Assembly (NCBI GenBank): GCA_043800705.1
Contig: JAZDMS010000018.1
Coordinates: forward strand, 1-64,000
DNA length: 64,000 bases
Direction of reading: 5' to 3'
Source of the DNA: Candidatus Altiarchaeota archaeon
Lineage (GTDB): Archaea; Altiarchaeota; Altiarchaeia; IMC4; SCGC-AAA252-I15
Shown: piece after piece, positions 1-64,000 of the stretch
Position numbering within the stretch: position 1 is the stretch's first letter
Layout: every line of letters begins with the position of its first letter
The notes under the pieces: model-generated
The model's database searches: none
The model's input: only the letters and a program-made list of their open reading frames with translations
What the model was told of the DNA's origin: nothing
Translations under genes and position numbers: made by a program

Positions 1-134
1 AGATTTACTACCGCCATCTCGCAGGCGAGGGCGCTGAACATGAACGCGACGATGAAGTCCAATGCGATGCTGTAGATCCGTATGCTCCAGAAGACCGTCC
101 TGGCCTCAAGGAGCCTCTCGTTAAGGTTTTCCAT
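1..134 (-). CDS. Membrane protein, 5' part only (runs off the window start)
   Basis: Manual translation from ATG at 134: MENLNERLLEARTVFWSIRIYSIALDFIVAFMFSALACEMAVV..., with a hydrophobic stretch; starts 4 nt after the stop of the upstream gene. Confidence 0.6.
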   Translation of the reverse strand, partial: MENLNERLLEARTVFWSIRIYSIALDFIVAFMFSALACEMAVVN

Positions 135-138
135 ATCT

Positions 139-849
139 TCAGGTCCCCCGCATAAGGTTCACTGTTTGGATAATCTGGTTCAGCTTGCCCTGCAGCGCAG
201 TGAACGTCGTCTCCATTGCGCTGACCTCGCCGCTTATGTCGCTGGCCTCCCTCCTCACTATCGTGGCGTTTGTCGGGTTGTCCTGTATCGTTCCGACGCT
301 GCTTTTTGCGTCCCTGATCCTGCCCCCCATCGATGTGACCTCGATGCCGAGGTCCTGTACCTGGTTGTCTAGGCTGGCGGCGTATCCTCTCATGCTGTCG
401 ACCTTCCTGTTGGACGCGCCGAGGGCTGTGTTGGCGGTGTCCAGCTGCCCCTTGTACTGGATGCTGGAAGCATAATATTGGTCTGCCTCCTTGGTCTTTA
501 TGGATAGTTTTTCCGCAGTCTGCGAGAGCGTCAGGTTCAAGCCGGTGACCTTCGTGTCAAGGAGGTTGGATGCGTTCTTGAGGCTCAACACGATCTGTGT
601 CTTGTCGTTCGAGTCCTGCTGAAAGTTCATAAGGGCCTGCTCCTTCTCCTTCAGCTGCGCCTCCTTGGCCAGAAGCTCGATGCGGGTCCTGTTCACCTGC
701 TCTGTGACGTTCTCGACGTTGGAGATCGCCATGTCGTACTTTTTCTTCAGGCCTTCATAGGTCCAGTAGGAGTAGATGACCAGGCCGATCATCGCTATGA
801 TAACCAGGAGCAGGAACCCCAAAAGGCCGAAGTTGACGTTGTGCTTCAT
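139..849 (-). CDS. N-terminally membrane-anchored coiled-coil protein
   Basis: Likely start MKHNVNFG at 849; TM helix LLGFLLLVIIAMIGLVIY followed by a long heptad-like helical region. Confidence 0.75.
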   Translation of the reverse strand: MKHNVNFGLLGFLLLVIIAMIGLVIYSYWTYEGLKKKYDMAISNVENVTEQVNRTRIELLAKEAQLKEKEQALMNFQQDSNDKTQIVLSLKNASNLLDTKVTGLNLTLSQTAEKLSIKTKEADQYYASSIQYKGQLDTANTALGASNRKVDSMRGYAASLDNQVQDLGIEVTSMGGRIRDAKSSVGTIQDNPTNATIVRREASDISGEVSAMETTFTALQGKLNQIIQTVNLMRGT

Positions 850-932
850 TACAAAAACGCGGGGGATCCTACCCTCCGCTTGCACCTCCCGTCTCTGTTT
901 GGCTATTTGGCATCTTGAGCGTGTTTGTAAGA

Positions 933-960
933 CATAATGCGCACCCACGGGCGCATTATG
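933..960. promoter_or_regulatory. Perfect 10-bp inverted repeat in a divergent intergenic region
   Basis: CATAATGCGC-acccacgg-GCGCATTATG; function unknown (operator or hairpin). Confidence 0.35.
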
Positions 961-1176
961 CTGATTTTCGAAGGGATTAACAGCTGCTACTATATATACC
1001 CCTTATAACGTAAAAAGGGATGTCCGCTCTAGCATTGGCCGTTCATCCTTTTAACGACCCAGAGCACGATCATCGCGGCCAGGTAAATGCGGCCCGCCCA
1101 AACGCAGCTGATCCTCATCCTCATTTTCGCCGTTTTTATAATCGGATTTCTTAATTCATATACTTTTTCGGTTAAA

Positions 1177-1347
1177 ATGAAGGTCAACAGGAGCAAATGC
1201 CTCTACTGCGGCGGCTGCGTGGGAATATGCCCCGCCTATGCGCTCGAACTCAAAGAGACCGTCCTGGCGGTGGACGGGAAGAAGTGCGTAAAATGCATGC
1301 TATGCGTGAAGTTCTGCCCTGTCGGGGCCATAAGGGGGGATGACTGA
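1177..1347 (+). CDS. 2x[4Fe-4S] ferredoxin
   Basis: CLYCGGCVGICP and CVKCMLCVKFCP motifs; stop overlaps the reductase start, so it is the likely electron donor. Confidence 0.9.
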   Translation: MKVNRSKCLYCGGCVGICPAYALELKETVLAVDGKKCVKCMLCVKFCPVGAIRGDD

Positions 1348-2546
1348 TGGCGGACTATGCCGTCGATGTGGCGATCGTCGGGGCAGGCCCGGCGGGCAGC
1401 GTAGCGGCATGGGAGCTCGCAAAGCGCAATGTCAGCGTCCTCGTCCTGGAAAAAAGGCAGGAGATCGGCGCCCCGAAGAGATGCGCCGAGGGGATAAACA
1501 TCAAAGGCCTGAGGAACATAGGCATCGAACCCGACCCGAAGTGGGCGATGCAGGAGATCGTCGGCGTGATCCTCTACTCCCCGAAGATGAGGGAGGTCGA
1601 CATGTCCGTCGGCAACAATACGGGATACATCCTCGAGCGAAAGATGTTCGAGAAGTGGCTTGCGACGCAGGCGATAAAGGCCGGGGCCAGATACATGGTC
1701 AAGACGACCGTCACGGACGTCATCACCGACGGCGGCAGAGTCGTCGGCCTCAAGGCCGACCACATGGGGGAGCCGATCATCGTCCGCTCGAAGCTGGTGA
1801 TAGCCGCCGACGGCGTAGACTCCATGACCGCGAAGAGGGCGGGCATCGACACCGTCAACAAGTTGGCGGACTACCACAGCGGCTTCCAGTACGAGATGGC
1901 CGGCGTTCAGGCCACGGAAAACAAGCTGCACCTATTCTTCGGAAACGAGATCGCGCCGAAGGGATACATCTGGATCTTCCCGAAAGGCGACACCGTCGCC
2001 AACGTAGGCATAGGCATAGTCGGCGCCAAATCCGAGGAGGGCAGGCGCGCGAAGGACCTCCTGGACAAGTTCATACGGAACAACCCCCGGTTCTTCGCAA
2101 AGGCAAGCCCCATCGAAGTCAACGGAGGGGGGATCCCAGTAGCCATACAGGTCAAGACGTTCGTGGGCGACGGCATCATGGTCGTCGGCGACGCGGCACA
2201 TCAGGTCAACCCGATACACGGCGGCGGCATAGCCATATCGACGGGGGCCGCCAAGATAGCCGCGAAGGTCGCAGCCGACGCACTCGCCGACGGCGACACA
2301 TCCAGGAAGCGGCTCCTCGAATACGAGAAGGCATGGTATGAGGCCGACGGCTCCAGGGTGAAGACGCTCCTGAAGCTGAGGATGTTCGTCGAAAAACTGA
2401 GCGACGAGGAGCTGGAAAGCCTCGCAGACATCCTTACCCCCGAAGAGCTGATGGCGCTGACGACGGGAGACAACAAGATAATGCTGAAGGCCATGTTCAC
2501 CAAGGCCTCGAAGCTCCTGCCCCTGGCGAAGAAGTACCTGGAGTGA
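1347..2546 (+). CDS. Digeranylgeranylglycerophospholipid (geranylgeranyl) reductase
   Basis: GAGPAG FAD motif, KRCAEG, APKGYIWIFPKG, GDAAHQVNPIHGGGI. Confidence 0.92.
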   Translation: MADYAVDVAIVGAGPAGSVAAWELAKRNVSVLVLEKRQEIGAPKRCAEGINIKGLRNIGIEPDPKWAMQEIVGVILYSPKMREVDMSVGNNTGYILERKMFEKWLATQAIKAGARYMVKTTVTDVITDGGRVVGLKADHMGEPIIVRSKLVIAADGVDSMTAKRAGIDTVNKLADYHSGFQYEMAGVQATENKLHLFFGNEIAPKGYIWIFPKGDTVANVGIGIVGAKSEEGRRAKDLLDKFIRNNPRFFAKASPIEVNGGGIPVAIQVKTFVGDGIMVVGDAAHQVNPIHGGGIAISTGAAKIAAKVAADALADGDTSRKRLLEYEKAWYEADGSRVKTLLKLRMFVEKLSDEELESLADILTPEELMALTTGDNKIMLKAMFTKASKLLPLAKKYLE

Positions 2547-2549
2547 ACC

Positions 2550-3110
2550 TCAGGGATTCTCGAACAGGTCACCCCTGCTCAGGGCGACCCTCACCTCCTG
2601 AATCGGCCTGAACCCGGCTTGCACCGCCGCCTCCCTCGTCCGCTCATACTCCGTTTCCGAAACGTGTATGAGCGGTTCGACGACCATGAGCCTGCCGCCT
2701 CTTTTGAGGATCGTCCGGAGCTCTTCGAATAAATTCGCCCTGTCCGGGACCTCGTGGACCATGTAGAATGCGAGGGCGAAATCCGCCTTTTCCGGGGCGC
2801 CGATCCTGTCCAACTCCGTCTTGTGCAGGATTATCCTCGTCAGGAGGCCTTTCTTTTCCGCCTTCCTCCTGACCCTCTGGAGCATCCCGTCCTGGAAGTC
2901 TGCGGCGATGACCTTCCCCCCCTCCCCGACCATCTCTGCCATGGGGATGGTGAAGACTCCGGGGCCGCAGCCTATGTCGATCGCGGTCTCTCCCTTGAAT
3001 ATGCGCCCTTCGAGTATCCTCCTCGGGTCATGGATGAGCCGACGCACCCAGTTGTCCAGAAAAATTGAAAGGAAAACCGGACAACCGTGAAACGGCTCGT
3101 GCGACGGCAT
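2550..3110 (-). CDS. Class I SAM-dependent methyltransferase
   Basis: IDIGCGPG motif I, VHEVPD, LKRGGRL. Confidence 0.88.
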   Translation of the reverse strand: MPSHEPFHGCPVFLSIFLDNWVRRLIHDPRRILEGRIFKGETAIDIGCGPGVFTIPMAEMVGEGGKVIAADFQDGMLQRVRRKAEKKGLLTRIILHKTELDRIGAPEKADFALAFYMVHEVPDRANLFEELRTILKRGGRLMVVEPLIHVSETEYERTREAAVQAGFRPIQEVRVALSRGDLFENP

Positions 3111-3117
3111 CCGGCAC

Positions 3118-3543
3118 CTACTTCTTCCTGAGCTCGTCCCTGATGTCTGTCAAGAGGCGGACCTCGTCCCTCGGCAGCGGGGGTTCGGCCTTCTTCTCGG
3201 CCTCCGCCTTCTTCGTCATCTTGTTGACCTGCTTGACGAGCAGGAAGACGACGAAGGCGACTATCGCGAAGTCTATTATGGAGTTGATGAACATCCCGTA
3301 TGCGATGACCGGAGCCCCCGCAGCCTTGGCTTCCGCCAGCGTGGCGTAGCTTTTGCCTGAGAGGTTAACGAAGAGGCTCGAGAAGTCGACGTTGCCGAGG
3401 ACTAGCCCGATTGGCGGCATCATCACGTCGTTCACGAGAGATGTGACCACCTTCCCGAATGCGGCGCCAATTATGACCCCGATCGCCAGGTCCAATACGC
3501 TCCCCCTCATCGCGAACGTCTTGAACTCGCCTAACGTGCTCAT
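3118..3543 (-). CDS. mscL: Large-conductance mechanosensitive channel
   Basis: [41 protein letters not shown] ... LLTDIRDEL; start at 3543 overlaps the upstream stop (ATGA). Confidence 0.95.
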
Positions 3544-4259
3544 GCTTTCACCTCTTTCCCCAACAGCCACCTGTGCAGCGGTTCGAATGTGGCCTTGTCG
3601 AGCCTGTCGATGTTTGCATTCGCCTCGGCGATCCACTCGCCTATCTGGGTCGTCTTGTACGAGCCGATCGCAGCCTCGAGCCTCTCCTGGCTCAGCGCCC
3701 CGGAGACCCCCACCCATTCGCACAGGTAGTGTATGTCGGATGCGCTGTATCCCGGCGTCATGTCCGCAAGCCTACCGACGTCGAGCCTGTCGGCGGCGAT
3801 TCCGAGATTGTGCTCGAAAATCCCCATCCGTGCCTCGACGTCCGGATCAGGCATGAACACCCAGCTTGGAAAAGCACTCACCAGCGACCCCACCCTCCAC
3901 GGGAAGTTCGTTGCGCCGACGACGAGGACCTCCGCCGGCATGTTCATCAGGGAATCCCTGAGCACCGGCCTGTAGTTGACCCACTCAACGGAGTCGAAGT
4001 AGACGAGGCTCTGCCTCGACGCAAACTTCGCCGAGTTGATCAGCTCCTTCGCAGGGTCGTTCGGGCCCACGGCCTTGAAGCTCAGGCCAAGTTCCCCGGC
4101 AACGGCCTTCGCGACGAACGTCTTGCCCGTGCCGGGAGGCCCGTAGAATATTATCCTCCTCGACCCCCCTTCGATGCCTCCCTTCAAAGGTTCGACAACG
4201 CATTCCCTCAGAATCTTCACAAATGCGCTGGATCCGGTAATATCGGACAGATTCGGCAT
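3540..4259 (-). CDS. AAA+ ATPase-like protein (Vps4/Cdc48-type fold) with degenerate catalytic motifs
   Basis: Walker [18 protein letters not shown] and GYSASDI present; Walker B reads YFDSVE. Confidence 0.8.
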
Positions 4260-4332
4260 ATACACACCCCACAATCGATGAATATTAATCGTCCTCTGCC
4301 TTATAAAAACGCCCGCCGAGAATATTTAAGCG

Positions 4333-4752
4333 ATGCTGGTCAAAGACGTCATGTCAAAAAGGCTCATTATGATAGGGCCAAGGGAGATGGTATTCGCAGC
4401 GGTGAAGCTGATGGTGGCCAACAACATCAGCGGCGTCGTGGTCGAGGAAGGCAAGAAGGCAGTGGGTATAATCACGATGAAGGACATAATCCGGCGCGTC
4501 GTCGCAAATGAGAGGGACATCTACGGGACACAGGTTTCGGAGGTCATGTCCTCCCCAGTGCAGACGATAAACCAGCTCACCGCCCTGGAGCGGGCGGCCT
4601 CATGGATGGGCGAGCACAAGATAAAGCGGCTCGTGGCAGTGGACGACAAGAACAAGGCGGTCGGCATCGTCACGGTCATGGACATAGTCTCGAAGCTGCC
4701 TGAGATGGTGGACGTCATGTTCCAGACATGGGTGAAGCCGGACTGGAGATGA
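4333..4752 (+). CDS. CBS domain pair protein
   Basis: VKDVMS ... VGIITMKDI ... VSEVMS ... VGIVTVMDI. Confidence 0.9.
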   Translation: MLVKDVMSKRLIMIGPREMVFAAVKLMVANNISGVVVEEGKKAVGIITMKDIIRRVVANERDIYGTQVSEVMSSPVQTINQLTALERAASWMGEHKIKRLVAVDDKNKAVGIVTVMDIVSKLPEMVDVMFQTWVKPDWR

Positions 4753-5162
4753 AAATGAAGTGCCCAAAAGACCAAACTGAGATGGAGGACCTGTTCATAG
4801 ACGGGGTCGAAATCAATTCTTGCAAACGCTGCGCAGGCCTCTGGCTGGACTGGGGAGAGCTGAAGAAGCTGGCCGGGACCTACGCTAACGAGAACGAGCT
4901 CATGTACCGGGGTATGAGCGACATCAACTGCCCCCGCTGCGGGAAGAGGATGAACCAGGCGGACCTCCACTCCGTCATAATCGAGGAATGCACCAAAGAC
5001 GGCCTGTTCTTCGACGAGGGCGAGCTGGAGAAGGTACTCGGGCGCAAGCTGGACCTGCAGGGAAGCCTCATAAGGATTGACGTGTCAGCCCAGGACCTGA
5101 AGACGCTCCTGGAAAAGGGTTCCATCAAGGTCGGACGCCACGAGATATCGCTGAGGCGCTAG
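4749..5162 (+). CDS. Tandem zf-TFIIB-type zinc-ribbon protein
   Basis: CPKD ... CKRCAGLWLDWGEL and CPRC ... ECTKDGLFFDEGEL. Confidence 0.82.
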   Translation: MKMKCPKDQTEMEDLFIDGVEINSCKRCAGLWLDWGELKKLAGTYANENELMYRGMSDINCPRCGKRMNQADLHSVIIEECTKDGLFFDEGELEKVLGRKLDLQGSLIRIDVSAQDLKTLLEKGSIKVGRHEISLRR

Positions 5163-5163
5163 C

Positions 5164-5823
5164 GTGAACCGGATAGGCACCGACGAATCCGGCAAAGGCG
5201 ACTACTTCGGCCCCCTCGTCGTCGCTGCCGTATACGTCGGAGACGACGAGGCGAAGCTGAAGAAGCTCGGAGTCAAGGACTCGAAGAAGCTCTCAGACCC
5301 AAAGGCGCTCGAGCTGGCAGAGGAGATAAAGAAATCGAGCCCCTACGACATCGTCCGAATAAACCCCGAAAAATACAACAAGCTACACGAGAAGTTCGGC
5401 AACCTCAATATCCTGCTCGCCTGGGCGCACGCAAGGGCCATAGAGAACCTCCTTGCCAAAGTCGAAGCCAAGAAGGTGATATCCGACCAGTTCGGCGACG
5501 AGAAATACCTCAAAGAGAAGCTGATGAAAAAGGGGAAAAAGGTCGAGCTGATACAGATGCACAGGGCCGAATCAGACACCGCAGTCGCCGCCGCATCGGT
5601 CGTGGCGCGGGCCGCATTCCTCGACAGCCTCGCATACCTGTCGCGGACGTACGGGATACAATTCCCCAAAGGGGCCACTCACGTAGAGCACCAAGGCAGG
5701 ATGTTCATCGCAGCATACGGGCAAGAACGACTAAAAGAAGTCGCGAAGGTCCACTTCAAGACGACGCAGAGGATAATGCCGGGCTCCGCACGTGACGGTT
5801 CATCGCCTCTGCAGAAATCCTGA
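5164..5823 (+). CDS. rnhC: Ribonuclease HIII-like protein (catalytic domain only)
   Basis: IGTDESGKGDYFGPLVVAAV, GVKDSKKL, LAWAHARAIE, SDQF, VAAASVVAR, AKVHFKT. Confidence 0.8.
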   Translation: MNRIGTDESGKGDYFGPLVVAAVYVGDDEAKLKKLGVKDSKKLSDPKALELAEEIKKSSPYDIVRINPEKYNKLHEKFGNLNILLAWAHARAIENLLAKVEAKKVISDQFGDEKYLKEKLMKKGKKVELIQMHRAESDTAVAAASVVARAAFLDSLAYLSRTYGIQFPKGATHVEHQGRMFIAAYGQERLKEVAKVHFKTTQRIMPGSARDGSSPLQKS

Positions 5824-5858
5824 GGAGCGCTTATATTTCCGCGTTCGATATATTGTGG

Positions 5859-7106
5859 GTGGTTGAACTTCGTCCCTTCAAGAAGCTCAGATACAAGCTG
5901 GCGAAGATAGCCGACATAACAAAGGTCGTCTGCCTCCCATACGACATCATCACCCCCATCAAGCAGGAGGAATTCTACCGCCTATCGCCCTACAACTTCG
6001 TCAGGCTCGTCCTTCCCAAAGACGAGCCGGGCGACGGAGCGGACGGAAAATACCAGCGCGTGAAAAAGCTCATGGACGAGTGGATACGCGACGGCATACT
6101 CGTCGAAGACGACAAGGAAGCCCTCTACCTATACGAGGAAGACTACCCCCTCGAAGGAAAAAGACTGACGCAGGCGGGGATCATCGGCCTGGTCAAACTC
6201 GAACCGTTCGAAAAAGGCATAATACTCCCCCATGAGCGGATACTCAAAGGCCCATTGGAAGACCGCTACAGGCTGCTAAAAGCGACCAATGCAAGCCTCG
6301 AGATGATAATCGGCCTCTTCCCCGACAAGGCAGACACCGCAGCCAAGGCCATGGCCAAATACATGGCGCTGAAGCCGCAACTGGACTTCATCCACGCCGA
6401 CGACATACGGCACAGGGTCTGGAAGATCACAGACAAGGCCGACATCGAAGCCCTGGCCAGGACTCTCAAAGGCAACAACATCATAATCGCAGACGGCCAC
6501 CACAGATACACCACCGCACTGAAGGTGATGGAGGAGGGCGGCCCCACGCACCTGCTCATGCTCCTGCAGCGGATGGAAAATGGCTTAAAGGTCCTGCCCA
6601 CCCACCGCCTCCTCAAGAACATACCCGAGAAGGAGAAGACGCTGAAGAAACTCACCCAGGCGTTCGAGCTGACAACCGTCGAAGGCGGCCTCGACGAGCT
6701 CCTGGCGAAGATGGCAACGGAAGGGAAACCGTCATTCGGCCTGTACAACGGAAGCTATCATCTTCTCACGCTGAAGGATGCGAAAGCCCTCGAATCGGTG
6801 CGCGACCCCGAACGGACCAAGGCGTGGAACGAACTGGACGTCAACGTCCTGCAATCCCTCATCATAACCAAACTCCTCGGCGTCGACTACAAGGCCGCCG
6901 CAGACAACGGAAGCCTCGGATTCGTCAAAGACGCCAAAAAAGCAGTCAAAAGCGTATACACCGGCGAATACGAGGCCGCATTCCTCCTCAACCCCACAAG
7001 CATCGACGAAATATACGCCGTGGCCAAGGCCGGCGAAAGAATGCCGCAGAAATCCACATACTTCTACCCGAAACCCCTATCCGGCATACTGATGGCAAGA
7101 CTATAA
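5859..7106 (+). CDS. DUF1015 family protein
   Basis: PYDII, ILPHE, IADGHHRY, MPQKSTYFYPKPLSG signature motifs. Confidence 0.88.
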   Translation: MVELRPFKKLRYKLAKIADITKVVCLPYDIITPIKQEEFYRLSPYNFVRLVLPKDEPGDGADGKYQRVKKLMDEWIRDGILVEDDKEALYLYEEDYPLEGKRLTQAGIIGLVKLEPFEKGIILPHERILKGPLEDRYRLLKATNASLEMIIGLFPDKADTAAKAMAKYMALKPQLDFIHADDIRHRVWKITDKADIEALARTLKGNNIIIADGHHRYTTALKVMEEGGPTHLLMLLQRMENGLKVLPTHRLLKNIPEKEKTLKKLTQAFELTTVEGGLDELLAKMATEGKPSFGLYNGSYHLLTLKDAKALESVRDPERTKAWNELDVNVLQSLIITKLLGVDYKAAADNGSLGFVKDAKKAVKSVYTGEYEAAFLLNPTSIDEIYAVAKAGERMPQKSTYFYPKPLSGILMARL

Positions 7107-7151
7107 ATCCCCCTACCGGGGATATAAGCCCAATACCCCAATGTCTAAACG

Positions 7152-10124
7152 ATGGGCGCCCCGAAGGAAATCATTGACCTAGTCGAACGTTTTGAAAAAT
7201 TCAATCAATCCTATACCAGCCAATCATATAACGAAACCCAGCTTCGGGAAGAATTCGTTAACCCACTCTTCGAGGCCTTGGGCTGGGATGTTCGGAACAC
7301 GTCCGGCAGAGCCGAAGCGTACAAGGACGTAATCCACGAGGACGCCATCAAAATCGGAAAAACGACCAAAGCCCCCGACTATTCATTCCGCATCGGGGGG
7401 ACAAGAAAATTCTTCCTGGAAACCAAGAAACCGGCAGTAAACATCAAAGACAACCCAGATGCGGCCTATCAGATACGACGATACTCCTGGAGCGCGAAAC
7501 TCCCTCTCGCAGTCCTGACGAACTTCGACGCTTTCGCAGTCTACGATTGCCGCCAAAAACCGAAACCAACAGACAAGGCGGATGTCGGGCGCATACTCTA
7601 CATAATCCGTCAAGACTACGCCGCAAAATGGGATGAGCTAGCGGGCATATTCTCAAAGAACTCCATAGAAACCGGCTTATTCGACCAATACGCAGAATCC
7701 GTAAAAGGAAAGAAAGGCACATCCGAGGTTGATGACGAATTCCTGAAAGAGATCGAAGGCTGGCGGGATATGCTGGCCCGAAACATAGCCATTAGAAACC
7801 CCAATCTCTCCCTCCGGGAGATGAACTTCGCAGTCCAGACGACAATAGACCGGATAGTATTCCTGCGAATCTGCGAAGACAGGGGAATCGAACCATACGG
7901 ACAGCTGCAAAGCCTCCAAGACAAGGAAAACATCTACAAAGCGCTGAAAAAAATCTATGAAGCAGCAGACGAAAAATACAACAGCGGCCTCTTCCACTTC
8001 AATGAGGAGAAAGGCCGAAAAAGCCACCCCGACGGACTTTCAATGTCCTTGGACATAGACGACAAAACACTCAAAGACATCATAAAACGCCTATACTATC
8101 CCGAATGCCCCTATGTTTTCTCAGTCCTTAGCGTGGATATCCTGGGGAACGTGTATGAGCAGTTTCTAGGGAAGGTTATCCGGCTGACGGAATCACACCA
8201 CGCGAAAGTCGAGGAGAAACCAGAGGTTAAAAAAGCCGGCGGCGTATTCTACACCCCGAAATACATCGTAGACTACATCGTAGAAAACACCGTCGGAAAA
8301 CTAGTCAAGGATAAAACGCCGAAAGAGATAGCAGAAGTAAAAATCCTCGACCCGGCCTGCGGCTCAGGCTCGTTCCTTATCGGCGCATACACCTACCTTC
8401 TGAGGTATCACAGAGACTGGTATTTTGAACATAAGCCCGAAAAACACCAGGATGAAATCTATCAAGGCAAAGGGGGACAATGGCATCTCACAACGCAGGA
8501 GAAGAAACGGATACTCCTAAACAACATCTACGGCGTCGACATAGACGGCCAAGCCGTCGAAGTCACGAAACTGAACTTGATGCTTAAGGTCCTGGAAAAC
8601 GAGAGCCAAGACACCCTGCAAGCCCAAAAGAAGCTATTCAGGGAACGCGCCCTGCCAGACCTCGACAACAACATAAAATGCGGAAACAGCCTAATCGGTC
8701 CCGACTTCTACAAAAACCCGCAAACCACACTTGCCCAAGAAGAACAATACGGAATCAACGTATTCGACTGGCAAAAAGAATTCCCATTCAAATTCGACGC
8801 AGTAATAGGAAATCCACCATATGTCCGACAAGAAATGCTTGGGGACTTCAAAGAATATTTCCAAAGAACATATTCTACATATCAAGGTGCTGCTGATCTT
8901 TACGTTTACTTCATAGAAAAAGGAGTTTCTCTCCTGAATACGGAGGGGATATTCGGGATTATCGTAGCTAATAAATGGATGAAAGCGAAGTATGGACAAC
9001 CACTTCGCAAATGGATGAAGGAACGTAAAATTGAAGAGATAATCGATTTTGGAGATCTTCGTGTTTTCGAAAAAGCAACTACATATCCCTGTATACTTTC
9101 CATATCTGCTGGTAAACCAAAAAAACAATTTAAGGTGGTAAAGGTAGAAAATCTCGACTTCACAGATTTACAAAAATATTTACGTGGGCGTCGTTATGAA
9201 GTTAATCAAAATAATCTCAATGATGACGGATGGACATTAGGGGACTTAGATCTAGAAAATCTACTTGAGAAATTAAAAAAGAATAGTATTACTCTCAAAG
9301 AGTATGTTCAAGGAGAGATATACCGCGGGGTTCTTTCAGGTTTAGATGAAGCATTCGTTATAGACTCTAGTACATATTCAAAACTTATTTCAGGGGATTC
9401 AAAATCTAAGGAACTGATTAGGCCTTATCTGATGGGCAGAGATATAAAGAGGTATTCCCCCCCAGAGATAAGTAGATATCTCCTCTTCACAAAAAGAGGG
9501 ACAAATATTAATGAATACCCTGCGATTAAAAATTATCTTCTTCAATTCAGGGATAGGTTGACCCCTCGCCCAAAATCCTACTCTGGCAAAGATTGGCCGG
9601 GTAGAAAACCAGGGAATTACGAGTGGTTTGAGATACAGGATACAGTAGACTATTACCCCGAGCTTGAGAAACCTAAGATAATCTACCTTAAATTTCAGGT
9701 CAAACCCGCGTTTACATTTGATGAAACGGGTGCATTTGGGAACAGCGCAACCTGGTTTATCCCTAAGGATGATAAATACTTACTTGGCATTCTAAATTCA
9801 AAGTTAGGGTGGCTGATGATATCAAATACCTGCACTCAGATACAAAACGGATATCAATTAATTTTCCAGTATCTAGGAAAAATACCGATTCATATTATAA
9901 GCTCTAATAATGTATCAGAAAAAGCTCTTCATAGTACAGTTGTCTCTTTGGTTTCACAAATTTTAGAATTGAATAAGCGTTTGACCTTGATTAAGACTCC
10001 TGATGAGAAGAACATGGTTCAGCGGCAGATTGACGCCGCAGACTCAGAAGTCAATAATATAGTTTACCAGCTTTACGGTCTTTCTGAGGAGGAGATTAAG
10101 ATTGTGGAGGGTGTTCATGGATAA
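7152..10124 (+). CDS. Type IIG restriction-modification enzyme (fused endonuclease, N6-adenine methyltransferase and target recognition domain)
   Basis: N-terminal PDY ... ETKKP nuclease motif, GVFYTP, ILDPACGSGSF (motif I), IGNPPY (motif IV), TaqI_C-like TRD, C-terminal VYQLYGLSEEEIKIVE. Confidence 0.92.
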   Translation: MGAPKEIIDLVERFEKFNQSYTSQSYNETQLREEFVNPLFEALGWDVRNTSGRAEAYKDVIHEDAIKIGKTTKAPDYSFRIGGTRKFFLETKKPAVNIKDNPDAAYQIRRYSWSAKLPLAVLTNFDAFAVYDCRQKPKPTDKADVGRILYIIRQDYAAKWDELAGIFSKNSIETGLFDQYAESVKGKKGTSEVDDEFLKEIEGWRDMLARNIAIRNPNLSLREMNFAVQTTIDRIVFLRICEDRGIEPYGQLQSLQDKENIYKALKKIYEAADEKYNSGLFHFNEEKGRKSHPDGLSMSLDIDDKTLKDIIKRLYYPECPYVFSVLSVDILGNVYEQFLGKVIRLTESHHAKVEEKPEVKKAGGVFYTPKYIVDYIVENTVGKLVKDKTPKEIAEVKILDPACGSGSFLIGAYTYLLRYHRDWYFEHKPEKHQDEIYQGKGGQWHLTTQEKKRILLNNIYGVDIDGQAVEVTKLNLMLKVLENESQDTLQAQKKLFRERALPDLDNNIKCGNSLIGPDFYKNPQTTLAQEEQYGINVFDWQKEFPFKFDAVIGNPPYVRQEMLGDFKEYFQRTYSTYQGAADLYVYFIEKGVSLLNTEGIFGIIVANKWMKAKYGQPLRKWMKERKIEEIIDFGDLRVFEKATTYPCILSISAGKPKKQFKVVKVENLDFTDLQKYLRGRRYEVNQNNLNDDGWTLGDLDLENLLEKLKKNSITLKEYVQGEIYRGVLSGLDEAFVIDSSTYSKLISGDSKSKELIRPYLMGRDIKRYSPPEISRYLLFTKRGTNINEYPAIKNYLLQFRDRLTPRPKSYSGKDWPGRKPGNYEWFEIQDTVDYYPELEKPKIIYLKFQVKPAFTFDETGAFGNSATWFIPKDDKYLLGILNSKLGWLMISNTCTQIQNGYQLIFQYLGKIPIHIISSNNVSEKALHSTVVSLVSQILELNKRLTLIKTPDEKNMVQRQIDAADSEVNNIVYQLYGLSEEEIKIVEGVHG

Positions 10125-10794
10125 AAAAAGTTATGAACCACCACAAAACATTGAAGACTTGATGAGAGTATATTATGGGCCGGCTATGGGCGGTGAGAAA
10201 GTATCAAGTGATGAGATTAATCGTTATGGAGATTTTATCCGAACAAGAGTTATTTCGCCGCATTTAGAACGCTTAGTTGGGAAGCTATTAGCTCCCTTTG
10301 GAGAATTGGTTAGAGTCAAGGAAAATCGACAGAACAAAGTTCCAGATTTTGAGATAAAGGACAAACGAATTCAAGTGGAGATTACTTCGATTAATACATC
10401 TGTCAAAAAGAATGTTTGCGGTTCGCGTTTACCCTTGAACTTACCCAAAAATGAGGCGGACACTATCCCTAAGGTAAATAGATGCATAGACCATATAAGC
10501 CTTAAGAAGGGGGAGAAAGATTCGAATCATCAATTATGGGGTATCATATTTTATGATTGCATACTAGCTACACTAAAAAAGTTTTATGTTCTAATTTCAG
10601 AAAAAAACACTATTACCAAGACCAAATTTAAAAATTCAAATCTAGATGCACTGTTCTTTATATGTAGGCCATCCTCGATAAGTGGAGTATCCTCAGAAGA
10701 ACTGTACCCCCCAATGATTTACGTGAAAAATAAACATCTTGCGAGCCAACTTTCGAGGATTACGGAGGCTACAATAGTGGAGGTGGGTGCATGA
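10117..10794 (+). CDS. AT-rich hypothetical protein, possible PD-(D/E)xK-fold nuclease
   Basis: KVPDFEIKDKRIQVEITSI resembles PD...ExT/K; start overlaps the RM gene stop. Confidence 0.55.
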   Translation: MDKKSYEPPQNIEDLMRVYYGPAMGGEKVSSDEINRYGDFIRTRVISPHLERLVGKLLAPFGELVRVKENRQNKVPDFEIKDKRIQVEITSINTSVKKNVCGSRLPLNLPKNEADTIPKVNRCIDHISLKKGEKDSNHQLWGIIFYDCILATLKKFYVLISEKNTITKTKFKNSNLDALFFICRPSSISGVSSEELYPPMIYVKNKHLASQLSRITEATIVEVGA

Positions 10795-10869
10795 TTCATT
10801 TTTCCGGTGCTCGCGGTGGTTTTAAATGTTTTTAGGGGCCAATGGATATTGTTGTTTTTGGTGATTTGA

Positions 10870-11118
10870 GTGGATGCTGAGAAGTCTTTGGTGGTGTTTC
10901 AGGGGAAGGAAATACGGAGGGTCTGGCAAGATGGGGGGTGGTGGTTTGTGCTGGAGGATATTGTCTCGGCCTTAACCGACTCTAAAGACCCTAAACAGTA
11001 CATCAAAAAGATGCGGCAGCGCGATGAACCCCTTTCTGAAGGGTGGGTACAGATTGTACCTACCCTTTCCGTGGACACGCCAGGCGGCAAACAGAAGATA
11101 AACTGCGTTAATCCCTGA
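10870..11118 (+). pseudogene. Truncated Bro-N domain (antirepressor-like) gene
   Basis: FQGKEIRRVWQDGGWWFVLEDIVSALTDSKDPKQYIKKMRQRD ... TPGGKQKINC, then an abrupt stop; homologues normally continue. Confidence 0.7.
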
Positions 11119-11195
11119 ATATGAAGGTCAAGGAGGAAGGTTTTTAGTTGTGCGATAAAATCGTACGACCTCAGTTGTCCCCGATTTGGGTACGG

Positions 11196-12515
11196 CTATT
11201 GTCCGATTTTGGGATTTTCCGCGAGGCCGAGTCCGAGGCTTGAGCCGACTATCTTCTTTATCTCCGCCGGGTTTGCGCCGAGCCTTATGAGCGTCGTCGA
11301 TCCCCTTATCCCGGTCCCGGAGAGCGTTAGTGTGACGAGGCCGAGCATCTCCAGCTCCTTCAGGTATTCGCCGAACCAGCGCATCGTCCTCTGCGCCCTG
11401 TTGAGGGCCTTGCAGGTGCGCTCGTATGATTCGTAGACCTCCCCCGAGAAGAGGACGTCCGACGGCGTTTCGGAGAGCCTCCTGTACTGGCTGCCCCTGC
11501 TCATCAGGTCGGCGATCGAGAACAGGGCGATCTGCTGGTGCTCCGGCAGCGTGGTGATGATCTCGTTGAGTATGTCCTCCTCTACTTTGGCCTTCGCTTC
11601 GACGACGTCCTCCCGCTTGACCCTCTTCCTCCTGTGGGCTTGGGCGATCTCCCCGGCCTTCTGCAAAAGGCGCAGGCCGTAGCGGGCGTCGCCGTTCGTC
11701 TGGGCCGCGTATGCGGCGATGAGCGCGATGTTCGACGAGCTGATGCTCCCCTTCTTGAAGCCCGCCTTCACGCGGTTGGCGAGTATCGTCTTAAGCTGGT
11801 TAGCGTTGTACGGCTTGAACACTACCTCCTCCTCGCACAGGGCGCTCTTAGTCCTCGGGTCCAGGTTCGCCTTGAAGGAGTAGCTGTTCGAGATGCCGAT
11901 TATCGACACGCTGCCCCTCCTCGGCGCCTTCGCCACCTCGATCTCCTTGATTTCGTCGTTGACCCTCGTCAGCATGTAAAGGATCTCGTCGACCTCCTTT
12001 ACCATGTCGACCTCGTCGAGGACGACTATGAGATTTATCGCATTGGATTCGACGACCTTCTTCAGCCTCGAATACAGCTCCGTCGGCGAGCGGCCGCCGA
12101 GGTTCCCGTTTCTCACACCCTCAAGCGGCCTGTTCGAGAGGCCTTCGAGCGTCAGCGCCTCGTTCTCGAGTATCTTAAGGAGGATCTGGTATTTGCTGTT
12201 GTATCCGAGCCTGCAGTTCATGTACGCGGATATGATGTTGACTGTCCCCTTCGCCTTCGCGGACTCCGCGAGCGTGAGGTCGAGTTCGCGCAGGATGTTC
12301 TTGATGACGCTCGTCTTCCCGGTTCCGGTCTTCCCGTAGAGGAAGAGGTTGTTGGGCTTGATCCCCTTGAGCAGGGAGGTGAGTGTGCTGATTATGCATG
12401 TGATCTCGTTCTTCCGATAGGGCAGCTCCTTCGGGACATAGTGGGGGCTCAGGACGCCCAGGTCCTTGAACAGGCCCGAGTCCTTCGCCTCAAGATCGAA
12501 GAGTCTGCCGTGCAT
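11196..12515 (-). CDS. cdc6: Orc1/Cdc6 replication initiator
   Basis: YVPKELPYR, GKTGTGKT, VVLDEVD, FKPYNANQL, GDAR, C-terminal winged helix. Confidence 0.92.
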   Translation of the reverse strand: MHGRLFDLEAKDSGLFKDLGVLSPHYVPKELPYRKNEITCIISTLTSLLKGIKPNNLFLYGKTGTGKTSVIKNILRELDLTLAESAKAKGTVNIISAYMNCRLGYNSKYQILLKILENEALTLEGLSNRPLEGVRNGNLGGRSPTELYSRLKKVVESNAINLIVVLDEVDMVKEVDEILYMLTRVNDEIKEIEVAKAPRRGSVSIIGISNSYSFKANLDPRTKSALCEEEVVFKPYNANQLKTILANRVKAGFKKGSISSSNIALIAAYAAQTNGDARYGLRLLQKAGEIAQAHRRKRVKREDVVEAKAKVEEDILNEIITTLPEHQQIALFSIADLMSRGSQYRRLSETPSDVLFSGEVYESYERTCKALNRAQRTMRWFGEYLKELEMLGLVTLTLSGTGIRGSTTLIRLGANPAEIKKIVGSSLGLGLAENPKIGQ

Positions 12516-12680
12516 TTTAGGCGATAATATAGGATTGACTTAATAAAATACGGTCCTGGAGCCTGGGACGGCATTATGGGGCAATCGCAGACCCGTCGTC
12601 GGAGGGATAGATTATATTAATAAGCACCAACAAACAATAATATTGTGTCATCATATGATTCGCTTTTGTGAGGTGTAATA

Positions 12681-13068
12681 ATGGTGTTTAAAAAGTTTTT
12701 AGGAGGAGGGGGGGGGCGGTGGTGACGATGCGAGAAGAGGCAAGGACGAGATAGACATCGAAGACTACCTGAACGATCTGAGCGTAAGGGACGGCAAGAT
12801 AATCGAGAACGAGGACATCACCTACGTCAAGCCCCTGGAACTGGACAACGACGGCAAGGGCGTCGGCAACGTCCTGGCTGAGCTTGAAAAAGGCAACATC
12901 ATTGTCCTGAACGTCAAAAACCTCCTGCACAACAAACAGCTACTGAAGGGGATAGTGAAGGACCTCAGGGACGCCTGCGTAGAGATGGATGGAGACATCG
13001 GCAGGGTATCGGAGGACAAGCTGCTTGTCGTGCCGACCGGGATGAGGATAGTCTCAAAGAACGGCTGA
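12681..13068 (+). CDS. sepF: Cell division protein SepF, frameshifted at a G9 tract (12708-12716)
   Basis: Not in the ORF track. Removing one G gives MVFKKFLGGGGGGGDD ... YVKPLEL ... ELEKGNIIVLNV ... EMDGDIGRVSEDKLLVVPTGMRI (128 aa); GAGGTG ribosome-binding site at 12670. Confidence 0.82.
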
Positions 13069-13077
13069 GTATCCCCA

Positions 13078-13833
13078 ATGGATGCCAGAGTCAAGACCGG
13101 AATCCCCGGATTGGACGAGCTTCTTGGCGGCGGACTGCCTGCCGGGGGGACTTACGTCGTCGTAGGCGGCTCCGGCACGGGCAAGAGCATCCTTTCGTTC
13201 GAGTTCCTCTACCGCGGAGCCCTCGACTACAACGAACCGGGCGTATACGTCACCCTCGAAGAGGACAAGGACAGGCTCCTTGCGAACATGGGACTCTTCG
13301 GCTGGGACGCCGCGGCCATGCAGGCGCAGGGGAAGCTCAGGATAGTGCCCTACACCCGTTCCGTCATGGGCGACGTCGAAGCCACCCTCGAGAAGGGGAT
13401 GATGGCAGGCGACCACGAACGGATCGGGAGGATGCGCCAATACCTCACAGTCGACTCCCTGTACAGGGAGATCGAACAAAACTGCAGAGCGACCGGAGCC
13501 AGGCGCGTCGTCATAGACTCACTCACCGTCCTGACTCTTATGGCTGACACCCAGCTCGTGTCCAGGATGCAGCTTCTGTGGCTTCTGGAAAAACTGAAGA
13601 AACTAAACATCACGACGATAGCCACCCTCGAGGAAGGCATCGGATACTGGCACGACCTCACGTTCCTCGCGGACGGGATAATCTACCTGTCGATGCGGGA
13701 GAAGGCCGGCATATTCGAACGCGGCCTGTTAATAGGAAAGATGAGGGGAACGTCCCACGACGCCGGCATCAGGCCATTCAGGATTACCGACAAGGGGATA
13801 ACCGTATACCCCAACGAAGTCATAGTCAAATAG
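13078..13833 (+). CDS. KaiC/RAD55-family ATPase
   Basis: RVKTGIPGLDELLGGGLP, GGSGTGKS, VTLEE, VVIDS, KMRGTSHD. Confidence 0.92.
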   Translation: MDARVKTGIPGLDELLGGGLPAGGTYVVVGGSGTGKSILSFEFLYRGALDYNEPGVYVTLEEDKDRLLANMGLFGWDAAAMQAQGKLRIVPYTRSVMGDVEATLEKGMMAGDHERIGRMRQYLTVDSLYREIEQNCRATGARRVVIDSLTVLTLMADTQLVSRMQLLWLLEKLKKLNITTIATLEEGIGYWHDLTFLADGIIYLSMREKAGIFERGLLIGKMRGTSHDAGIRPFRITDKGITVYPNEVIVK

Positions 13834-14538
13834 TCAGCCGAACACCGATTCGTTCGGGAAGACGACAAGTCCGTTGTCGGTGATCTTCATCGGCCTCAGG
13901 TGCTTGTCGAAGCTGGATCCGCGGATCTTCTGTATGCTGATTGCGCTGACCTTCTCCCCGTCGCTTTCGATGAGGTGCAGCTTCAGGACGCCGCTCGTGA
14001 GGAACTCCTCCATCTGTGTTTCGGGGCTTTCCAACTCGGATGTGATGAGCGTCGTGCAGCCCGTTGATTCGAGGAAGTTTATGAATCCGAGAAGCTCCCT
14101 CCTTGCCTCTGTCCTGCTTTCGTAGAGTATCTTGATGCTTGTAAGCGAGTCGACGACGATCCTCTTCGGCTTGTACTGGATAATGATGTTCCTTATGGTC
14201 TCGACGAGGGTTTTGAGGTTGAACTCCGGCTTCGAGATGACTCCCGCGGCCTTGATGGACCATATTCCCGACGCCATGTCCTGCATGGTGTCGAGTATCC
14301 TGATCCTGTTCAGGTCCCACCCGAATGTTGTCATGTCCTCCTTCAAGGCGGAGGCCTGCTCCTCCAAGGCGATGTACAGGCCGCGTTCGTTCTTCTTTAC
14401 GCCGTCCATGAGGTACTGCATGCACATTATCGTCTTGCCCGCGCCCGGGCCGCCTGTGACCAGGTAGCTCCTGCCGGGAAGGAGTCCGCCGTGCATCATC
14501 TCATCCAGGCCGTCGACTCCCGTAGACACTCTCTCCAT
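13834..14538 (-). CDS. KaiC/RAD55-family ATPase
   Basis: MERVSTGVDGLDEMMHGGL, GGPGAGKT, ALEE, IVVDS, KIRGSSFD. Confidence 0.92.
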   Translation of the reverse strand: MERVSTGVDGLDEMMHGGLLPGRSYLVTGGPGAGKTIMCMQYLMDGVKKNERGLYIALEEQASALKEDMTTFGWDLNRIRILDTMQDMASGIWSIKAAGVISKPEFNLKTLVETIRNIIIQYKPKRIVVDSLTSIKILYESRTEARRELLGFINFLESTGCTTLITSELESPETQMEEFLTSGVLKLHLIESDGEKVSAISIQKIRGSSFDKHLRPMKITDNGLVVFPNESVFG

Positions 14539-14614
14539 ATGTGTAAAATTACGTTTAGCCAATAAAAAGACCTGCTCTGGGGATGCCTACGTTCCAATCA
14601 TCTATTCCGTCCCA

Positions 14615-15160
14615 TCATCCGAGCCTGAATCTTCCGATCTCCGTATATGTCGGACCATTTGGCGTTAGCCTGCTTTGCATCAGCGCGAATCCGTCGACGC
14701 AATATTCCCCGAATGCCGTCTCCGAATGGGATTCGACCAGGGCCTCCATCCGATTCCCGTCGGTGGGTCCCTTGACCCTTGCCAATGTAATATGCGGGTG
14801 GAATCGTTCCTCAGGCTGGAAACCGAGCGGAAGAAGCGCAGTGTCGACCTTTTCATGCAGGCTTATCGACTCATCAAAGCCGGCACCGATACCTGCCCAT
14901 ATAACCTTCGGATTCCCAGGATTCGGGAAGGCGCCGACGCCCTTGACGACGATCTTGTATCGGCTGGCCTTCACCCCGTCGAGGACGGCCTTCAGCCGGT
15001 CCAGCCCTGTCTCATCAACCTCGCCCAAAAACTTCAGCGTGAGATGGAGGTTCTCGTATTCGACGGCCTTCAGACCGCCGCAGAGGCTAAGCTCATACTG
15101 GACTTCAGCCAATCTGTCCTTTATTTCTTCAGGGCATTCTATTGCTAAAAAGCACCTCAT
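14615..15160 (-). CDS. thpR: RNA 2',3'-cyclic phosphodiesterase (2H family)
   Basis: MRCFLAI, HLTLKFLGE and FHPHITLAR (two HxT motifs), SRLTPNGPTY. Confidence 0.92.
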   Translation of the reverse strand: MRCFLAIECPEEIKDRLAEVQYELSLCGGLKAVEYENLHLTLKFLGEVDETGLDRLKAVLDGVKASRYKIVVKGVGAFPNPGNPKVIWAGIGAGFDESISLHEKVDTALLPLGFQPEERFHPHITLARVKGPTDGNRMEALVESHSETAFGEYCVDGFALMQSRLTPNGPTYTEIGRFRLG

Positions 15161-15175
15161 CCTATATTACCTCCT

Positions 15176-16372
15176 CTAGTCGACGGATTTGTCGGGCATT
15201 TGCCGGTACATCTCACCGAATGCGCCAACTTCTTCATCAGCCAGTCCGGCTCCATCCCCGCCTCCTGCCAGGTAGTTGGCCAGTTTTCGCCTAAATTTTA
15301 GGATCTCCTCGTCTGTGGCACGCCATGGCCTGGCCTCAATCGGGTACCTAATCCTCTCGAAATCGCATGGATTAGACAGGAAGTCTGCGATGACCTTCAC
15401 ATCCTCCCGTTCGATGGGAAAATGGGAATTTCCGCCGTCTCCGCTTTTATGGCGCAGTCCCTTAAGGGCTTTGGGGAGTGCATCTAACCGGTATCTGCCG
15501 AACACCCTCTGCATGTAGTCTCCGCCCCTGCATTCATCCAGCAGCATCGTCTTTATCGCCGCGGGATTGAAGAGCGACAGCGCCGAAGTGAAGCCTTCCG
15601 GATATCTGCCCCTCAAAACTTTTACCTGTTCCCGCATCCAGCCTGGCCAGGAGCCCTTGGCATCAGACTCTAATATATTCTTCTTCATATGCCTCTTTGA
15701 ACTCGTTGGGATTCCGACATCCACGCCCGCCGACTCCCGTATGGGGATGTCACAATAAGGCTTATTAAGGACTTCGCAGAGAGTATTTCTGTTGTTGCGG
15801 ACGCATTGTGTGGAGTTCGTGCCCATGAAGACACCGCCTACATGGCCGTTTCCCGGGCGCTCCCCGAGGATTTTATACAGGCTGTCTGCATTTATGTGTT
15901 GCTTGAAAAAGATAATCCTTGCAGGGGGGAAATGCTTGAGTGCATTCGCAAAAAACCACAGTTCGTCATAGGGGCTGCTGAAGCCCATTTTCGCAAGCTG
16001 CTCTGTCTTCCTCTGCCACGCTAAATTGTCACGGAATATGTCCCTCGGATGGCTTTCGTATAGCTGGTGACCTATATGGTCGCCCAATTTCTTATACTCC
16101 TCCTCAGACACCCTGTTGCCGACCGCAACCAGGATTGCGGAGGGATTGGCAGCCTCCCCCCCGATTATTCCAAGCATCCTGTCTGCGGACTCGAGCTCAT
16201 CCATCATATAGGCGACCTCAAACGGCTTGGTGTTCCACCCCTCATTTAGACGGAAGTTGTGGCTCAGGTAGAATGGGTGGACTACGCCGACAATCCGGAC
16301 CCTCTCCGAGCCGCGCAGCCTGGGGAACTCAGCATCATCCCCCTGACGCCTCTGCAGTTGCGCTAAGGTCAT
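15176..16372 (-). CDS. Hypothetical protein (lineage-specific orphan)
   Basis: 398-aa ORF filling the gap between nac and thpR, with visibly more A/T-ending codons; no family recognised. Confidence 0.6.
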   Translation of the reverse strand: MTLAQLQRRQGDDAEFPRLRGSERVRIVGVVHPFYLSHNFRLNEGWNTKPFEVAYMMDELESADRMLGIIGGEAANPSAILVAVGNRVSEEEYKKLGDHIGHQLYESHPRDIFRDNLAWQRKTEQLAKMGFSSPYDELWFFANALKHFPPARIIFFKQHINADSLYKILGERPGNGHVGGVFMGTNSTQCVRNNRNTLCEVLNKPYCDIPIRESAGVDVGIPTSSKRHMKKNILESDAKGSWPGWMREQVKVLRGRYPEGFTSALSLFNPAAIKTMLLDECRGGDYMQRVFGRYRLDALPKALKGLRHKSGDGGNSHFPIEREDVKVIADFLSNPCDFERIRYPIEARPWRATDEEILKFRRKLANYLAGGGDGAGLADEEVGAFGEMYRQMPDKSVD

Positions 16373-16409
16373 ACACTATTTTTATGCGGGCTGTCATAAT
16401 AATCAATCT

Positions 16410-16751
16410 ATGATGCCGGGCGGTATGAATCCGAAGCAGATGAAGAAGCTGATGAAGCGGATGGGGATAAAGTCCGACGAGATCGACGCCGAGCAGGTCA
16501 TCATCAAATGCGTCGACCGCGAGATAATCATCGACGAGCCGTCGGTCGTCAAGACCGTCATCCAGGGCCAGGAGATGTTCCAGATCCAGGGCAAGGTCCG
16601 CGAATCCGAATCCGAAGCATCGGTAGACATCAGCCAGGAGGACGTCGACATGGTCATGGCCCAGACCAAAGTGAACGAAGCGAAGGCGATAGCCGCCCTC
16701 GAGAAGGCCAAAGGCGACATAGCGCAGGCGATAATAGACCTGAAAAGCTGA
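16410..16751 (+). CDS. nac: Nascent polypeptide-associated complex protein
   Basis: MNPKQMKKLMKRMGI ... EDVDMVMAQT ... ALEKAKGDIAQAI. Confidence 0.95.
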   Translation: MMPGGMNPKQMKKLMKRMGIKSDEIDAEQVIIKCVDREIIIDEPSVVKTVIQGQEMFQIQGKVRESESEASVDISQEDVDMVMAQTKVNEAKAIAALEKAKGDIAQAIIDLKS

Positions 16752-16758
16752 TTGCCCC

Positions 16759-16793
16759 GTTCCCGGTTTTCAGTTTCCGGTTTTCTGATTCTT
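16759..16793. repeat. Degenerate heptamer tandem repeat (5 units)
   Basis: GTTCCCG GTTTTCA GTTTCCG GTTTTCT GATTCTT, immediately after the nac stop. Confidence 0.55.
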
Positions 16794-17492
16794 GGCCGGT
16801 TTCCTGCGCAGCTCAAGCAGGTATATGCAACTGGCTGTCGGCTTAGGCGGCCTGCCCCTGGTTTTTTGGGGCTGGATTTTCTCCGCATCACCCATCGCGT
16901 ATTCCAGGAACGGATTCATCGGACTGCCGCCCTCCCATTTTCGCCTCTTCATCTCGTACGTCAATTTCGCATATGTCCTGAGGTCTTCGCACCTGAGCCA
17001 TTTCGGGTCCCAATCGGGATAGCGGCCCATTTCGCCGGCAAGCCCCATATCTTCGGCCATATCCCAGAGGCGAAAGAGCGTTTTCCAATTGTATGAAGCT
17101 ATTTCTATCCTCCCCTTATCTGCCAGAAGGCTGTTGGCATTCTTGAAAAGCCCCCGGAATTCCGCCTCACTCATCCCCCCCTCCCCGACGAGGGGAACGT
17201 CCAATAGTATTCTCTTCGTCTTCACGCCCGTTTTGAGCAATTCGCCGATGTATTCGCCCATGCGGGAGGGGGCCACGGAGACGCCAGCCCCGGCAAGTTC
17301 CTTGACCCGCGAGGCAGATACGCTGCCTCCCGCCCTCCCATAAGCCGGGTCGACGGCGATGTAGAGCTTGGACGGGAACCTGCGGGCTTTTCGCTCCAAC
17401 AGGTCGCATCTTCCCGCACCGAACTCCAGTATCTCCGCAATCGCCGGCGCTCCATCAGAAAAAGCCTGCATCGGGCTCTTTGAGGCTTGCAT
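16770..17492 (-). CDS. Hypothetical protein with a divergent class I SAM-methyltransferase-like fold
   Basis: ILEFGAGRCDL, YIAVDP and LLADKGRIEIAS resemble TrmB-like motifs. Confidence 0.5.
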   Translation of the reverse strand: MQASKSPMQAFSDGAPAIAEILEFGAGRCDLLERKARRFPSKLYIAVDPAYGRAGGSVSASRVKELAGAGVSVAPSRMGEYIGELLKTGVKTKRILLDVPLVGEGGMSEAEFRGLFKNANSLLADKGRIEIASYNWKTLFRLWDMAEDMGLAGEMGRYPDWDPKWLRCEDLRTYAKLTYEMKRRKWEGGSPMNPFLEYAMGDAEKIQPQKTRGRPPKPTASCIYLLELRRKPAKNQKTGN

Positions 17493-17529
17493 CGGTTAAT
17501 TTTTAAGCGACATAAGGAAATATAAGCCA

Positions 17530-17985
17530 GTGGAAGCGGAAGAGGCATTCGATAAGATAATCAACGGCGTCTGCGTCGTCACAGTCAAGGCCGAAGGTAA
17601 AATCAACGGGATGACTGCGGCGTGGTATACCCGCGTCTCATTCTCTCCGCCCCTGGTGATGGTGTCGGTCGCGCCCAAGAGATTCACACACGGCCTCATC
17701 AAGAAGGCCGGCTCGTTCTGCATCAACATACTCGCCGAAGACCAGCTCCCCCTAGCCAAAGCGTTCGGATCCTCGAGCGGGAGGACGACCGACAAATTCA
17801 AGGGCGTCAAATACAAGGCGGGAAAAACGGGATCGCCGATACTCGAGGACACTGCGGCATACCTCGACTGCAGACTCGCGCACTCATACGAGGCAGGCGA
17901 CCACACACTATTCGTCGGGGAAGTCGTGGACGCCGGAGCATCCGAGAAGCGGCCGCTGCCGTCGAGGATGGAAGACTATTCCTGA
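17530..17985 (+). CDS. Flavin reductase family protein
   Basis: NGMTAAW, SFSPPLVMVSV, FCINIL, EAGDHTLFVGEV. Confidence 0.92.
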   Translation: MEAEEAFDKIINGVCVVTVKAEGKINGMTAAWYTRVSFSPPLVMVSVAPKRFTHGLIKKAGSFCINILAEDQLPLAKAFGSSSGRTTDKFKGVKYKAGKTGSPILEDTAAYLDCRLAHSYEAGDHTLFVGEVVDAGASEKRPLPSRMEDYS

Positions 17986-18557
17986 ACCTGTTTCACGGTT
18001 TCGTCGACGAGCTTCATCAGGTACCGCCTGCCTTTTTCCAGAGTGGCCTGCGTCGGGTCTCCAAGGATGCCGGATATGCTGTGGTCCTTCATCCTCCAGC
18101 CGTCCCTCTTCGGCCACGTGAACTCGTGCTTGCGGATATTCTCCTGCCTCACAAGGTCCGGTCGCAGGTGCATCATGATGCTGGTCTCGATCTCGCCTGC
18201 GTGATCGTATGGTTTGAATATGGTCGTGAGGTTCATATGCCTTACCCCCAGCTCCCTCAGGCATCTGTTGTTGCCTCCGTGGCCGTTGACGAAGACCACG
18301 TTCGGACCGCCGGCCTTCAGTACGGCGTCCTTGAACTCCTCCTCGGTCAGCGTCTTCGTCCCAGGGAAATCCATGTGCTCCGGGGAGAGCCCTACTTTTA
18401 TCGACTCTCCCAGTTTCGCACCGATTTGTGCTGCCGCCTCTTTAGCGACTGCCTCGGCGATCATAGTATCGGTCTCAAACGGCAGGTGGGGGCCGTGCTG
18501 CTCGAAGCTTCCGATAGGGACGAGCGTCAATACCCCCTTAGATTCCTCGATTTTCAT
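17976..18557 (-). CDS. Creatininase-family amidohydrolase (possibly ArfB-like)
   Basis: PIGSFEQHGPHLPFETD, SPEHMDFPGT, NGHGGN, DHAGEIETS. Confidence 0.88.
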   Translation of the reverse strand: MKIEESKGVLTLVPIGSFEQHGPHLPFETDTMIAEAVAKEAAAQIGAKLGESIKVGLSPEHMDFPGTKTLTEEEFKDAVLKAGGPNVVFVNGHGGNNRCLRELGVRHMNLTTIFKPYDHAGEIETSIMMHLRPDLVRQENIRKHEFTWPKRDGWRMKDHSISGILGDPTQATLEKGRRYLMKLVDETVKQVQE

Positions 18558-18665
18558 GGCCGTTATATATCCCTAATTGGCCCTTATTACTTACATGCGT
18601 GCACGGCTTCAGACTTGTGACGGAGCCTTTTATCAGCTGTTTCGCCGGATTTCTGGAGGATTCCA

Positions 18666-19556
18666 GTGAAACTGCCCCCAGGCTTCGAGGCCTATCACAA
18701 GCGGCTTTACGGGGCGGATTACGGGAAGTTCATAAACTATTTCATGACGCATAAGGAACGGTTTTCCCTACGTGTCAATACACTCAAGACGGACATGCGG
18801 GAGCTCAAGAGGATACTCGCAGAGCACAGGATAACATACGGCCCCGTAAGCTGGTGCCCCGACGGGCTCTGGGTCGACTCAGGAAGCCTCGATTACATGG
18901 AGCACCAGATGGGCCTATACTATATTCAGTCCGCGTCGTCGATGATCGCGCCGCAGGTTTTGGGGCCGGGAAAACGGGTCCTCGACCTCTGCGCAGCCCC
19001 CGGAGGTAAAACGACTCACCTGGCCCAGCTCATGGGCAATAAGGGCCTAATCGTCGCCAACGACGACAGCCACGCGAGGATAAAGGGCCTCGTCTACAAC
19101 ATCCAGCGGTGCGGGCTCACAAACGCGGTCGTCACCCTATTGGACGGGTGCAGGTATGACCAATACGGGGAGCGCTTTGACAGAATACTCCTGGACGCCC
19201 CCTGCTCCAGCGTCGGGACCATGCGGCAGAACAGGGAAGTCCTCGCGGACTGGAGCCTCGAATGGGCCAGGCAGCTTTCGCAGGTGCAGAAGAAGATGAT
19301 ACTCTCCGCATACGACAGCCTCCTTGACAAAGGCAGGATCGTATACAGCACGTGCACGACGACCCTCGAGGAGAACGAGCATGTGATCGAACACCTGCTG
19401 AAAGAGCGGCCTGAGGCGAGGCTCAACAAGGTACGGCTGGACGGCATCAGGCTGAGGCGGGGCATGACCGAGGCCGCAGCGGACTGTGCAAGGGTCTTCC
19501 CCACGGATGACGACACCGAGCCGCACTTCATAGCGGAGGTGGTTAAGGGTGGATGA
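18666..19556 (+). CDS. RsmB/NOP2/NSUN RNA m5C methyltransferase
   Basis: LRVNTLK, DLCAAPGGKT, DAPCS, YSTCT, EENE. Confidence 0.92.
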   Translation: MKLPPGFEAYHKRLYGADYGKFINYFMTHKERFSLRVNTLKTDMRELKRILAEHRITYGPVSWCPDGLWVDSGSLDYMEHQMGLYYIQSASSMIAPQVLGPGKRVLDLCAAPGGKTTHLAQLMGNKGLIVANDDSHARIKGLVYNIQRCGLTNAVVTLLDGCRYDQYGERFDRILLDAPCSSVGTMRQNREVLADWSLEWARQLSQVQKKMILSAYDSLLDKGRIVYSTCTTTLEENEHVIEHLLKERPEARLNKVRLDGIRLRRGMTEAAADCARVFPTDDDTEPHFIAEVVKGG

Positions 19557-19941
19557 GGCGGAACTCCTGAAGAGGCTGAACGAGCGATACGGGTCATTAT
19601 ACTCCCCCCAAGGCAGGCTCATCCCCCGCAGGGAGAAGATCTTCCTCTACAGCGGCCCGGAAGTCGTCCTCAAATACGGCTGGTGCGGCCTGCACATAGC
19701 CAACATGGACCTGTCGCTGACGATAGAGGGCGCCCAGCTTTTAGGCGCTACGGCGTCGAAGAACCTCGTCGCCATAACGCCGGAGCAGGCTAAGGAATAC
19801 TACCTCGGAAGAGACCTGCCCGGATTCGAAGGCGACGGATACGTCATCCTGAGGACCGCCCACAGGATAGTCGGCCCAGGACTACTGGGCGGCGGGCTCA
19901 TTAAAAACACCCTCCCGGATTCAAGGAAGACGAAGTTATAA
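19549..19941 (+). CDS. NIP7/RsmF C-terminal PUA-like partner protein
   Basis: LTIEGAQLLG ... KNLVAI ... YYLGRDL; overlaps the m5C methyltransferase stop. Confidence 0.65.
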   Translation: MDEAELLKRLNERYGSLYSPQGRLIPRREKIFLYSGPEVVLKYGWCGLHIANMDLSLTIEGAQLLGATASKNLVAITPEQAKEYYLGRDLPGFEGDGYVILRTAHRIVGPGLLGGGLIKNTLPDSRKTKL

Positions 19942-19964
19942 CCCCTACCAACAATATCCTCACG

Positions 19965-20276
19965 ATGGCATTCATAGAAGTCCACATCACCTACCCCGAC
20001 ATGGGGTCTGCGAGGAAGGCGGCGGACGGCCTCTTGAAGAAGCGGCTCATAGCCTGCGCCAACCTCTATCCCGTGGAGAGCGCCTACTGGTGGAAGGGGA
20101 AGATCGAGGAATCGAAGGAAATCCTCGCAGTCGTCAAGACCCGCAAAGAGCTATGGACAAAGCTGAAGGCCGAAGTCGAGAGGACACACCCCTACGAGGT
20201 CCCCTGCATAATTGCGATTGAGGCCGAAGCCAACGACAAATACGAGGACTGGATAAACCATGAGACCAAAAACTAA
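19965..20276 (+). CDS. cutA: Divalent-cation tolerance protein CutA
   Basis: LIACANL, SAYWWKGKIE, HPYEVPCI. Confidence 0.93.
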   Translation: MAFIEVHITYPDMGSARKAADGLLKKRLIACANLYPVESAYWWKGKIEESKEILAVVKTRKELWTKLKAEVERTHPYEVPCIIAIEAEANDKYEDWINHETKN

Positions 20277-21429
20277 TCGTATTAGAAAAATTAACGGCTC
20301 CCTCAAACGAATATTCAGCCCGGAACTCAAATACGTCCTGGTCATTTTCCTCATCACCCGCGCGGCCATGACTCCGCTAATAGTCGAGTCAAGGGCGATA
20401 GGCTCGGAGACGTCCCGTTTTGTCTCGGTGGCCTACGTCAACTACGCCCCCAATTGGCTTGGGGCATGGGGGATGTGGGACAGCGCATGGTACCTTGACA
20501 TAGCAAAAAACTGGTACTCCCCGGAAATCAAAACCGACATATGGCACTACAATCAAGCCAACTACGGCTTCTTCCCCCTCTACCCCCTCCTGATGAGGCT
20601 GATCGGCCAGGCCATCGGCGACTATTTCATAGCAGGCCTCATAGTATCAAACGTTTCACTAATCATCGCATGCCTTTTCATGTTCAAGCTCGCAAGCCTC
20701 CAATATGACAAAGCCACGGCTTATCGCGCAATCAAATACATGTTCCTATTCCCCGCGGCGTTCATGTTCTCCGCAGTACTCACAGAAAGCCTCGCACTAG
20801 CCCTAATACTGGCATCATTCTACTTTGCCAAAAGCGGCGGATGGCTTAAGGCAGGCGTATCGGGATTTCTCCTGGCCCTGACTAAACCCTACGGGGCCCT
20901 GATACTAATCCCCCTATCATTCGAATACTACAAAACATACGGCCTCAAGGTCCGCCCCCAAGCCGCCTCCCTCCTGCTCGTCCCAGCGGGGCTTTTCCTT
21001 TTCATGTGCTTTACCCACATTTTGACCGGCGACTTCATGGCATATCCTCATATCAAGGAGTCGGGGTGGGGACACCACCTCTCGAACCCCGCAACCGTGC
21101 TGGTAGAGGCGATAACCTCCGGCAGGGCGTCATACGTCCTCAACGGCCTCTTCTCAGCCGCCATGATACTAATCCTCCTCCTGAATTATCGGAGGATGGA
21201 ATCCTCCTACCTGCTTTTCGGCCTCCTCTTCACGCTGGTTCCGCTGGCTAACGAGGGCCGAGGGATGCTCCAGTGCATGACAAGATATGCGCTCATCGTC
21301 TTCCCCCTCTACATAACCTTGGCATTGGATACTCGCAGACTGCTGACAGACTATTGTGTGACGGCGACTCTCATCCCGCTGCAACTGATCCTACTATACA
21401 TCTGGGCCAGCGGAACATATGCGATCTAG
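20260..21429 (+). CDS. GT-C mannosyltransferase, PIG-V-like membrane protein
   Basis: WDSAWYLDIA, FFPLYP, TESL, RY motif and multiple TM segments. Confidence 0.82.
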   Translation: MRPKTNRIRKINGSLKRIFSPELKYVLVIFLITRAAMTPLIVESRAIGSETSRFVSVAYVNYAPNWLGAWGMWDSAWYLDIAKNWYSPEIKTDIWHYNQANYGFFPLYPLLMRLIGQAIGDYFIAGLIVSNVSLIIACLFMFKLASLQYDKATAYRAIKYMFLFPAAFMFSAVLTESLALALILASFYFAKSGGWLKAGVSGFLLALTKPYGALILIPLSFEYYKTYGLKVRPQAASLLLVPAGLFLFMCFTHILTGDFMAYPHIKESGWGHHLSNPATVLVEAITSGRASYVLNGLFSAAMILILLLNYRRMESSYLLFGLLFTLVPLANEGRGMLQCMTRYALIVFPLYITLALDTRRLLTDYCVTATLIPLQLILLYIWASGTYAI

Positions 21430-21430
21430 C

Positions 21431-21529
21431 CTAGGCGCCAACGATATAGTCAATTGTCTTCAGGTATGCCTCCAGGTCGTCCATCGTGCGGTCCGCCATG
21501 TGCGCTACCCTGAACGCCTTTCCCTTCAG
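21431..21529 (-). pseudogene. Orphan alternative 3' end of the adjacent class V aminotransferase
   Basis: Translates LKGKAFRVAHMADRTMDDLEAYLKTIDYIVGA*; the gene itself ends LKGKAFRVAHMADRTMDDLEKYLQTIDEIVGY*. Confidence 0.9.
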
Positions 21530-21531
21530 CC

Positions 21532-21584
21532 CTTTTTTCTTTCTTCACAAGAAAGAAAAAAGCGCTGGCGGAAAAAAGAAAGAA
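21532..21584. repeat. Potential intrastrand triplex element (14-bp inverted repeat plus 14-nt homopurine mirror repeat)
   Basis: CTTTTTTCTTTCTT-CAC-AAGAAAGAAAAAAG-CGCTGGCG-GAAAAAAGAAAGAA. Confidence 0.8.
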
Positions 21585-21605
21585 CTGCGGGGTCTTCGAC
21601 CCCGC
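21571..21605 (-). terminator. GC hairpin followed by a U-rich tract, downstream of the aminotransferase
   Basis: Minus strand GCGGGGTC-GAA-GACCCCGC-AG-TTCTTTCTTTTTTC. Confidence 0.55.
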
Positions 21606-21613
21606 CTGCTTCT

Positions 21614-22675
21614 TCAGTATCCTACTATTTCGTCGATGGTTTGCAGATATTTCTCCAAGTCGTCCATCGTTCTGTCGGCCATGTGAGCGACGCGGAATGC
21701 CTTCCCTTTGAGGTCTCCGTATCCGTTGCTGAATTGGTATCCCTTCTCGCCTAATTTCTTGCTTAGGTCAGCGAGGTCGTAGTTCCTGCTGTTGTTGATT
21801 CCTGTGACGGTCTGGCTCATGCACCATTCCTCCGGGTACAGCTGCCAGTTCTTCCTCGCCCACTCCTGCGTGTACTTGGCCATCTTCGCATGCCGTTCGA
21901 CCCTGTTGTCGAGGCCTTCCTTCAGGATTTTCCCGCACTGGTAATCCAGGGCCCTGATCTGGGGGATCGGCGGCGTGCTCGGCGTCTGGTCCTTTTCCGC
22001 CTTCTTCAGGTAGTCCTGGTAGTCGAAGTACAGGCCCCTGTTCGGGGTGTTCCTGGACCTCTCCAATGCCTTCGCGCTGACTGCCGTCATCGCGAGGCCC
22101 GGGGCGACTCCGAAGCATTTCTGCGTCCCAGTGACCAGGACGTCTATTCCCAGCCTGTCGGTCTCTATCTTAGCCCCGCATGCGCTGGAGACCGCGTCGA
22201 CGCAGAACATTACTCCGTTGTCTGAGCAGAGTTTCCCGAATCCATCGAGAGGCGTCATCGCGCACGTCGAAGTCTCGTTGTGCGTCACAAAGAGCGTGTC
22301 GTATTCGCCGGACTTCAGCTTTTCCTCCACGTCCTTCGGCTTCGCGGCGCTGCCCCATTTGACGTCTAACTTGTCCGCCTTCTTCCCGCAGGCGACCGAC
22401 ATCTTGTGCCACCTGCCGGAGAACGCCCCGTTCACCACATGCAGGGCCTTCATGTTGACGCAGTTGAGGACTGCGGCCTCCATCCAGCCGCTCGAGGACA
22501 TGGGGCCGAGGAAGACCGTGTTGTCTGTCAGGAGGATCTTCCTCAGCTTCTCGACGCAGCCCTTGTGGAGCTCGCTGTATTCCTTTCCGCGGTGCCCTAT
22601 CATGGGCTCCGCCATCTTAGCCGCTACGTCCTCCGATACGTCTACCGGTCCTGGTATGAATAGTTTCTTTGCCAA
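21614..22675 (-). CDS. Class V PLP aminotransferase (serine/alanine-glyoxylate type)
   Basis: LFIPGP, MIGHR, THNETST, VDAVSS, GTQKCFG, FRVAHM. Confidence 0.92.
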   Translation of the reverse strand: MAKKLFIPGPVDVSEDVAAKMAEPMIGHRGKEYSELHKGCVEKLRKILLTDNTVFLGPMSSSGWMEAAVLNCVNMKALHVVNGAFSGRWHKMSVACGKKADKLDVKWGSAAKPKDVEEKLKSGEYDTLFVTHNETSTCAMTPLDGFGKLCSDNGVMFCVDAVSSACGAKIETDRLGIDVLVTGTQKCFGVAPGLAMTAVSAKALERSRNTPNRGLYFDYQDYLKKAEKDQTPSTPPIPQIRALDYQCGKILKEGLDNRVERHAKMAKYTQEWARKNWQLYPEEWCMSQTVTGINNSRNYDLADLSKKLGEKGYQFSNGYGDLKGKAFRVAHMADRTMDDLEKYLQTIDEIVGY

Positions 22676-22800
22676 AGTCTCACCTATGCAATGATGCTAT
22701 ACGAACGTAACTAATTCGCGTCACTGGATAATAAGCCAGCGGATGTCCGTATTATTTAAGGCGTTCGCAAAATTATACTTGCCGGTTTTCTCGCGTTTTC

Positions 22801-23301
22801 TCAGTTGAGGACGACTACCTTGTGCACTCCGCTGATCTTAAGTATTTTGTCGATGAGGTTCCTCGGAATCGGCTTGTCGGTTATGACCGTCAGCTCCGGG
22901 TTGTCGAACATCGGGTCGTCGGCGATGACCTGCCTTATCGCTATCCCGGCGGAGCTTATCGTGTTCGTCACCCCTGCGACGATGCCCTGGCTTGCGGCGT
23001 CCGTCGGGATTATCTCTATCGCGCCGTATCCGAGGGCGGGGGCGAGCTCCTTCAGGGACGGCGTGACAGAAAGCTTACTGAATATGGCCTTCAGCTTTTC
23101 GTCGCCGCTTATTGACTCTATCGTCGACTTCACGACGCGCCGGTCCACGTCCAAGACCCTTGCCACGCTGACCTGGCTCACCTCGACATCCCCCGCTAAA
23201 ATGAGGCCGTCGGGGGACACCCTGAGGCCGTGTTTCAGGAGGTATTCGGCGACCCTCCTCTGCCCCCCCTTGCCCGCGAAAGCGGCCTCAAGATTCAGCA
23301 T
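22801..23301 (-). CDS. ACT-domain amino-acid metabolism regulator (COG2150-like)
   Basis: VARVLDVDRRVVKSTI, GIVAGVT, IRQVIADDP, LTVITDKPIP. Confidence 0.85.
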   Translation of the reverse strand: MLNLEAAFAGKGGQRRVAEYLLKHGLRVSPDGLILAGDVEVSQVSVARVLDVDRRVVKSTIESISGDEKLKAIFSKLSVTPSLKELAPALGYGAIEIIPTDAASQGIVAGVTNTISSAGIAIRQVIADDPMFDNPELTVITDKPIPRNLIDKILKISGVHKVVVLN

Positions 23302-23470
23302 CGCATAATATTTCACTTGGTATATAAAAGAGCAATTATGTGGTTTTTTAGCCATCTGGTGCGGACGCATGAGCAAAGAAGAGAGGTCCGGGGGCAATAA
23401 CCATATGCATCTGCCCGGATACCTGCTTTATCGTTCGGTTTTATAGTCTCTTCCTCCTCATATCTATCTT

Positions 23471-24760
23471 ATGGTCTATTTCAGCGAGCTTCGCGGCCGT
23501 CCCGTCTTCGACGTAGACAAGGCGTTTTTGGGCTCGCTCGTGGACCTTGCCTTCGTGGACGGCGAACAGTATGCCGGCATCACGCACATTGTGTACAAGG
23601 GCGTCGACGGCTATAAGAGGAAGGTGGCGTTCGGCTTCGTCAAACAGCTGGCGGAGACCCCTAAGAAGGTCGCCGGCTCCGAGCTTGAGATGAACCTCAC
23701 CACCCGCGAAGAGGACATCACACAGTTTTTTCTGAAGCCGTCGGACCTCCTCGTGAGCGAGATACTGGACAAGCAGGTCGTCGACGTCAACGGCGCGAAG
23801 ATCGTCAGGGTCAACGACGTGCTCCTTGGGAAGGTCGGCGGCAAATTCTGCGTGGTGGCGGTCGCAGTCGGCAAACGCAGCCTCTTCCGGCGCCTCGGCC
23901 TCGGCCCCTTCATCGGCCGCAGGCTGTCGGAGCACGTCATCCCTTGGGAGAGCGTCGAGGCGCTTGAGCCCAAGCTCCACGGCCTCCACCTGAAGGTCCA
24001 GAAGGACAGGGTAGCTGACCTCCACCCGGAAGACATCGCCGACGTGATGGAGGACCTTTCGCACAACGAGCGGGCGCTGATCTTCAAGAGCCTCAACACG
24101 AAGAAGGCTGCGGAGGCCCTGATAGGCTCGGAGCCCGATGTGCAGGAGTCGGTCCTGAAGAACATGAAGATGGAGCGGATCAAGGACCTCCTGGAGGACA
24201 TACCAAGCGACCAGGCGGCGGATATCCTCAGCCTGATGGGGAAATCGAAGGCCGACAAGCTCCTTTCTTCGATGCGTCCGGACACTGCGGGGAGGATTCG
24301 GGGAATCCTCAACTACCCTCCGGAGTCGGCGGCGGCCATCATGGACACATCCTACATTGCGGTCACTGAAGACTGCACCGCGCAGGGGACGATCGACCTT
24401 TTGAGGAAGATATCGCCCCCGTCCGAGACCATCTACCACATCTATGTTGTTGACTTGGAGAATCACCCCGTCGGGGTGCTTTCCATCCGCAGGCTCATCA
24501 TCGCCCCTCCCCAGGTGAAGGTGTCGGAGATAATGAAGAAGGAGGTCATCCACGTCCGGCTGTCCACGACCAAGGAGGACGTTGCGAAGGCTATAGCGAA
24601 ATACGACCTGTTCGTGATCCCCGTGGTGGACGACGCCAACATACTGCGGGGGATCGTAAGGGCAGACGACGTCCTGACCGAGATCATGCCGAAGGAGTGG
24701 AAGAGGCACAGGTACATGCCCCACAAATTCAAGCTAAAGAAGAAGAATGGAGCCCAGTAA
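23471..24760 (+). CDS. PRC-barrel + MgtE N-terminal + CBS cytosolic protein (no MgtE transmembrane domain)
   Basis: ILDKQVVDVNGAKIVRVND, LHPEDIADVMEDL, IYHIYVVD, GIVRADDVL. Confidence 0.85.
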   Translation: MVYFSELRGRPVFDVDKAFLGSLVDLAFVDGEQYAGITHIVYKGVDGYKRKVAFGFVKQLAETPKKVAGSELEMNLTTREEDITQFFLKPSDLLVSEILDKQVVDVNGAKIVRVNDVLLGKVGGKFCVVAVAVGKRSLFRRLGLGPFIGRRLSEHVIPWESVEALEPKLHGLHLKVQKDRVADLHPEDIADVMEDLSHNERALIFKSLNTKKAAEALIGSEPDVQESVLKNMKMERIKDLLEDIPSDQAADILSLMGKSKADKLLSSMRPDTAGRIRGILNYPPESAAAIMDTSYIAVTEDCTAQGTIDLLRKISPPSETIYHIYVVDLENHPVGVLSIRRLIIAPPQVKVSEIMKKEVIHVRLSTTKEDVAKAIAKYDLFVIPVVDDANILRGIVRADDVLTEIMPKEWKRHRYMPHKFKLKKKNGAQ

Positions 24761-26003
24761 ATCCGTCTCCTGGCGCAGACACCTGGTCCTGATCATCGGC
24801 ATAATCGGGCCGGGCATAATCACGGCGTCCGTGGACAACGACGCCGGCGGCATAACGACGTATTCCGTCGCGGGCGCCAGGTTCGGATACGGCATGCTCT
24901 GGTCCCTCATACCCATCACGGTCCTCCTGATACTGGTGCAGGAGATGTGTTCCCGGATGGGGGTTGTCACCGGCAAGGGCCTTGCGGACCTGATACGCGA
25001 GCATTTCGGCATCAAGGTGACGATCTTCATCATGTTCTGCCTTCTGGTCTCTAACCTCTTCGTAACGGTCGCGGAATTCGCGGGGATCGCAGCCGCAGGC
25101 GGGCTTTTTCACATCGACAAATACGTCCTGGTCCCCCTATGCGCCGCATTCGTCCTGGTCGCGACCGTGAAGCTGAACTACAAGATGCTCGAGAAGTTCT
25201 TCCTCCTCCTGGCCTTCTTCTATCTGGCATACATCCTGTCCGGCTTCATGTCGAAGCCAGACTGGGGAGTTGTAGGAAGGGAGTTCATCATGCCTTCGGC
25301 CAGCATCACGACGGCATACATGGTCGTGCTGGTGGGGGTGATAGGGACGACGATCACCCCCTGGATGCAGTTCTATCTCCAGTCGTCGATCGTGGAGAAG
25401 GGCATACGGATCAGCGACTACAAGTATTCGAAGTGGGACGTAATCCTCGGATGCATCGTGACCGATATCGTGTCGTTCTTCATCATCGTCGCATGCGCGA
25501 CAGTCCTTTACGGAAACGGGATACAGATCGGCGCGGCGGAGGACGCAGCCCTGGCATTGGCTCCAGCCGCGGGGGAATATGCGTTCCTCCTTTTCGCGTT
25601 CGGCCTGTTCAGCGCGGCGCTCTTCGGCGCCTTCATCCTGCCCATCTCTACGGCATTCTACGTCTGCGAGGCGCTCGGATGGGAGTCGGGGGTGAACAAG
25701 AGGTTCCGGGAAGCCCGCGAATTCTACATAATGCTCATACTGATCACCGTCATCGGCGCAGCGGTGGTGCTGATACCCGACATACCCCTCATCGACCTGA
25801 TGCTGGTCTCCCAGGTTATAAACGGCGTCACCCTCCCCGTCGTCCTTCTGGCGCTGATCAGGCTCGTCAACAACAGGAAGCTCATGGGGGAACACGTCAA
25901 TGGCGGACTCACGAATGCCGTCGCATGGGCCGGGATAGCCCTCCTTATCATGACAGACCTTCTTATGCTGGCGACGGTCGTTTTCCCCTCATATTTTGCG
26001 TGA
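24747..26003 (+). CDS. NRAMP-related divalent metal (probably Mg2+) transporter
   Basis: GPGIITASVDNDAGGITTYS, QEMCSRMGVVTGKGL, GTTITPWMQFYLQS. Confidence 0.88.
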   Translation: MEPSKSVSWRRHLVLIIGIIGPGIITASVDNDAGGITTYSVAGARFGYGMLWSLIPITVLLILVQEMCSRMGVVTGKGLADLIREHFGIKVTIFIMFCLLVSNLFVTVAEFAGIAAAGGLFHIDKYVLVPLCAAFVLVATVKLNYKMLEKFFLLLAFFYLAYILSGFMSKPDWGVVGREFIMPSASITTAYMVVLVGVIGTTITPWMQFYLQSSIVEKGIRISDYKYSKWDVILGCIVTDIVSFFIIVACATVLYGNGIQIGAAEDAALALAPAAGEYAFLLFAFGLFSAALFGAFILPISTAFYVCEALGWESGVNKRFREAREFYIMLILITVIGAAVVLIPDIPLIDLMLVSQVINGVTLPVVLLALIRLVNNRKLMGEHVNGGLTNAVAWAGIALLIMTDLLMLATVVFPSYFA

Positions 26004-26012
26004 ATCGGCGGA

Positions 26013-26795
26013 CTAATGGCCTTGAGAGGTCGTGTTGCCTGCTGGTGTCGTTGTCGTCGTTGTAGTGTCTGCTGCCGTGGTCGTCGTGGTCGCGGCGACG
26101 GTCGTTGTCGTCGTGGTTTGGGCCAGCGTCGTGGTTGTTGTCGGCGCCAGGGTGGTTGTCGTCGTCTGGTTGGCTGCTATGGTCGTCGTCGTGACGTTGC
26201 CCAGGGTGGTTGTCGTCTTTTCAACCGGCCGGGTCGTTGTCGTATTGTCCTTCACGGATTGGGTCGTGGTCGTGGTCTCATGGGTTGTTGTAGTGGTGGA
26301 CGAGGTCGGCGCGGCTGCCGAACCGTTGGATTCACTAAGGGGCAGGCAGCCGCTGCTGCCGTCGCAGAATTCCCCCTCCAGGCACATCCTGATCAGTTCG
26401 ATCCTTACCTCGCCGGCCTTGCACTTCCCGTTCGCGCATGTCCTGGCCTGAGTGAAGTTGTAGAAGTTCCCGACCTTGCAGCCCTGGAATGTGGTGAGCT
26501 GGCAATCATCATCGGATGCGCACTCCGGCTTGAGGGTGGTCGACGTCGGGGGCATGGTCGTGGTCGTCGACGAACTCGTCGACGTCGTGGTCGTCGTCTG
26601 CATCAGCGTCGTCGGCGGGGTATTGTCGTGTCCCCCTATGTCGATGGCGTTTGAGACAAGCAGGTAGGTGACCGCAAGAAGCAGGACCCCCATGGTCAGG
26701 AAGATGAAGATCATCATGTTGTAGTACGGGGTGGAGACTCCGAAGAACGATCTAAGCTCCCTGGACCACCTTCTCGAACTACCCTTCAGACTCAA
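26013..26795 (-). CDS. Membrane-anchored Thr-rich surface protein with a Cys-rich domain
   Basis: TM helix, CASDDDC ... CANGKC ... CDGSSGC, repeated TTTTTL tracts. Confidence 0.75.
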   Translation of the reverse strand: MSLKGSSRRWSRELRSFFGVSTPYYNMMIFIFLTMGVLLLAVTYLLVSNAIDIGGHDNTPPTTLMQTTTTTSTSSSTTTTMPPTSTTLKPECASDDDCQLTTFQGCKVGNFYNFTQARTCANGKCKAGEVRIELIRMCLEGEFCDGSSGCLPLSESNGSAAAPTSSTTTTTHETTTTTQSVKDNTTTTRPVEKTTTTLGNVTTTTIAANQTTTTTLAPTTTTTLAQTTTTTTVAATTTTTAADTTTTTTTPAGNTTSQGH

Positions 26796-26869
26796 TCAAT
26801 GACCTCTTTTTCTCTTGGAATTAGTAAGAGGGCTTTCGATTTAATATCCGATTCCGGCGCATAACGGGC

Positions 26870-27856
26870 TTATCTGCGCTGCCTCAATCTCCTCGGCAGG
26901 CTCATCAGGGGCGATATTATGCTGTTTTTCCATTTTGACTCGTCGGTGAAGAGCTTCTCCTGGAAAGTCGCGCCGTTTGCGCGCCCGCCAGGCCGGGTGT
27001 CGGCCCTCAGGATGAATGCCTTAGGGACCCTCACGGACGGGTTGTCATCGACCAGCGTCAGCTGCCTTCCACTTCGGGCATCCGGTGCTTTTCGGATGCC
27101 TCGCGCCCTGTGTAGGAACACCCTCGGTATCCTGATGGACGGATTGTCTTCGACGAGGGTGAGCTGCCTGCCTTGTCGCCTCCTTTTCGCCATCTGCCTG
27201 GCCCTGCCCCAGATGGGTTGCAGAACCTCGCCCCCGGACAGCCTAATCTGGCATAGGGCCGCGCCGATAGTCGTCGGCTCCCTCATCCTTTCCCTGCCGA
27301 CCATCCTTTTTCGCAGGAGGTCGTATTCGCAGATCTGCCGCCCGTCCCTAATTATCGAAAGCCTCAGAAGCCTTTGGCTTATGTCCTTCTCCTCGTTGGC
27401 CTTGAAGTATGCCAGCAATTCCCCGAACCTTCCCTCATCGATTTCCCCAAGCTCTACGACCGCATGCAGCCTCGTGCCGAGGTCCGGCTTTTGGAGCTCA
27501 CAGAATGTGTTCAGCCTCTCTACCAGCTCCGCCCTCAGGGTCTTGAGGCTTTCGGCAGGCTCTATGTCGAGGCATATCCCCCTCAGATCGTTTGAGAACC
27601 ATTTCTTTCCTGGATCGAAGTGCGCGAACTCCCTGATCCTGAAGGATACGAGCCCGGAACCTGATGCCGCCTCCTCCACAGCAGCGATGATGTCCGCCTC
27701 GTGGGCGGAATTCGCGGGGCCGTACAGGATGATAGACGGGACGTAGTCTTTTGCGACTCCCTTGATGTTGAACCTCCTGCAAGCCACGTAGATCAGCCTC
27801 CGCATATGCTCCCTGGCGTATCCCGCAAGCCTGATATCTATCCTGTATTCTGGCAT
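26870..27856 (-). CDS. Degenerate 2H-phosphoesterase-like protein with a C-terminal 34-aa repeat
   Basis: 2H-like layout with PSIIL and HAVV in place of HxT; GRQLTLV(E/D)DNPS(I/V)R(I/V)P occurs twice. Confidence 0.6.
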   Translation of the reverse strand: MPEYRIDIRLAGYAREHMRRLIYVACRRFNIKGVAKDYVPSIILYGPANSAHEADIIAAVEEAASGSGLVSFRIREFAHFDPGKKWFSNDLRGICLDIEPAESLKTLRAELVERLNTFCELQKPDLGTRLHAVVELGEIDEGRFGELLAYFKANEEKDISQRLLRLSIIRDGRQICEYDLLRKRMVGRERMREPTTIGAALCQIRLSGGEVLQPIWGRARQMAKRRRQGRQLTLVEDNPSIRIPRVFLHRARGIRKAPDARSGRQLTLVDDNPSVRVPKAFILRADTRPGGRANGATFQEKLFTDESKWKNSIISPLMSLPRRLRQRR

Positions 27857-27934
27857 CCGTTTAGAAATTATTTCTTTTCGGAAATAAGCGGAAAATCATC
27901 CCCTGCAGGCCGGGGTCGGGATGCCTCCCCCCTT

Positions 27935-28240
27935 TCAGGCATCCCCCTGCCCCACCCCGATCCCGATGCATGAGCGCTCCTCCGTCTCGCTTCTGAAATT
28001 CAGCCAACCTTTCGGGTCCTCTTCAGCAGCTCCCTGGAAGACGCAGATGGGGCACACATGCCTTTTTATCTCCTCCATGAAAGACCAGGTCCGGATATCC
28101 TGCAAAAGCCTGGTCCCGCATCTTGGACAAATCTCCATTTTGAATGCCGGCGTTCGAACTATCATGCCGCTGCCTAACTGCTGCGGCATTATATGCCCCA
28201 TCACCTCATCAACAAATTGCTCGGCCCTTATATTAACCAT
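27935..28240 (-). CDS. Small zinc-ribbon protein
   Basis: CPRC ... CPIC. Confidence 0.5.
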   Translation of the reverse strand: MVNIRAEQFVDEVMGHIMPQQLGSGMIVRTPAFKMEICPRCGTRLLQDIRTWSFMEEIKRHVCPICVFQGAAEEDPKGWLNFRSETEERSCIGIGVGQGDA

Positions 28241-28285
28241 CCGGCCAACTTAGTGCCAAAATAGGGCCACGGTGCGTTTAATGGC

Positions 28286-29980
28286 TCAAAGAAGGACGAG
28301 TCTCATCGTGACTCCAGTGATGGCCGTCACTGCGAGCATAAGGGCCATCGCCTTCAGGAAATCCCATGGCCCGAATTCGGTGTATAGCACGGTAAGCGTT
28401 GCAAGGCATGGGAAGGATATCACGACCAGAGTCGATGCCACAGTCAGCTCCATCGACGACATCGGTATCGGAGACAGCATGCCGACTGCGAAGTCCTTGC
28501 GAAGGAAGCCCACGATGACCGCGATCACCGCCTCCTTGGGTAGGCCGAAGAGGGCCGACATCGGTGGGCCGAATGTCCTGGCGAACGCGTCGACTGCTCC
28601 GGTGGTCTTCAATAGGTTGACTGCGAATACGCCGACCATGATCTGCGGCGCCGCCTCGGTCAGGAAATGCCTGACCCTCAGCCAGGTCTTCTTCAGCGCG
28701 GTCCCAAGCCGCGGCAGCCTGTACGGCGGTATCTCCAGCAGCATCTCCGGGCTGTCTCCCGGAATGAGCCTGTTCAAGGCCGTCCCTATCAGCACGAACA
28801 GAAGGGTGACGGTTCCGTAGACTATGAGGACGTATTGCAGGCCGCGCGGCGCCAGGAGGCCGAAGATGACCGCGTTCTGGGCCAGGCACGGGATGCAGAT
28901 GGAAAGTAGGGTCGCGGATATGAACCTCTGCTTCCTGGTCTCGAGGATCCTCGTCGCCAGTATGCCGGGGACCCTGCATCCCATCCCCAATGCCGCTGGG
29001 ATGATTGCGGATCCGTGGAGGCCCACCCTGTGCATGACGTTGTCAAGGAGCGTTGCAAGCCGCGGGAGGTAGCCCGTGTCCTCCAGCATGCTGAGTGCGA
29101 AGTAGAAAAGGGCGACGAACGGGAGGATCATGGCGAAGGGCACGTAGAAACCCGTAGTCAGCAGGCCGAGGCCGTCGACTATGTCCGGGCTTGAGTCGAT
29201 GAGTATGTCATGCAGCGGGCCTGATGGGACGGCGGTCCCTACCACGTACGTCATCGCCGGCGTCCATACACCCCTGAAGAACGGGTCCAATGCGGCGACG
29301 ATGGCGTTGCCTGCGCCCACTATTGCGAAAAAGGTCAGAAGAAGCACGAACAGCGCGATCGGCAGACCGGTCAACGGCTTGATTGTCGAATCCTCCAGAA
29401 GCTCGATTAGCGTATGCCCTTTATCGTGTAGGGCCTGAACCGATCCGACTATGTGCCCTACGTGCTTCCAGCGCTCGTCGTCGGTCCGCTTGGCTGCCTG
29501 GGGCCTTGCTTCGCGGAGGCGTTCCACGAGATCCTTCACCCCCTCCCCGGTAACCGCCACCGTACCGACGACGGGTACTCCGAGCAGCTCCTCCAGCAGT
29601 TTCCTGTCGATTTCCACGCCCAAGTGTTTGGCGTCGTCCGCCATGTTCAATGCGACGACCGCAGCCTTGCCAGACTCGATGACCTGGAGGGCCAGATAGA
29701 GGCTCCTCTCAAGGTTGGTGGCGTCCACTACGTCCACCACCACGTCGGCGGATGCGAGCATGTCAGCCGCGGCGCACTCTGCGGGGGTTTCGGCGCTGAA
29801 GGAATATATGCCCGGAGTGTCCACGACTTCTGCGACGATATCGCCGTATCTCATGGTGCCTGTGCAGAGGCTGACCGTGGTGCCGGGATAGTTCGAGCAG
29901 ACGACCCCCACTCCGGTCAGCCTGTGGAAAAGGGAGCTTTTTCCCACGTTCGGATTGCCAAGGAGCGCGATCCTCATCAT
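28286..29980 (-). CDS. feoB: Ferrous iron transporter B
   Basis: GNPNVGKS, NYPGTTV, DTPG, NMAD, LEDTGYLPR, GCRVP, LEIPPYRLP. Confidence 0.93.
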   Translation of the reverse strand: MMRIALLGNPNVGKSSLFHRLTGVGVVCSNYPGTTVSLCTGTMRYGDIVAEVVDTPGIYSFSAETPAECAAADMLASADVVVDVVDATNLERSLYLALQVIESGKAAVVALNMADDAKHLGVEIDRKLLEELLGVPVVGTVAVTGEGVKDLVERLREARPQAAKRTDDERWKHVGHIVGSVQALHDKGHTLIELLEDSTIKPLTGLPIALFVLLLTFFAIVGAGNAIVAALDPFFRGVWTPAMTYVVGTAVPSGPLHDILIDSSPDIVDGLGLLTTGFYVPFAMILPFVALFYFALSMLEDTGYLPRLATLLDNVMHRVGLHGSAIIPAALGMGCRVPGILATRILETRKQRFISATLLSICIPCLAQNAVIFGLLAPRGLQYVLIVYGTVTLLFVLIGTALNRLIPGDSPEMLLEIPPYRLPRLGTALKKTWLRVRHFLTEAAPQIMVGVFAVNLLKTTGAVDAFARTFGPPMSALFGLPKEAVIAVIVGFLRKDFAVGMLSPIPMSSMELTVASTLVVISFPCLATLTVLYTEFGPWDFLKAMALMLAVTAITGVTMRLVLL

Positions 29981-30612
29981 GCCACCCGTATCTTAGAAGC
30001 CATGCCTCGGCCGATAGTCACGCTTGTGTTCCCGGATTTCACGACTATGGGTCCTCCGAACGGTTCCCTGGCGACCACCCTGAGGGCCTTACCCTCCCGG
30101 ACGCCGATGGCCCTCATCCTGTTCTGAAAGCTGTCGCCCCCTTCGAGGGAGTCGACCCTCACGAGGGACCCTATCATGGCATCGATCAGGGTCTTTTTAG
30201 CCCCGTCCAGTGCCTTTGGAATCGGCTTCCGGTCGTCGGGGCAGACTTTTGGGTGCTTCATGAGCCTGTCCAACGCGTCAGCAGCCTCGTCGGAGAGGCT
30301 GTGTTCCATCTTGCACGCCTGGCCGTGGACCCTGCCAATCGAGATCTTGAGGACGTCGTGCAGGAACCGCTCAAGGAGCCTGTGCTTCCGTTTCAGCTTC
30401 GCCGCCGCCTCAAGGCCGGTCCGGGTCAGCGCCACCCCCTTATAGGGCTTCCTCGTGATGTAGCCTTCGAGGTGGAGCTTCTTCAGCATCTGCGTCGCGG
30501 ATGCCGGCTTCACCCCCACAGCCGACGCTATGAGGTTCGTCGACGCGCTCTTGCCGTCCTCGATCAGACTGTATATGGCCTCGAGGTATTCCTCCCTGTT
30601 GTCCGACCTCAC
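29977..30612 (-). CDS. DtxR/MntR metal-dependent repressor with a C-terminal FeoA domain
   Basis: EEYLEAIY, SATQMLKKL, RKHRLLERFL, ACKMEH, FeoA-like tail TIGRGMASKIRV. Confidence 0.9.
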   Translation of the reverse strand: MRSDNREEYLEAIYSLIEDGKSASTNLIASAVGVKPASATQMLKKLHLEGYITRKPYKGVALTRTGLEAAAKLKRKHRLLERFLHDVLKISIGRVHGQACKMEHSLSDEAADALDRLMKHPKVCPDDRKPIPKALDGAKKTLIDAMIGSLVRVDSLEGGDSFQNRMRAIGVREGKALRVVAREPFGGPIVVKSGNTSVTIGRGMASKIRVA

Positions 30613-30642
30613 ACCATCATATGGGGATGGATGGAATATAAA

Positions 30643-30658
30643 TTTAGGCGTACCTAAA
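30643..30658. promoter_or_regulatory. Putative DtxR-family operator
   Basis: Palindrome TTTAGG-CGTA-CCTAAA next to a TATA-like element, about 30 nt upstream of the repressor start. Confidence 0.65.
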
Positions 30659-30705
30659 CAGTTATCCCCAATGTCTTATATTCGCCAGCTTCCATTATCC
30701 TCTTC

Positions 30706-31098
30706 ATGCCGATAGTGCGCATAGAGCTCGTCAGGGGCCGCTCGACCCTGGAGCGGCGGGCGATAATGGATGCGGTACGCCGTACGATCGCGGAGTCTTT
30801 GAAGGTCCCTGATGAGTCGATCACCCAGAGGATGTACGTCCTTGACAGGGAATGCTTCGACATACCCCCAGGCAGGTCGGACAAATACGTCCTCATAGAG
30901 GTGACGATGTTTCCCGGCCGCTCCAAGGAGGCGAAAAAGAAGATGTATTCCGCCATCGTTGAATGCCTTGGCAGGGAAACCGGAATCGACCAGCTTGACG
31001 TATTCATCGTAGTGAAGGAGCCTCCCCTCCCCAACTGGGGCATACGCGGCGGGAAGCCGGCGGACGAAGCCGACCTAGGATACGAGCTTAAGGTCTGA
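30706..31098 (+). CDS. Tautomerase family protein
   Basis: N-terminal Pro (MPIVRI), IEVTMFPGRSKEAKKKMY, NWGIRGG. Confidence 0.88.
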   Translation: MPIVRIELVRGRSTLERRAIMDAVRRTIAESLKVPDESITQRMYVLDRECFDIPPGRSDKYVLIEVTMFPGRSKEAKKKMYSAIVECLGRETGIDQLDVFIVVKEPPLPNWGIRGGKPADEADLGYELKV

Positions 31099-31100
31099 AG

Positions 31101-32135
31101 ATGGATCACATGAAGCACATGAAGGAGTGGGTGAAGTACCTTGCGCCCTATAGCCCGGGCAAGACAGTGGATGGGACCATCAAGCTGTCGAGCAACGAGA
31201 ACAACTACGGACCGAGCCCGAATGTCATAGCCGGCCTGAAGAAATCCGCCCACAAGGTATTCATGTATCCCTACAAGGACGAGGAAGTGAAGGCCGCACT
31301 CGCAAAATACTGCGGCGCGAAGCCCGGGAACATCGTCCTCGGCAACGGCTCCGACGAACTGATCGAGCTGATCGTGAAGGTGTTCCACGGACCGATAGGA
31401 AGCCACTACCCGACGTTCGCAGAGTATCCGACGTATGCTAAGATGCACGACATACCCTACGTCAGCTCCAACTTAGGGGCTGGGTTCGCATTCGAGGCGG
31501 GCAGGTTCCTGCGGGAGACGAAGGATGCAAGGATACTATTCCTGTGCACCCCCAACAACCCGACAGGCACCATCATCTCCCGCTACGACGTCGAGAAGGT
31601 CGCGGCGACCGGCAAAATAGTCGTCGTCGACGAGGCATACGCAGAATTCTGGGGGGTCACGTACGCGGATCTGCCGTCGAAATGCCCCAACGTCATAGTC
31701 CTGAAGACCCTCGCGAAGGCGTTCGGCCTAGCCGGGTTGCGCATCGGATACGCGATCGCGGCACCCGACGTCGCGGACGCCCTCGCCAGGGTCAAGGCCC
31801 CATTCAACGTCAACTACGTCGCCCACGAGGCCGCGCTCCTGGCATTGAAGGACCTCCCATACATGAGAAGGACGGTGAAGAAGCTAGTCAAGGACAGGGA
31901 GGTCGTCGCCAAGAGCATCGCAAAGAGATTCAAGGTCATACCCTCCGAGACGAACTTCCTTCTCGTTGACGTGTCGCCGATGAGCCCCGGAGAGTTCTTC
32001 GACAGGATGCTGAAGGAGAAGATAGTCGTGAGGCCGCAGCCGCGGTTCGAAGGCTTCCCCGGAAACTGGGTGAGGATAACGATAGGGACGTCGGCGCAGA
32101 ACAGGAAGCTGATGAAGGCGGTCGACAGGATTTAG
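31101..32135 (+). CDS. hisC: Histidinol-phosphate aminotransferase
   Basis: KLSSNEN, GNGSDELI, PNNPTG, DEAYAEF, KTLAKAFGLAGLRIGY. Confidence 0.9.
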   Translation: MDHMKHMKEWVKYLAPYSPGKTVDGTIKLSSNENNYGPSPNVIAGLKKSAHKVFMYPYKDEEVKAALAKYCGAKPGNIVLGNGSDELIELIVKVFHGPIGSHYPTFAEYPTYAKMHDIPYVSSNLGAGFAFEAGRFLRETKDARILFLCTPNNPTGTIISRYDVEKVAATGKIVVVDEAYAEFWGVTYADLPSKCPNVIVLKTLAKAFGLAGLRIGYAIAAPDVADALARVKAPFNVNYVAHEAALLALKDLPYMRRTVKKLVKDREVVAKSIAKRFKVIPSETNFLLVDVSPMSPGEFFDRMLKEKIVVRPQPRFEGFPGNWVRITIGTSAQNRKLMKAVDRI

Positions 32136-33001
32136 TGGCCTGTCTGCCATCCCCTGCTTCTTTCAAACGGTCTCATCTGCGGATGTATCCCAAATCTGGA
32201 TACCGGCACGTTCTCCTTTTCCGCCTCCACTTCCAGTCGCACCATAGCCACGTGGACTTTTCCGTCTTTTCTGAGGGGGTGCAATCTGACGTATTCCTTC
32301 GCCACTTCGTCTATGAACTCCTCCCTCAGGCCTTCCGGGACGCTCTCCGTGTAAGGCAGCCACGTAGAGCGTATCCAGCCTTTGAATCCCTCAGGCCATA
32401 CCTGAGTCATATCCCTCTCGATGAGTTCGATCCGTCTGGGTGCAAGGCCCGCCTCCTTCATCCACGGCTCATACTCTTTCGGGCTCCAGAATCCGAACGG
32501 AGACTCGTATCCAGTGAAATAGTCGCGCCACTTCTCCGACTCCGCAAACGCGTCCATGACCCTGAAGGTATCGGCAGCATTCCCCTTCCCCCCCATCTGG
32601 ATGAGAATCCTCCCGCCTGGTCTGAGGCTGGCGGCGACCTTTTTTAGCATCCTCCTGTGGTCTTTTATCCAATGTAAGGTCGCATTCGAGAACACGACAT
32701 CGAACTCGCCTCTGTAGCCCATCTTCAGGACATCCATCACCTCAAAGCTGAGGTTCGGGAATCTGGCTGGAGGATATTCCCTTTTAGCGTGTCCTATCAT
32801 GTCTTCGCTGGAGTCGATGCCGAGGGCAGTGCCCCTCGGCAGTCTGGCTGCGATTTCTGACGTGTTTTTCCCGTCGCCGCAGCCGACGTCAAGGACCCTC
32901 TCGTCTCCCTTGAGCCCAAGCTTGTCGATGAGCTCGGTTGCGAGGCCTCTCTGGAAGGAGGCATTCTTGTCGTATCCGCGGGCGTCCCACTTGTACCTCA
33001 T
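32132..33001 (-). CDS. Trans-aconitate-methyltransferase-like class I SAM methyltransferase
   Basis: VLDVGCGDG, FDVVFSNATLHW, LRPGG, WLPY, MVRLEVEA. Confidence 0.88.
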   Translation of the reverse strand: MRYKWDARGYDKNASFQRGLATELIDKLGLKGDERVLDVGCGDGKNTSEIAARLPRGTALGIDSSEDMIGHAKREYPPARFPNLSFEVMDVLKMGYRGEFDVVFSNATLHWIKDHRRMLKKVAASLRPGGRILIQMGGKGNAADTFRVMDAFAESEKWRDYFTGYESPFGFWSPKEYEPWMKEAGLAPRRIELIERDMTQVWPEGFKGWIRSTWLPYTESVPEGLREEFIDEVAKEYVRLHPLRKDGKVHVAMVRLEVEAEKENVPVSRFGIHPQMRPFERSRGWQTGH

Positions 33002-33078
33002 AAATCTATAACATTGGAAAGCTCGTTTTTTAACCCTGAATAGACAATAATAATCCCCAATTCGGTGGTGTAATACAT

Positions 33079-33837
33079 ATGATAGGCAAGGCAATTCGGA
33101 TGGAGCGCATCATGGACCGCAAGAGCGGGAACATGGTGATAGTCCCGTTGGACCATGGAGTGACCGTTGGGCCCATACAGGGCCTTGAAAACCTCGTCGA
33201 GACAGTGAACGACGTGGCCAAGGGCGGCGCCAACGCCGTCCTCATGCACAAGGGCATGGTGGGGAAGGGTCACCGCGGCTATGGCGGAGACATCGGCCTC
33301 ATCATCCACCTCAACGCGGGAAGTTCCGTGGCGCCGGACCCGAACAACAAGATAGTCGTGACGACTGTGAAGGAGGCGGTCCGCATCGGAGCCGACGCGG
33401 TCTCGATACACGTCAACGTCGGCGCGGACAAGGAGCACCAGATGCTCCGCGACCTCGGCATGGCCGCAGAGGAATGCGCGGACTTCGGCATACCCCTCTT
33501 GGCGATGATGTACCCGAGGGGCCCGGACATAAAGAACCCGCACGACGTAAAGTACGTAAAACACGTGGCGAGGCTCGGCGCAGAGCTCGGCGCGGACATA
33601 GTCAAGACACTCTACACCGGCGACAAGAAGACCTTCAAGGAGGTCGTCGAAGGCTGCCCAGTACCGATAGTGATTGCGGGCGGCCCGAAGATGGACAGCG
33701 AGGCCGAGCTTCTGAAGATGGTGGAGGACGCCATCGACTGCGGCGCGAAGGGGATCTCGATCGGCAGAAACATCTTCCAGGCAAAGGACAGGGTCGAATT
33801 GACGAGGAAACTCTGCAGAATCGTCCATCGCAGATGA
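33079..33837 (+). CDS. DhnA-type class I aldolase (2-amino-3,7-dideoxy-D-threo-hept-6-ulosonate synthase-like)
   Basis: [35 protein letters not shown]. Confidence 0.9.
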
Positions 33838-33841
33838 TAAA

Positions 33842-34759
33842 ATGGCATACAACCTAGGCAGGAACTCGAAGACGAAGGGCGTCATGCGGACCGGGCCGAA
33901 GAACCAGCAGACCCGCGTCTCCGAACGCGACGGCGAGCTCATGAAGGTGGCTTCGAAGAAGGTCATATCGACGCATCCGTCCAACACAATAAAGAACGCA
34001 GCCTCGATGATGCGCGACGACGATGTGAGGCGGCTTCCCGTGATACATGCCGGGACCGGCAAGCTAGAGGGCCTGCTCACCGCAGTCGACATACTGGACT
34101 TCATGGGCGGGGGTCCGAAGTACAACATAATCGAGTCCGACTACAGAGGCAACTTCCTCGCGGCCGTCAACTGCCATGTCCAGAAGATCATGCGGGAGGC
34201 GCAGTACCTGCCCAAGAGCGCATCGGTCGACGATGCCATCCGGCTGATGCTCGAAAAACGCTCAAGCTGCATCCCCGTGGTTGCCAGCGAGAAGGAGCTC
34301 ACCGTCGTCGGGCTCGTGACGGAACGCGACGTCCTGCCGATGATTGACCCGGACGGGATGGGTGTCAAGGTCGGGGACATCATGAAGCGGGACCTGATCA
34401 CCGCGTCCCCGGGGATGATGATATCCGACGTCAGCAAGGTGATGGTCCGAAACCAGCTGCGAAGGCTGCCTGTCATACTTGAGGACAAGCTCGTCGGCGT
34501 CGTCACATCCCTCGACGTCCTCGGATACCTCCATGACGGACACTTCAAGGGAGCCGACGCCGAAATCAACCTGTCCACACGCGTGCAGGAGATCATGCAG
34601 GAGACCGTCACCACGGTGGGTCCGGAAGACGACGTCAACGAGGTGATCAGGCTCGTGAAGGAGACCGGCTTCGGCGGGTTCCCGGTCTCGACGGACGGCA
34701 GACTCGCGGGGATAATCACGATATCCGACATATTCCACTGGATATACGAGAACGGGTGA
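33842..34759 (+). CDS. Four-CBS-domain protein
   Basis: RRLPV, DILDFMGGG, GLVTERD, GIITISD. Confidence 0.88.
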   Translation: MAYNLGRNSKTKGVMRTGPKNQQTRVSERDGELMKVASKKVISTHPSNTIKNAASMMRDDDVRRLPVIHAGTGKLEGLLTAVDILDFMGGGPKYNIIESDYRGNFLAAVNCHVQKIMREAQYLPKSASVDDAIRLMLEKRSSCIPVVASEKELTVVGLVTERDVLPMIDPDGMGVKVGDIMKRDLITASPGMMISDVSKVMVRNQLRRLPVILEDKLVGVVTSLDVLGYLHDGHFKGADAEINLSTRVQEIMQETVTTVGPEDDVNEVIRLVKETGFGGFPVSTDGRLAGIITISDIFHWIYENG

Positions 34760-35107
34760 CTACTCCCCCCCTTTCAGGAGCTTCTCCGCCTTTCCTCTGT
34801 AGTAACGTATATAGTAGTCGCCGATGTCATTCATCCCGGATTCCTTGAAATCGGCAAGGAGCATCCTGACGACCCTCACCCCCCTTGCATTCCTTCCCGC
34901 CAGGACGTCCATGATTATCCCCCTGTCAGACAGATCGGAGGCCATGGCATCGAGCAGATTTGCCACTAATGTCTGGTCAGTCAAGTCCCGGTAGAACCGT
35001 ATCCTCTTGCACACGAACTGTCTGTCCTTTTCGTCCATCCTTCCATAGGATTCTCGGTCCAAGCCTTCGGATGCCAGCTCTGTGTCGGTCAGCGCATCAT
35101 CAGGCAT
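34760..35107 (-). CDS. Hypothetical protein (115 aa)
   Basis: MPDDALTD start overlaps the upstream stop and follows a GGAGG ribosome-binding site. Confidence 0.55.
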   Translation of the reverse strand: MPDDALTDTELASEGLDRESYGRMDEKDRQFVCKRIRFYRDLTDQTLVANLLDAMASDLSDRGIIMDVLAGRNARGVRVVRMLLADFKESGMNDIGDYYIRYYRGKAEKLLKGGE

Positions 35108-35375
35108 GTTTATCCTCCACTCGGCCGATGTATCCTGAGTCAAAGAGCCCGTACGCTGCCTCGGCAAGGAACTCCCGCTCATCGGGGCCGACACGTCGAG
35201 GTAGGCTTCCCCCCCGTCTCGCATCCACAGGATTCGAAAGCAGCTTGGCCAATGCGGCGTCTTGGCTTTCCACCACGGTCCCTCTTCCCACCTCATACCA
35301 GGCTCTCCCAGCCTCGTCAAATACTATTTTTCCGCAATCTCTCGAAATCCTGTAGAAGATGAACCGTTCCATCAA
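35100..35375 (-). CDS. Hypothetical protein (91 aa)
   Basis: Start overlaps the metalloprotease stop, with GGAGGAGG upstream. Confidence 0.55.
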   Translation of the reverse strand: MMERFIFYRISRDCGKIVFDEAGRAWYEVGRGTVVESQDAALAKLLSNPVDARRGGSLPRRVGPDEREFLAEAAYGLFDSGYIGRVEDKHA

Positions 35376-37249
35376 TAATCCTCCTCCTTCGGCCTCTTCG
35401 CCCCATTTTCCTCAGGTTTTCCGCCGAGGCCGAGCTCCTTCAGCTTCTTTGTGATGTAATCGTATCCAGACCTCTCTGCGTTCATTTTGCCCCCGTCATA
35501 GACGTATGTCTGCCCGGTCTTCAGGTCCTTGAAGACGTTGTCCATCATCCACCCGACCTTCTTCATGAGCTTCTTGTCGTCGCTCTCCTTGTATTGGAAA
35601 ACCGCCTTCTCTATCAGCTTCTTCGTGTCGCCTGTGTACTCCTCATAGAGCGTGGCGAAGTCCTCCATGGGGTTTGTCCTCCCATATTCCATCGCAACGG
35701 TCGAAAGCGGCGGCTTCAGCCAATACTCCGAAGGCATCCGCATGATCATTCCAGTATGGGAATTGGGTATGTCGAACGCCTCCCCGTCCTTCTCCTTCCT
35801 GTATTTCCAGCCGCCGAGCCTGCTAAACTCTGCGAATTTCTCCTCAGCCAGGATCTTGTGGTGGACTCCGTGGCCGAGCTCATGGTGCAGATGCGCCTTC
35901 CCCCCCTCGTACATGTTGCGTATGCCTGTCAGCCCAAGGTCGTAGCTCGCCACCCTCCTGGATTCTTTTTCCTTGTTGATGTCGGAAGGCCTTGTCGTGT
36001 CCTGTACGATCCCGCCCCTCAGGAAATCCGTCTCCAATATGTGCGGCGGCGTATTCTCCAAGACATTCTCCACTACTCCGACATATTCCGGGCTCATCGA
36101 CGCAGCACCATCGGTCACAACCACGTTGTATTTCCTCAGAATATCAAGCCGTTTTTCACCCCCCGGCATCTTCTTGAGGGCGGATTCGATCCCCCTATCG
36201 AAGGCATTCTCAGCGGCCGTGATGCTTTCTGCGAGCGTTCTGTCATCCACCCCCCTCACCGGTATCGCCCTCATGTATCGCTCCCTGGCGGTCGCGTCCT
36301 CGGTGTATCTGAAGAGCGTTTCCTCGGCCTTGAATTTCAATGCCTTATCCCCATCGTTCCCAGGACTGAACTTTTCAAGAAGGTCCCTGGCTTGGGCAAT
36401 CCTATCGAAGTTGGCCTTGACTTCGCCCATAATGATCCTCCCCGTCTCTTCCGCGTTTTCCGGAGGCTTAGGTGCTAGGCCCATTTTCCTATAATGCTCA
36501 AAGGCGCTTTTATCCATGGCTTTGCCCTCGATATCCGGGAACCGGGCGAATCTTTCCACTGCATCCCTCGCTTCAACTTCGGACGGCGAATCCCCGACTT
36601 TCGGGATCTCGGGCCTGCTTACCCTGGCCCAGTGATTCATTTCCCAAGGGGGGATGCTATCCGGGAAATCTTTGGAGTTGCCTGCGTTCGCAAGAGACCA
36701 CCGGCGGTAATTCTCATATGCCTGAGATTTGGCTTTTTCGGGGTTCGACCTGTCGATCCACCACTTCCTCTCCCCTTCGCACAGAAGCCCCCAAACTTTG
36801 GCGTCGCTGCCTGCGGCGATTTCGAAATTCCCCCCGCCCATCGCATGAGAAACCTTTTCAAGGCTCTCCCTCGTCGGTGCGGTTGCGGCAACCTGCCCCG
36901 CATTGGCTGCGTGGGCGGCTTGATCCGCCGCGGCCTGCGTGCCAAGGCCCCTCATAACGGCTCCTCCTGCGGCGGCCGCGGCAATGCGCAGGAAGCCCCG
37001 CCGGCTCATTCCCCCCGCAACATCCTTTACGCCTTTCCTGACGGCCCCCTCTTCCGCGCATATATCCTTCGCAAGCCTCTTTGTGGCTTGCGCACATTCT
37101 TCCAGCGCCCTGCTTCTTGCATCGTCTGTGGAAAGTGTCGGCCTCTCTGCCTGCGGTTGGCCGCCGGCCTTGATGCCGACCGCATCCAAAGGCGGCCTTT
37201 GGATATTGGCCTGGGCATTCGTCCCATGTGTCTGAGCCTCGACCGTCAT
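35372..37249 (-). CDS. Zincin (HExxH) metalloprotease-domain protein with a twin-arginine-like motif
   Basis: SRRGFLRIAAAAAGG at residue ~82; HHELGHGVH; EYGRTNPMEDFA. Confidence 0.7.
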   Translation of the reverse strand: MTVEAQTHGTNAQANIQRPPLDAVGIKAGGQPQAERPTLSTDDARSRALEECAQATKRLAKDICAEEGAVRKGVKDVAGGMSRRGFLRIAAAAAGGAVMRGLGTQAAADQAAHAANAGQVAATAPTRESLEKVSHAMGGGNFEIAAGSDAKVWGLLCEGERKWWIDRSNPEKAKSQAYENYRRWSLANAGNSKDFPDSIPPWEMNHWARVSRPEIPKVGDSPSEVEARDAVERFARFPDIEGKAMDKSAFEHYRKMGLAPKPPENAEETGRIIMGEVKANFDRIAQARDLLEKFSPGNDGDKALKFKAEETLFRYTEDATARERYMRAIPVRGVDDRTLAESITAAENAFDRGIESALKKMPGGEKRLDILRKYNVVVTDGAASMSPEYVGVVENVLENTPPHILETDFLRGGIVQDTTRPSDINKEKESRRVASYDLGLTGIRNMYEGGKAHLHHELGHGVHHKILAEEKFAEFSRLGGWKYRKEKDGEAFDIPNSHTGMIMRMPSEYWLKPPLSTVAMEYGRTNPMEDFATLYEEYTGDTKKLIEKAVFQYKESDDKKLMKKVGWMMDNVFKDLKTGQTYVYDGGKMNAERSGYDYITKKLKELGLGGKPEENGAKRPKEEDY

Positions 37250-37425
37250 GGTTATTATCGGGAGTTCCAGTCAAATAAATGGTTGCCAATAACGGCGGGG
37301 GAGTTTATGAAAGCCCTTTATGGGGGTTTCGATGAATCCTTTCATTTATAAATGGCGGTTGCATATAGGTAAGACATATTTTCTCATTCTGTTCCAGGGA
37401 TATTGTAATCCTCTGGAGGTGTGAC

Positions 37426-37647
37426 GTGATTGAGCACAACTTGGTACCAAAACACGAACTAATGAGCCCCGAAGAGGGGCAGATGATCCTGGAGAAATAC
37501 AAGGTAACGCGCGAGCAGATGCCGATGATACTCACGACCGACACGGCGATCACGCACCTTGAGGCGAAGGTCGGAGACATAATCCGGATAACCCGGCGCA
37601 GCAAGCTCATCGGTCCTTCAATGTATTACAGGGTGGTTATCGAATGA
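37426..37647 (+). CDS. rpoH: RNA polymerase subunit H (Rpo5)
   Basis: HNLVPKHELM ... GDIIRITRRS ... YYRVV. Confidence 0.95.
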   Translation: MIEHNLVPKHELMSPEEGQMILEKYKVTREQMPMILTTDTAITHLEAKVGDIIRITRRSKLIGPSMYYRVVIE

Positions 37648-39110
37648 ACTCTCAGAAGCAGTCCAAGATGCCTTCGGTTTCGATTTCGGATTTCGTGACG
37701 CGAGACGACCTTTCGAGGTTCCAGCTGGAGTCGTTCAACTGGCTCATCGAGAAGGGCTTGCAGGAGGTCATCGACGAGAAGGGCACCCTGGACATCGAGA
37801 TCCCCGACTACAGCCTGGAGCTCGGCAAGATCGCAATCGGAAAGCCCCAGGTCAACGAGTCCGGCCAGGGCGTCGAGCCCAGGTACCCGTTCGAATGCAG
37901 GCTCAGGAACCTCACATACTCGGCGCCGATCAACCTTGAATTCATCGAGAACGGGGAGCCGGTCGAGGTTGAAGTCGGCCACCTGCCGGTAATGCTTAAA
38001 TCGAGGCTCTGCCTCCTCAGCGGCCACAGCCAGGATGAGCTGATAAAGGACGGCGAAGACCCCCTGGACATGGGCGGCTACTTCATAATAAACGGGACCG
38101 AGAGGACCCTGATCATCGTCGAAGACCTCGCCCCCAACAGGATAGTCACCACGCGGGAGACGATCATGGGCAAGGACGTCGTCATAGCGAAGGTTTTCTC
38201 CGTCCGCCAGGGATTCAGATCCAGGGTGACTGTCGAGAAGAGGGAGGTATCCGGAGGGGGCACGCTGTTCGTGTCGTTCCCGGGGATACCCAACCGGGTC
38301 CCTTTGACGGTCCTCATGACCGCGCTCGGGCTCACAGACGACGACATACTCGGGCTCTTCGAAAACGAGACCCAGCTCGAGGTGAAGATCAACATGGAGC
38401 TGCGGCAGATGAGCCAGGAGGAGGCGTTCGACTACCTCGGCAAGAGGGCGGGCGCAGGCCACGCGAAGCAGTACCAGGCCACACGCGCGAACCAGGTAAT
38501 AAACAACTTCCTCCTGCCGCACATCGGCAACACCGAAGCGGACCGCCGCAACAAGGCGATATACCTCGGCATCATGGCGAAGAAGGTCCTCGAACTCGAC
38601 CTTGGTATCAGGGAGGAGGACGACAAGGACCACTACAGCAACAAGAGGCTGCGCCTTTCCGGCGACCTCATGCAGGAGCTGTTCAGGGTCAGCTTCAACA
38701 AGATCGCAAGGGACATAAAATACCAGCTCGAGAAGCAGAACGCGAGGCACAGGATGATCAACGTAAAGACCGCGGTGCGCTCCAACAACCTGACGGAGAG
38801 CATCTGCTACGCATTGGCCACGGGGAACTGGACCGGCGGCAGAAGCGGGGTCAGCCAGGTATTGGACAGGACCAACTATCTGTCATCGGTCACCCACCAG
38901 CGCAGGGTCAGCTCGCTCCTTTCAAGGAGCCACCCGCACTTCGAGGCCCGTGACCTGCACGCAACGCAGTTCGGCAGGGTCTGCCCGAACGAGACCCCGG
39001 AGGGGCAGAACTGCGGCCTGGTGAAGAACCTAGCAGTCGGCGCGGTGATCTCAGCTGAAGTCGACGAGTCGCCGATCGAGAAGTACCTGCGCGAATTCGG
39101 AGTCAAATAA
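37644..39110 (+). CDS. rpoB2: RNA polymerase subunit B''
   Basis: [38 protein letters not shown]. Confidence 0.96.
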
Positions 39111-39111
39111 A

Positions 39112-40916
39112 ATGGCAACGGTAGTCTACCTAAACGGACGATTGGTCGGGGAGCACAAGAACCCCGAACAGCTTGTGGGAAAGCTGAGGGCCCTGCGCAG
39201 AGAGAACAAGATCGACTTCAGCATATCCATAAGCTTCCACGAGGAGAACAACGAGGTCCAGATCTACACCGACAAGGGAAGGACGCTGAGGCCGCTCGTC
39301 ATACTCGAGGACACTAAGCCCAAGTTCACGGCAAAGCACCTGAAGGACCTGCGCGAAGGCACAGTCACCTGGAAGCAGCTCATGAGCGGGAGCATCGTCG
39401 AATACATAGACGCCGAAGAGGAGGAGAACGCATACGTCGCGATAAGGGAATACAAGATAACGCATGAACACACGCACCTGGAACTCACGCCGTCATTGAT
39501 GCTCGGCATAAGCGCATGCTTCGCACCCTGGCCGGAGCACAACTCCTCGCCGAGGGTCACCATGGCTGCGGCCATGGCGAAGCAGACGCTGGGCATGTAC
39601 GCGTCCAACTATTTCTCGAGGTTCGACAGCAGGGCGAACGTGTTGCACTATCCGCAGCAGCCGATGGTCAAGACCGATGTCTGTGACATATTGGACTACG
39701 AGAAGAGGCCTGCCGGGCAGAACTTCGTCGTCGCCATCATGAGCTTTGAAGGCTACAACATGGAGGACGCGGTCATACTCAACAAAGGATCCGTCGAGAG
39801 GGGTCTGGGACGTTCTACGTTCTACAGGACCTACACCGCCGAGGAGCGCCGATACCCGAGCGGGCAGCGCGACACCTTCGAGATACCCCAGATGGAGGTC
39901 GAGGGGGCGCAGGCGGAGGACACATACACCAAACTGGGCCCTGAAGGGCTCATCATCCCCGAAGCCGACGTCGGCTCAGGGGAGGTGCTGATCGGCAGGA
40001 CTTCGCCGCCGAGGTTCCTTGAGGAGATCGGACCGTACGGAATCGTCGAGGAGAAGAGGCGCGAGACATCGACGACCGTCAGGCACATGGAGTCCGGCGT
40101 AGTCGACTGCGTCGTACTTACCGAGACCGTCGAGCGCAACAGGCTCGCCAAGGTCAGGGTACGGAGCATCAGGATCCCCGAACTAGGCGACAAATTCGCA
40201 TCCAGGCACGGACAGAAGGGGGTCTGCGGACTCATCGTCCCGCAGGAGGACATGCCCTTCACGAAGGACGGCATAATCCCTGACCTAATAATCAACCCGC
40301 ACGCGATCCCGTCAAGGATGACAGTCGGGCACGTCTTGGAGATGATCGGCGGCAAGGTCGGATCACTCGAAGGCCGTCTCATCAACGGGACCGCATTCTC
40401 CAACGAGGAGGAAGACGGCCTAAGAGGCGCCCTCAAGATGCAAGGATTCGATGCGTCCGGGAAGGAGGTCATGTATAACGGGACCACGGGCGAGAGGTTC
40501 ATCGCAGAGATATTCATCGGGGTCGTCTTCTACCAGAAGCTGCACCACATGGTCGCCAACAAGGTCCACGCAAGGTCGAGGGGCCCCGTGCAGATGCTTA
40601 CCCGGCAGCCTACCGAAGGCCGCGCCAGGGAGGGCGGACTCAGGTTCGGTGAGATGGAGCGCGACTGCCTCATTGGCCACGGCGCGGCCATGATGCTCAA
40701 GGACCGTCTCTTGGACGAGTCCGACAAGGTCGTCGTGCCCATCTGCTCGAAGTGCGGCATGGTCGCGGTCAACGACGTGGAGCGCAGGCAGATATACTGC
40801 CCGCTGTGCGGCGAGGTCCCGACGTACCCCGTCGAGATGGCTTACGCCTTCAAACTACTATTGAACGAGCTCATGGGCATGTGCGTGATCCCGAAGCTCA
40901 AACTGAGTGATAAAGC

Positions 40917-40920
<4 letters not shown>
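39112..40920 (+). CDS. rpoB1: RNA polymerase subunit B'
   Basis: [40 protein letters not shown]. Confidence 0.97.
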
Positions 40921-44530
<3,610 letters not shown>

Positions 44531-44532
44531 AG

Positions 44533-44823
44533 GTGGACGTCAAAAAACAGATCAACACGGCGATAGAAACGGGAAAAGTGATATTAGGCGCTAACAAGGC
44601 GATCGACAGCATACTGTACGCGAAGCCCAAACTCATCCTCCTGGCGGGCAACTGCCCCCGGAGCCAGAAGGAGACCATAAGCTACTACGCATCGCTCGCA
44701 AACGTCAAATGCGCCCAACTGAAGGAAACCAGCACCGAGCTCGGTTCCGCATGCGGCAGGCCGCACCACCTGTCGGCACTGACAATCCTCGACGAGGGAG
44801 ACTCGACAATCCTCGGGGTATGA
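44533..44823 (+). CDS. rpl30e: 50S ribosomal protein eL30
   Basis: TGKVILG, LAGNCP, ELGSACGRPH. Confidence 0.93.
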   Translation: MDVKKQINTAIETGKVILGANKAIDSILYAKPKLILLAGNCPRSQKETISYYASLANVKCAQLKETSTELGSACGRPHHLSALTILDEGDSTILGV

Positions 44824-45257
44824 GAGTGGGACGGATAAGGCTCGACTCAGACGACATCAAGCACATCACCCTGTTCGAGTCGATGACGCACGCAAAGGTA
44901 AAAGACTACCTCCAGGACGGGCAGACAATGTGCTTCCTCGTCGGGACCGGAGACATGGGCCTTGCCATCGGGAAGAAAGGCGTCAAGATCGACCGCGTCA
45001 GAAGGGCCCTTAACAAGAACCTCATCATAATGGAATACTCGGAAGACCCGGAACAATTCCTGAAGAACCTCTTCCACCCCGCCACGATCCACGGGATAAA
45101 CATCGCAAAAACGTCCGGCGGAACGACGGCACAGGTGCAGATAGCCCACGAGGACAGGAGCAAGGCCATAGGCCCCGGCGGCGTAAAGATCAGGCTCATC
45201 AAACAGCTGGCGAAAAGGCACCACGACATCGACGAACTGAGCCTCAGGACGCTCTAA
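44820..45257 (+). CDS. nusA: NusA-like transcription factor
   Basis: GDMGLAIGKKG, IMEYSEDP, KAIGPGG KH motifs; start overlaps the rpl30e stop (ATGA). Confidence 0.92.
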   Translation: MRVGRIRLDSDDIKHITLFESMTHAKVKDYLQDGQTMCFLVGTGDMGLAIGKKGVKIDRVRRALNKNLIIMEYSEDPEQFLKNLFHPATIHGINIAKTSGGTTAQVQIAHEDRSKAIGPGGVKIRLIKQLAKRHHDIDELSLRTL

Positions 45258-45847
45258 ACCGTCGCATTCTTCAACGGACAGTACATGAGGATCCGCCCCC
45301 CTTCCCGCACGATCATGCAGCCTGATGAATTCTCCGCCCTCTCGTCCGAATCGGGGCCCAAGTCGATGATGTTGTATCTGTTCTGATATGCCGGCGTAAT
45401 CCCCTCGATCAAGGTCGAGCTCGTGGCGGGATAGTTTAATCCCTCGTTCACGGACGTCCCGTTTTGTAGCGGGATGTCGGGAGTCCTGTTGTCCACCTTC
45501 TCGAACAGCCTGGCGAACCCGCCATTGATGGTGGATGTGGTGGTCGTGGCCTTCTCGGCCCTGTCGCACAGGCCGTTCCCGTTCATGTCGACGCAGCAGC
45601 CCACGACGGCCCTGACATATCCCTTCGGGCAAACGCCTCCGAAGGTGGAGGATGTCACCGTCGAGGTCGAGGAGGTGCTGGTCGTGGGTGCGGGGGCCGC
45701 GGGCGGGGCTGCGGTCGGCTCTGTTTTCGGCACTGTCGGCGCGGACGATGTGGACGCAATGGCCCCCCCTTCAGCAGGCTCGGATCCCTGTTCCAAGCAG
45801 CCGCAGAGCAGGCAGGCGAGGACCGCGGCCAGCATCAGATGGCGCAT
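45254..45847 (-). CDS. Putative lipoprotein with Thr/Pro linker and CCxDxNxNGxCD motif
   Basis: MRHLMLAAVLACLLCGC lipobox; CPKGY ... CCVDMNGNGLCD. Confidence 0.72.
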   Translation of the reverse strand: MRHLMLAAVLACLLCGCLEQGSEPAEGGAIASTSSAPTVPKTEPTAAPPAAPAPTTSTSSTSTVTSSTFGGVCPKGYVRAVVGCCVDMNGNGLCDRAEKATTTTSTINGGFARLFEKVDNRTPDIPLQNGTSVNEGLNYPATSSTLIEGITPAYQNRYNIIDLGPDSDERAENSSGCMIVREGGRILMYCPLKNATV

Positions 45848-45860
45848 GTTAACGAATGGG

Positions 45861-45941
45861 AAAACGCCGATATATCTGCATTCCCCCATCAAAAATCTGC
45901 ATTCCCCCATAAAAACGCCGATATATCTGCATTCCCCCATC
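45861..45941. repeat. Tandem repeat: two 30-bp copies plus one partial copy
   Basis: AAAACGCCGATATATCTGCATTCCCCCATC at 45861 and 45912; core ATCTGCATTCCCCCAT occurs three times. Confidence 0.9.
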
Positions 45942-45955
45942 TTATCGGCTGTTGT

Positions 45956-46035
45956 ATGGCCTTTTAACTTTATATTCCCGTCCTTCCGAGAATTCAATGG
46001 CCTTTTAACTTTATATTCCCGTCCTTCCGAGAATT
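45956..46035 (+). repeat. 39-bp direct repeat (2 copies) containing a TATA-like box
   Basis: ATGGCCTTTTAACTTTATATTCCCGTCCTTCCGAGAATT at 45956 and 45997. Confidence 0.9.
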
Positions 46036-46039
46036 AAAC

Positions 46040-46912
46040 ATGGCACAATCCTCCTCATTAAATAGGCGGCAATTTTTACAGGTAACAGGAGCAGCAATCG
46101 CAGCAGGGGCATTACCGAATCTGGTCAACGTGGGTGAACGGCCGCCGTCTACCTACACGGGTGAAGATACGGCCGTTAAATTGACTGAGGCTCAGGAGGT
46201 ATCTGTCAAGAACGGCAAAGGGACCCTGATATTAGCCCCCCTGAAAAAGGATGATGCCCTCGAGCTCCCGGGGGAAACCATCGTGAGGCCCACTACTCCG
46301 GCAGGAAGATTGAAACTCGGATTGCCCGCAGGTGTAAACATCATCTACCCTGGCGGCCCAGATTTAGGCAGTACGTTGAATGCGGAAGGGTCTGTGACCC
46401 TTGATCCGGGTCAAAAGGCCGGGATACCCAAGGGAGACACCAAGACCGTCACAATAGGGGCAGCTGGAACTGTTTGCATAATATTGGGCGGCGAGAATAC
46501 CGAATTGCCTCTCACCACGTTTCCCGCCGGGACAAGGATCATATTAGGGCCGAAAGCGAAAGTGGACTGCAAAGGCAGATCCGAGCCGTTGAAAAAGGAG
46601 AAACCCCCGCGCATGCCCACCATCTTCGAATTGGGCGACGGACGCAAGATCAAATTCATCGAACAATCCAATTCAACAGCCGATTGTGAAGCAATCCTCT
46701 TTGATCTCGACGGAAAGGGTGTTGTTGCAAGACTGGCCGGAAAAACAGCCATAGACGGAGAGACCGTCGCCGGCACTATCTGGACCCAACCGTATGCGGG
46801 TGAGCAGGGCAAGTGGGATATCGTCAACTACAGGGGCGGGAATACAGGCATCCTAACCCTCAGCTGGAATGATAAAGCTGAGCAGAAGCTGCCAGTCAAA
46901 CCGTTGAATTGA
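46040..46912 (+). CDS. Twin-arginine signal-bearing hypothetical exported protein
   Basis: LNRRQFLQVTGAAIAAGAL; beta-rich mature region; lower GC than the flanks. Confidence 0.7.
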   Translation: MAQSSSLNRRQFLQVTGAAIAAGALPNLVNVGERPPSTYTGEDTAVKLTEAQEVSVKNGKGTLILAPLKKDDALELPGETIVRPTTPAGRLKLGLPAGVNIIYPGGPDLGSTLNAEGSVTLDPGQKAGIPKGDTKTVTIGAAGTVCIILGGENTELPLTTFPAGTRIILGPKAKVDCKGRSEPLKKEKPPRMPTIFELGDGRKIKFIEQSNSTADCEAILFDLDGKGVVARLAGKTAIDGETVAGTIWTQPYAGEQGKWDIVNYRGGNTGILTLSWNDKAEQKLPVKPLN

Positions 46913-47081
46913 TGCCGTCTCTGCGAGATGATATGGGGGCACCGCAAGGCAGCGGAGCCCTTTTATCTGCAAAACCGCCCCCTTAAGGGGCTGCGGTTTT
47001 GTCTATCAAGAACATGCCGGCTGAAACAGGCGTGTTCTTTATATATCCCTATGCCCTTATGTTTATACTTGTTTTTTTTTA

Positions 47082-47216
47082 GGCCGGTAAATTGGTGGCC
47101 CACTCTACTTTGCGCAGACAGCTTTTAGCCGTCTGGCGGGTGCAGAACTCGCTGTTGCGAGTTCTCCACGTGGTGGGGTTCCAAGACTGCCTGCCTGGAT
47201 GAAACCTGACGCAAGC
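47082..47216 (+). ncRNA. Candidate structured 5' leader or ncRNA upstream of rps12
   Basis: Hairpins CAGAC..GTCTG, AGAACTCGC-TGTT-GCGAGTTCT and GGTTCCA..TGGATGAAACC, downstream of TATA boxes at 47038 and 47062. Confidence 0.4.
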
Positions 47217-47232
47217 TTTTTCGTTCCAAAAA

Positions 47233-47661
47233 ATGGGTAAAGGAGAATTCGCAGCCAAGAAGCTGCAGGACACGCGAAAACGGTTCCGGTGGAGCAAGTC
47301 AGACTACGCAAGGAGGGTCCTGCTTCTGAAGGAAAAACACGACCCCCTGGAAGGCGCGCCGCAGGCTAGGGGGATAGTCCTCGAGAAGGTCGGCATCGAA
47401 GCCAAGCAGCCCAACTCGGCGATCCGCAAATGCGTCAGGGTCCAGCTCATAAAGAACGGACGGCAGGTCACCGCATTCGCGCCGAGGAACAGGGCGATAA
47501 CGTTCATCGACGAGCACGACCAGGTGCTGATCGAAGGCCTGGGCGGAAGGAAGGGCAGGTCCATGGGCGACCTCTCCGGCGTCCGTTACAAGGTAATCAA
47601 AGTCAACGACATATCCCTTAACGAGCTGGTGCACGGCCGCAAGGAGAAGCCGCAGAGGTAA
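47233..47661 (+). CDS. rps12: 30S ribosomal protein uS12
   Basis: [23 protein letters not shown]. Confidence 0.97.
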
Positions 47662-47665
47662 TGCG

Positions 47666-48055
47666 ATGAGACACGACCCACTGAATGACGCGATATCCGT
47701 GATCAAGAACGCCGAGAGGACTGGGAAGAGCGAGTGCCTCCTGCATCCGAAGAGCAAGCTTCTGATGAACGTCCTGCAGATATTCCAAGACAACGGCTAC
47801 GTCGGCGAACTGGAGGTCGCAGATAACCGAAGAGGCGGCAACGTCAGGGTCAGACTGGTCCGGCAGATCAACGACTGCGGAGTCATCAAGCCCAGGTTCC
47901 CGGTCAAAAACAGCGAATTCGACAAGTGGGAGAAGAGATACCTCCCTTCGCAGGGCTTCGGACTGATCGTGGTATCGACTCCGAAGGGAATCATGGGCCA
48001 CGAAGAAGCCAAGTCGAAGGGCCTCGGAGGCAGGCTCCTAGCGTACGCATACTGA
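47666..48055 (+). CDS. rps8: 30S ribosomal protein uS8
   Basis: DPLNDA, INDCGVIKPRFPV, VSTPKGIM, GGRLLAY. Confidence 0.96.
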   Translation: MRHDPLNDAISVIKNAERTGKSECLLHPKSKLLMNVLQIFQDNGYVGELEVADNRRGGNVRVRLVRQINDCGVIKPRFPVKNSEFDKWEKRYLPSQGFGLIVVSTPKGIMGHEEAKSKGLGGRLLAYAY

Positions 48056-48057
48056 AA

Positions 48058-48621
48058 ATGGCTGAGAAAAAACACGGCGGAGAATTGGAAGTCGACCTCA
48101 TAGAGGGGGTGCAGGTCGAGGCCAAGGGCCGGAACATCACAGTCAAAGGCAAGAAGGGCGAGCTGTCCAGGCGGTTCATGGAGGATTTCGTGAACATAAC
48201 GCCCCAGGACGGGAAGATAAGGATCACGGCGAAGACCAAGAGGTTCCCGCTCAGGAAGCAGATGGCGATCATGGGGACCGTCGCAGGCCACATCAAGAAC
48301 ATGATGCAGGGCGTCACGGACGGATTCGTCTACAAGCTCAGGATAGTCTACTCGCACTTCCCGATGAAGGTGTCTGCGAAGGGCGCCGAATTCCAGGTCG
48401 ACAACTTCCTCGGCGAAAAGTGCCCGCGCAGGACCCGCATACTGGAGGGCGTCAAAGTGGACGTGAAGGGCAACGAAGTCACAGTCACAGGAACCGACAT
48501 CGAGCACGTCGGACAGACCGCCGCGAACATCGAGCAGCTGACGAGGATAAAGAACCTCGACTGCCGCGTGTTCCAGGACGGCATATACATCATCGAAAAA
48601 GACGGGCAACCAGTGGTATAA
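48058..48621 (+). CDS. rpl6: 50S ribosomal protein uL6
   Basis: YSHFP, NFLGEK, VGQTAANIEQ, RVFQDGIYI. Confidence 0.96.
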   Translation: MAEKKHGGELEVDLIEGVQVEAKGRNITVKGKKGELSRRFMEDFVNITPQDGKIRITAKTKRFPLRKQMAIMGTVAGHIKNMMQGVTDGFVYKLRIVYSHFPMKVSAKGAEFQVDNFLGEKCPRRTRILEGVKVDVKGNEVTVTGTDIEHVGQTAANIEQLTRIKNLDCRVFQDGIYIIEKDGQPVV

Positions 48622-49329
48622 ATGGCCGAAACCAAAGCTAAACCCAAGGCGGCGAAGAAGCCGGCGCAGAAGAAGGCGGAGAAAAAGCCGGCGCCCAAGG
48701 CTGATGAGAAGAGGGAGCACAGGAAGCCCGCAGAGAAGAAGCCGCAGGAGATGGTGGCCGCCAAGAAGAAGGAAGAATCCAAAACCAAAGAACCCCAAGA
48801 GGCGAAGAAGGAGGCAGCCAAAACGGAAGCGGCCAAAACGGAAGCGGCCAAAACGGCCAAGGAAGGGGCAAAGCCCAAAAAGAAGGTCCGCGCCGAGGAA
48901 AAGAAGCCTAAGAAGGCGGCAAAGGTGAAGAAGGTCTATGCAGTCGTAAAGATCCAGTACCCGGTGAAGGCCGAAGCCAAGCCGGGGAAATACAAGCCCA
49001 GGTTCAGGAGGCAGGAGGCGGGCAGGTACAAGCGCCTGGAAGAGAAATGGCGGAGGCCGACTGGCATCGACTCCAAGAAGCTCGAGAAGCAGAGGGGCAA
49101 AGGACTCGTCCCCGGGATCGGGTACAAGAAGCCGAATTCAGAATCAGGCCTGCAGTTCGGGTACGAGCCTGTCATGGTGTTCAACGTCGCGGGGCTCAAG
49201 GCTGTCAGCTCCGACAGGCAGGCCGCGGTCATCGCGGCGGCGGTCGGCAGGAAGAAGAGGAACATGATAATCGAAGAGGCCAACACATTGAAGATCAAGG
49301 TACTGAACCCGCGGAGGGGCGAAGCATGA
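48622..49329 (+). CDS. rpl32e: 50S ribosomal protein eL32 with a ~120-aa Lys/Ala-rich N-terminal extension
   Basis: KPRFRRQE, WRRPTGIDSK, PGIGY, IKVLN. Confidence 0.9.
   Translation: MAETKAKPKAAKKPAQKKAEKKPAPKADEKREHRKPAEKKPQEMVAAKKKEESKTKEPQEAKKEAAKTEAAKTEAAKTAKEGAKPKKKVRAEEKKPKKAAKVKKVYAVVKIQYPVKAEAKPGKYKPRFRRQEAGRYKRLEEKWRRPTGIDSKKLEKQRGKGLVPGIGYKKPNSESGLQFGYEPVMVFNVAGLKAVSSDRQAAVIAAAVGRKKRNMIIEEANTLKIKVLNPRRGEA
48811..48855 (+). repeat. 15-bp coding tandem repeat, 3 copies (EAAKT)
   Basis: GAGGCAGCCAAAACG GAAGCGGCCAAAACG GAAGCGGCCAAAACG. Confidence 0.85.
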
Positions 49330-49766
49330 ACCTGAACGGCCAAAGGAGGCTTGCGGCGCAGGTCATGAAGATCGGGCAGACGAGGGTGAAATTCGACCCC
49401 GAAAGGCTTGAAGAGGTCTCGGAGGCGATCACGAATGACGACATACGCGGCCTGGTCAAATCCGGCGCCATTTCCGAGAGGCCGATCACCGGCATAAGCA
49501 GGGGCAGGTTCAGGGCGAAGAAGAAGCAGAGGCTCAAGGGCAGGCGCAAGGGAGTCGGAAAAAGGGGCGGCACGAAAGGAGCAAGGACCCCGAAAAAGAA
49601 GAAGTGGATGGGGAAGATCAGGGCCATCCGCGACGAACTCAAGAAGATGCGCGACACGAAGGAGATCGGCGCATCCGAATACCGCAAACTTTACCGTCAG
49701 GCTAAAGGTAACCTGTTCCTGTCAAGGAGGCACCTGAGGGAGCAGATTGGGAGGATGAAGGAATAG
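49326..49766 (+). CDS. rpl19e: 50S ribosomal protein eL19
   Basis: MNLNGQRRLAA, SRGR, YRKLYRQAKGNLF. Confidence 0.95.
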   Translation: MNLNGQRRLAAQVMKIGQTRVKFDPERLEEVSEAITNDDIRGLVKSGAISERPITGISRGRFRAKKKQRLKGRRKGVGKRGGTKGARTPKKKKWMGKIRAIRDELKKMRDTKEIGASEYRKLYRQAKGNLFLSRRHLREQIGRMKE

Positions 49767-50291
49767 ATGGCTACAGGGGCGACCTTCGCAGTCGGCTACA
49801 GGCGAAAAAGGCAGCAGAAAACCGACTACCATCGGAGGCTCAACCTCCTGAAGTCGGAGAAGACGAGGTTCGTCGTCAGGCCGTCGAACAAGAGCATACT
49901 CACGCAGCTTGTCGACTACCACGAGGATGGAGACATGGTCCGGGTGACGGTAAGCTCGAAGACCCTCGGGAAGCTTGGCTGGAACCATAACCTGGCGAAC
50001 ACGCCCGCCGCCTACCTTACAGGCCTATTGTGCGGGGTAAAAGGCAAGTCCAAGGGGGTAAAGACGGCGATTCTGGACACCGGCCTGTTCCCCCAGATAA
50101 AATGCTCAAACATTTACGCGGCCTTGAAAGGCCTGAAGGACGCGGGGATAGAATCTCCGGCGGACGATTCGATATTCCCGTCGCAGGAGCGGATATGCGG
50201 CAAGGTCATCGCGTCGTACAACCAGAAGGCAAAGAGCATGGAAGCAGACTTCGCGAAGGTCAAGGAAGCGATTTTGAGATCAAGCAAGTGA
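49767..50291 (+). CDS. rpl18: 50S ribosomal protein uL18
   Basis: KTDYHRRL, NTPAAYLTGLL, ILDTGL. Confidence 0.95.
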   Translation: MATGATFAVGYRRKRQQKTDYHRRLNLLKSEKTRFVVRPSNKSILTQLVDYHEDGDMVRVTVSSKTLGKLGWNHNLANTPAAYLTGLLCGVKGKSKGVKTAILDTGLFPQIKCSNIYAALKGLKDAGIESPADDSIFPSQERICGKVIASYNQKAKSMEADFAKVKEAILRSSK

Positions 50292-50295
50292 TAAA

Positions 50296-51255
50296 ATGGC
50301 AGACGAAAAAACCACAACAGGACAGAAGGCAGAGAAGCCTGTCGCCAAAAAAGCGGACAAAGAGCCTGTGAAAAAACCCTCAAGCGCCCACCCGGCCGAG
50401 GAAAAGAAGATCGAGGCGGAGGCGCCCGAGGAGGTCGAGGCAGATGTCAAATCAGAGGCGGACATCATCCCGGAAGTGAAGGGCGAGGTCATAGTCGACG
50501 AGGTCGCGGACGAGCAGGAATTCAAGGAGAAGATCCTCAAGGACAAGAAGAAGGCGGTCGCCTTCGACGGGGAGGATCGCGTAGTCGTCTGGGTGCCGAG
50601 GACCAAGCTAGGAAGCAGGGTATACAACGGCGAGATCACATCGATGCACGATATAATGCTGCAGTCCGCCCCGATCAAGGAGGTCGGCATAGTGGACAAG
50701 CTCCTGCCAGGCATGCTGGAGGAGATACTCGACGTCGGCAGGGTCCAGAGGGTCACGGACTCGGGCAGAAGGATGAGGTTCAGGGTCGTCGCGGCGGTAG
50801 GCAACGGCGACGGATACGTGGGCGTCGGAGAGGCCAAGGGGAAGGAGGCCGGGCCCACGATCAGAAAGAGCATAGAGCGCGCCAAACTCAACATCAGGGA
50901 GGTAAAGCGGGGCTGCGGAAGCTGGGAATGCGGATGCGGGACCCCCCACACGGTGCCGTTCAAGATCACGGGCGAGGAAGGCAGCGTCTCGGTGACTCTG
51001 ATGCCGGCCCCGAGGGGTGTCGGTATAGTCAGCGGAAAGATCGCCAAGTCGATACTCGGCCTGGCGGGGATAAAGGACGTCTGGGTGATGACCGAGGGGC
51101 ACACGAGGACGGGCATCAACTTCGCGCATGCCGTATTGGATGCGCTTGAGAACACCAACTACGTGAAGATAAAGGAAGGCGACGTCGGCAGGCTCAAGAT
51201 TGTGACGGGGTCGGCAAAACCGAACGAGCCGGCGCCGAAGGAGGTCGTCGAATGA
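50296..51255 (+). CDS. rps5: 30S ribosomal protein uS5 with a long N-terminal extension
   Basis: WVPRTKLG, QRVTDSGRR, RGCGSWEC, PAPRGVG. Confidence 0.96.
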   Translation: MADEKTTTGQKAEKPVAKKADKEPVKKPSSAHPAEEKKIEAEAPEEVEADVKSEADIIPEVKGEVIVDEVADEQEFKEKILKDKKKAVAFDGEDRVVVWVPRTKLGSRVYNGEITSMHDIMLQSAPIKEVGIVDKLLPGMLEEILDVGRVQRVTDSGRRMRFRVVAAVGNGDGYVGVGEAKGKEAGPTIRKSIERAKLNIREVKRGCGSWECGCGTPHTVPFKITGEEGSVSVTLMPAPRGVGIVSGKIAKSILGLAGIKDVWVMTEGHTRTGINFAHAVLDALENTNYVKIKEGDVGRLKIVTGSAKPNEPAPKEVVE

Positions 51256-51728
51256 GTCCGGCGGTCGCAGCGCTCAGGGTCAGGGGGCGGACTCACATCA
51301 AGCGGGGGATAGAGGACACCCTACGGTACATGGGGCTCACGAGGAAGAACTACTGCGCCATCCTCCCGGAAGGGGAGACCGCAAGGGCGATGATATCCAA
51401 GGCCAAGGACTACATAACCTGGGGTGAGGTCGACGAGAAGACCGTCGAATCCCTACTGAGGGAGCGCGGAAGGATAGCTGGCGACAAGAAGCTCACAGAC
51501 CAATACGTCCAATCCAACAGCAAGTACGCGGACATAAAATCACTCGCTTCCGCGATTGTGGGCGGAGAGACTAAGGCCAAGGACGTGGAGGGGCTTAAGC
51601 CCATATTCAGGCTGAATCCGCCGAGGAAAGGCTTCGAACGCGAAGGGATAAAGAAGCCCTACACTCTCGGGGGAGCGCTCGGCGACCGCAAGGAAAAGAT
51701 TAAGGACCTACTCATGAGGATGATCTGA
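51252..51728 (+). CDS. rpl30: 50S ribosomal protein uL30
   Basis: KDYITWGE, FRLNPPRKG, GGALG. Confidence 0.95.
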   Translation: MSPAVAALRVRGRTHIKRGIEDTLRYMGLTRKNYCAILPEGETARAMISKAKDYITWGEVDEKTVESLLRERGRIAGDKKLTDQYVQSNSKYADIKSLASAIVGGETKAKDVEGLKPIFRLNPPRKGFEREGIKKPYTLGGALGDRKEKIKDLLMRMI

Positions 51729-52189
51729 TGGCCCACAGTGAGCGAAGAACCCGGAAGATGAGGGGTTCTAGGATGCACGGCTACGGCAACACCCAGAAGC
51801 ACAGGGGCGCGGGCAGCCGCGGCGGGCACGGGATGGCTGGAAGCAAAAAGCATAAGTGGCACTACGTATCAAAATACATGCCCGGTTACTTCGGCGAGAA
51901 GGGCTTCAAGAGGCACCACGGTCACCTCCCCTGCGAGGAGATAATCAACGTCGGCTACCTGTCGAAGGCCATAGGAAGGCTCGTTGCGGAAGGGAAGGCG
52001 ACGGGCTCGAAGGGCTCATACACGATCGACCTCACTGCCGCAGGATACACGAAACTCCTAGGCGCCGGAAAGATCGATTCCAAGGTCAAAATAAAGATAG
52101 CAAAATGCTCCCAGAAGGCGAAAGAGAAGATAGAGAGGGCAGGCGGCTCAGTGGAAGCGGAAAGCACGGAAACAGAGGAAAGCGGGTGA
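51728..52189 (+). CDS. rpl15: 50S ribosomal protein uL15
   Basis: RGSRMHGYG, RGAGSRGG, KLLGAG, AKEKIERAGG. Confidence 0.95.
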   Translation: MAHSERRTRKMRGSRMHGYGNTQKHRGAGSRGGHGMAGSKKHKWHYVSKYMPGYFGEKGFKRHHGHLPCEEIINVGYLSKAIGRLVAEGKATGSKGSYTIDLTAAGYTKLLGAGKIDSKVKIKIAKCSQKAKEKIERAGGSVEAESTETEESG

Positions 52190-52193
52190 ATAA

Positions 52194-53618
52194 ATGAACC
52201 TCGAGTTCATCAGGCCCATACTCAAGTACCTGCCTGAGATAAAGATTCCGAACCGGAAAGTAGCCTTCAAGGAGAAGCTGACCTGGACGTCGCTGACTCT
52301 CGTGTTGTTCTTCGTGATGGGCGTCATCTACCCCTACGGCGTCACGCCCGAAACCCTTTCGCAGCACATCCGGGGCTTCGAGAGCATGACGATGATATTC
52401 GCCTCGAGCATCGGCACGCTGACATCCGTCGGGATCGGGCCCATAGTCACGGCATCCATCATACTCCAGCTCCTGGTCGGCGCGGAAATGATAGACATCG
52501 ACCTGAAGACCCGCGAAGGCAAGGCACTGTTCCAGGGAGCCCAGAAGATACTTACGGTCTTCATCGCGATATTCGAGGCTGCCGCGCTCGTCGTAGCCAC
52601 CAACATGGTCGGGGAAGCCGGCCTGCCCGTATACCAGAAGCTGCTGGAGCCCATAACCCTCTTCACAGTCTTCCAGATAGCGCTCGGTTCGGTGCTGCTA
52701 ATGTACATGGACGAGATCGTCTCGAAATGGGGCATAGGGTCGGGGATATCCCTCTTCATCGCAGGCGGAGTCTCCCATACGATTATCACAGGCTCGCTGA
52801 ACCCCCTGAAGGGGACCGGCGGACTGGCGTACGCCGGATACCTGCCGAACTTCTTCTCCCAAATGATATCCGGGAACCTCAACTTCGTACTCCTGGCGCC
52901 GATCGCGGCCACGGTGATAGTGTTCCTGTTCGTGGTCTACGGCGAGGCGATGCGGATAGAGATACCGCTTTCGTACGGAAGCATACGCGGAGTCGGCGGC
53001 AGGATACCGCTCAGGTTCTTCTACGTCAGCAACATACCCGTCATACTCACATCCGCCCTCCTGATGAACGTCAGGATGTGGACCGGCCTAGTCGGCGTCA
53101 ATCCCGACTCCGGCATGCGCCCCGCAGACATGTCGTTCCTGCAGAACATAGTATACACCGTCTCGAACTACATCACGCTCGGGAACCTCTACAGCGTCCT
53201 GCAGCCGGAGAACTGGTACATCCTCTCCGATCCCATGGTACTTCTGCACCTTCTGGTCTACATGATCGTCTTCTCCGGGCTGTGCGTCCTGTTCGGGCAG
53301 TTCTGGGTGCAGACCACGGGCTTGGACTCGGAGAGCATGGCGAAGCAGATTGAGGAGGGGGGGATGCAGATCCCGGGCCACAGGCCCGACCGGAGGATAA
53401 TCAAGGTCGTCCTGGACAAGTACATCCCGCACCTGACCATACTGTCCAGCATCGGGGTCGGGATGCTCGCGACTGTGGCGGACCTCATGGGGGCGCTGGG
53501 CTCTGGGACCGGGATACTCCTGACTGTCGGCATCATCTACCGCCTGTATGAGGACATACAGAAGGACCAGATGGCGGACATGAGCCCGACGTTCCGAAGG
53601 TTCATGGGCAAGTCATAG
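52194..53618 (+). CDS. secY: Preprotein translocase subunit SecY
   Basis: GIGPIVTASIILQLL, WGIGSGISLFIA, YVSNIPVIL, GTGILLTV. Confidence 0.97.
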   Translation: MNLEFIRPILKYLPEIKIPNRKVAFKEKLTWTSLTLVLFFVMGVIYPYGVTPETLSQHIRGFESMTMIFASSIGTLTSVGIGPIVTASIILQLLVGAEMIDIDLKTREGKALFQGAQKILTVFIAIFEAAALVVATNMVGEAGLPVYQKLLEPITLFTVFQIALGSVLLMYMDEIVSKWGIGSGISLFIAGGVSHTIITGSLNPLKGTGGLAYAGYLPNFFSQMISGNLNFVLLAPIAATVIVFLFVVYGEAMRIEIPLSYGSIRGVGGRIPLRFFYVSNIPVILTSALLMNVRMWTGLVGVNPDSGMRPADMSFLQNIVYTVSNYITLGNLYSVLQPENWYILSDPMVLLHLLVYMIVFSGLCVLFGQFWVQTTGLDSESMAKQIEEGGMQIPGHRPDRRIIKVVLDKYIPHLTILSSIGVGMLATVADLMGALGSGTGILLTVGIIYRLYEDIQKDQMADMSPTFRRFMGKS

Positions 53619-53656
53619 GCATCTGTTTTTTTACTCCCTCTGCGAATCCTATAACC

Positions 53657-54697
53657 GTGAGAGCACTTCCGCTGCTGGTTGCCGTGATCGTCTTGGCTGC
53701 AGGCTGCATCATACCCCCTCCGCAGAAAATACAAAAGTCACCGGTGGAGTCGCAGGAGATAACGACGACCACGACGTCGAGCACCACTACCACGACCCAC
53801 ATGATCCTTGATATCCGCCCGCTGAACGCCTTGAAGACGACCAGCACGAGCATCCCCCCCTCCACCACCTCATCGACATCTACGACCTCGAGCTCGACGA
53901 GCACGACCGTGACCCTGATTCTGCGCATGCGGGAATCCGAAGCCTACGAAAAAATGACGTTCTTCCTTACCGGGGTGGAGGAGGTCAGGGGCGTCACATA
54001 CTATTCCCTGGACTATACGACAGGCGACGGACAGGCGGGCAGGATAAGATTCTCCGGCACGACCCTCATAGACGACCGAGAATTGGGCGTCGCGAGGCAG
54101 GGGCAGCAGATAACAGCCAAAATATCCATCCGGGAGAACAGGGAGCTCAAAGACCGGGCGCCGGCAGGCTCGACCATCCTGAGCCTCGGGGCTGGCCTAC
54201 AGAACCGGTCCTTCGACGTCTACCGGATCGGCATGGAGAACGTCCAATCCGACCGGATCAGGCTATCCTTCGACGACGGGCAGAACACGACCCAGGCGGA
54301 ACTGTCGCAGGGGGATGTGGCATACTTCGACGGCATGGAGGTGGGCGCACTGGAGACCCGCATACCCGGCAACCTGGCCGCGATATACCTGCTCAAAGAC
54401 ACGGACGTGTACGACCGAAGCGGCGGCCAGAGATACTGCATGCGCAAATTCGTGACATACCCCAAAGCCACGCCGCTCATAGTCGACGGCATGTCCAATC
54501 TGTCGGTCGGTGCCGCCACGCTCACGGTCTTTGGCATCGGCGACGGGGTGGTGACGCTGTCGGCGGCCGAAGGCGGGCTAAGCCGTAACCTTCAGCTGTC
54601 CTGCGGGGCGACCTTGGACCTATCCGGGACAAAATACAACCTCGTATGGTACGGCGGAGACCGCGACGGATGCGCGAAAATAGTCGCCCACGGCTAG
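53657..54697 (+). CDS. Putative lipoprotein with a Thr-rich linker and S-layer-like beta domains
   Basis: LAAGC lipobox, TTTTTSSTTTTT tracts. Confidence 0.7.
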   Translation: MRALPLLVAVIVLAAGCIIPPPQKIQKSPVESQEITTTTTSSTTTTTHMILDIRPLNALKTTSTSIPPSTTSSTSTTSSSTSTTVTLILRMRESEAYEKMTFFLTGVEEVRGVTYYSLDYTTGDGQAGRIRFSGTTLIDDRELGVARQGQQITAKISIRENRELKDRAPAGSTILSLGAGLQNRSFDVYRIGMENVQSDRIRLSFDDGQNTTQAELSQGDVAYFDGMEVGALETRIPGNLAAIYLLKDTDVYDRSGGQRYCMRKFVTYPKATPLIVDGMSNLSVGAATLTVFGIGDGVVTLSAAEGGLSRNLQLSCGATLDLSGTKYNLVWYGGDRDGCAKIVAHG

Positions 54698-54702
54698 TGC
54701 CG

Positions 54703-55173
54703 TCAATCCTGCAGGGTCTGGGTGTGCCTCTTGATCTCCGAGATGGTCATCTGCAGGTTCCCGGGCATGTATTCCTCGACGAAAGGCTTCATCCTGACCG
54801 TCTTATTCCTGCCCCCGATGTTCACATAAATCTCCGCCTGGGGGCGGTCGGCCAGCTGCGAGGAATAGGACGGCCTATAGACGTCCAGCATCCCGAACAG
54901 GCCCGCATCCACTACCCGTGTGCCGAGGCGCACATATTCCTCTTTTGAAATATTCGAGGATCTAGTGTAGGAAACCGTGCCGTTCACGTATCTTCTTGTG
55001 AACGTAACGGTCGAGTTGTCGATGACGTGCTCCGTGGAATACCTGTCTTCCGGCACGAGGCCCCCCCTTACCTCGTACCTGACAAAGACCGTGTCGTAGT
55101 CGTAGGTCAGCTCCCTTCTTTCGCAGCCGGAGACCGCCAAAACAAGCACGAGAAGCAGCGCCCACCTCATCAA
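54703..55173 (-). CDS. Putative lipoprotein
   Basis: LAVSGC lipobox; YEVRGG ... GLFGM. Confidence 0.7.
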   Translation of the reverse strand: MMRWALLLVLVLAVSGCERRELTYDYDTVFVRYEVRGGLVPEDRYSTEHVIDNSTVTFTRRYVNGTVSYTRSSNISKEEYVRLGTRVVDAGLFGMLDVYRPSYSSQLADRPQAEIYVNIGGRNKTVRMKPFVEEYMPGNLQMTISEIKRHTQTLQD

Positions 55174-55261
55174 TATAGAACTTCCCCCTTGGCGTATTTA
55201 AACGGCGGGCGCATTCAGCGGCTCCATGCCGCATTTTATACCCTGAAACACATACTCCTAC

Positions 55262-55660
55262 ATGGCCCCGAGAAACTGCGTAATTTTCATCCTTGCAGCC
55301 CTTTTGGTCCTCGGCTGCATAAGCGGGCCGGAGACTGTGACGACGACAACCGTTAGGGAGATCACGGTTACGACGTTGCCTCCCGCGACGCTGCTGCCTC
55401 AGAAGGAGGTGGACAGCATCAAGCAGGCTATCGACACAATGGACCTGTCAAAGTGCGAGCCCATAGGCGATGTCCGGCTGAGGAGCCTGTGCCTTTCCAA
55501 TGTCGCGCAGGAGCTGAAGGATCCGGCTCCGTGCGCGAAAATCACCGAACCGGACGTGCAAGCAATCTGCTACCACAAGATCTCCAAGGAGACCTCGGAC
55601 AAGTCGCTCTGCGAAAAGATCGCGATAGAGGCCGTAAGATCGCTGTGCCTCAGCCAGTGA
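55262..55660 (+). CDS. Putative lipoprotein with Cys-paired helical repeats
   Basis: LVLGC lipobox; D..C..I.......C repeated three times. Confidence 0.72.
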   Translation: MAPRNCVIFILAALLVLGCISGPETVTTTTVREITVTTLPPATLLPQKEVDSIKQAIDTMDLSKCEPIGDVRLRSLCLSNVAQELKDPAPCAKITEPDVQAICYHKISKETSDKSLCEKIAIEAVRSLCLSQ

Positions 55661-55669
55661 TGCCGGCCC

Positions 55670-56434
55670 TCAGATGAGGCCGTCGTAGACGTGCGACGGC
55701 CGGACGTTGTTCAGCGTGTATCTGATGAGGAACTTCATCCTGTTGGAGAGCCTTTTGCCGTTGAGGTGCCCTATCAGCTCCTCCCGGAGCCTCAGCATGT
55801 TCTCGGCCTCCTGGGCGGCATGTTTTTCTGCAGACATGAGGTTTCCGGCGTAGGCCCGAAGCAGCCTCCTGGCCTCCTTGCCGTCCTCTATCTGGGCGAG
55901 GTCCTTGATGAAGCATTCGTTGGCGGTCTTAAAGAGGCGCATCCGTACGTACGAGTTGTGGTGTTTCACGAGCCTTCCTATGAGCTCGTGTATCATCAGC
56001 TCCGCGGCCTTGTATCCCTCCTGCAGGGTCATGATGTTTTCGCTCATCTCCCTGTCGTATCTGAACCCTATGTGGTCGTCCACCTCAAGCGCAGTCTTCG
56101 GCGAGATTATGCCCCTGATCTTCGTCAGGAGGAAGAACGCCTGGTCCGTGTTCATGTCCAGGGTGTCGGCCACCCTGACGAAGTAATCTTTCGTGTCGAA
56201 GTCCGCGGGAAGGGTATATGTGTACGTCTCCTGGTTCCATCCTATGAGCCCCGTCTGCCTGAGCCTCTTCAGCTGCCGGTTGACTCCCCCTGTGCTTTCT
56301 CCGACGCCAAGGTCCCTAATCAGGCTCTCCTGAAGCTCGCTGCGTTTTCGCCCCTGCGGGTGTCCCTCAATGAGGTACTCGATTATCGCCCCAAGGGTCC
56401 TGCCCTGCTTCAGCCTCTTGATCCCACCCGCCAT
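55670..56434 (-). CDS. Winged-helix DNA-binding protein
   Basis: IIEYL ... RSELQESL ... GGVNRQLKRLRQTGLI. Confidence 0.65.
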   Translation of the reverse strand: MAGGIKRLKQGRTLGAIIEYLIEGHPQGRKRSELQESLIRDLGVGESTGGVNRQLKRLRQTGLIGWNQETYTYTLPADFDTKDYFVRVADTLDMNTDQAFFLLTKIRGIISPKTALEVDDHIGFRYDREMSENIMTLQEGYKAAELMIHELIGRLVKHHNSYVRMRLFKTANECFIKDLAQIEDGKEARRLLRAYAGNLMSAEKHAAQEAENMLRLREELIGHLNGKRLSNRMKFLIRYTLNNVRPSHVYDGLI

Positions 56435-56516
56435 ATGCTACATTATATGTTTTTAATAGTTAAAAATGTGGTAGCTTGGGTGTTTTAGCGTTTTTTCTCC
56501 GGCTCCCCAGGCCCCT

Positions 56517-57848
56517 TCAGTCGAGGTACCCGTTCAGGAAACCGAGCCATCCCGGATCCTTTATCATGAACAGCCCGGAGTCCTCCAGGACCTCGACGTC
56601 CTTGAGGTCCCTGATGTTCTTGCCGAACCCCTTCTTCTTCGCCAGAATCTCCGGCATGAGCTGTAGGGCGGTCCTGTACCTCCTCTTGGTATCGACGACC
56701 CACCTGCCGTCCTTGATGTACGGCTTGTCCTGCCTGTACTTCTCCACGAAGCGCTCCTGGTTGTGCGCGTCCTGGTGAAGCGGAGGCCCCACCCTGTGGA
56801 CTATCACCGGAAGGCTCCAGACCTCCAACTCGAACAGGAGCACCGCCGAATCGTTTTCGTTGGTCCAGAAAGCGTCCCTGAACACCTTGAATTCGGCCTC
56901 GGCCAGCTCGGCAGCGATGTTCCTCATGGTCTTCCTCAGCTGCGAATACAAAATATTGGCGTTCATCCTCTCATGCCTGAAAAGGACGCATATGAACTTC
57001 GTCTTCCTCTCCTTCATGGCCTTCCCAAGCGCGTCTGCCTTCCGCATGGGTTTGGGCTTCGGGAAGAAGAAGTCCTCCGACGGGCGGTTGACGTACTCGT
57101 CGGCCTTGACCATGAACCTGGAAAGGCATTCGGGGGATACTGCGGCGGCGACGTTCCTGTTCCTGTCTACCGGGTCCACGACGATGAGGTTGGACCCCGT
57201 GAAGAACCTGGCAAGCGGCCTGGGGTCGTCCCAGAGTTTTTCCATGTCGATTATCTCGGGTATGTCCCATGTCCTCCCCGCCTCGAGGCATTTGAGAAAC
57301 GATCCGTAGCATATGACCAGCAGCTCCACCAGGTACCCGGAGAAGCCCTCGACCTTGGCCTCCGCCCCGTAGACTCCGATGCCACGCATGAACTGTTTCA
57401 TGAGGCGGATCTCGTCGTTGAGGCTGTTCGAGGCCAGCTTGCCCCTGACGTATTCGGTGTGCTGCGGGGTGCGGTCGACCGCGGAGAGGATGCTCCCCCC
57501 GCTGTAGCACGGGACGATCTCAACCTGAATGTCCTCCACCACACCCTTCACGTACGGGTGTTCGGCGTAGTCTATCTCGTATGCGCCTCCGAGCCTCGTG
57601 AACACGGCCTTTCCGATCCTCAGGCCCTGCTTTTCAAGCTCCTGCCTCGGAACCTGCGGCGGAAACTGTATGAAGATGTCCAGGTCCTTGTTGCCCGCCA
57701 GGTCCGTGTCCTTCGCTATGGACCCGACGAGTATGGGCTTCACGGGATAGCCCTCAAGGATCTTGAAGACCCTCCTCCTCATCTTCTCTTCCGCCTTGCG
57801 CTCCTTTTCCTGCGGCCTGATCCTTGCAAGGATGCTGTCAGTGTTCAA
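56517..57848 (-). CDS. cca: CCA-adding tRNA nucleotidyltransferase (archaeal class I)
   Basis: VGSIAKDT, DLDIF, YAEHPY, SAVDRTPQH, GFSGYLVELL, DPVDRNRNVAAA; TTG start overlaps the upstream stop. Confidence 0.95.
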   Translation of the reverse strand: MNTDSILARIRPQEKERKAEEKMRRRVFKILEGYPVKPILVGSIAKDTDLAGNKDLDIFIQFPPQVPRQELEKQGLRIGKAVFTRLGGAYEIDYAEHPYVKGVVEDIQVEIVPCYSGGSILSAVDRTPQHTEYVRGKLASNSLNDEIRLMKQFMRGIGVYGAEAKVEGFSGYLVELLVICYGSFLKCLEAGRTWDIPEIIDMEKLWDDPRPLARFFTGSNLIVVDPVDRNRNVAAAVSPECLSRFMVKADEYVNRPSEDFFFPKPKPMRKADALGKAMKERKTKFICVLFRHERMNANILYSQLRKTMRNIAAELAEAEFKVFRDAFWTNENDSAVLLFELEVWSLPVIVHRVGPPLHQDAHNQERFVEKYRQDKPYIKDGRWVVDTKRRYRTALQLMPEILAKKKGFGKNIRDLKDVEVLEDSGLFMIKDPGWLGFLNGYLD

Positions 57849-58858
57849 GACCACACCCCCTCGGCCGGGCGTCTGCAGCCCGGGCATGCGCCCTCCGCCA
57901 TCCTGTTCCGGACAATGCTGAACCCATGCCGTTCGATGAGGAGCTCCCCGCATCCGGGGCAGCATGTGTCTTCGAATCTCCCGTGCGGGACATTGCCTGC
58001 GTAGACGTACTTCAAGCCCGCATCCCTGCCCAGTTTCACCGCTTTTTCTACGGCATTCACGCCGGTCGCCGGTATCCCGCCGAGCTTGTAGTCCGGGTGG
58101 AATGCGGACACATGCCAGGGGACGTGGTCTCCGAGCTCGGATGCGATGAATCCGGCGATCTGGCCAAGCTCCTCCTGACCGTCATTGAGTGTCGGTATTA
58201 TCAGCGTCGTCACTTCCACCCATACCCCCCTCCTCATCAGGTCTTTCAGTGTGGAAAGCACCGGCTCAAGGCTGCCGCCGCAGTTCTCCCGGTAGAACCT
58301 GTCGGAGAAGCTCTTCAGGTCGACGTTGTCCGCGTGCAGGTACGGGGCGATGAGCCCGACAGAATCGTCTGTCATGTAGCCGTTTGAGACGAAGACGTTC
58401 CGAAGGCCGTCCTTGGCTGCGAGCTTCGACACGTCGAGGGCGTACTCCATGAAGATCGTCGGTTCGGTGTACGTGTACGCAATCGATGAGCACCCGGTCG
58501 CCTTCGCCCCCTCGACTATCTCCTTGGGCTCGACTTCTTCCCCTACGATCTCCCCTCCATCCCTTGTCATCTGGCTGATCTCCCAGTTCTGGCAGTTTTT
58601 GCAGCGGAAATTGCACCCCGGCGTCGCGATCGAATAGGCCTTCGAACCTGGAAGGAAATGGTAGAGCGGCTTCTTCTCTATGGGGTCAGGATTCGCTGCG
58701 CAAGGCTTCCCCCACACAAGCGAGTAAAGAGTGCCCCCCCTATTCTCTCTGACAGCGCATATGCCCCTTCTGCCGTCGGGTATCGTGCACCGGTGGGCAC
58801 ACATCGCGCACCTGACAGCTTTTCCGGCGTCTGGCGATTGGAGGAGGGCTTCGTGCAT
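57845..58858 (-). CDS. amrS: AmmeMemoRadiSam system radical SAM enzyme
   Basis: DPIEKKPLYHFLPG, CNFRCKNCQNWEISQ, AYTYTEP, YVYAGNV. Confidence 0.92.
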   Translation of the reverse strand: MHEALLQSPDAGKAVRCAMCAHRCTIPDGRRGICAVRENRGGTLYSLVWGKPCAANPDPIEKKPLYHFLPGSKAYSIATPGCNFRCKNCQNWEISQMTRDGGEIVGEEVEPKEIVEGAKATGCSSIAYTYTEPTIFMEYALDVSKLAAKDGLRNVFVSNGYMTDDSVGLIAPYLHADNVDLKSFSDRFYRENCGGSLEPVLSTLKDLMRRGVWVEVTTLIIPTLNDGQEELGQIAGFIASELGDHVPWHVSAFHPDYKLGGIPATGVNAVEKAVKLGRDAGLKYVYAGNVPHGRFEDTCCPGCGELLIERHGFSIVRNRMAEGACPGCRRPAEGVWS

Positions 58859-58909
58859 AACATTAAGAATGGGATGGCAGTATATTAATTGACGCGCGCC
58901 CGCCGAACT

Positions 58910-60247
58910 TCAGCCCTTCCGGCCGAATCCGGCCGCGGCGGAAAGGAGGAAGTAGACCGCAGCGAGGGTGAAGTGAATCATGAAGGGAAGCGTGTAGCGG
59001 GGCAGACCGAAGAAAACGGCCGTAACGATGACAATGTTCAGGAAGAATATCAGGGGGGCTGCGGGAGCATTCGGCCTCGGCCTCTCCTCCCAGATCACGG
59101 ATTTCGGCAGAAGGCCCATGGCATAATACGCCATCATGGAAGCGATGATGAGCCGGAATGCGAACGTGACGAAGGCCGACGGCACGTCTGTTGCAGCCAT
59201 GACCTTGTTCCTTAGCATCGAAGGAATGCTATCCGCATTCTCTTTCCAAAAGAGTGCAAGTGACCAGATTCTGTCCTTTTTTGCCATTTCGCTGTAGAAA
59301 TCGTCCTTTATCCAATCCGAGTTCCATTGGCCGGTTTCCAGGCTTTTTGCATTGTTCCCTCCGTATAGGGAGTTGTCGAATTGCCTGGCAAGGACGATGA
59401 AGCTTCCCGTCTTGATGTAGAGGTAGGCTTCCCATGGCACGATCAGAGTTGAGCAGCCGAGTATGAATAGCGTGCAGACGGCGAACGACTTCTTTGAGGA
59501 TCCGAACCTGAAGAAGACGTAGCCCAGAAAAATTATCGGTATGAACCCCATGTATCCTTTGATGAGGTCGAGGCCGCCCGACAGGACCCCCAGAGCGAAG
59601 GACCATGCCAAACCGTCTCTCTTAGAAAAAAACTGGAACGCACAGGCCCAAACCATCAGCGCGAAAACGGATAAGGGTTCGCTGAGAATGAGCCCCGGGT
59701 TCGGCAAAATGGGGAGGACGCAGGCGAGGACCGCAGTGAAGGCTCCCGCAGCCGCACCCCTGTTAGACCAGTATCTGCTGCCCAGCCAAGGCAGGAGCGA
59801 AACGGCGGCCGCAAGCAGCACGGTTTGAACGACCTTCGCAGTTTGCGGATGTACTCCGGCGACAAAATAAACGGAAGCCAGAAAAAAATGGTATGCGGGC
59901 GTCGTATAGAACGGATTATACGGTTTCGTGAGAATGGGCTTTATTTTCTGTTTGTATATCTTTGACAGATCGATCCTGTAGACGTCGATGCCGTCCAGGT
60001 TTCCCATAACGAAGCCGTGCCCGTTGACGATGTTCACTGCGGCCATTTGATAGCCTATCGAGTCGATGAGGTAAGGGATGTCGACCATGTCATTGTAAAA
60101 GGTTTCATACCTCAAGAGAAGCGATAAAAATGTCAGGAAAAAGGCAAACGCACAAACTGCCGCCAGGTTCCTTATCCAGAAATCGTCGTCGACGAAATCT
60201 CTCACGGCCTTCCTAATATTGCCAGACCCTCTCATGGTGCGTCCCAT
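58910..60247 (-). CDS. GT-C (GT39/ArnT-like) membrane glycosyltransferase
   Basis: DSIGY, TPAY, LSEPL, LYGGNN, PRY motifs and multiple TM segments. Confidence 0.72.
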   Translation of the reverse strand: MGRTMRGSGNIRKAVRDFVDDDFWIRNLAAVCAFAFFLTFLSLLLRYETFYNDMVDIPYLIDSIGYQMAAVNIVNGHGFVMGNLDGIDVYRIDLSKIYKQKIKPILTKPYNPFYTTPAYHFFLASVYFVAGVHPQTAKVVQTVLLAAAVSLLPWLGSRYWSNRGAAAGAFTAVLACVLPILPNPGLILSEPLSVFALMVWACAFQFFSKRDGLAWSFALGVLSGGLDLIKGYMGFIPIIFLGYVFFRFGSSKKSFAVCTLFILGCSTLIVPWEAYLYIKTGSFIVLARQFDNSLYGGNNAKSLETGQWNSDWIKDDFYSEMAKKDRIWSLALFWKENADSIPSMLRNKVMAATDVPSAFVTFAFRLIIASMMAYYAMGLLPKSVIWEERPRPNAPAAPLIFFLNIVIVTAVFFGLPRYTLPFMIHFTLAAVYFLLSAAAGFGRKG

Positions 60248-60279
60248 CCATCTAATATACGCCTCTGCTATAATATCCT

Positions 60280-60957
60280 TTGGATGTGGAGAAATATTCC
60301 CCGGGTGGGATTACCGCGGTCGTACCGGCACTGAACGAACAGGATTCCATCCGCGCCGTCATCGAGGGTTTGAAGCCGCTCGCGGACGAAATAATAGTCG
60401 TAGACGGACATTCGAGGGACCGTACCGCGGAGATAGCCCGCAAATGCGGCGCGTCGGTCCTGTTCGATGAGGTGGGAAAAGGATCTGCCGTAAGGAAGGG
60501 GTTTTCCGAAGCCAGAGGCGGCATCGTAGTAATGGTGGACGCGGACTGCTCTCACAGGCCTGAAGAAGTTGCGAAGGCGGTCAAGAAGATCCGTGAAGGC
60601 TACGACGTCTGCATGCCGTCAAGGTTCATGGAGGGTGGAGGCTCCGAAGACATTACCCCCCTCAGGGTGTTTGGCAATGGATTCTACAAATTCTGGGTTA
60701 GGTTATTTTGGGGGGTCTCATACACCGACATATGCTACGGTTTTAGGGCATTCAGCAGGTCTGCCCTCAAAAAACTGGACCTTTCAGCAGACGGCTTCGA
60801 CTTGGAGGTCGAGATCGCCATAAAGACGGCGAAGAAAGGCCTAAAATTTGTGGAAATCCCCAGCCTAGAATTGAAAAGAAAATCCGGCAGCGGAAAACTC
60901 GGTTTTTGGACGAGCCTTGTCCTGGACAGGCGGATACTGTTGGAACTGTTCGACTAA
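60280..60957 (+). CDS. GT2 glycosyltransferase (dolichol-phosphate-mannose-synthase-like)
   Basis: VPALNE, VDGHSRDRT, GKGSA, DADCSH, TDICYGFRAF. Confidence 0.92.
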   Translation: MDVEKYSPGGITAVVPALNEQDSIRAVIEGLKPLADEIIVVDGHSRDRTAEIARKCGASVLFDEVGKGSAVRKGFSEARGGIVVMVDADCSHRPEEVAKAVKKIREGYDVCMPSRFMEGGGSEDITPLRVFGNGFYKFWVRLFWGVSYTDICYGFRAFSRSALKKLDLSADGFDLEVEIAIKTAKKGLKFVEIPSLELKRKSGSGKLGFWTSLVLDRRILLELFD

Positions 60958-60960
60958 TGC

Positions 60961-61074
60961 AAGGCCTTGAAGGCGGATATAACAATCGTCGTCTTCGGAG
61001 AGGCTAAGCGGCAGGGAAAGTTAGGCTTCTGGCTGAGCCTTGTGGTCAGACAGGTATTGTAGGGACTATTCGAT
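60961..61074 (+). pseudogene. Decayed alternative 3' end of the GT2 gene
   Basis: KALKADITIV ... GKLGFWLSLVVRQVL*GLFD versus the gene end KTAKKGLKFV ... GKLGFWTSLVLDRRILLELFD*. Confidence 0.7.
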
Positions 61075-61116
61075 TTGGCGTTATTTATTTATTTGGCTGT
61101 AAAAAATAGCCTTACC

Positions 61117-62481
61117 ATGAGGGTACTTTTGCTGAATCCACCGGCAAAGGGCGGGCAGTCGAGGGACGGCAGATGCCAGACTGAGGGTTCAGCCTGGCTT
61201 TCGTCATTTCCTCCAACGACGCTCGCCGGAATCGCGGGCTGTGTGAGGGAAAGGCACCAGATCAAGCTGATGGATTGTATCGGATCGGCTATGGGATATT
61301 ATGAGGCGATGGCGCAAGCGCTGGAGTATGAGCCGGACTTTGTCGTTGTAAACACCTCGACACAAACCTTGGAAGCCGACCTCGAGATTGCCGGAAGGAT
61401 ACGTGATACTACGGGTGCTAAGATAATCGCCTACGGGGAGAGCGTCACGGCTAGGAGGGCCGAACTCGTGGCGGACGGGTCCGTCGACTTTGCGGTGCTG
61501 GGGGAGCCTGAGACGCCAGTAATGAAAATTCTCGGAGGAAGTCCCTCTGTAACTGGCGTCGCCTTTAGGGGATGGGATGGTGGCCTGTGGTCAGAGCCCG
61601 ACCTAGACACTCTCCCGTTTCCCGCATACGATCTTTTGCCAGTTTATCTTTATCCCCTTACCGGGGAACGCTGGATGTTCGTCCGCACCGGCAGGGGATG
61701 CCCATACAAATGCGTCTTCTGCATACAGCCGTCGTATTCCAACAAACCAAGGGTCCATTCAGTGGACTACATCGTCAGGCAGCTGAAATGGCTCAGAGGC
61801 CTTGGCATAAATGTTTTCATGTTCTGGGAGGAGACTGCCACACTAAACAGGCCGCACGTACTTGGCATGTGCGACCGTTTTGTGCGAGAGGGGCTGGACA
61901 AAAGCTGCAAATGGTTCGCCACGACCCGCGTCGACCGTTTCGACGACGAGCTTGCAGAGGCGATGAGCAAGGCTGGTTGCAGGATGCTCGCGTTCGGCAT
62001 CGAATCGGGTTGCCAGGAAATCCTCGACGTTAACGGGAAAGGCATAACCCTCGAAGAGTCCAAGTCCGCGGTATCGTCAGCCAGAAGGCATGGCATCGTG
62101 ACTGTAGGGCATTTCATTATAGGACTTCCCGGTGACACCCCAAAGCGGGCCAGACAGACTGTGAAATTCGCTTGCGATCTGAAACTTGATTTCGCCCAGT
62201 TCTACGTCGCCACCCCTTTTCTCGGCTCTGAGTTTCACAAGATAGCCTCGGATAACGGATGGATTGTGGAAGCCGATACACGCAATATCCAGCAGGGCAT
62301 AGCGGCCGTCTCATATCCGGACTTCAGCGCGGATCAGATGCAGGCGGAGAGGCGGCGAGCCTTCATGAAGTTCTACCTCCGGCCGCATGCAATTTATGCA
62401 TCCCTGAAGGCGAGATCGATGCAATCGATACTGCGGCTGCCCCTGCAGGCATTGGCATTCTCCAGGTGGGCCCTTAAGTAG
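61117..62481 (+). CDS. B12-binding radical SAM enzyme
   Basis: LLLNPP ... RDGRC, TGRGCPYKCVFC, GIESG, FIIGLPGDT. Confidence 0.9.
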   Translation: MRVLLLNPPAKGGQSRDGRCQTEGSAWLSSFPPTTLAGIAGCVRERHQIKLMDCIGSAMGYYEAMAQALEYEPDFVVVNTSTQTLEADLEIAGRIRDTTGAKIIAYGESVTARRAELVADGSVDFAVLGEPETPVMKILGGSPSVTGVAFRGWDGGLWSEPDLDTLPFPAYDLLPVYLYPLTGERWMFVRTGRGCPYKCVFCIQPSYSNKPRVHSVDYIVRQLKWLRGLGINVFMFWEETATLNRPHVLGMCDRFVREGLDKSCKWFATTRVDRFDDELAEAMSKAGCRMLAFGIESGCQEILDVNGKGITLEESKSAVSSARRHGIVTVGHFIIGLPGDTPKRARQTVKFACDLKLDFAQFYVATPFLGSEFHKIASDNGWIVEADTRNIQQGIAAVSYPDFSADQMQAERRRAFMKFYLRPHAIYASLKARSMQSILRLPLQALAFSRWALK

Positions 62482-62591
62482 TCTCAACCTTTAATGGACT
62501 TCTCCAGGATAGTTCTGAGTTTTCTGACCTCCAGGAAAAAGAATATGCCAATGGCTGCCAGAATAAGCTGGCTGAACATTACAGACTCGGC

Positions 62592-62876
62592 TGTTGTGTA
62601 ATTTCCCGAATTAATTTCGCTTCAGTTGAGTTGGGTTTTATGCGAAAACTCAACCAGAAGAAGGTGAGATGGATTATTCGGGAAATGAACCGTGGTGACC
62701 TATTCCCCCACATGAGCCTAGACTTCGAAAACGCCGAAACACCAAGGGAAGCATTACTGCGTAAAATGCCCCCAGAAAACCTCCTAGGAGCAGCCAGTAA
62801 ATACTTCGGATGGTGACATATATGGTCAAAAACACATATCCAAACACAGGCGAAATTAAAACAGGAAATCGCAATA
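62592..62876 (+). mobile_element. Internally deleted IS481-like element (MITE-like)
   Basis: Imperfect terminal inverted repeats TGTTGTGTAATTTCCCGAATTAATTTCGC and GCGAAATTAAAACAGGAAATCGCAATA; the ORF fuses a transposase-like start (MRKLNQKKVRWII) to a transposase-like end (PHMSL ... ETP ... RKM). Confidence 0.7.
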
Positions 62877-62983
62877 TCCGTCCCATACCGGCATGGCCTT
62901 ATAGTTTGGGATGGCAGTTTAAAATTAGGGCATCAGGCAAGGGCTTGGTGATATTTATTGCCGCCGGCTATGTATTTCTTTCT

Positions 62984-63490
62984 ATGCAGTTCGTCCGCAT
63001 CCCCGAAGAGAGGGTGAGGGTCCTCATTGGCGAGGCAGGGTCAACGAAGAAGGCCATCGAAAACAGGACCAAGTGCAGGATAAGCCTTGCGGAGGGCGAG
63101 GTCTCCGTGGAGGGCGAGGCCCTCGACGAGTGGGTGGCAAAGGACGTCATACACGCGATAGGCCGGGGGTTCAATCCGGAAAAGGCGATGTTCCTCCTGA
63201 AGGACGGCTTCATACTCGACTTCATCGAGCTCGCGGAGTACGCGAACACCCCGAAGGCGAGGGAGAGGATTAAGGGGAGGATAATCGGCGAAGACGGGCG
63301 CACGAGGAAGTTCATCGAGAAGAACGCCGGCGCAATGGTATCGGTCTACGGGAAGACGGTGGCGTTCATCGGCCCCTTCGACTCCGTGGCCCTGGCGAAG
63401 GAGGCGGTGACGATGCTGTGCACGGGAAGCAGGCACGCCGGCGTCTACCGGTTCATAGAGAAGAAAGGACCGCACAAGAGATGGGCGTGA
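62984..63490 (+). CDS. KH-domain ribosome biogenesis protein Dim2/Pno1
   Basis: RIPEERVRVLIG, AIGRGFNPEKA, RIKGRIIG, VSVYGKTV. Confidence 0.92.
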   Translation: MQFVRIPEERVRVLIGEAGSTKKAIENRTKCRISLAEGEVSVEGEALDEWVAKDVIHAIGRGFNPEKAMFLLKDGFILDFIELAEYANTPKARERIKGRIIGEDGRTRKFIEKNAGAMVSVYGKTVAFIGPFDSVALAKEAVTMLCTGSRHAGVYRFIEKKGPHKRWA

Positions 63491-63609
63491 TACGCCCCTT
63501 GCGGGTCCATGCCTGATGTTTTAAGCCCGAAAACGTAATAGATATGGGTGTGGGTTTTTAACGGCTGAATTGCAATACATTGCTATTTTTTGCTTCATGG
63601 TAGATTGAC

Positions 63610-64000
63610 ATGGCAGACAAAGACGACGATGACATCAAGGAGAGGTCCGCTGACGACCTGTTCAAGGACTTTAAGGCAGTTTCGATAACCGAGTTCTTCA
63701 GAAAGAACAAGGCGCACCTGGGATATTCCGGCAAGCTGCGGTCCCTGACCACAATAATCCACGAGCTTGTCACGAACTCCCTGGACGCATGCGAGGAGGC
63801 GGGGATACTTCCGGACCTAGAAGTCACCATCAAGCAGATAGGGGACGAGCACTACAGCTTCACCAGCCGCGACAACGGGCCCGGCATCCCGGAGAAGCAC
63901 ATCGGCAACGTCTTCGGCCAGATGCTTGCGGGGACCAAGTTCCACCGGAACGTCCAGCTTCGCGGCCAGCAGGGGATCGGCGTCGCCGGCGTGACACTGT
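63610..64000 (+). CDS. top6B: DNA topoisomerase VI subunit B (5' part)
   Basis: Manual translation: [46 protein letters not shown]. Confidence 0.95.

What the first reader, a model, noticed from the sequence alone, without database searches (positions are those of the whole stretch)
21532..21605. Perfect 14-triad intrastrand triplex element at the replacement breakpoint
Seen: the minus (transcribed) strand reads a GC hairpin, then TTCTTTCTTTTTTC-CGCCAGCG-CTTTTTTCTTTCTT-GTG-AAGAAAGAAAAAAG. Segments 2 and 3 form a perfect 14-bp hairpin. Segment 1 matches the purine strand in parallel at all 14 positions (T/U.A-T/U and C.G-C triads). The element ends 2 nt before the orphan gene end. Established: pyrimidine-motif triplexes require this geometry, potential intrastrand triplex repeats are known in some bacteria, and U.A-U triple helices protect 3' ends of some eukaryotic and viral RNAs. 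Inference: an archaeal ssDNA or RNA triplex acting as a recombination/mobility signal or an mRNA 3'-end stabiliser. This is the best candidate for an undescribed system in the window.
Basis: partly seen in the sequence, partly recalled or inferred. Interest (0 to 1): 0.78.

Follow-up and report, generated by a model that had tools for sequence, protein, structure and literature searches.

The report
Triplex-type repeat at gene-end breakpoint
A short DNA repeat whose three parts are matched so that it could fold into a three-stranded helix sits exactly where an archaeal gene's tail was swapped for a second copy, and it is one member of a large, apparently undescribed repeat family of small uncultured archaea.

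Summary
Observation confirmed. Minus strand 21605-21532 reads an 8-bp GC hairpin, a pyrimidine tract, an 8-nt spacer and a perfect 14-bp pyrimidine/purine hairpin. Tract 1 is the exact mirror of the hairpin's pyrimidine arm (14 of 14 triads). It is not single copy: the strict pattern gives 126 matches in 25 of 49 genomes of the order, plus DPANN-labelled archaea and a few bacteria. The three tracts change together. In an unbiased sample of 40 loci, 24 carry a perfect mirror tract (19 different stems), against 8% in cross-locus controls. Three-stranded pairing potential is therefore selected. Whether it acts in DNA or RNA, and for what, is untested. The element ends 2 nt from an orphan copy of the aminotransferase gene's last 33 codons, which differs from the live end as two working alleles would (28 of 99 bases, 4 residues). 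Similar flank duplications occur at 13 of 131 copies. Best reading: a self-folding repeat module that arrived with an imported gene end and probably also stops transcription from both sides. I found no paper on the family. The nearest known kind is the bacterial PIT/TMECO repeats. This scan met the same family before in other genomes, and noted hairpin inserts with duplicated gene ends in this genome.

The parts
21587..21605 (-). GC hairpin GCGGGGTC-GAA-GACCCCGC, 8 nt after the aminotransferase stop codon
   Evidence: 8 pairs, 7 G-C, loop 3, followed by a T-rich run. The same 19-22 nt recur at two other places in this genome and, joined to unrelated sequence, in a sediment metagenome contig.
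21571..21584 (-). Tract 1: pyrimidine tract, exact mirror of tract 2. It would be the third (Hoogsteen) strand.
   Evidence: In the family, the run length of this tract equals that of tract 2 in 123 of 131 copies.
21563..21570 (-). Spacer CGCCAGCG; its CAGC pairs with GCTG after tract 3
   Evidence: Family-wide spacer/flank pairing is 0.61-0.80 at positions 2-5, against 0.36-0.44 in controls.
21549..21562 (-). Tract 2: pyrimidine arm of the perfect 14-bp hairpin
21546..21548 (-). Hairpin loop GTG
21532..21545 (-). Tract 3: purine arm of the hairpin
21527..21531 (-). GGCTG: the spacer's partner, typical of this subfamily. Its CTG is also the first codon of the orphan gene end (3-nt overlap at the junction).
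   Evidence: The other CGCCAGCG copies of this genome also end in GGCTG.
21431..21529 (-). Orphan copy of the last 33 codons of the aminotransferase gene. The frame is intact, with stop TAG at 21433-21431, 1 nt from the stop of the convergent gene.
   Evidence: 28 of 99 bases but only 4 residues differ from the live end.
21614..22675 (-). Class-V aminotransferase gene (353 aa). Its last 99 nt (21712-21614) are the live counterpart of the orphan.
   Evidence: Pfam Aminotran_5, E 3.2e-15. Orthologues are 77-79% identical in the same genus.
20260..21429 (+). Convergent gene for a 389-aa membrane protein with no Pfam family. Read from this side, the element has the order seen after tRNA genes.

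Best explanation
The stretch is one copy (spacer type CGCCAGCG/GGCTG) of a dispersed family of about 55-nt repeats found in Altiarchaeota- and DPANN-type archaea. In this family a perfect pyrimidine/purine hairpin is preceded by a pyrimidine tract kept as its exact mirror. That is the register needed for a fold-back three-stranded helix (class IV on this strand, class II on the other). Here the repeat lies with a GC hairpin just behind the stop codon of an aminotransferase gene, between two convergent genes. I think it works as a self-folding DNA module. Whenever the strand is single (repair synthesis, replication, transcription) it snaps into hairpin plus third strand. Two consequences are proposed. 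First, copies move between lineages attached to the end of a neighbouring conserved gene: homology anchors one side, and the copied or transferred tract ends just after the fold, where it is joined by a few bases of overlap. In this window that put a foreign gene end, GC hairpin and element in front of the old gene end, which survives as an orphan. Second, its T-runs face both incoming transcription units and probably help to stop them. Shown: the anatomy, the family, three-way covariation, the flank duplications and the coding-type divergence of the orphan. Inferred: that the fold forms in cells, that it forms in DNA and not RNA, and the recombination mechanism.
For: Family: the strict pattern gives 126 matches in 25 of 49 genomes of the order, and 0 for the reversed pattern. 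Covariation: the T-run next to the spacer is equal in tracts 1 and 2 in 123 of 131 copies (permutation mean 59.8, maximum 75 of 2000), and all three runs are equal in 107. Seven spacer types each hold two or more different fully matched states. Unbiased test (pattern of three purine/pyrimidine runs with no pairing demanded): 1465 overlapping matches against 136 for the reversed order. Of 40 loci taken from three genomes, 24 have a perfect mirror tract, with 19 distinct stems. Among 37 asymmetric stems the mirror is perfect in 21 and a direct copy in 1. The cross-locus control gives 121 of 1538. Junction: the orphan starts 2 nt after tract 3 and shares CTG with the element's GGCTG. The orphan differs from the live end at 28 of 99 bases (7, 3 and 18 by codon position) but at only 4 residues. 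If 14 random hits had fallen on a dead copy, 4 or fewer residue changes would have P = 5e-5. Flank duplications: 13 of 131 copies exceed the 99th percentile of 753 mismatched pairs, and in 10 of those 13 the second copy starts 0-10 nt after the element; 11 of 131 have an exact repeat of at least 14 nt, against 0-4 in 20 controls. In this genome, argG (105 nt), a tRNA-Ile 5' part and a third gene end show the same layout. Seven argG relatives and 20 aminotransferase relatives lack it, apart from one independent case. Stops: all 12 pyrimidine/purine hairpin loci of the genome have the T-rich arm first on both strands, none the purine arm first. The GC hairpin plus T-run is the best terminator-like site in 19 kb.
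Against: No data show a triplex, or even the hairpin, in cells. In E. coli the comparable TMECO motif gave no in vivo footprint (Holder 2015, discussion passage). A Watson-Crick-only fold competes for part of tract 1. Which of the two gene ends was imported cannot be told. Both are about equally far from 10 metagenome relatives and there is no drop of identity along the gene. No donor with gene end plus element was found. The junction rests on one assembly: the only public runs found held a small share and did not bridge it. Duplicated gene ends also occur in this genome without a triplex element (C33) or with the junction away from it (C29), so the element may be a passenger of another process. 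The stop-signal role cannot be strong in the tRNA direction. The genome's one credible tRNA-Ala(UGC) gene has the element, with a T5 run, inside its intron and must be read through. Copies within a genome are related, so counts overstate independence.
Confidence: 0.5

Rival explanations
1. The element is mainly a compact two-way transcription stop between convergent units. The GC hairpin plus the T-run of tract 1 ends the aminotransferase transcript. The T-run made by the complement of tract 3 ends the transcript coming from the other side. The mirror symmetry is a by-product or serves this role. The flank duplications are unrelated.
For: T-rich arm first on both strands at 12 of 12 loci. Nineteen copies abut tRNA 3' ends. 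Plain T-runs of the same wording follow other tRNAs in this genome. Three of 10 orthologous aminotransferase genes are followed by a GC hairpin and a T-rich run (my reading). It is the best terminator-like site in the region.
Against: A stop signal needs no exact mirror tract. Exact mirroring across 19 different stems is unexplained. 27 of 131 copies lie inside tRNA introns that must be transcribed through. T-run lengths differ only mildly between intron and trailer copies. Terminator-like sites as a class are not enriched in the region: 16 found, 15.7 expected.
Confidence: 0.25
2. It is an RNA element: a U.A-U/C+.G-C triple helix at the 3' end of the aminotransferase mRNA that shields it from 3' exonucleases.
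For: The minus strand is the mRNA-sense strand. The pyrimidine motif forms well in RNA (Holder 2015 introduction, citing Hoyne 2000). Two or three linker bases could cross the short extension helix in A-form geometry (inference).
Against: Two T-runs (T6) and a GC hairpin precede the purine tract, so the transcript probably ends before tract 3. At tRNA genes the transcript-sense strand is the other one in 26 of 27 intron copies and 19 trailer copies, and purine-motif triplexes exclude RNA (cited in Holder 2015). There is no Rfam family and no transcript data.
Confidence: 0.1
3. The duplication arose on the spot (insertion with long target duplication, or slippage) and the orphan is a decaying leftover. 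The element is a small non-autonomous transposon.
For: Insertions flanked by long target duplications that span gene starts or stops are known in bacteria (Furuta 2010, PMC2853133, passages read). Other copies have exact flank repeats of 14-68 nt.
Against: 28 differences with only 4 residue changes, no stop and no indel do not fit decay. No Y1 transposase is found in this genome, its genus or five element-rich relatives. Copies within a genome differ in stem and spacer yet are each internally matched.
Confidence: 0.1
4. The mirror match is chance among low-complexity T-rich tracts, and/or the orphan copy is an assembly artefact of mixed strains.
For: T-rich tracts match each other at 82% on average in cross-locus controls. 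The genome is a metagenome assembly of 43 contigs. The junction was not bridged by independent reads.
Against: 0 triples in 6 shuffles against 10 loci. Perfect mirror in 24 of 40 loci against 8% cross-locus. The two gene ends share no long identical word that could mislead an assembler (longest exact repeat about 10 nt). The same layout recurs in other genomes.
Confidence: 0.05

Closest known systems
Potential intrastrand triplex (PIT) elements / ITxF motif classes; TMECO (BoxC) of enterobacteria (Holder et al. 2015, PMC4666352: abstract, sections 15-16 and passages read; Hoyne et al. 2000 and 2002 only as cited there)
   Same: Three consecutive blocks on one strand, able to form hairpin plus third strand. 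Class IV on one strand is coupled to class II on the other. Multi-copy and intergenic. Linked there to variable flanks and 'genomic instability'. No function assigned.
   Different: TMECO is G/C-rich with a fixed CCCTC-type wording, 9-nt stems and proteobacterial hosts. This family is A/T-rich, archaeal, with stems of 9-15 nt and many different wordings that covary. The paper's database held archaeal genomes but the text names no archaeal family.
Insertion with long target duplication (Furuta et al. 2010, PMC2853133, passages read; Nobusato et al. 2000 as cited there)
   Same: An insert with no mobility gene of its own, flanked by direct repeats longer than 30 bp that often span a gene's start or stop. 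An empty site is found in relatives.
   Different: There the cargo is restriction-modification genes of kilobases and the repeats are near identical. Here the insert is about 90 nt of hairpins, and the two repeat copies differ like two alleles (72% identity, mostly silent).
H-DNA-forming mirror repeats of purine/pyrimidine tracts (as summarised in Holder 2015, introduction)
   Same: Tracts 1 and 2 form a homopyrimidine mirror repeat with an 8-bp spacer, the classic H-DNA signature in duplex DNA.
   Different: H-DNA needs only the mirror repeat. Here a third, complementary tract is always present on the same strand, so a single strand can fold by itself.
   Same: U.A-U triples with an occasional C+.G-C, clamping an A-rich tract.
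   Different: In an ENE the two U-rich strands face each other across an internal loop of a stem and clamp a 3'-terminal A-tract or poly(A). Here the tracts are serial (Y, Y, R), the RNA 3' end is unknown, and orientation at tRNA genes argues against an RNA role.
REP/BIME mosaic intergenic repeats of bacteria with RAYT transposases; recalled
   Same: Short structured modules combined in mosaics at gene ends (GC hairpin, triplex module and other hairpins recur in different combinations).
   Different: No Y1 (RAYT/IS200-type) transposase in this genome, its genus or element-rich relatives. REPs have no mirror tract.

Membership tests
Intrastrand triplex motif, class IV / class II (Hoyne 2000; Holder 2015) | Three blocks on one strand in the order Hoogsteen pyrimidine, Watson-Crick pyrimidine, purine, with T.A-T and C.G-C triads in register | tested here: met
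   14 of 14 triads, read directly; order as defined in the Holder 2015 introduction
   Loops are 8 nt and 3 nt. That is inside Hoyne's limit and outside ITxF's, so ITxF would not have listed it.
Intrastrand triplex motif, class IV / class II (Hoyne 2000; Holder 2015) | Forms a triplex in vitro (CD, melting, NMR) | not testable with these tools
   The folding tools model Watson-Crick pairs only
TMECO / BoxC | Consensus CCCTCNCCC-N3-6-GGGNGAGGG-N3-GGGNGAGGG, G/C-rich, 9-nt stems | tested here: not met
   The element is A/T-rich with different wording (against the consensus)
Archaeal triplex-type repeat family (defined in this scan, not in print) | Perfect pyrimidine-first hairpin with a mirror pyrimidine tract 5' of it; many copies per genome and across genomes | tested here: met
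Archaeal triplex-type repeat family (defined in this scan, not in print) | Spacer pairs with the 3' flank, with a purine.G mismatch next to the core | tested here: met
   Here CAGC/GCTG with a G.G mismatch. In the family, 91 of 129 copies have at least 4 of 6 positions paired, and position 1 is G.G or A.G in 68 of 129.
Archaeal triplex-type repeat family (defined in this scan, not in print) | Lies in a tRNA intron or against a tRNA end | tested here: not met
   No tRNA near this copy. 64 of 131 copies have a predicted tRNA within 300 nt and 67 have none. This is a common context, not a requirement.
Intrinsic-terminator-like site | G+C-rich hairpin followed at once by a T-run | tested here: met
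   Activity was not tested.
Insertion with long target duplication | Insert flanked by direct repeats over 30 bp, empty site in relatives, no mobility gene | tested here: met
   Repeats of 92-99 nt. No insert in two same-genus orthologues or the 10 closest metagenome relatives. No mobility gene among neighbouring ORFs.
Insertion with long target duplication | Both repeat copies derive from the target (near identical) | tested here: not met
   71 of 99 bases identical, with differences mostly silent
ENE / MALAT1-type RNA triple helix | Two U-rich strands of an internal loop clamp a 3'-terminal A-rich tract of the same RNA | tested here: not met
   Serial Y-Y-R layout with a 3-nt hairpin loop. 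The definition is recalled. The RNA 3' end is unknown.
REP/RAYT-type repeats | A cognate Y1 transposase in the genome | tested here: not met
   PF01797 found in 17 of 49 genomes, but not in this genome (87.6% complete), the 4 others of its genus, or G009, G011, G014, G017 and G019, which carry 7-15 strict copies each

The most novel reading that the evidence does not exclude
A nucleic-acid triple helix is the working part of a transposase-free way of moving DNA. Small cassettes travel between archaeal lineages hitched to the ends of conserved genes (tRNA halves, termini of housekeeping genes). They enter by homology on one side. On the other side they are cut off where the newly copied strand folds on itself into hairpin plus third strand. 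The fold of the DNA, not an enzyme's recognition site, would then set the junction, and this would drive the constant rewriting of gene borders and tRNA introns in these small genomes.
Probability: 0.2. Interest if true: 0.85.

Novelty: new variant of a known kind. Interest (0 to 1): 0.68.

Why it matters
Triple helices are easy to make in a test tube, but evidence that cells select for them is scarce. Here comparative data give that evidence directly: dozens of different wordings keep all three strands in register. If the fold is real, this family offers a natural system for asking what intrastrand triplexes do: stop polymerases, end recombination tracts, or mark processing sites. It occurs in organisms (Altiarchaeota and DPANN) whose tRNA introns and gene borders are unusually fluid. 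The window adds a concrete case in which the element coincides to the base with a gene-end replacement. That links the 'genomic instability' reported for bacterial triplex repeats to a readable molecular scar.

Tried and rejected
1. Rfam: nothing reached a gathering score around the element (6 weak microRNA-type and similar matches, best E 0.063). Twenty bacterial loci gave only one tRNA.
2. Y1/IS200-type transposase as mobiliser: no association.
3. Orientation relative to protein genes, from crude open-frame calls in 300-nt flanks: noisy, no clear bias.
4. Left boundary of the replaced tract: sliding identity to six orthologues shows no step.
5. Which gene end is native: the orphan is 0.77 and the live end 0.69 identical to G003 over 93 nt. 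Both are equally far from 10 metagenome relatives. Undecided.
6. Ancestral neighbourhood: homologues of the convergent membrane gene (43% identity or less) have no aminotransferase beside them.
7. Donor search: 28 metagenome loci were found, and none of the 10 closest has the element or an orphan.
8. Public reads: only two runs, each with 0.04 of the words. Laid contigs are short, none bridges 21529/21532 into the orphan, and the RNA run covers only 21462-21504 with a relative's sequence. This gives no support either way for the junction or for transcription.
9. GC hairpin as a fixed part of the module: found at 23 of 131 copies, against 12 in control windows. It is only an occasional partner.
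10. T-run length by context (intron or trailer): a mild shift only.
11. Genome-wide list of local direct repeats (151 with 20-nt words): dominated by repeats inside coding sequence and too unspecific for an enrichment test.
12. Base composition: no anomaly around the site.
13. The MJRE repeats of M. jannaschii (a lead from earlier notes): the search found no readable paper on them.
14. Mirror against direct test with 9-nt words: not discriminating, because short T/C words are self-mirror. Replaced by the run-length and full-stem tests.

Full report
OBSERVATION. Read on the minus strand from 21605 to 21532 it holds:
- an 8-bp G+C hairpin with a GAA loop, then two bases;
- pyrimidine tract 1 (TTCTTTCTTTTTTC);
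- the spacer CGCCAGCG;
- tract 2 (CTTTTTTCTTTCTT);
- the loop GTG;
- the purine tract 3 (AAGAAAGAAAAAAG).

Tracts 2 and 3 form a perfect 14-bp hairpin. Tract 1 is the letter-for-letter reverse of tract 2, so it lies parallel to tract 3 with T over A and C over G at all 14 places. That is the geometry of a pyrimidine-motif third strand. In the Hoyne/Holder scheme this strand is class IV and its complement class II (Holder et al. 2015, PMC4666352, introduction passages).

The hairpin can be extended by ordinary pairs between the spacer and the bases after tract 3 (27-nt arms, 85% complementary). The minimum-energy RNA fold (-48 kcal/mol, z = -4.6) also pairs part of tract 1 with the first bases of the orphan gene end. 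A Watson-Crick-only fold therefore competes with the third-strand fold at this copy.

SURROUNDINGS. The element lies between two convergent genes. One is a class-V aminotransferase gene at 21614-22675 on the minus strand (Pfam Aminotran_5). The other is a gene for a 389-aa membrane protein at 20260-21429 on the plus strand.

Two bases after tract 3 begins a second copy of the aminotransferase gene's last 33 codons (21529-21431). It is open to its own TAG, which lies one base from the stop of the convergent gene. The live and orphan ends differ at 28 of 99 bases (7, 3 and 18 by codon position) but at only 4 residues. If even half of those changes had fallen at random on a dead copy, four or fewer residue changes would be expected with P about 5e-5. 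Both copies therefore evolved as working gene ends until recently. One of them was brought in from another lineage, and the gene's end was replaced, not duplicated on the spot.

The CTG that opens the orphan is also the end of GGCTG, the partner of the spacer that this subfamily always carries. The joint is thus a 3-base overlap right at the element's edge.

I could not tell which copy is native. I found no donor. The junction is not confirmed by independent reads.

NOT A SINGLE COPY. A DNA search of relatives matched the element itself at many unrelated places. The strict pattern (tract 1 core, 6-14 nt, tract 2 core, 1-9 nt, tract 3 core) gives 126 matches in 25 of 49 genomes of the order. 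The same pattern read backwards gives none in any genome.

By record titles, most are from Micrarchaeota, Iainarchaeum/Diapherotrites, Altiarchaeota, Pace-, Woese-, Aenigm- and Nanoarchaeota. 23 loci are from bacteria, chiefly rumen Selenomonadaceae. Earlier notes of this scan call the window's genome an uncultured Altiarchaeota archaeon. Its own genome has 12 pyrimidine/purine hairpin loci, 10 of them with a mirror tract. Six first-order shuffles gave 0-2 hairpin instances and no triple.

THE THREE TRACTS CHANGE TOGETHER. On 131 non-redundant copies:
- The T-run next to the spacer has the same length in tracts 1 and 2 in 123 (permutation mean 59.8, maximum 75 of 2000).
- All three runs agree in 107.
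- The run at the far end agrees between tracts 1 and 3 in 92.
- Among the 113 archaeal copies there are 71 spacer types, and seven of them each hold two or more different fully matched states. For example, CGTGAACG occurs with T4/T4/A4, T5/T5/A5 and T6/T6/A6.

That set was found with a pattern that fixes the core wording, so I repeated the test without it. A pattern of eleven pyrimidines, a gap, eleven pyrimidines, a gap and eleven purines demands no pairing at all. It gives 1465 overlapping matches in 44 of 49 genomes, against 136 for the reversed order.

I fetched the first 40 distinct loci listed for three genomes:
- All 40 contain a perfect hairpin of 9-14 bp, with 29 different stems.
- 24 have a perfect mirror of the whole stem at the right place (19 different stems), and 31 are within one base.
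- Of the 37 stems that are not self-mirror, the mirror is perfect in 21 and a direct copy in 1.
- Pairing the upstream tract of one locus with the stem of another gives a perfect match in 121 of 1538 cases.

The direct-copy result excludes the idea that tract 1 is kept as an alternative Watson-Crick partner of tract 3. I see no explanation for exact mirror covariation other than selection for parallel third-strand pairing. Copies are related, so these counts are not independent events.

The spacer also covaries with the 3' flank. Positions 2-5 are paired in 61-80% of 129 copies, against 36-44% in controls, and a G.G or A.G mismatch usually lies next to the core.

CONTEXT AND ORIENTATION. Of the 131 copies:
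- 27 lie inside predicted tRNA introns. In 26 of these the tRNA is on the strand that reads pyrimidine, purine, purine.
- 19 abut a tRNA 3' end in that same relative orientation.
- 8 precede a tRNA on the same strand.
- 67 have no predicted tRNA within 300 nt.

The strong orientation bias shows that transcription or the transcript matters. Purine-motif triplexes exclude RNA (cited in Holder 2015). If the triplex is what is selected at tRNA genes, it is therefore more likely a DNA fold or a fold of the antisense strand.

The element cannot be a strong stop in the tRNA direction. The only credible tRNA-Ala(UGC) gene of this genome carries a copy with a T5 run in its intron. Against that, every pyrimidine/purine hairpin in the genome has its T-rich arm first on both strands (12 loci against 0). 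Plain T-runs of the same wording follow other tRNAs. In the window, the GC hairpin plus tract 1 is the best terminator-like site in 19 kb. A contribution to stopping transcription from both sides is plausible but does not explain the mirror.

GENE-END DUPLICATIONS RECUR. Comparing the 220 nt before each copy with the 220 nt after it, 13 of 131 copies score above the 99th percentile of 753 mismatched pairs. In 10 of those 13 the second repeat starts 0-10 nt after the element. 11 of 131 have an exact repeat of at least 14 nt, against 0-4 in 20 shuffled pairings.

In this genome, all four copies with the CGCCAGCG spacer that I saw have repeated flanks:
- the window;
- argG, with 105 nt repeated, 68 of them identical and the rest differing only silently;
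- a tRNA-Ile 5' part;
- a pair of similar small units that may be paralogous genes and not a scar.

Seven argG orthologues have no such structure. The aminotransferase orthologue of another genus has its own, differently placed orphan end behind a degenerate element.

The link is not exclusive. Another gene end in this genome is duplicated around an insert that has the same GC hairpin but no triplex element. Behind tRNA-Leu a tandem unit is joined away from the element. The same 30 bases of GC hairpin plus tract 1 continue into unrelated sequence in a sediment metagenome contig. The intergenic DNA here is a mosaic of small hairpin modules that are reshuffled together with gene ends. No Y1 transposase accompanies them.

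HOW IT MOST LIKELY WORKS.
- Shown: a conserved, covarying three-tract design; its exact coincidence with a gene-end replacement joint; recurrence of such joints at the purine-arm edge of the element.
- Inferred: the element folds on itself whenever its strand is single. During repair synthesis or strand transfer primed in the conserved neighbouring gene, the newly made strand is released once the fold is complete, and it is joined back through a few bases of overlap.

This would explain why the joint lies just after the hairpin, why the carried gene end looks like a foreign allele, and why the family clusters at highly conserved sequences such as tRNA exons and essential gene termini, which offer homology between lineages. 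I give this about even odds as a whole. The identity of the element as a member of the family is near certain. Selection for three-strand pairing is likely (about 0.8). The recombination mechanism is a minority-to-even bet. The main rival is a two-way transcription stop, and the two are not exclusive.

COMPARISON WITH THE KNOWN. The closest kind is the bacterial potential intrastrand triplex repeats (PIT, BoxC, TMECO). These are also class II/IV, multi-copy and intergenic, and their flanks are unusually variable among strains (Holder 2015: abstract, sections 15, 16, 19 and discussion passages). The present family differs in composition, wording, host domain, loop length (the 8-nt loop is outside ITxF's 1-6 nt window), the extra spacer helix, the tRNA and gene-end context, and above all in the breadth of three-way covariation.

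The duplication resembles 'insertion with long target duplication' (Furuta 2010, passages), but the repeats here are allelic, not identical. ENE/MALAT1-type RNA triple helices share the triads but not the layout (recalled).

Four literature searches found no description of such repeats in archaea. Papers outside the held library could exist.

EARLIER NOTES OF THIS SCAN. At least eight earlier reports describe the same repeat family in other genomes. Several others describe hairpin inserts flanked by duplicated, silently recoded gene ends, including one on another piece of this same genome. I reached the family, the covariation and the flank duplications from my own calls. The notes supplied the paper on insertion with long target duplication and the organism label. 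One of them offers a different reading of a silently recoded duplicate, as a translated leader. I could not test that for this orphan.

VERDICT. A real, non-random element. It is a new archaeal variant of a known kind (intrastrand triplex repeats) with unusually strong comparative evidence that the three-stranded register is selected, and it sits to the base at a gene-end replacement joint. Function and physical fold remain untested.

Noticed in passing
G000 contig C18:34839-35110 (locus L234): The last 105 nt or so of argG, with part of its terminator hairpin, occur twice around a full element of the same CGCCAGCG subfamily. 68 nt are identical and the upstream 37 nt differ only silently. The second copy is followed by an older, truncated element of another subfamily. 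Seven relatives have neither.
   Followed up: yes
G000 contig C33:12163-12360 (locus L235): A gene's last 37 nt, including its stop, are repeated 162 nt apart around an insert. The insert contains the very same GC hairpin as the window (19-22 nt identical) but no triplex element. Another part of the insert recurs on contigs C34 and C14.
   Followed up: partly
G000 contig C29:31391-31762: Behind tRNA-Leu(TAG) lie two tandem units of about 240 nt. Each starts with a tRNA 3'-end piece and contains an element whose spacer is expanded by two extra hairpins. The first unit ends with the window's GC hairpin.
   Followed up: partly
Locus L010 (G013:C30), just after the aminotransferase stop: The orthologous aminotransferase of another genus has its own orphan copy of the last 23 codons, 48 nt downstream, behind a short degenerate T4/A4 relic with the same spacer logic. 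This is an independent event at the same gene.
   Followed up: partly
Loci L048, L079, L086, L089, L095, L097, L098, L126, L134, L137-L141, L143 (Selenomonadaceae/-ales); L049, L066, L091, L148, L153 (Clostridiales/Oscillospiraceae); L067, L124, L123: Bacterial genomes carry elements with the same core wording and a spacer that pairs with the 3' flank, at least 8 copies in one rumen Selenomonadaceae genome. Tract 1 and tract 2 runs are equal in 17 of 18. No Rfam family matches. Shared descent or convergence is open, because the search pattern fixed the core.
   Followed up: partly
G000 contig C25:46741-46980 and locus L038 (G003:C32): Tandem units of about 75 nt with C/D-box-like motifs (my reading) are separated by an element. 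At what looks like the same locus in a same-genus genome, the element belongs to a different spacer subfamily and is placed differently. This fits turnover of elements.
   Followed up: no
G000 contig C14:126605-126825: The single credible tRNA-Ala(UGC) gene has one element in its 89-nt intron and a second one directly after its 3' end. The intron copy's purine mirror tract is itself followed by a complementary pyrimidine tract, giving two adjacent hairpins in the RNA.
   Followed up: partly
G000 whole genome: All 12 pyrimidine/purine hairpin loci have the pyrimidine arm 5' (on both strands, by symmetry). Purine-first hairpins of the same kind: none.
   Followed up: yes
G000 contigs C39:8084, C24:1910, C22:34246, C20:71263, C23:407: Pieces of tRNA genes (5' or 3' ends, 20-54 nt) are repeated 100-270 nt from the genes, in line with earlier notes on tRNA-end scars in this genome.
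   Followed up: no
window 45861-46040: Two short tandem repeats (30 nt with period 51; 39 nt with period 41) turned up in the list of local direct repeats.
   Followed up: no
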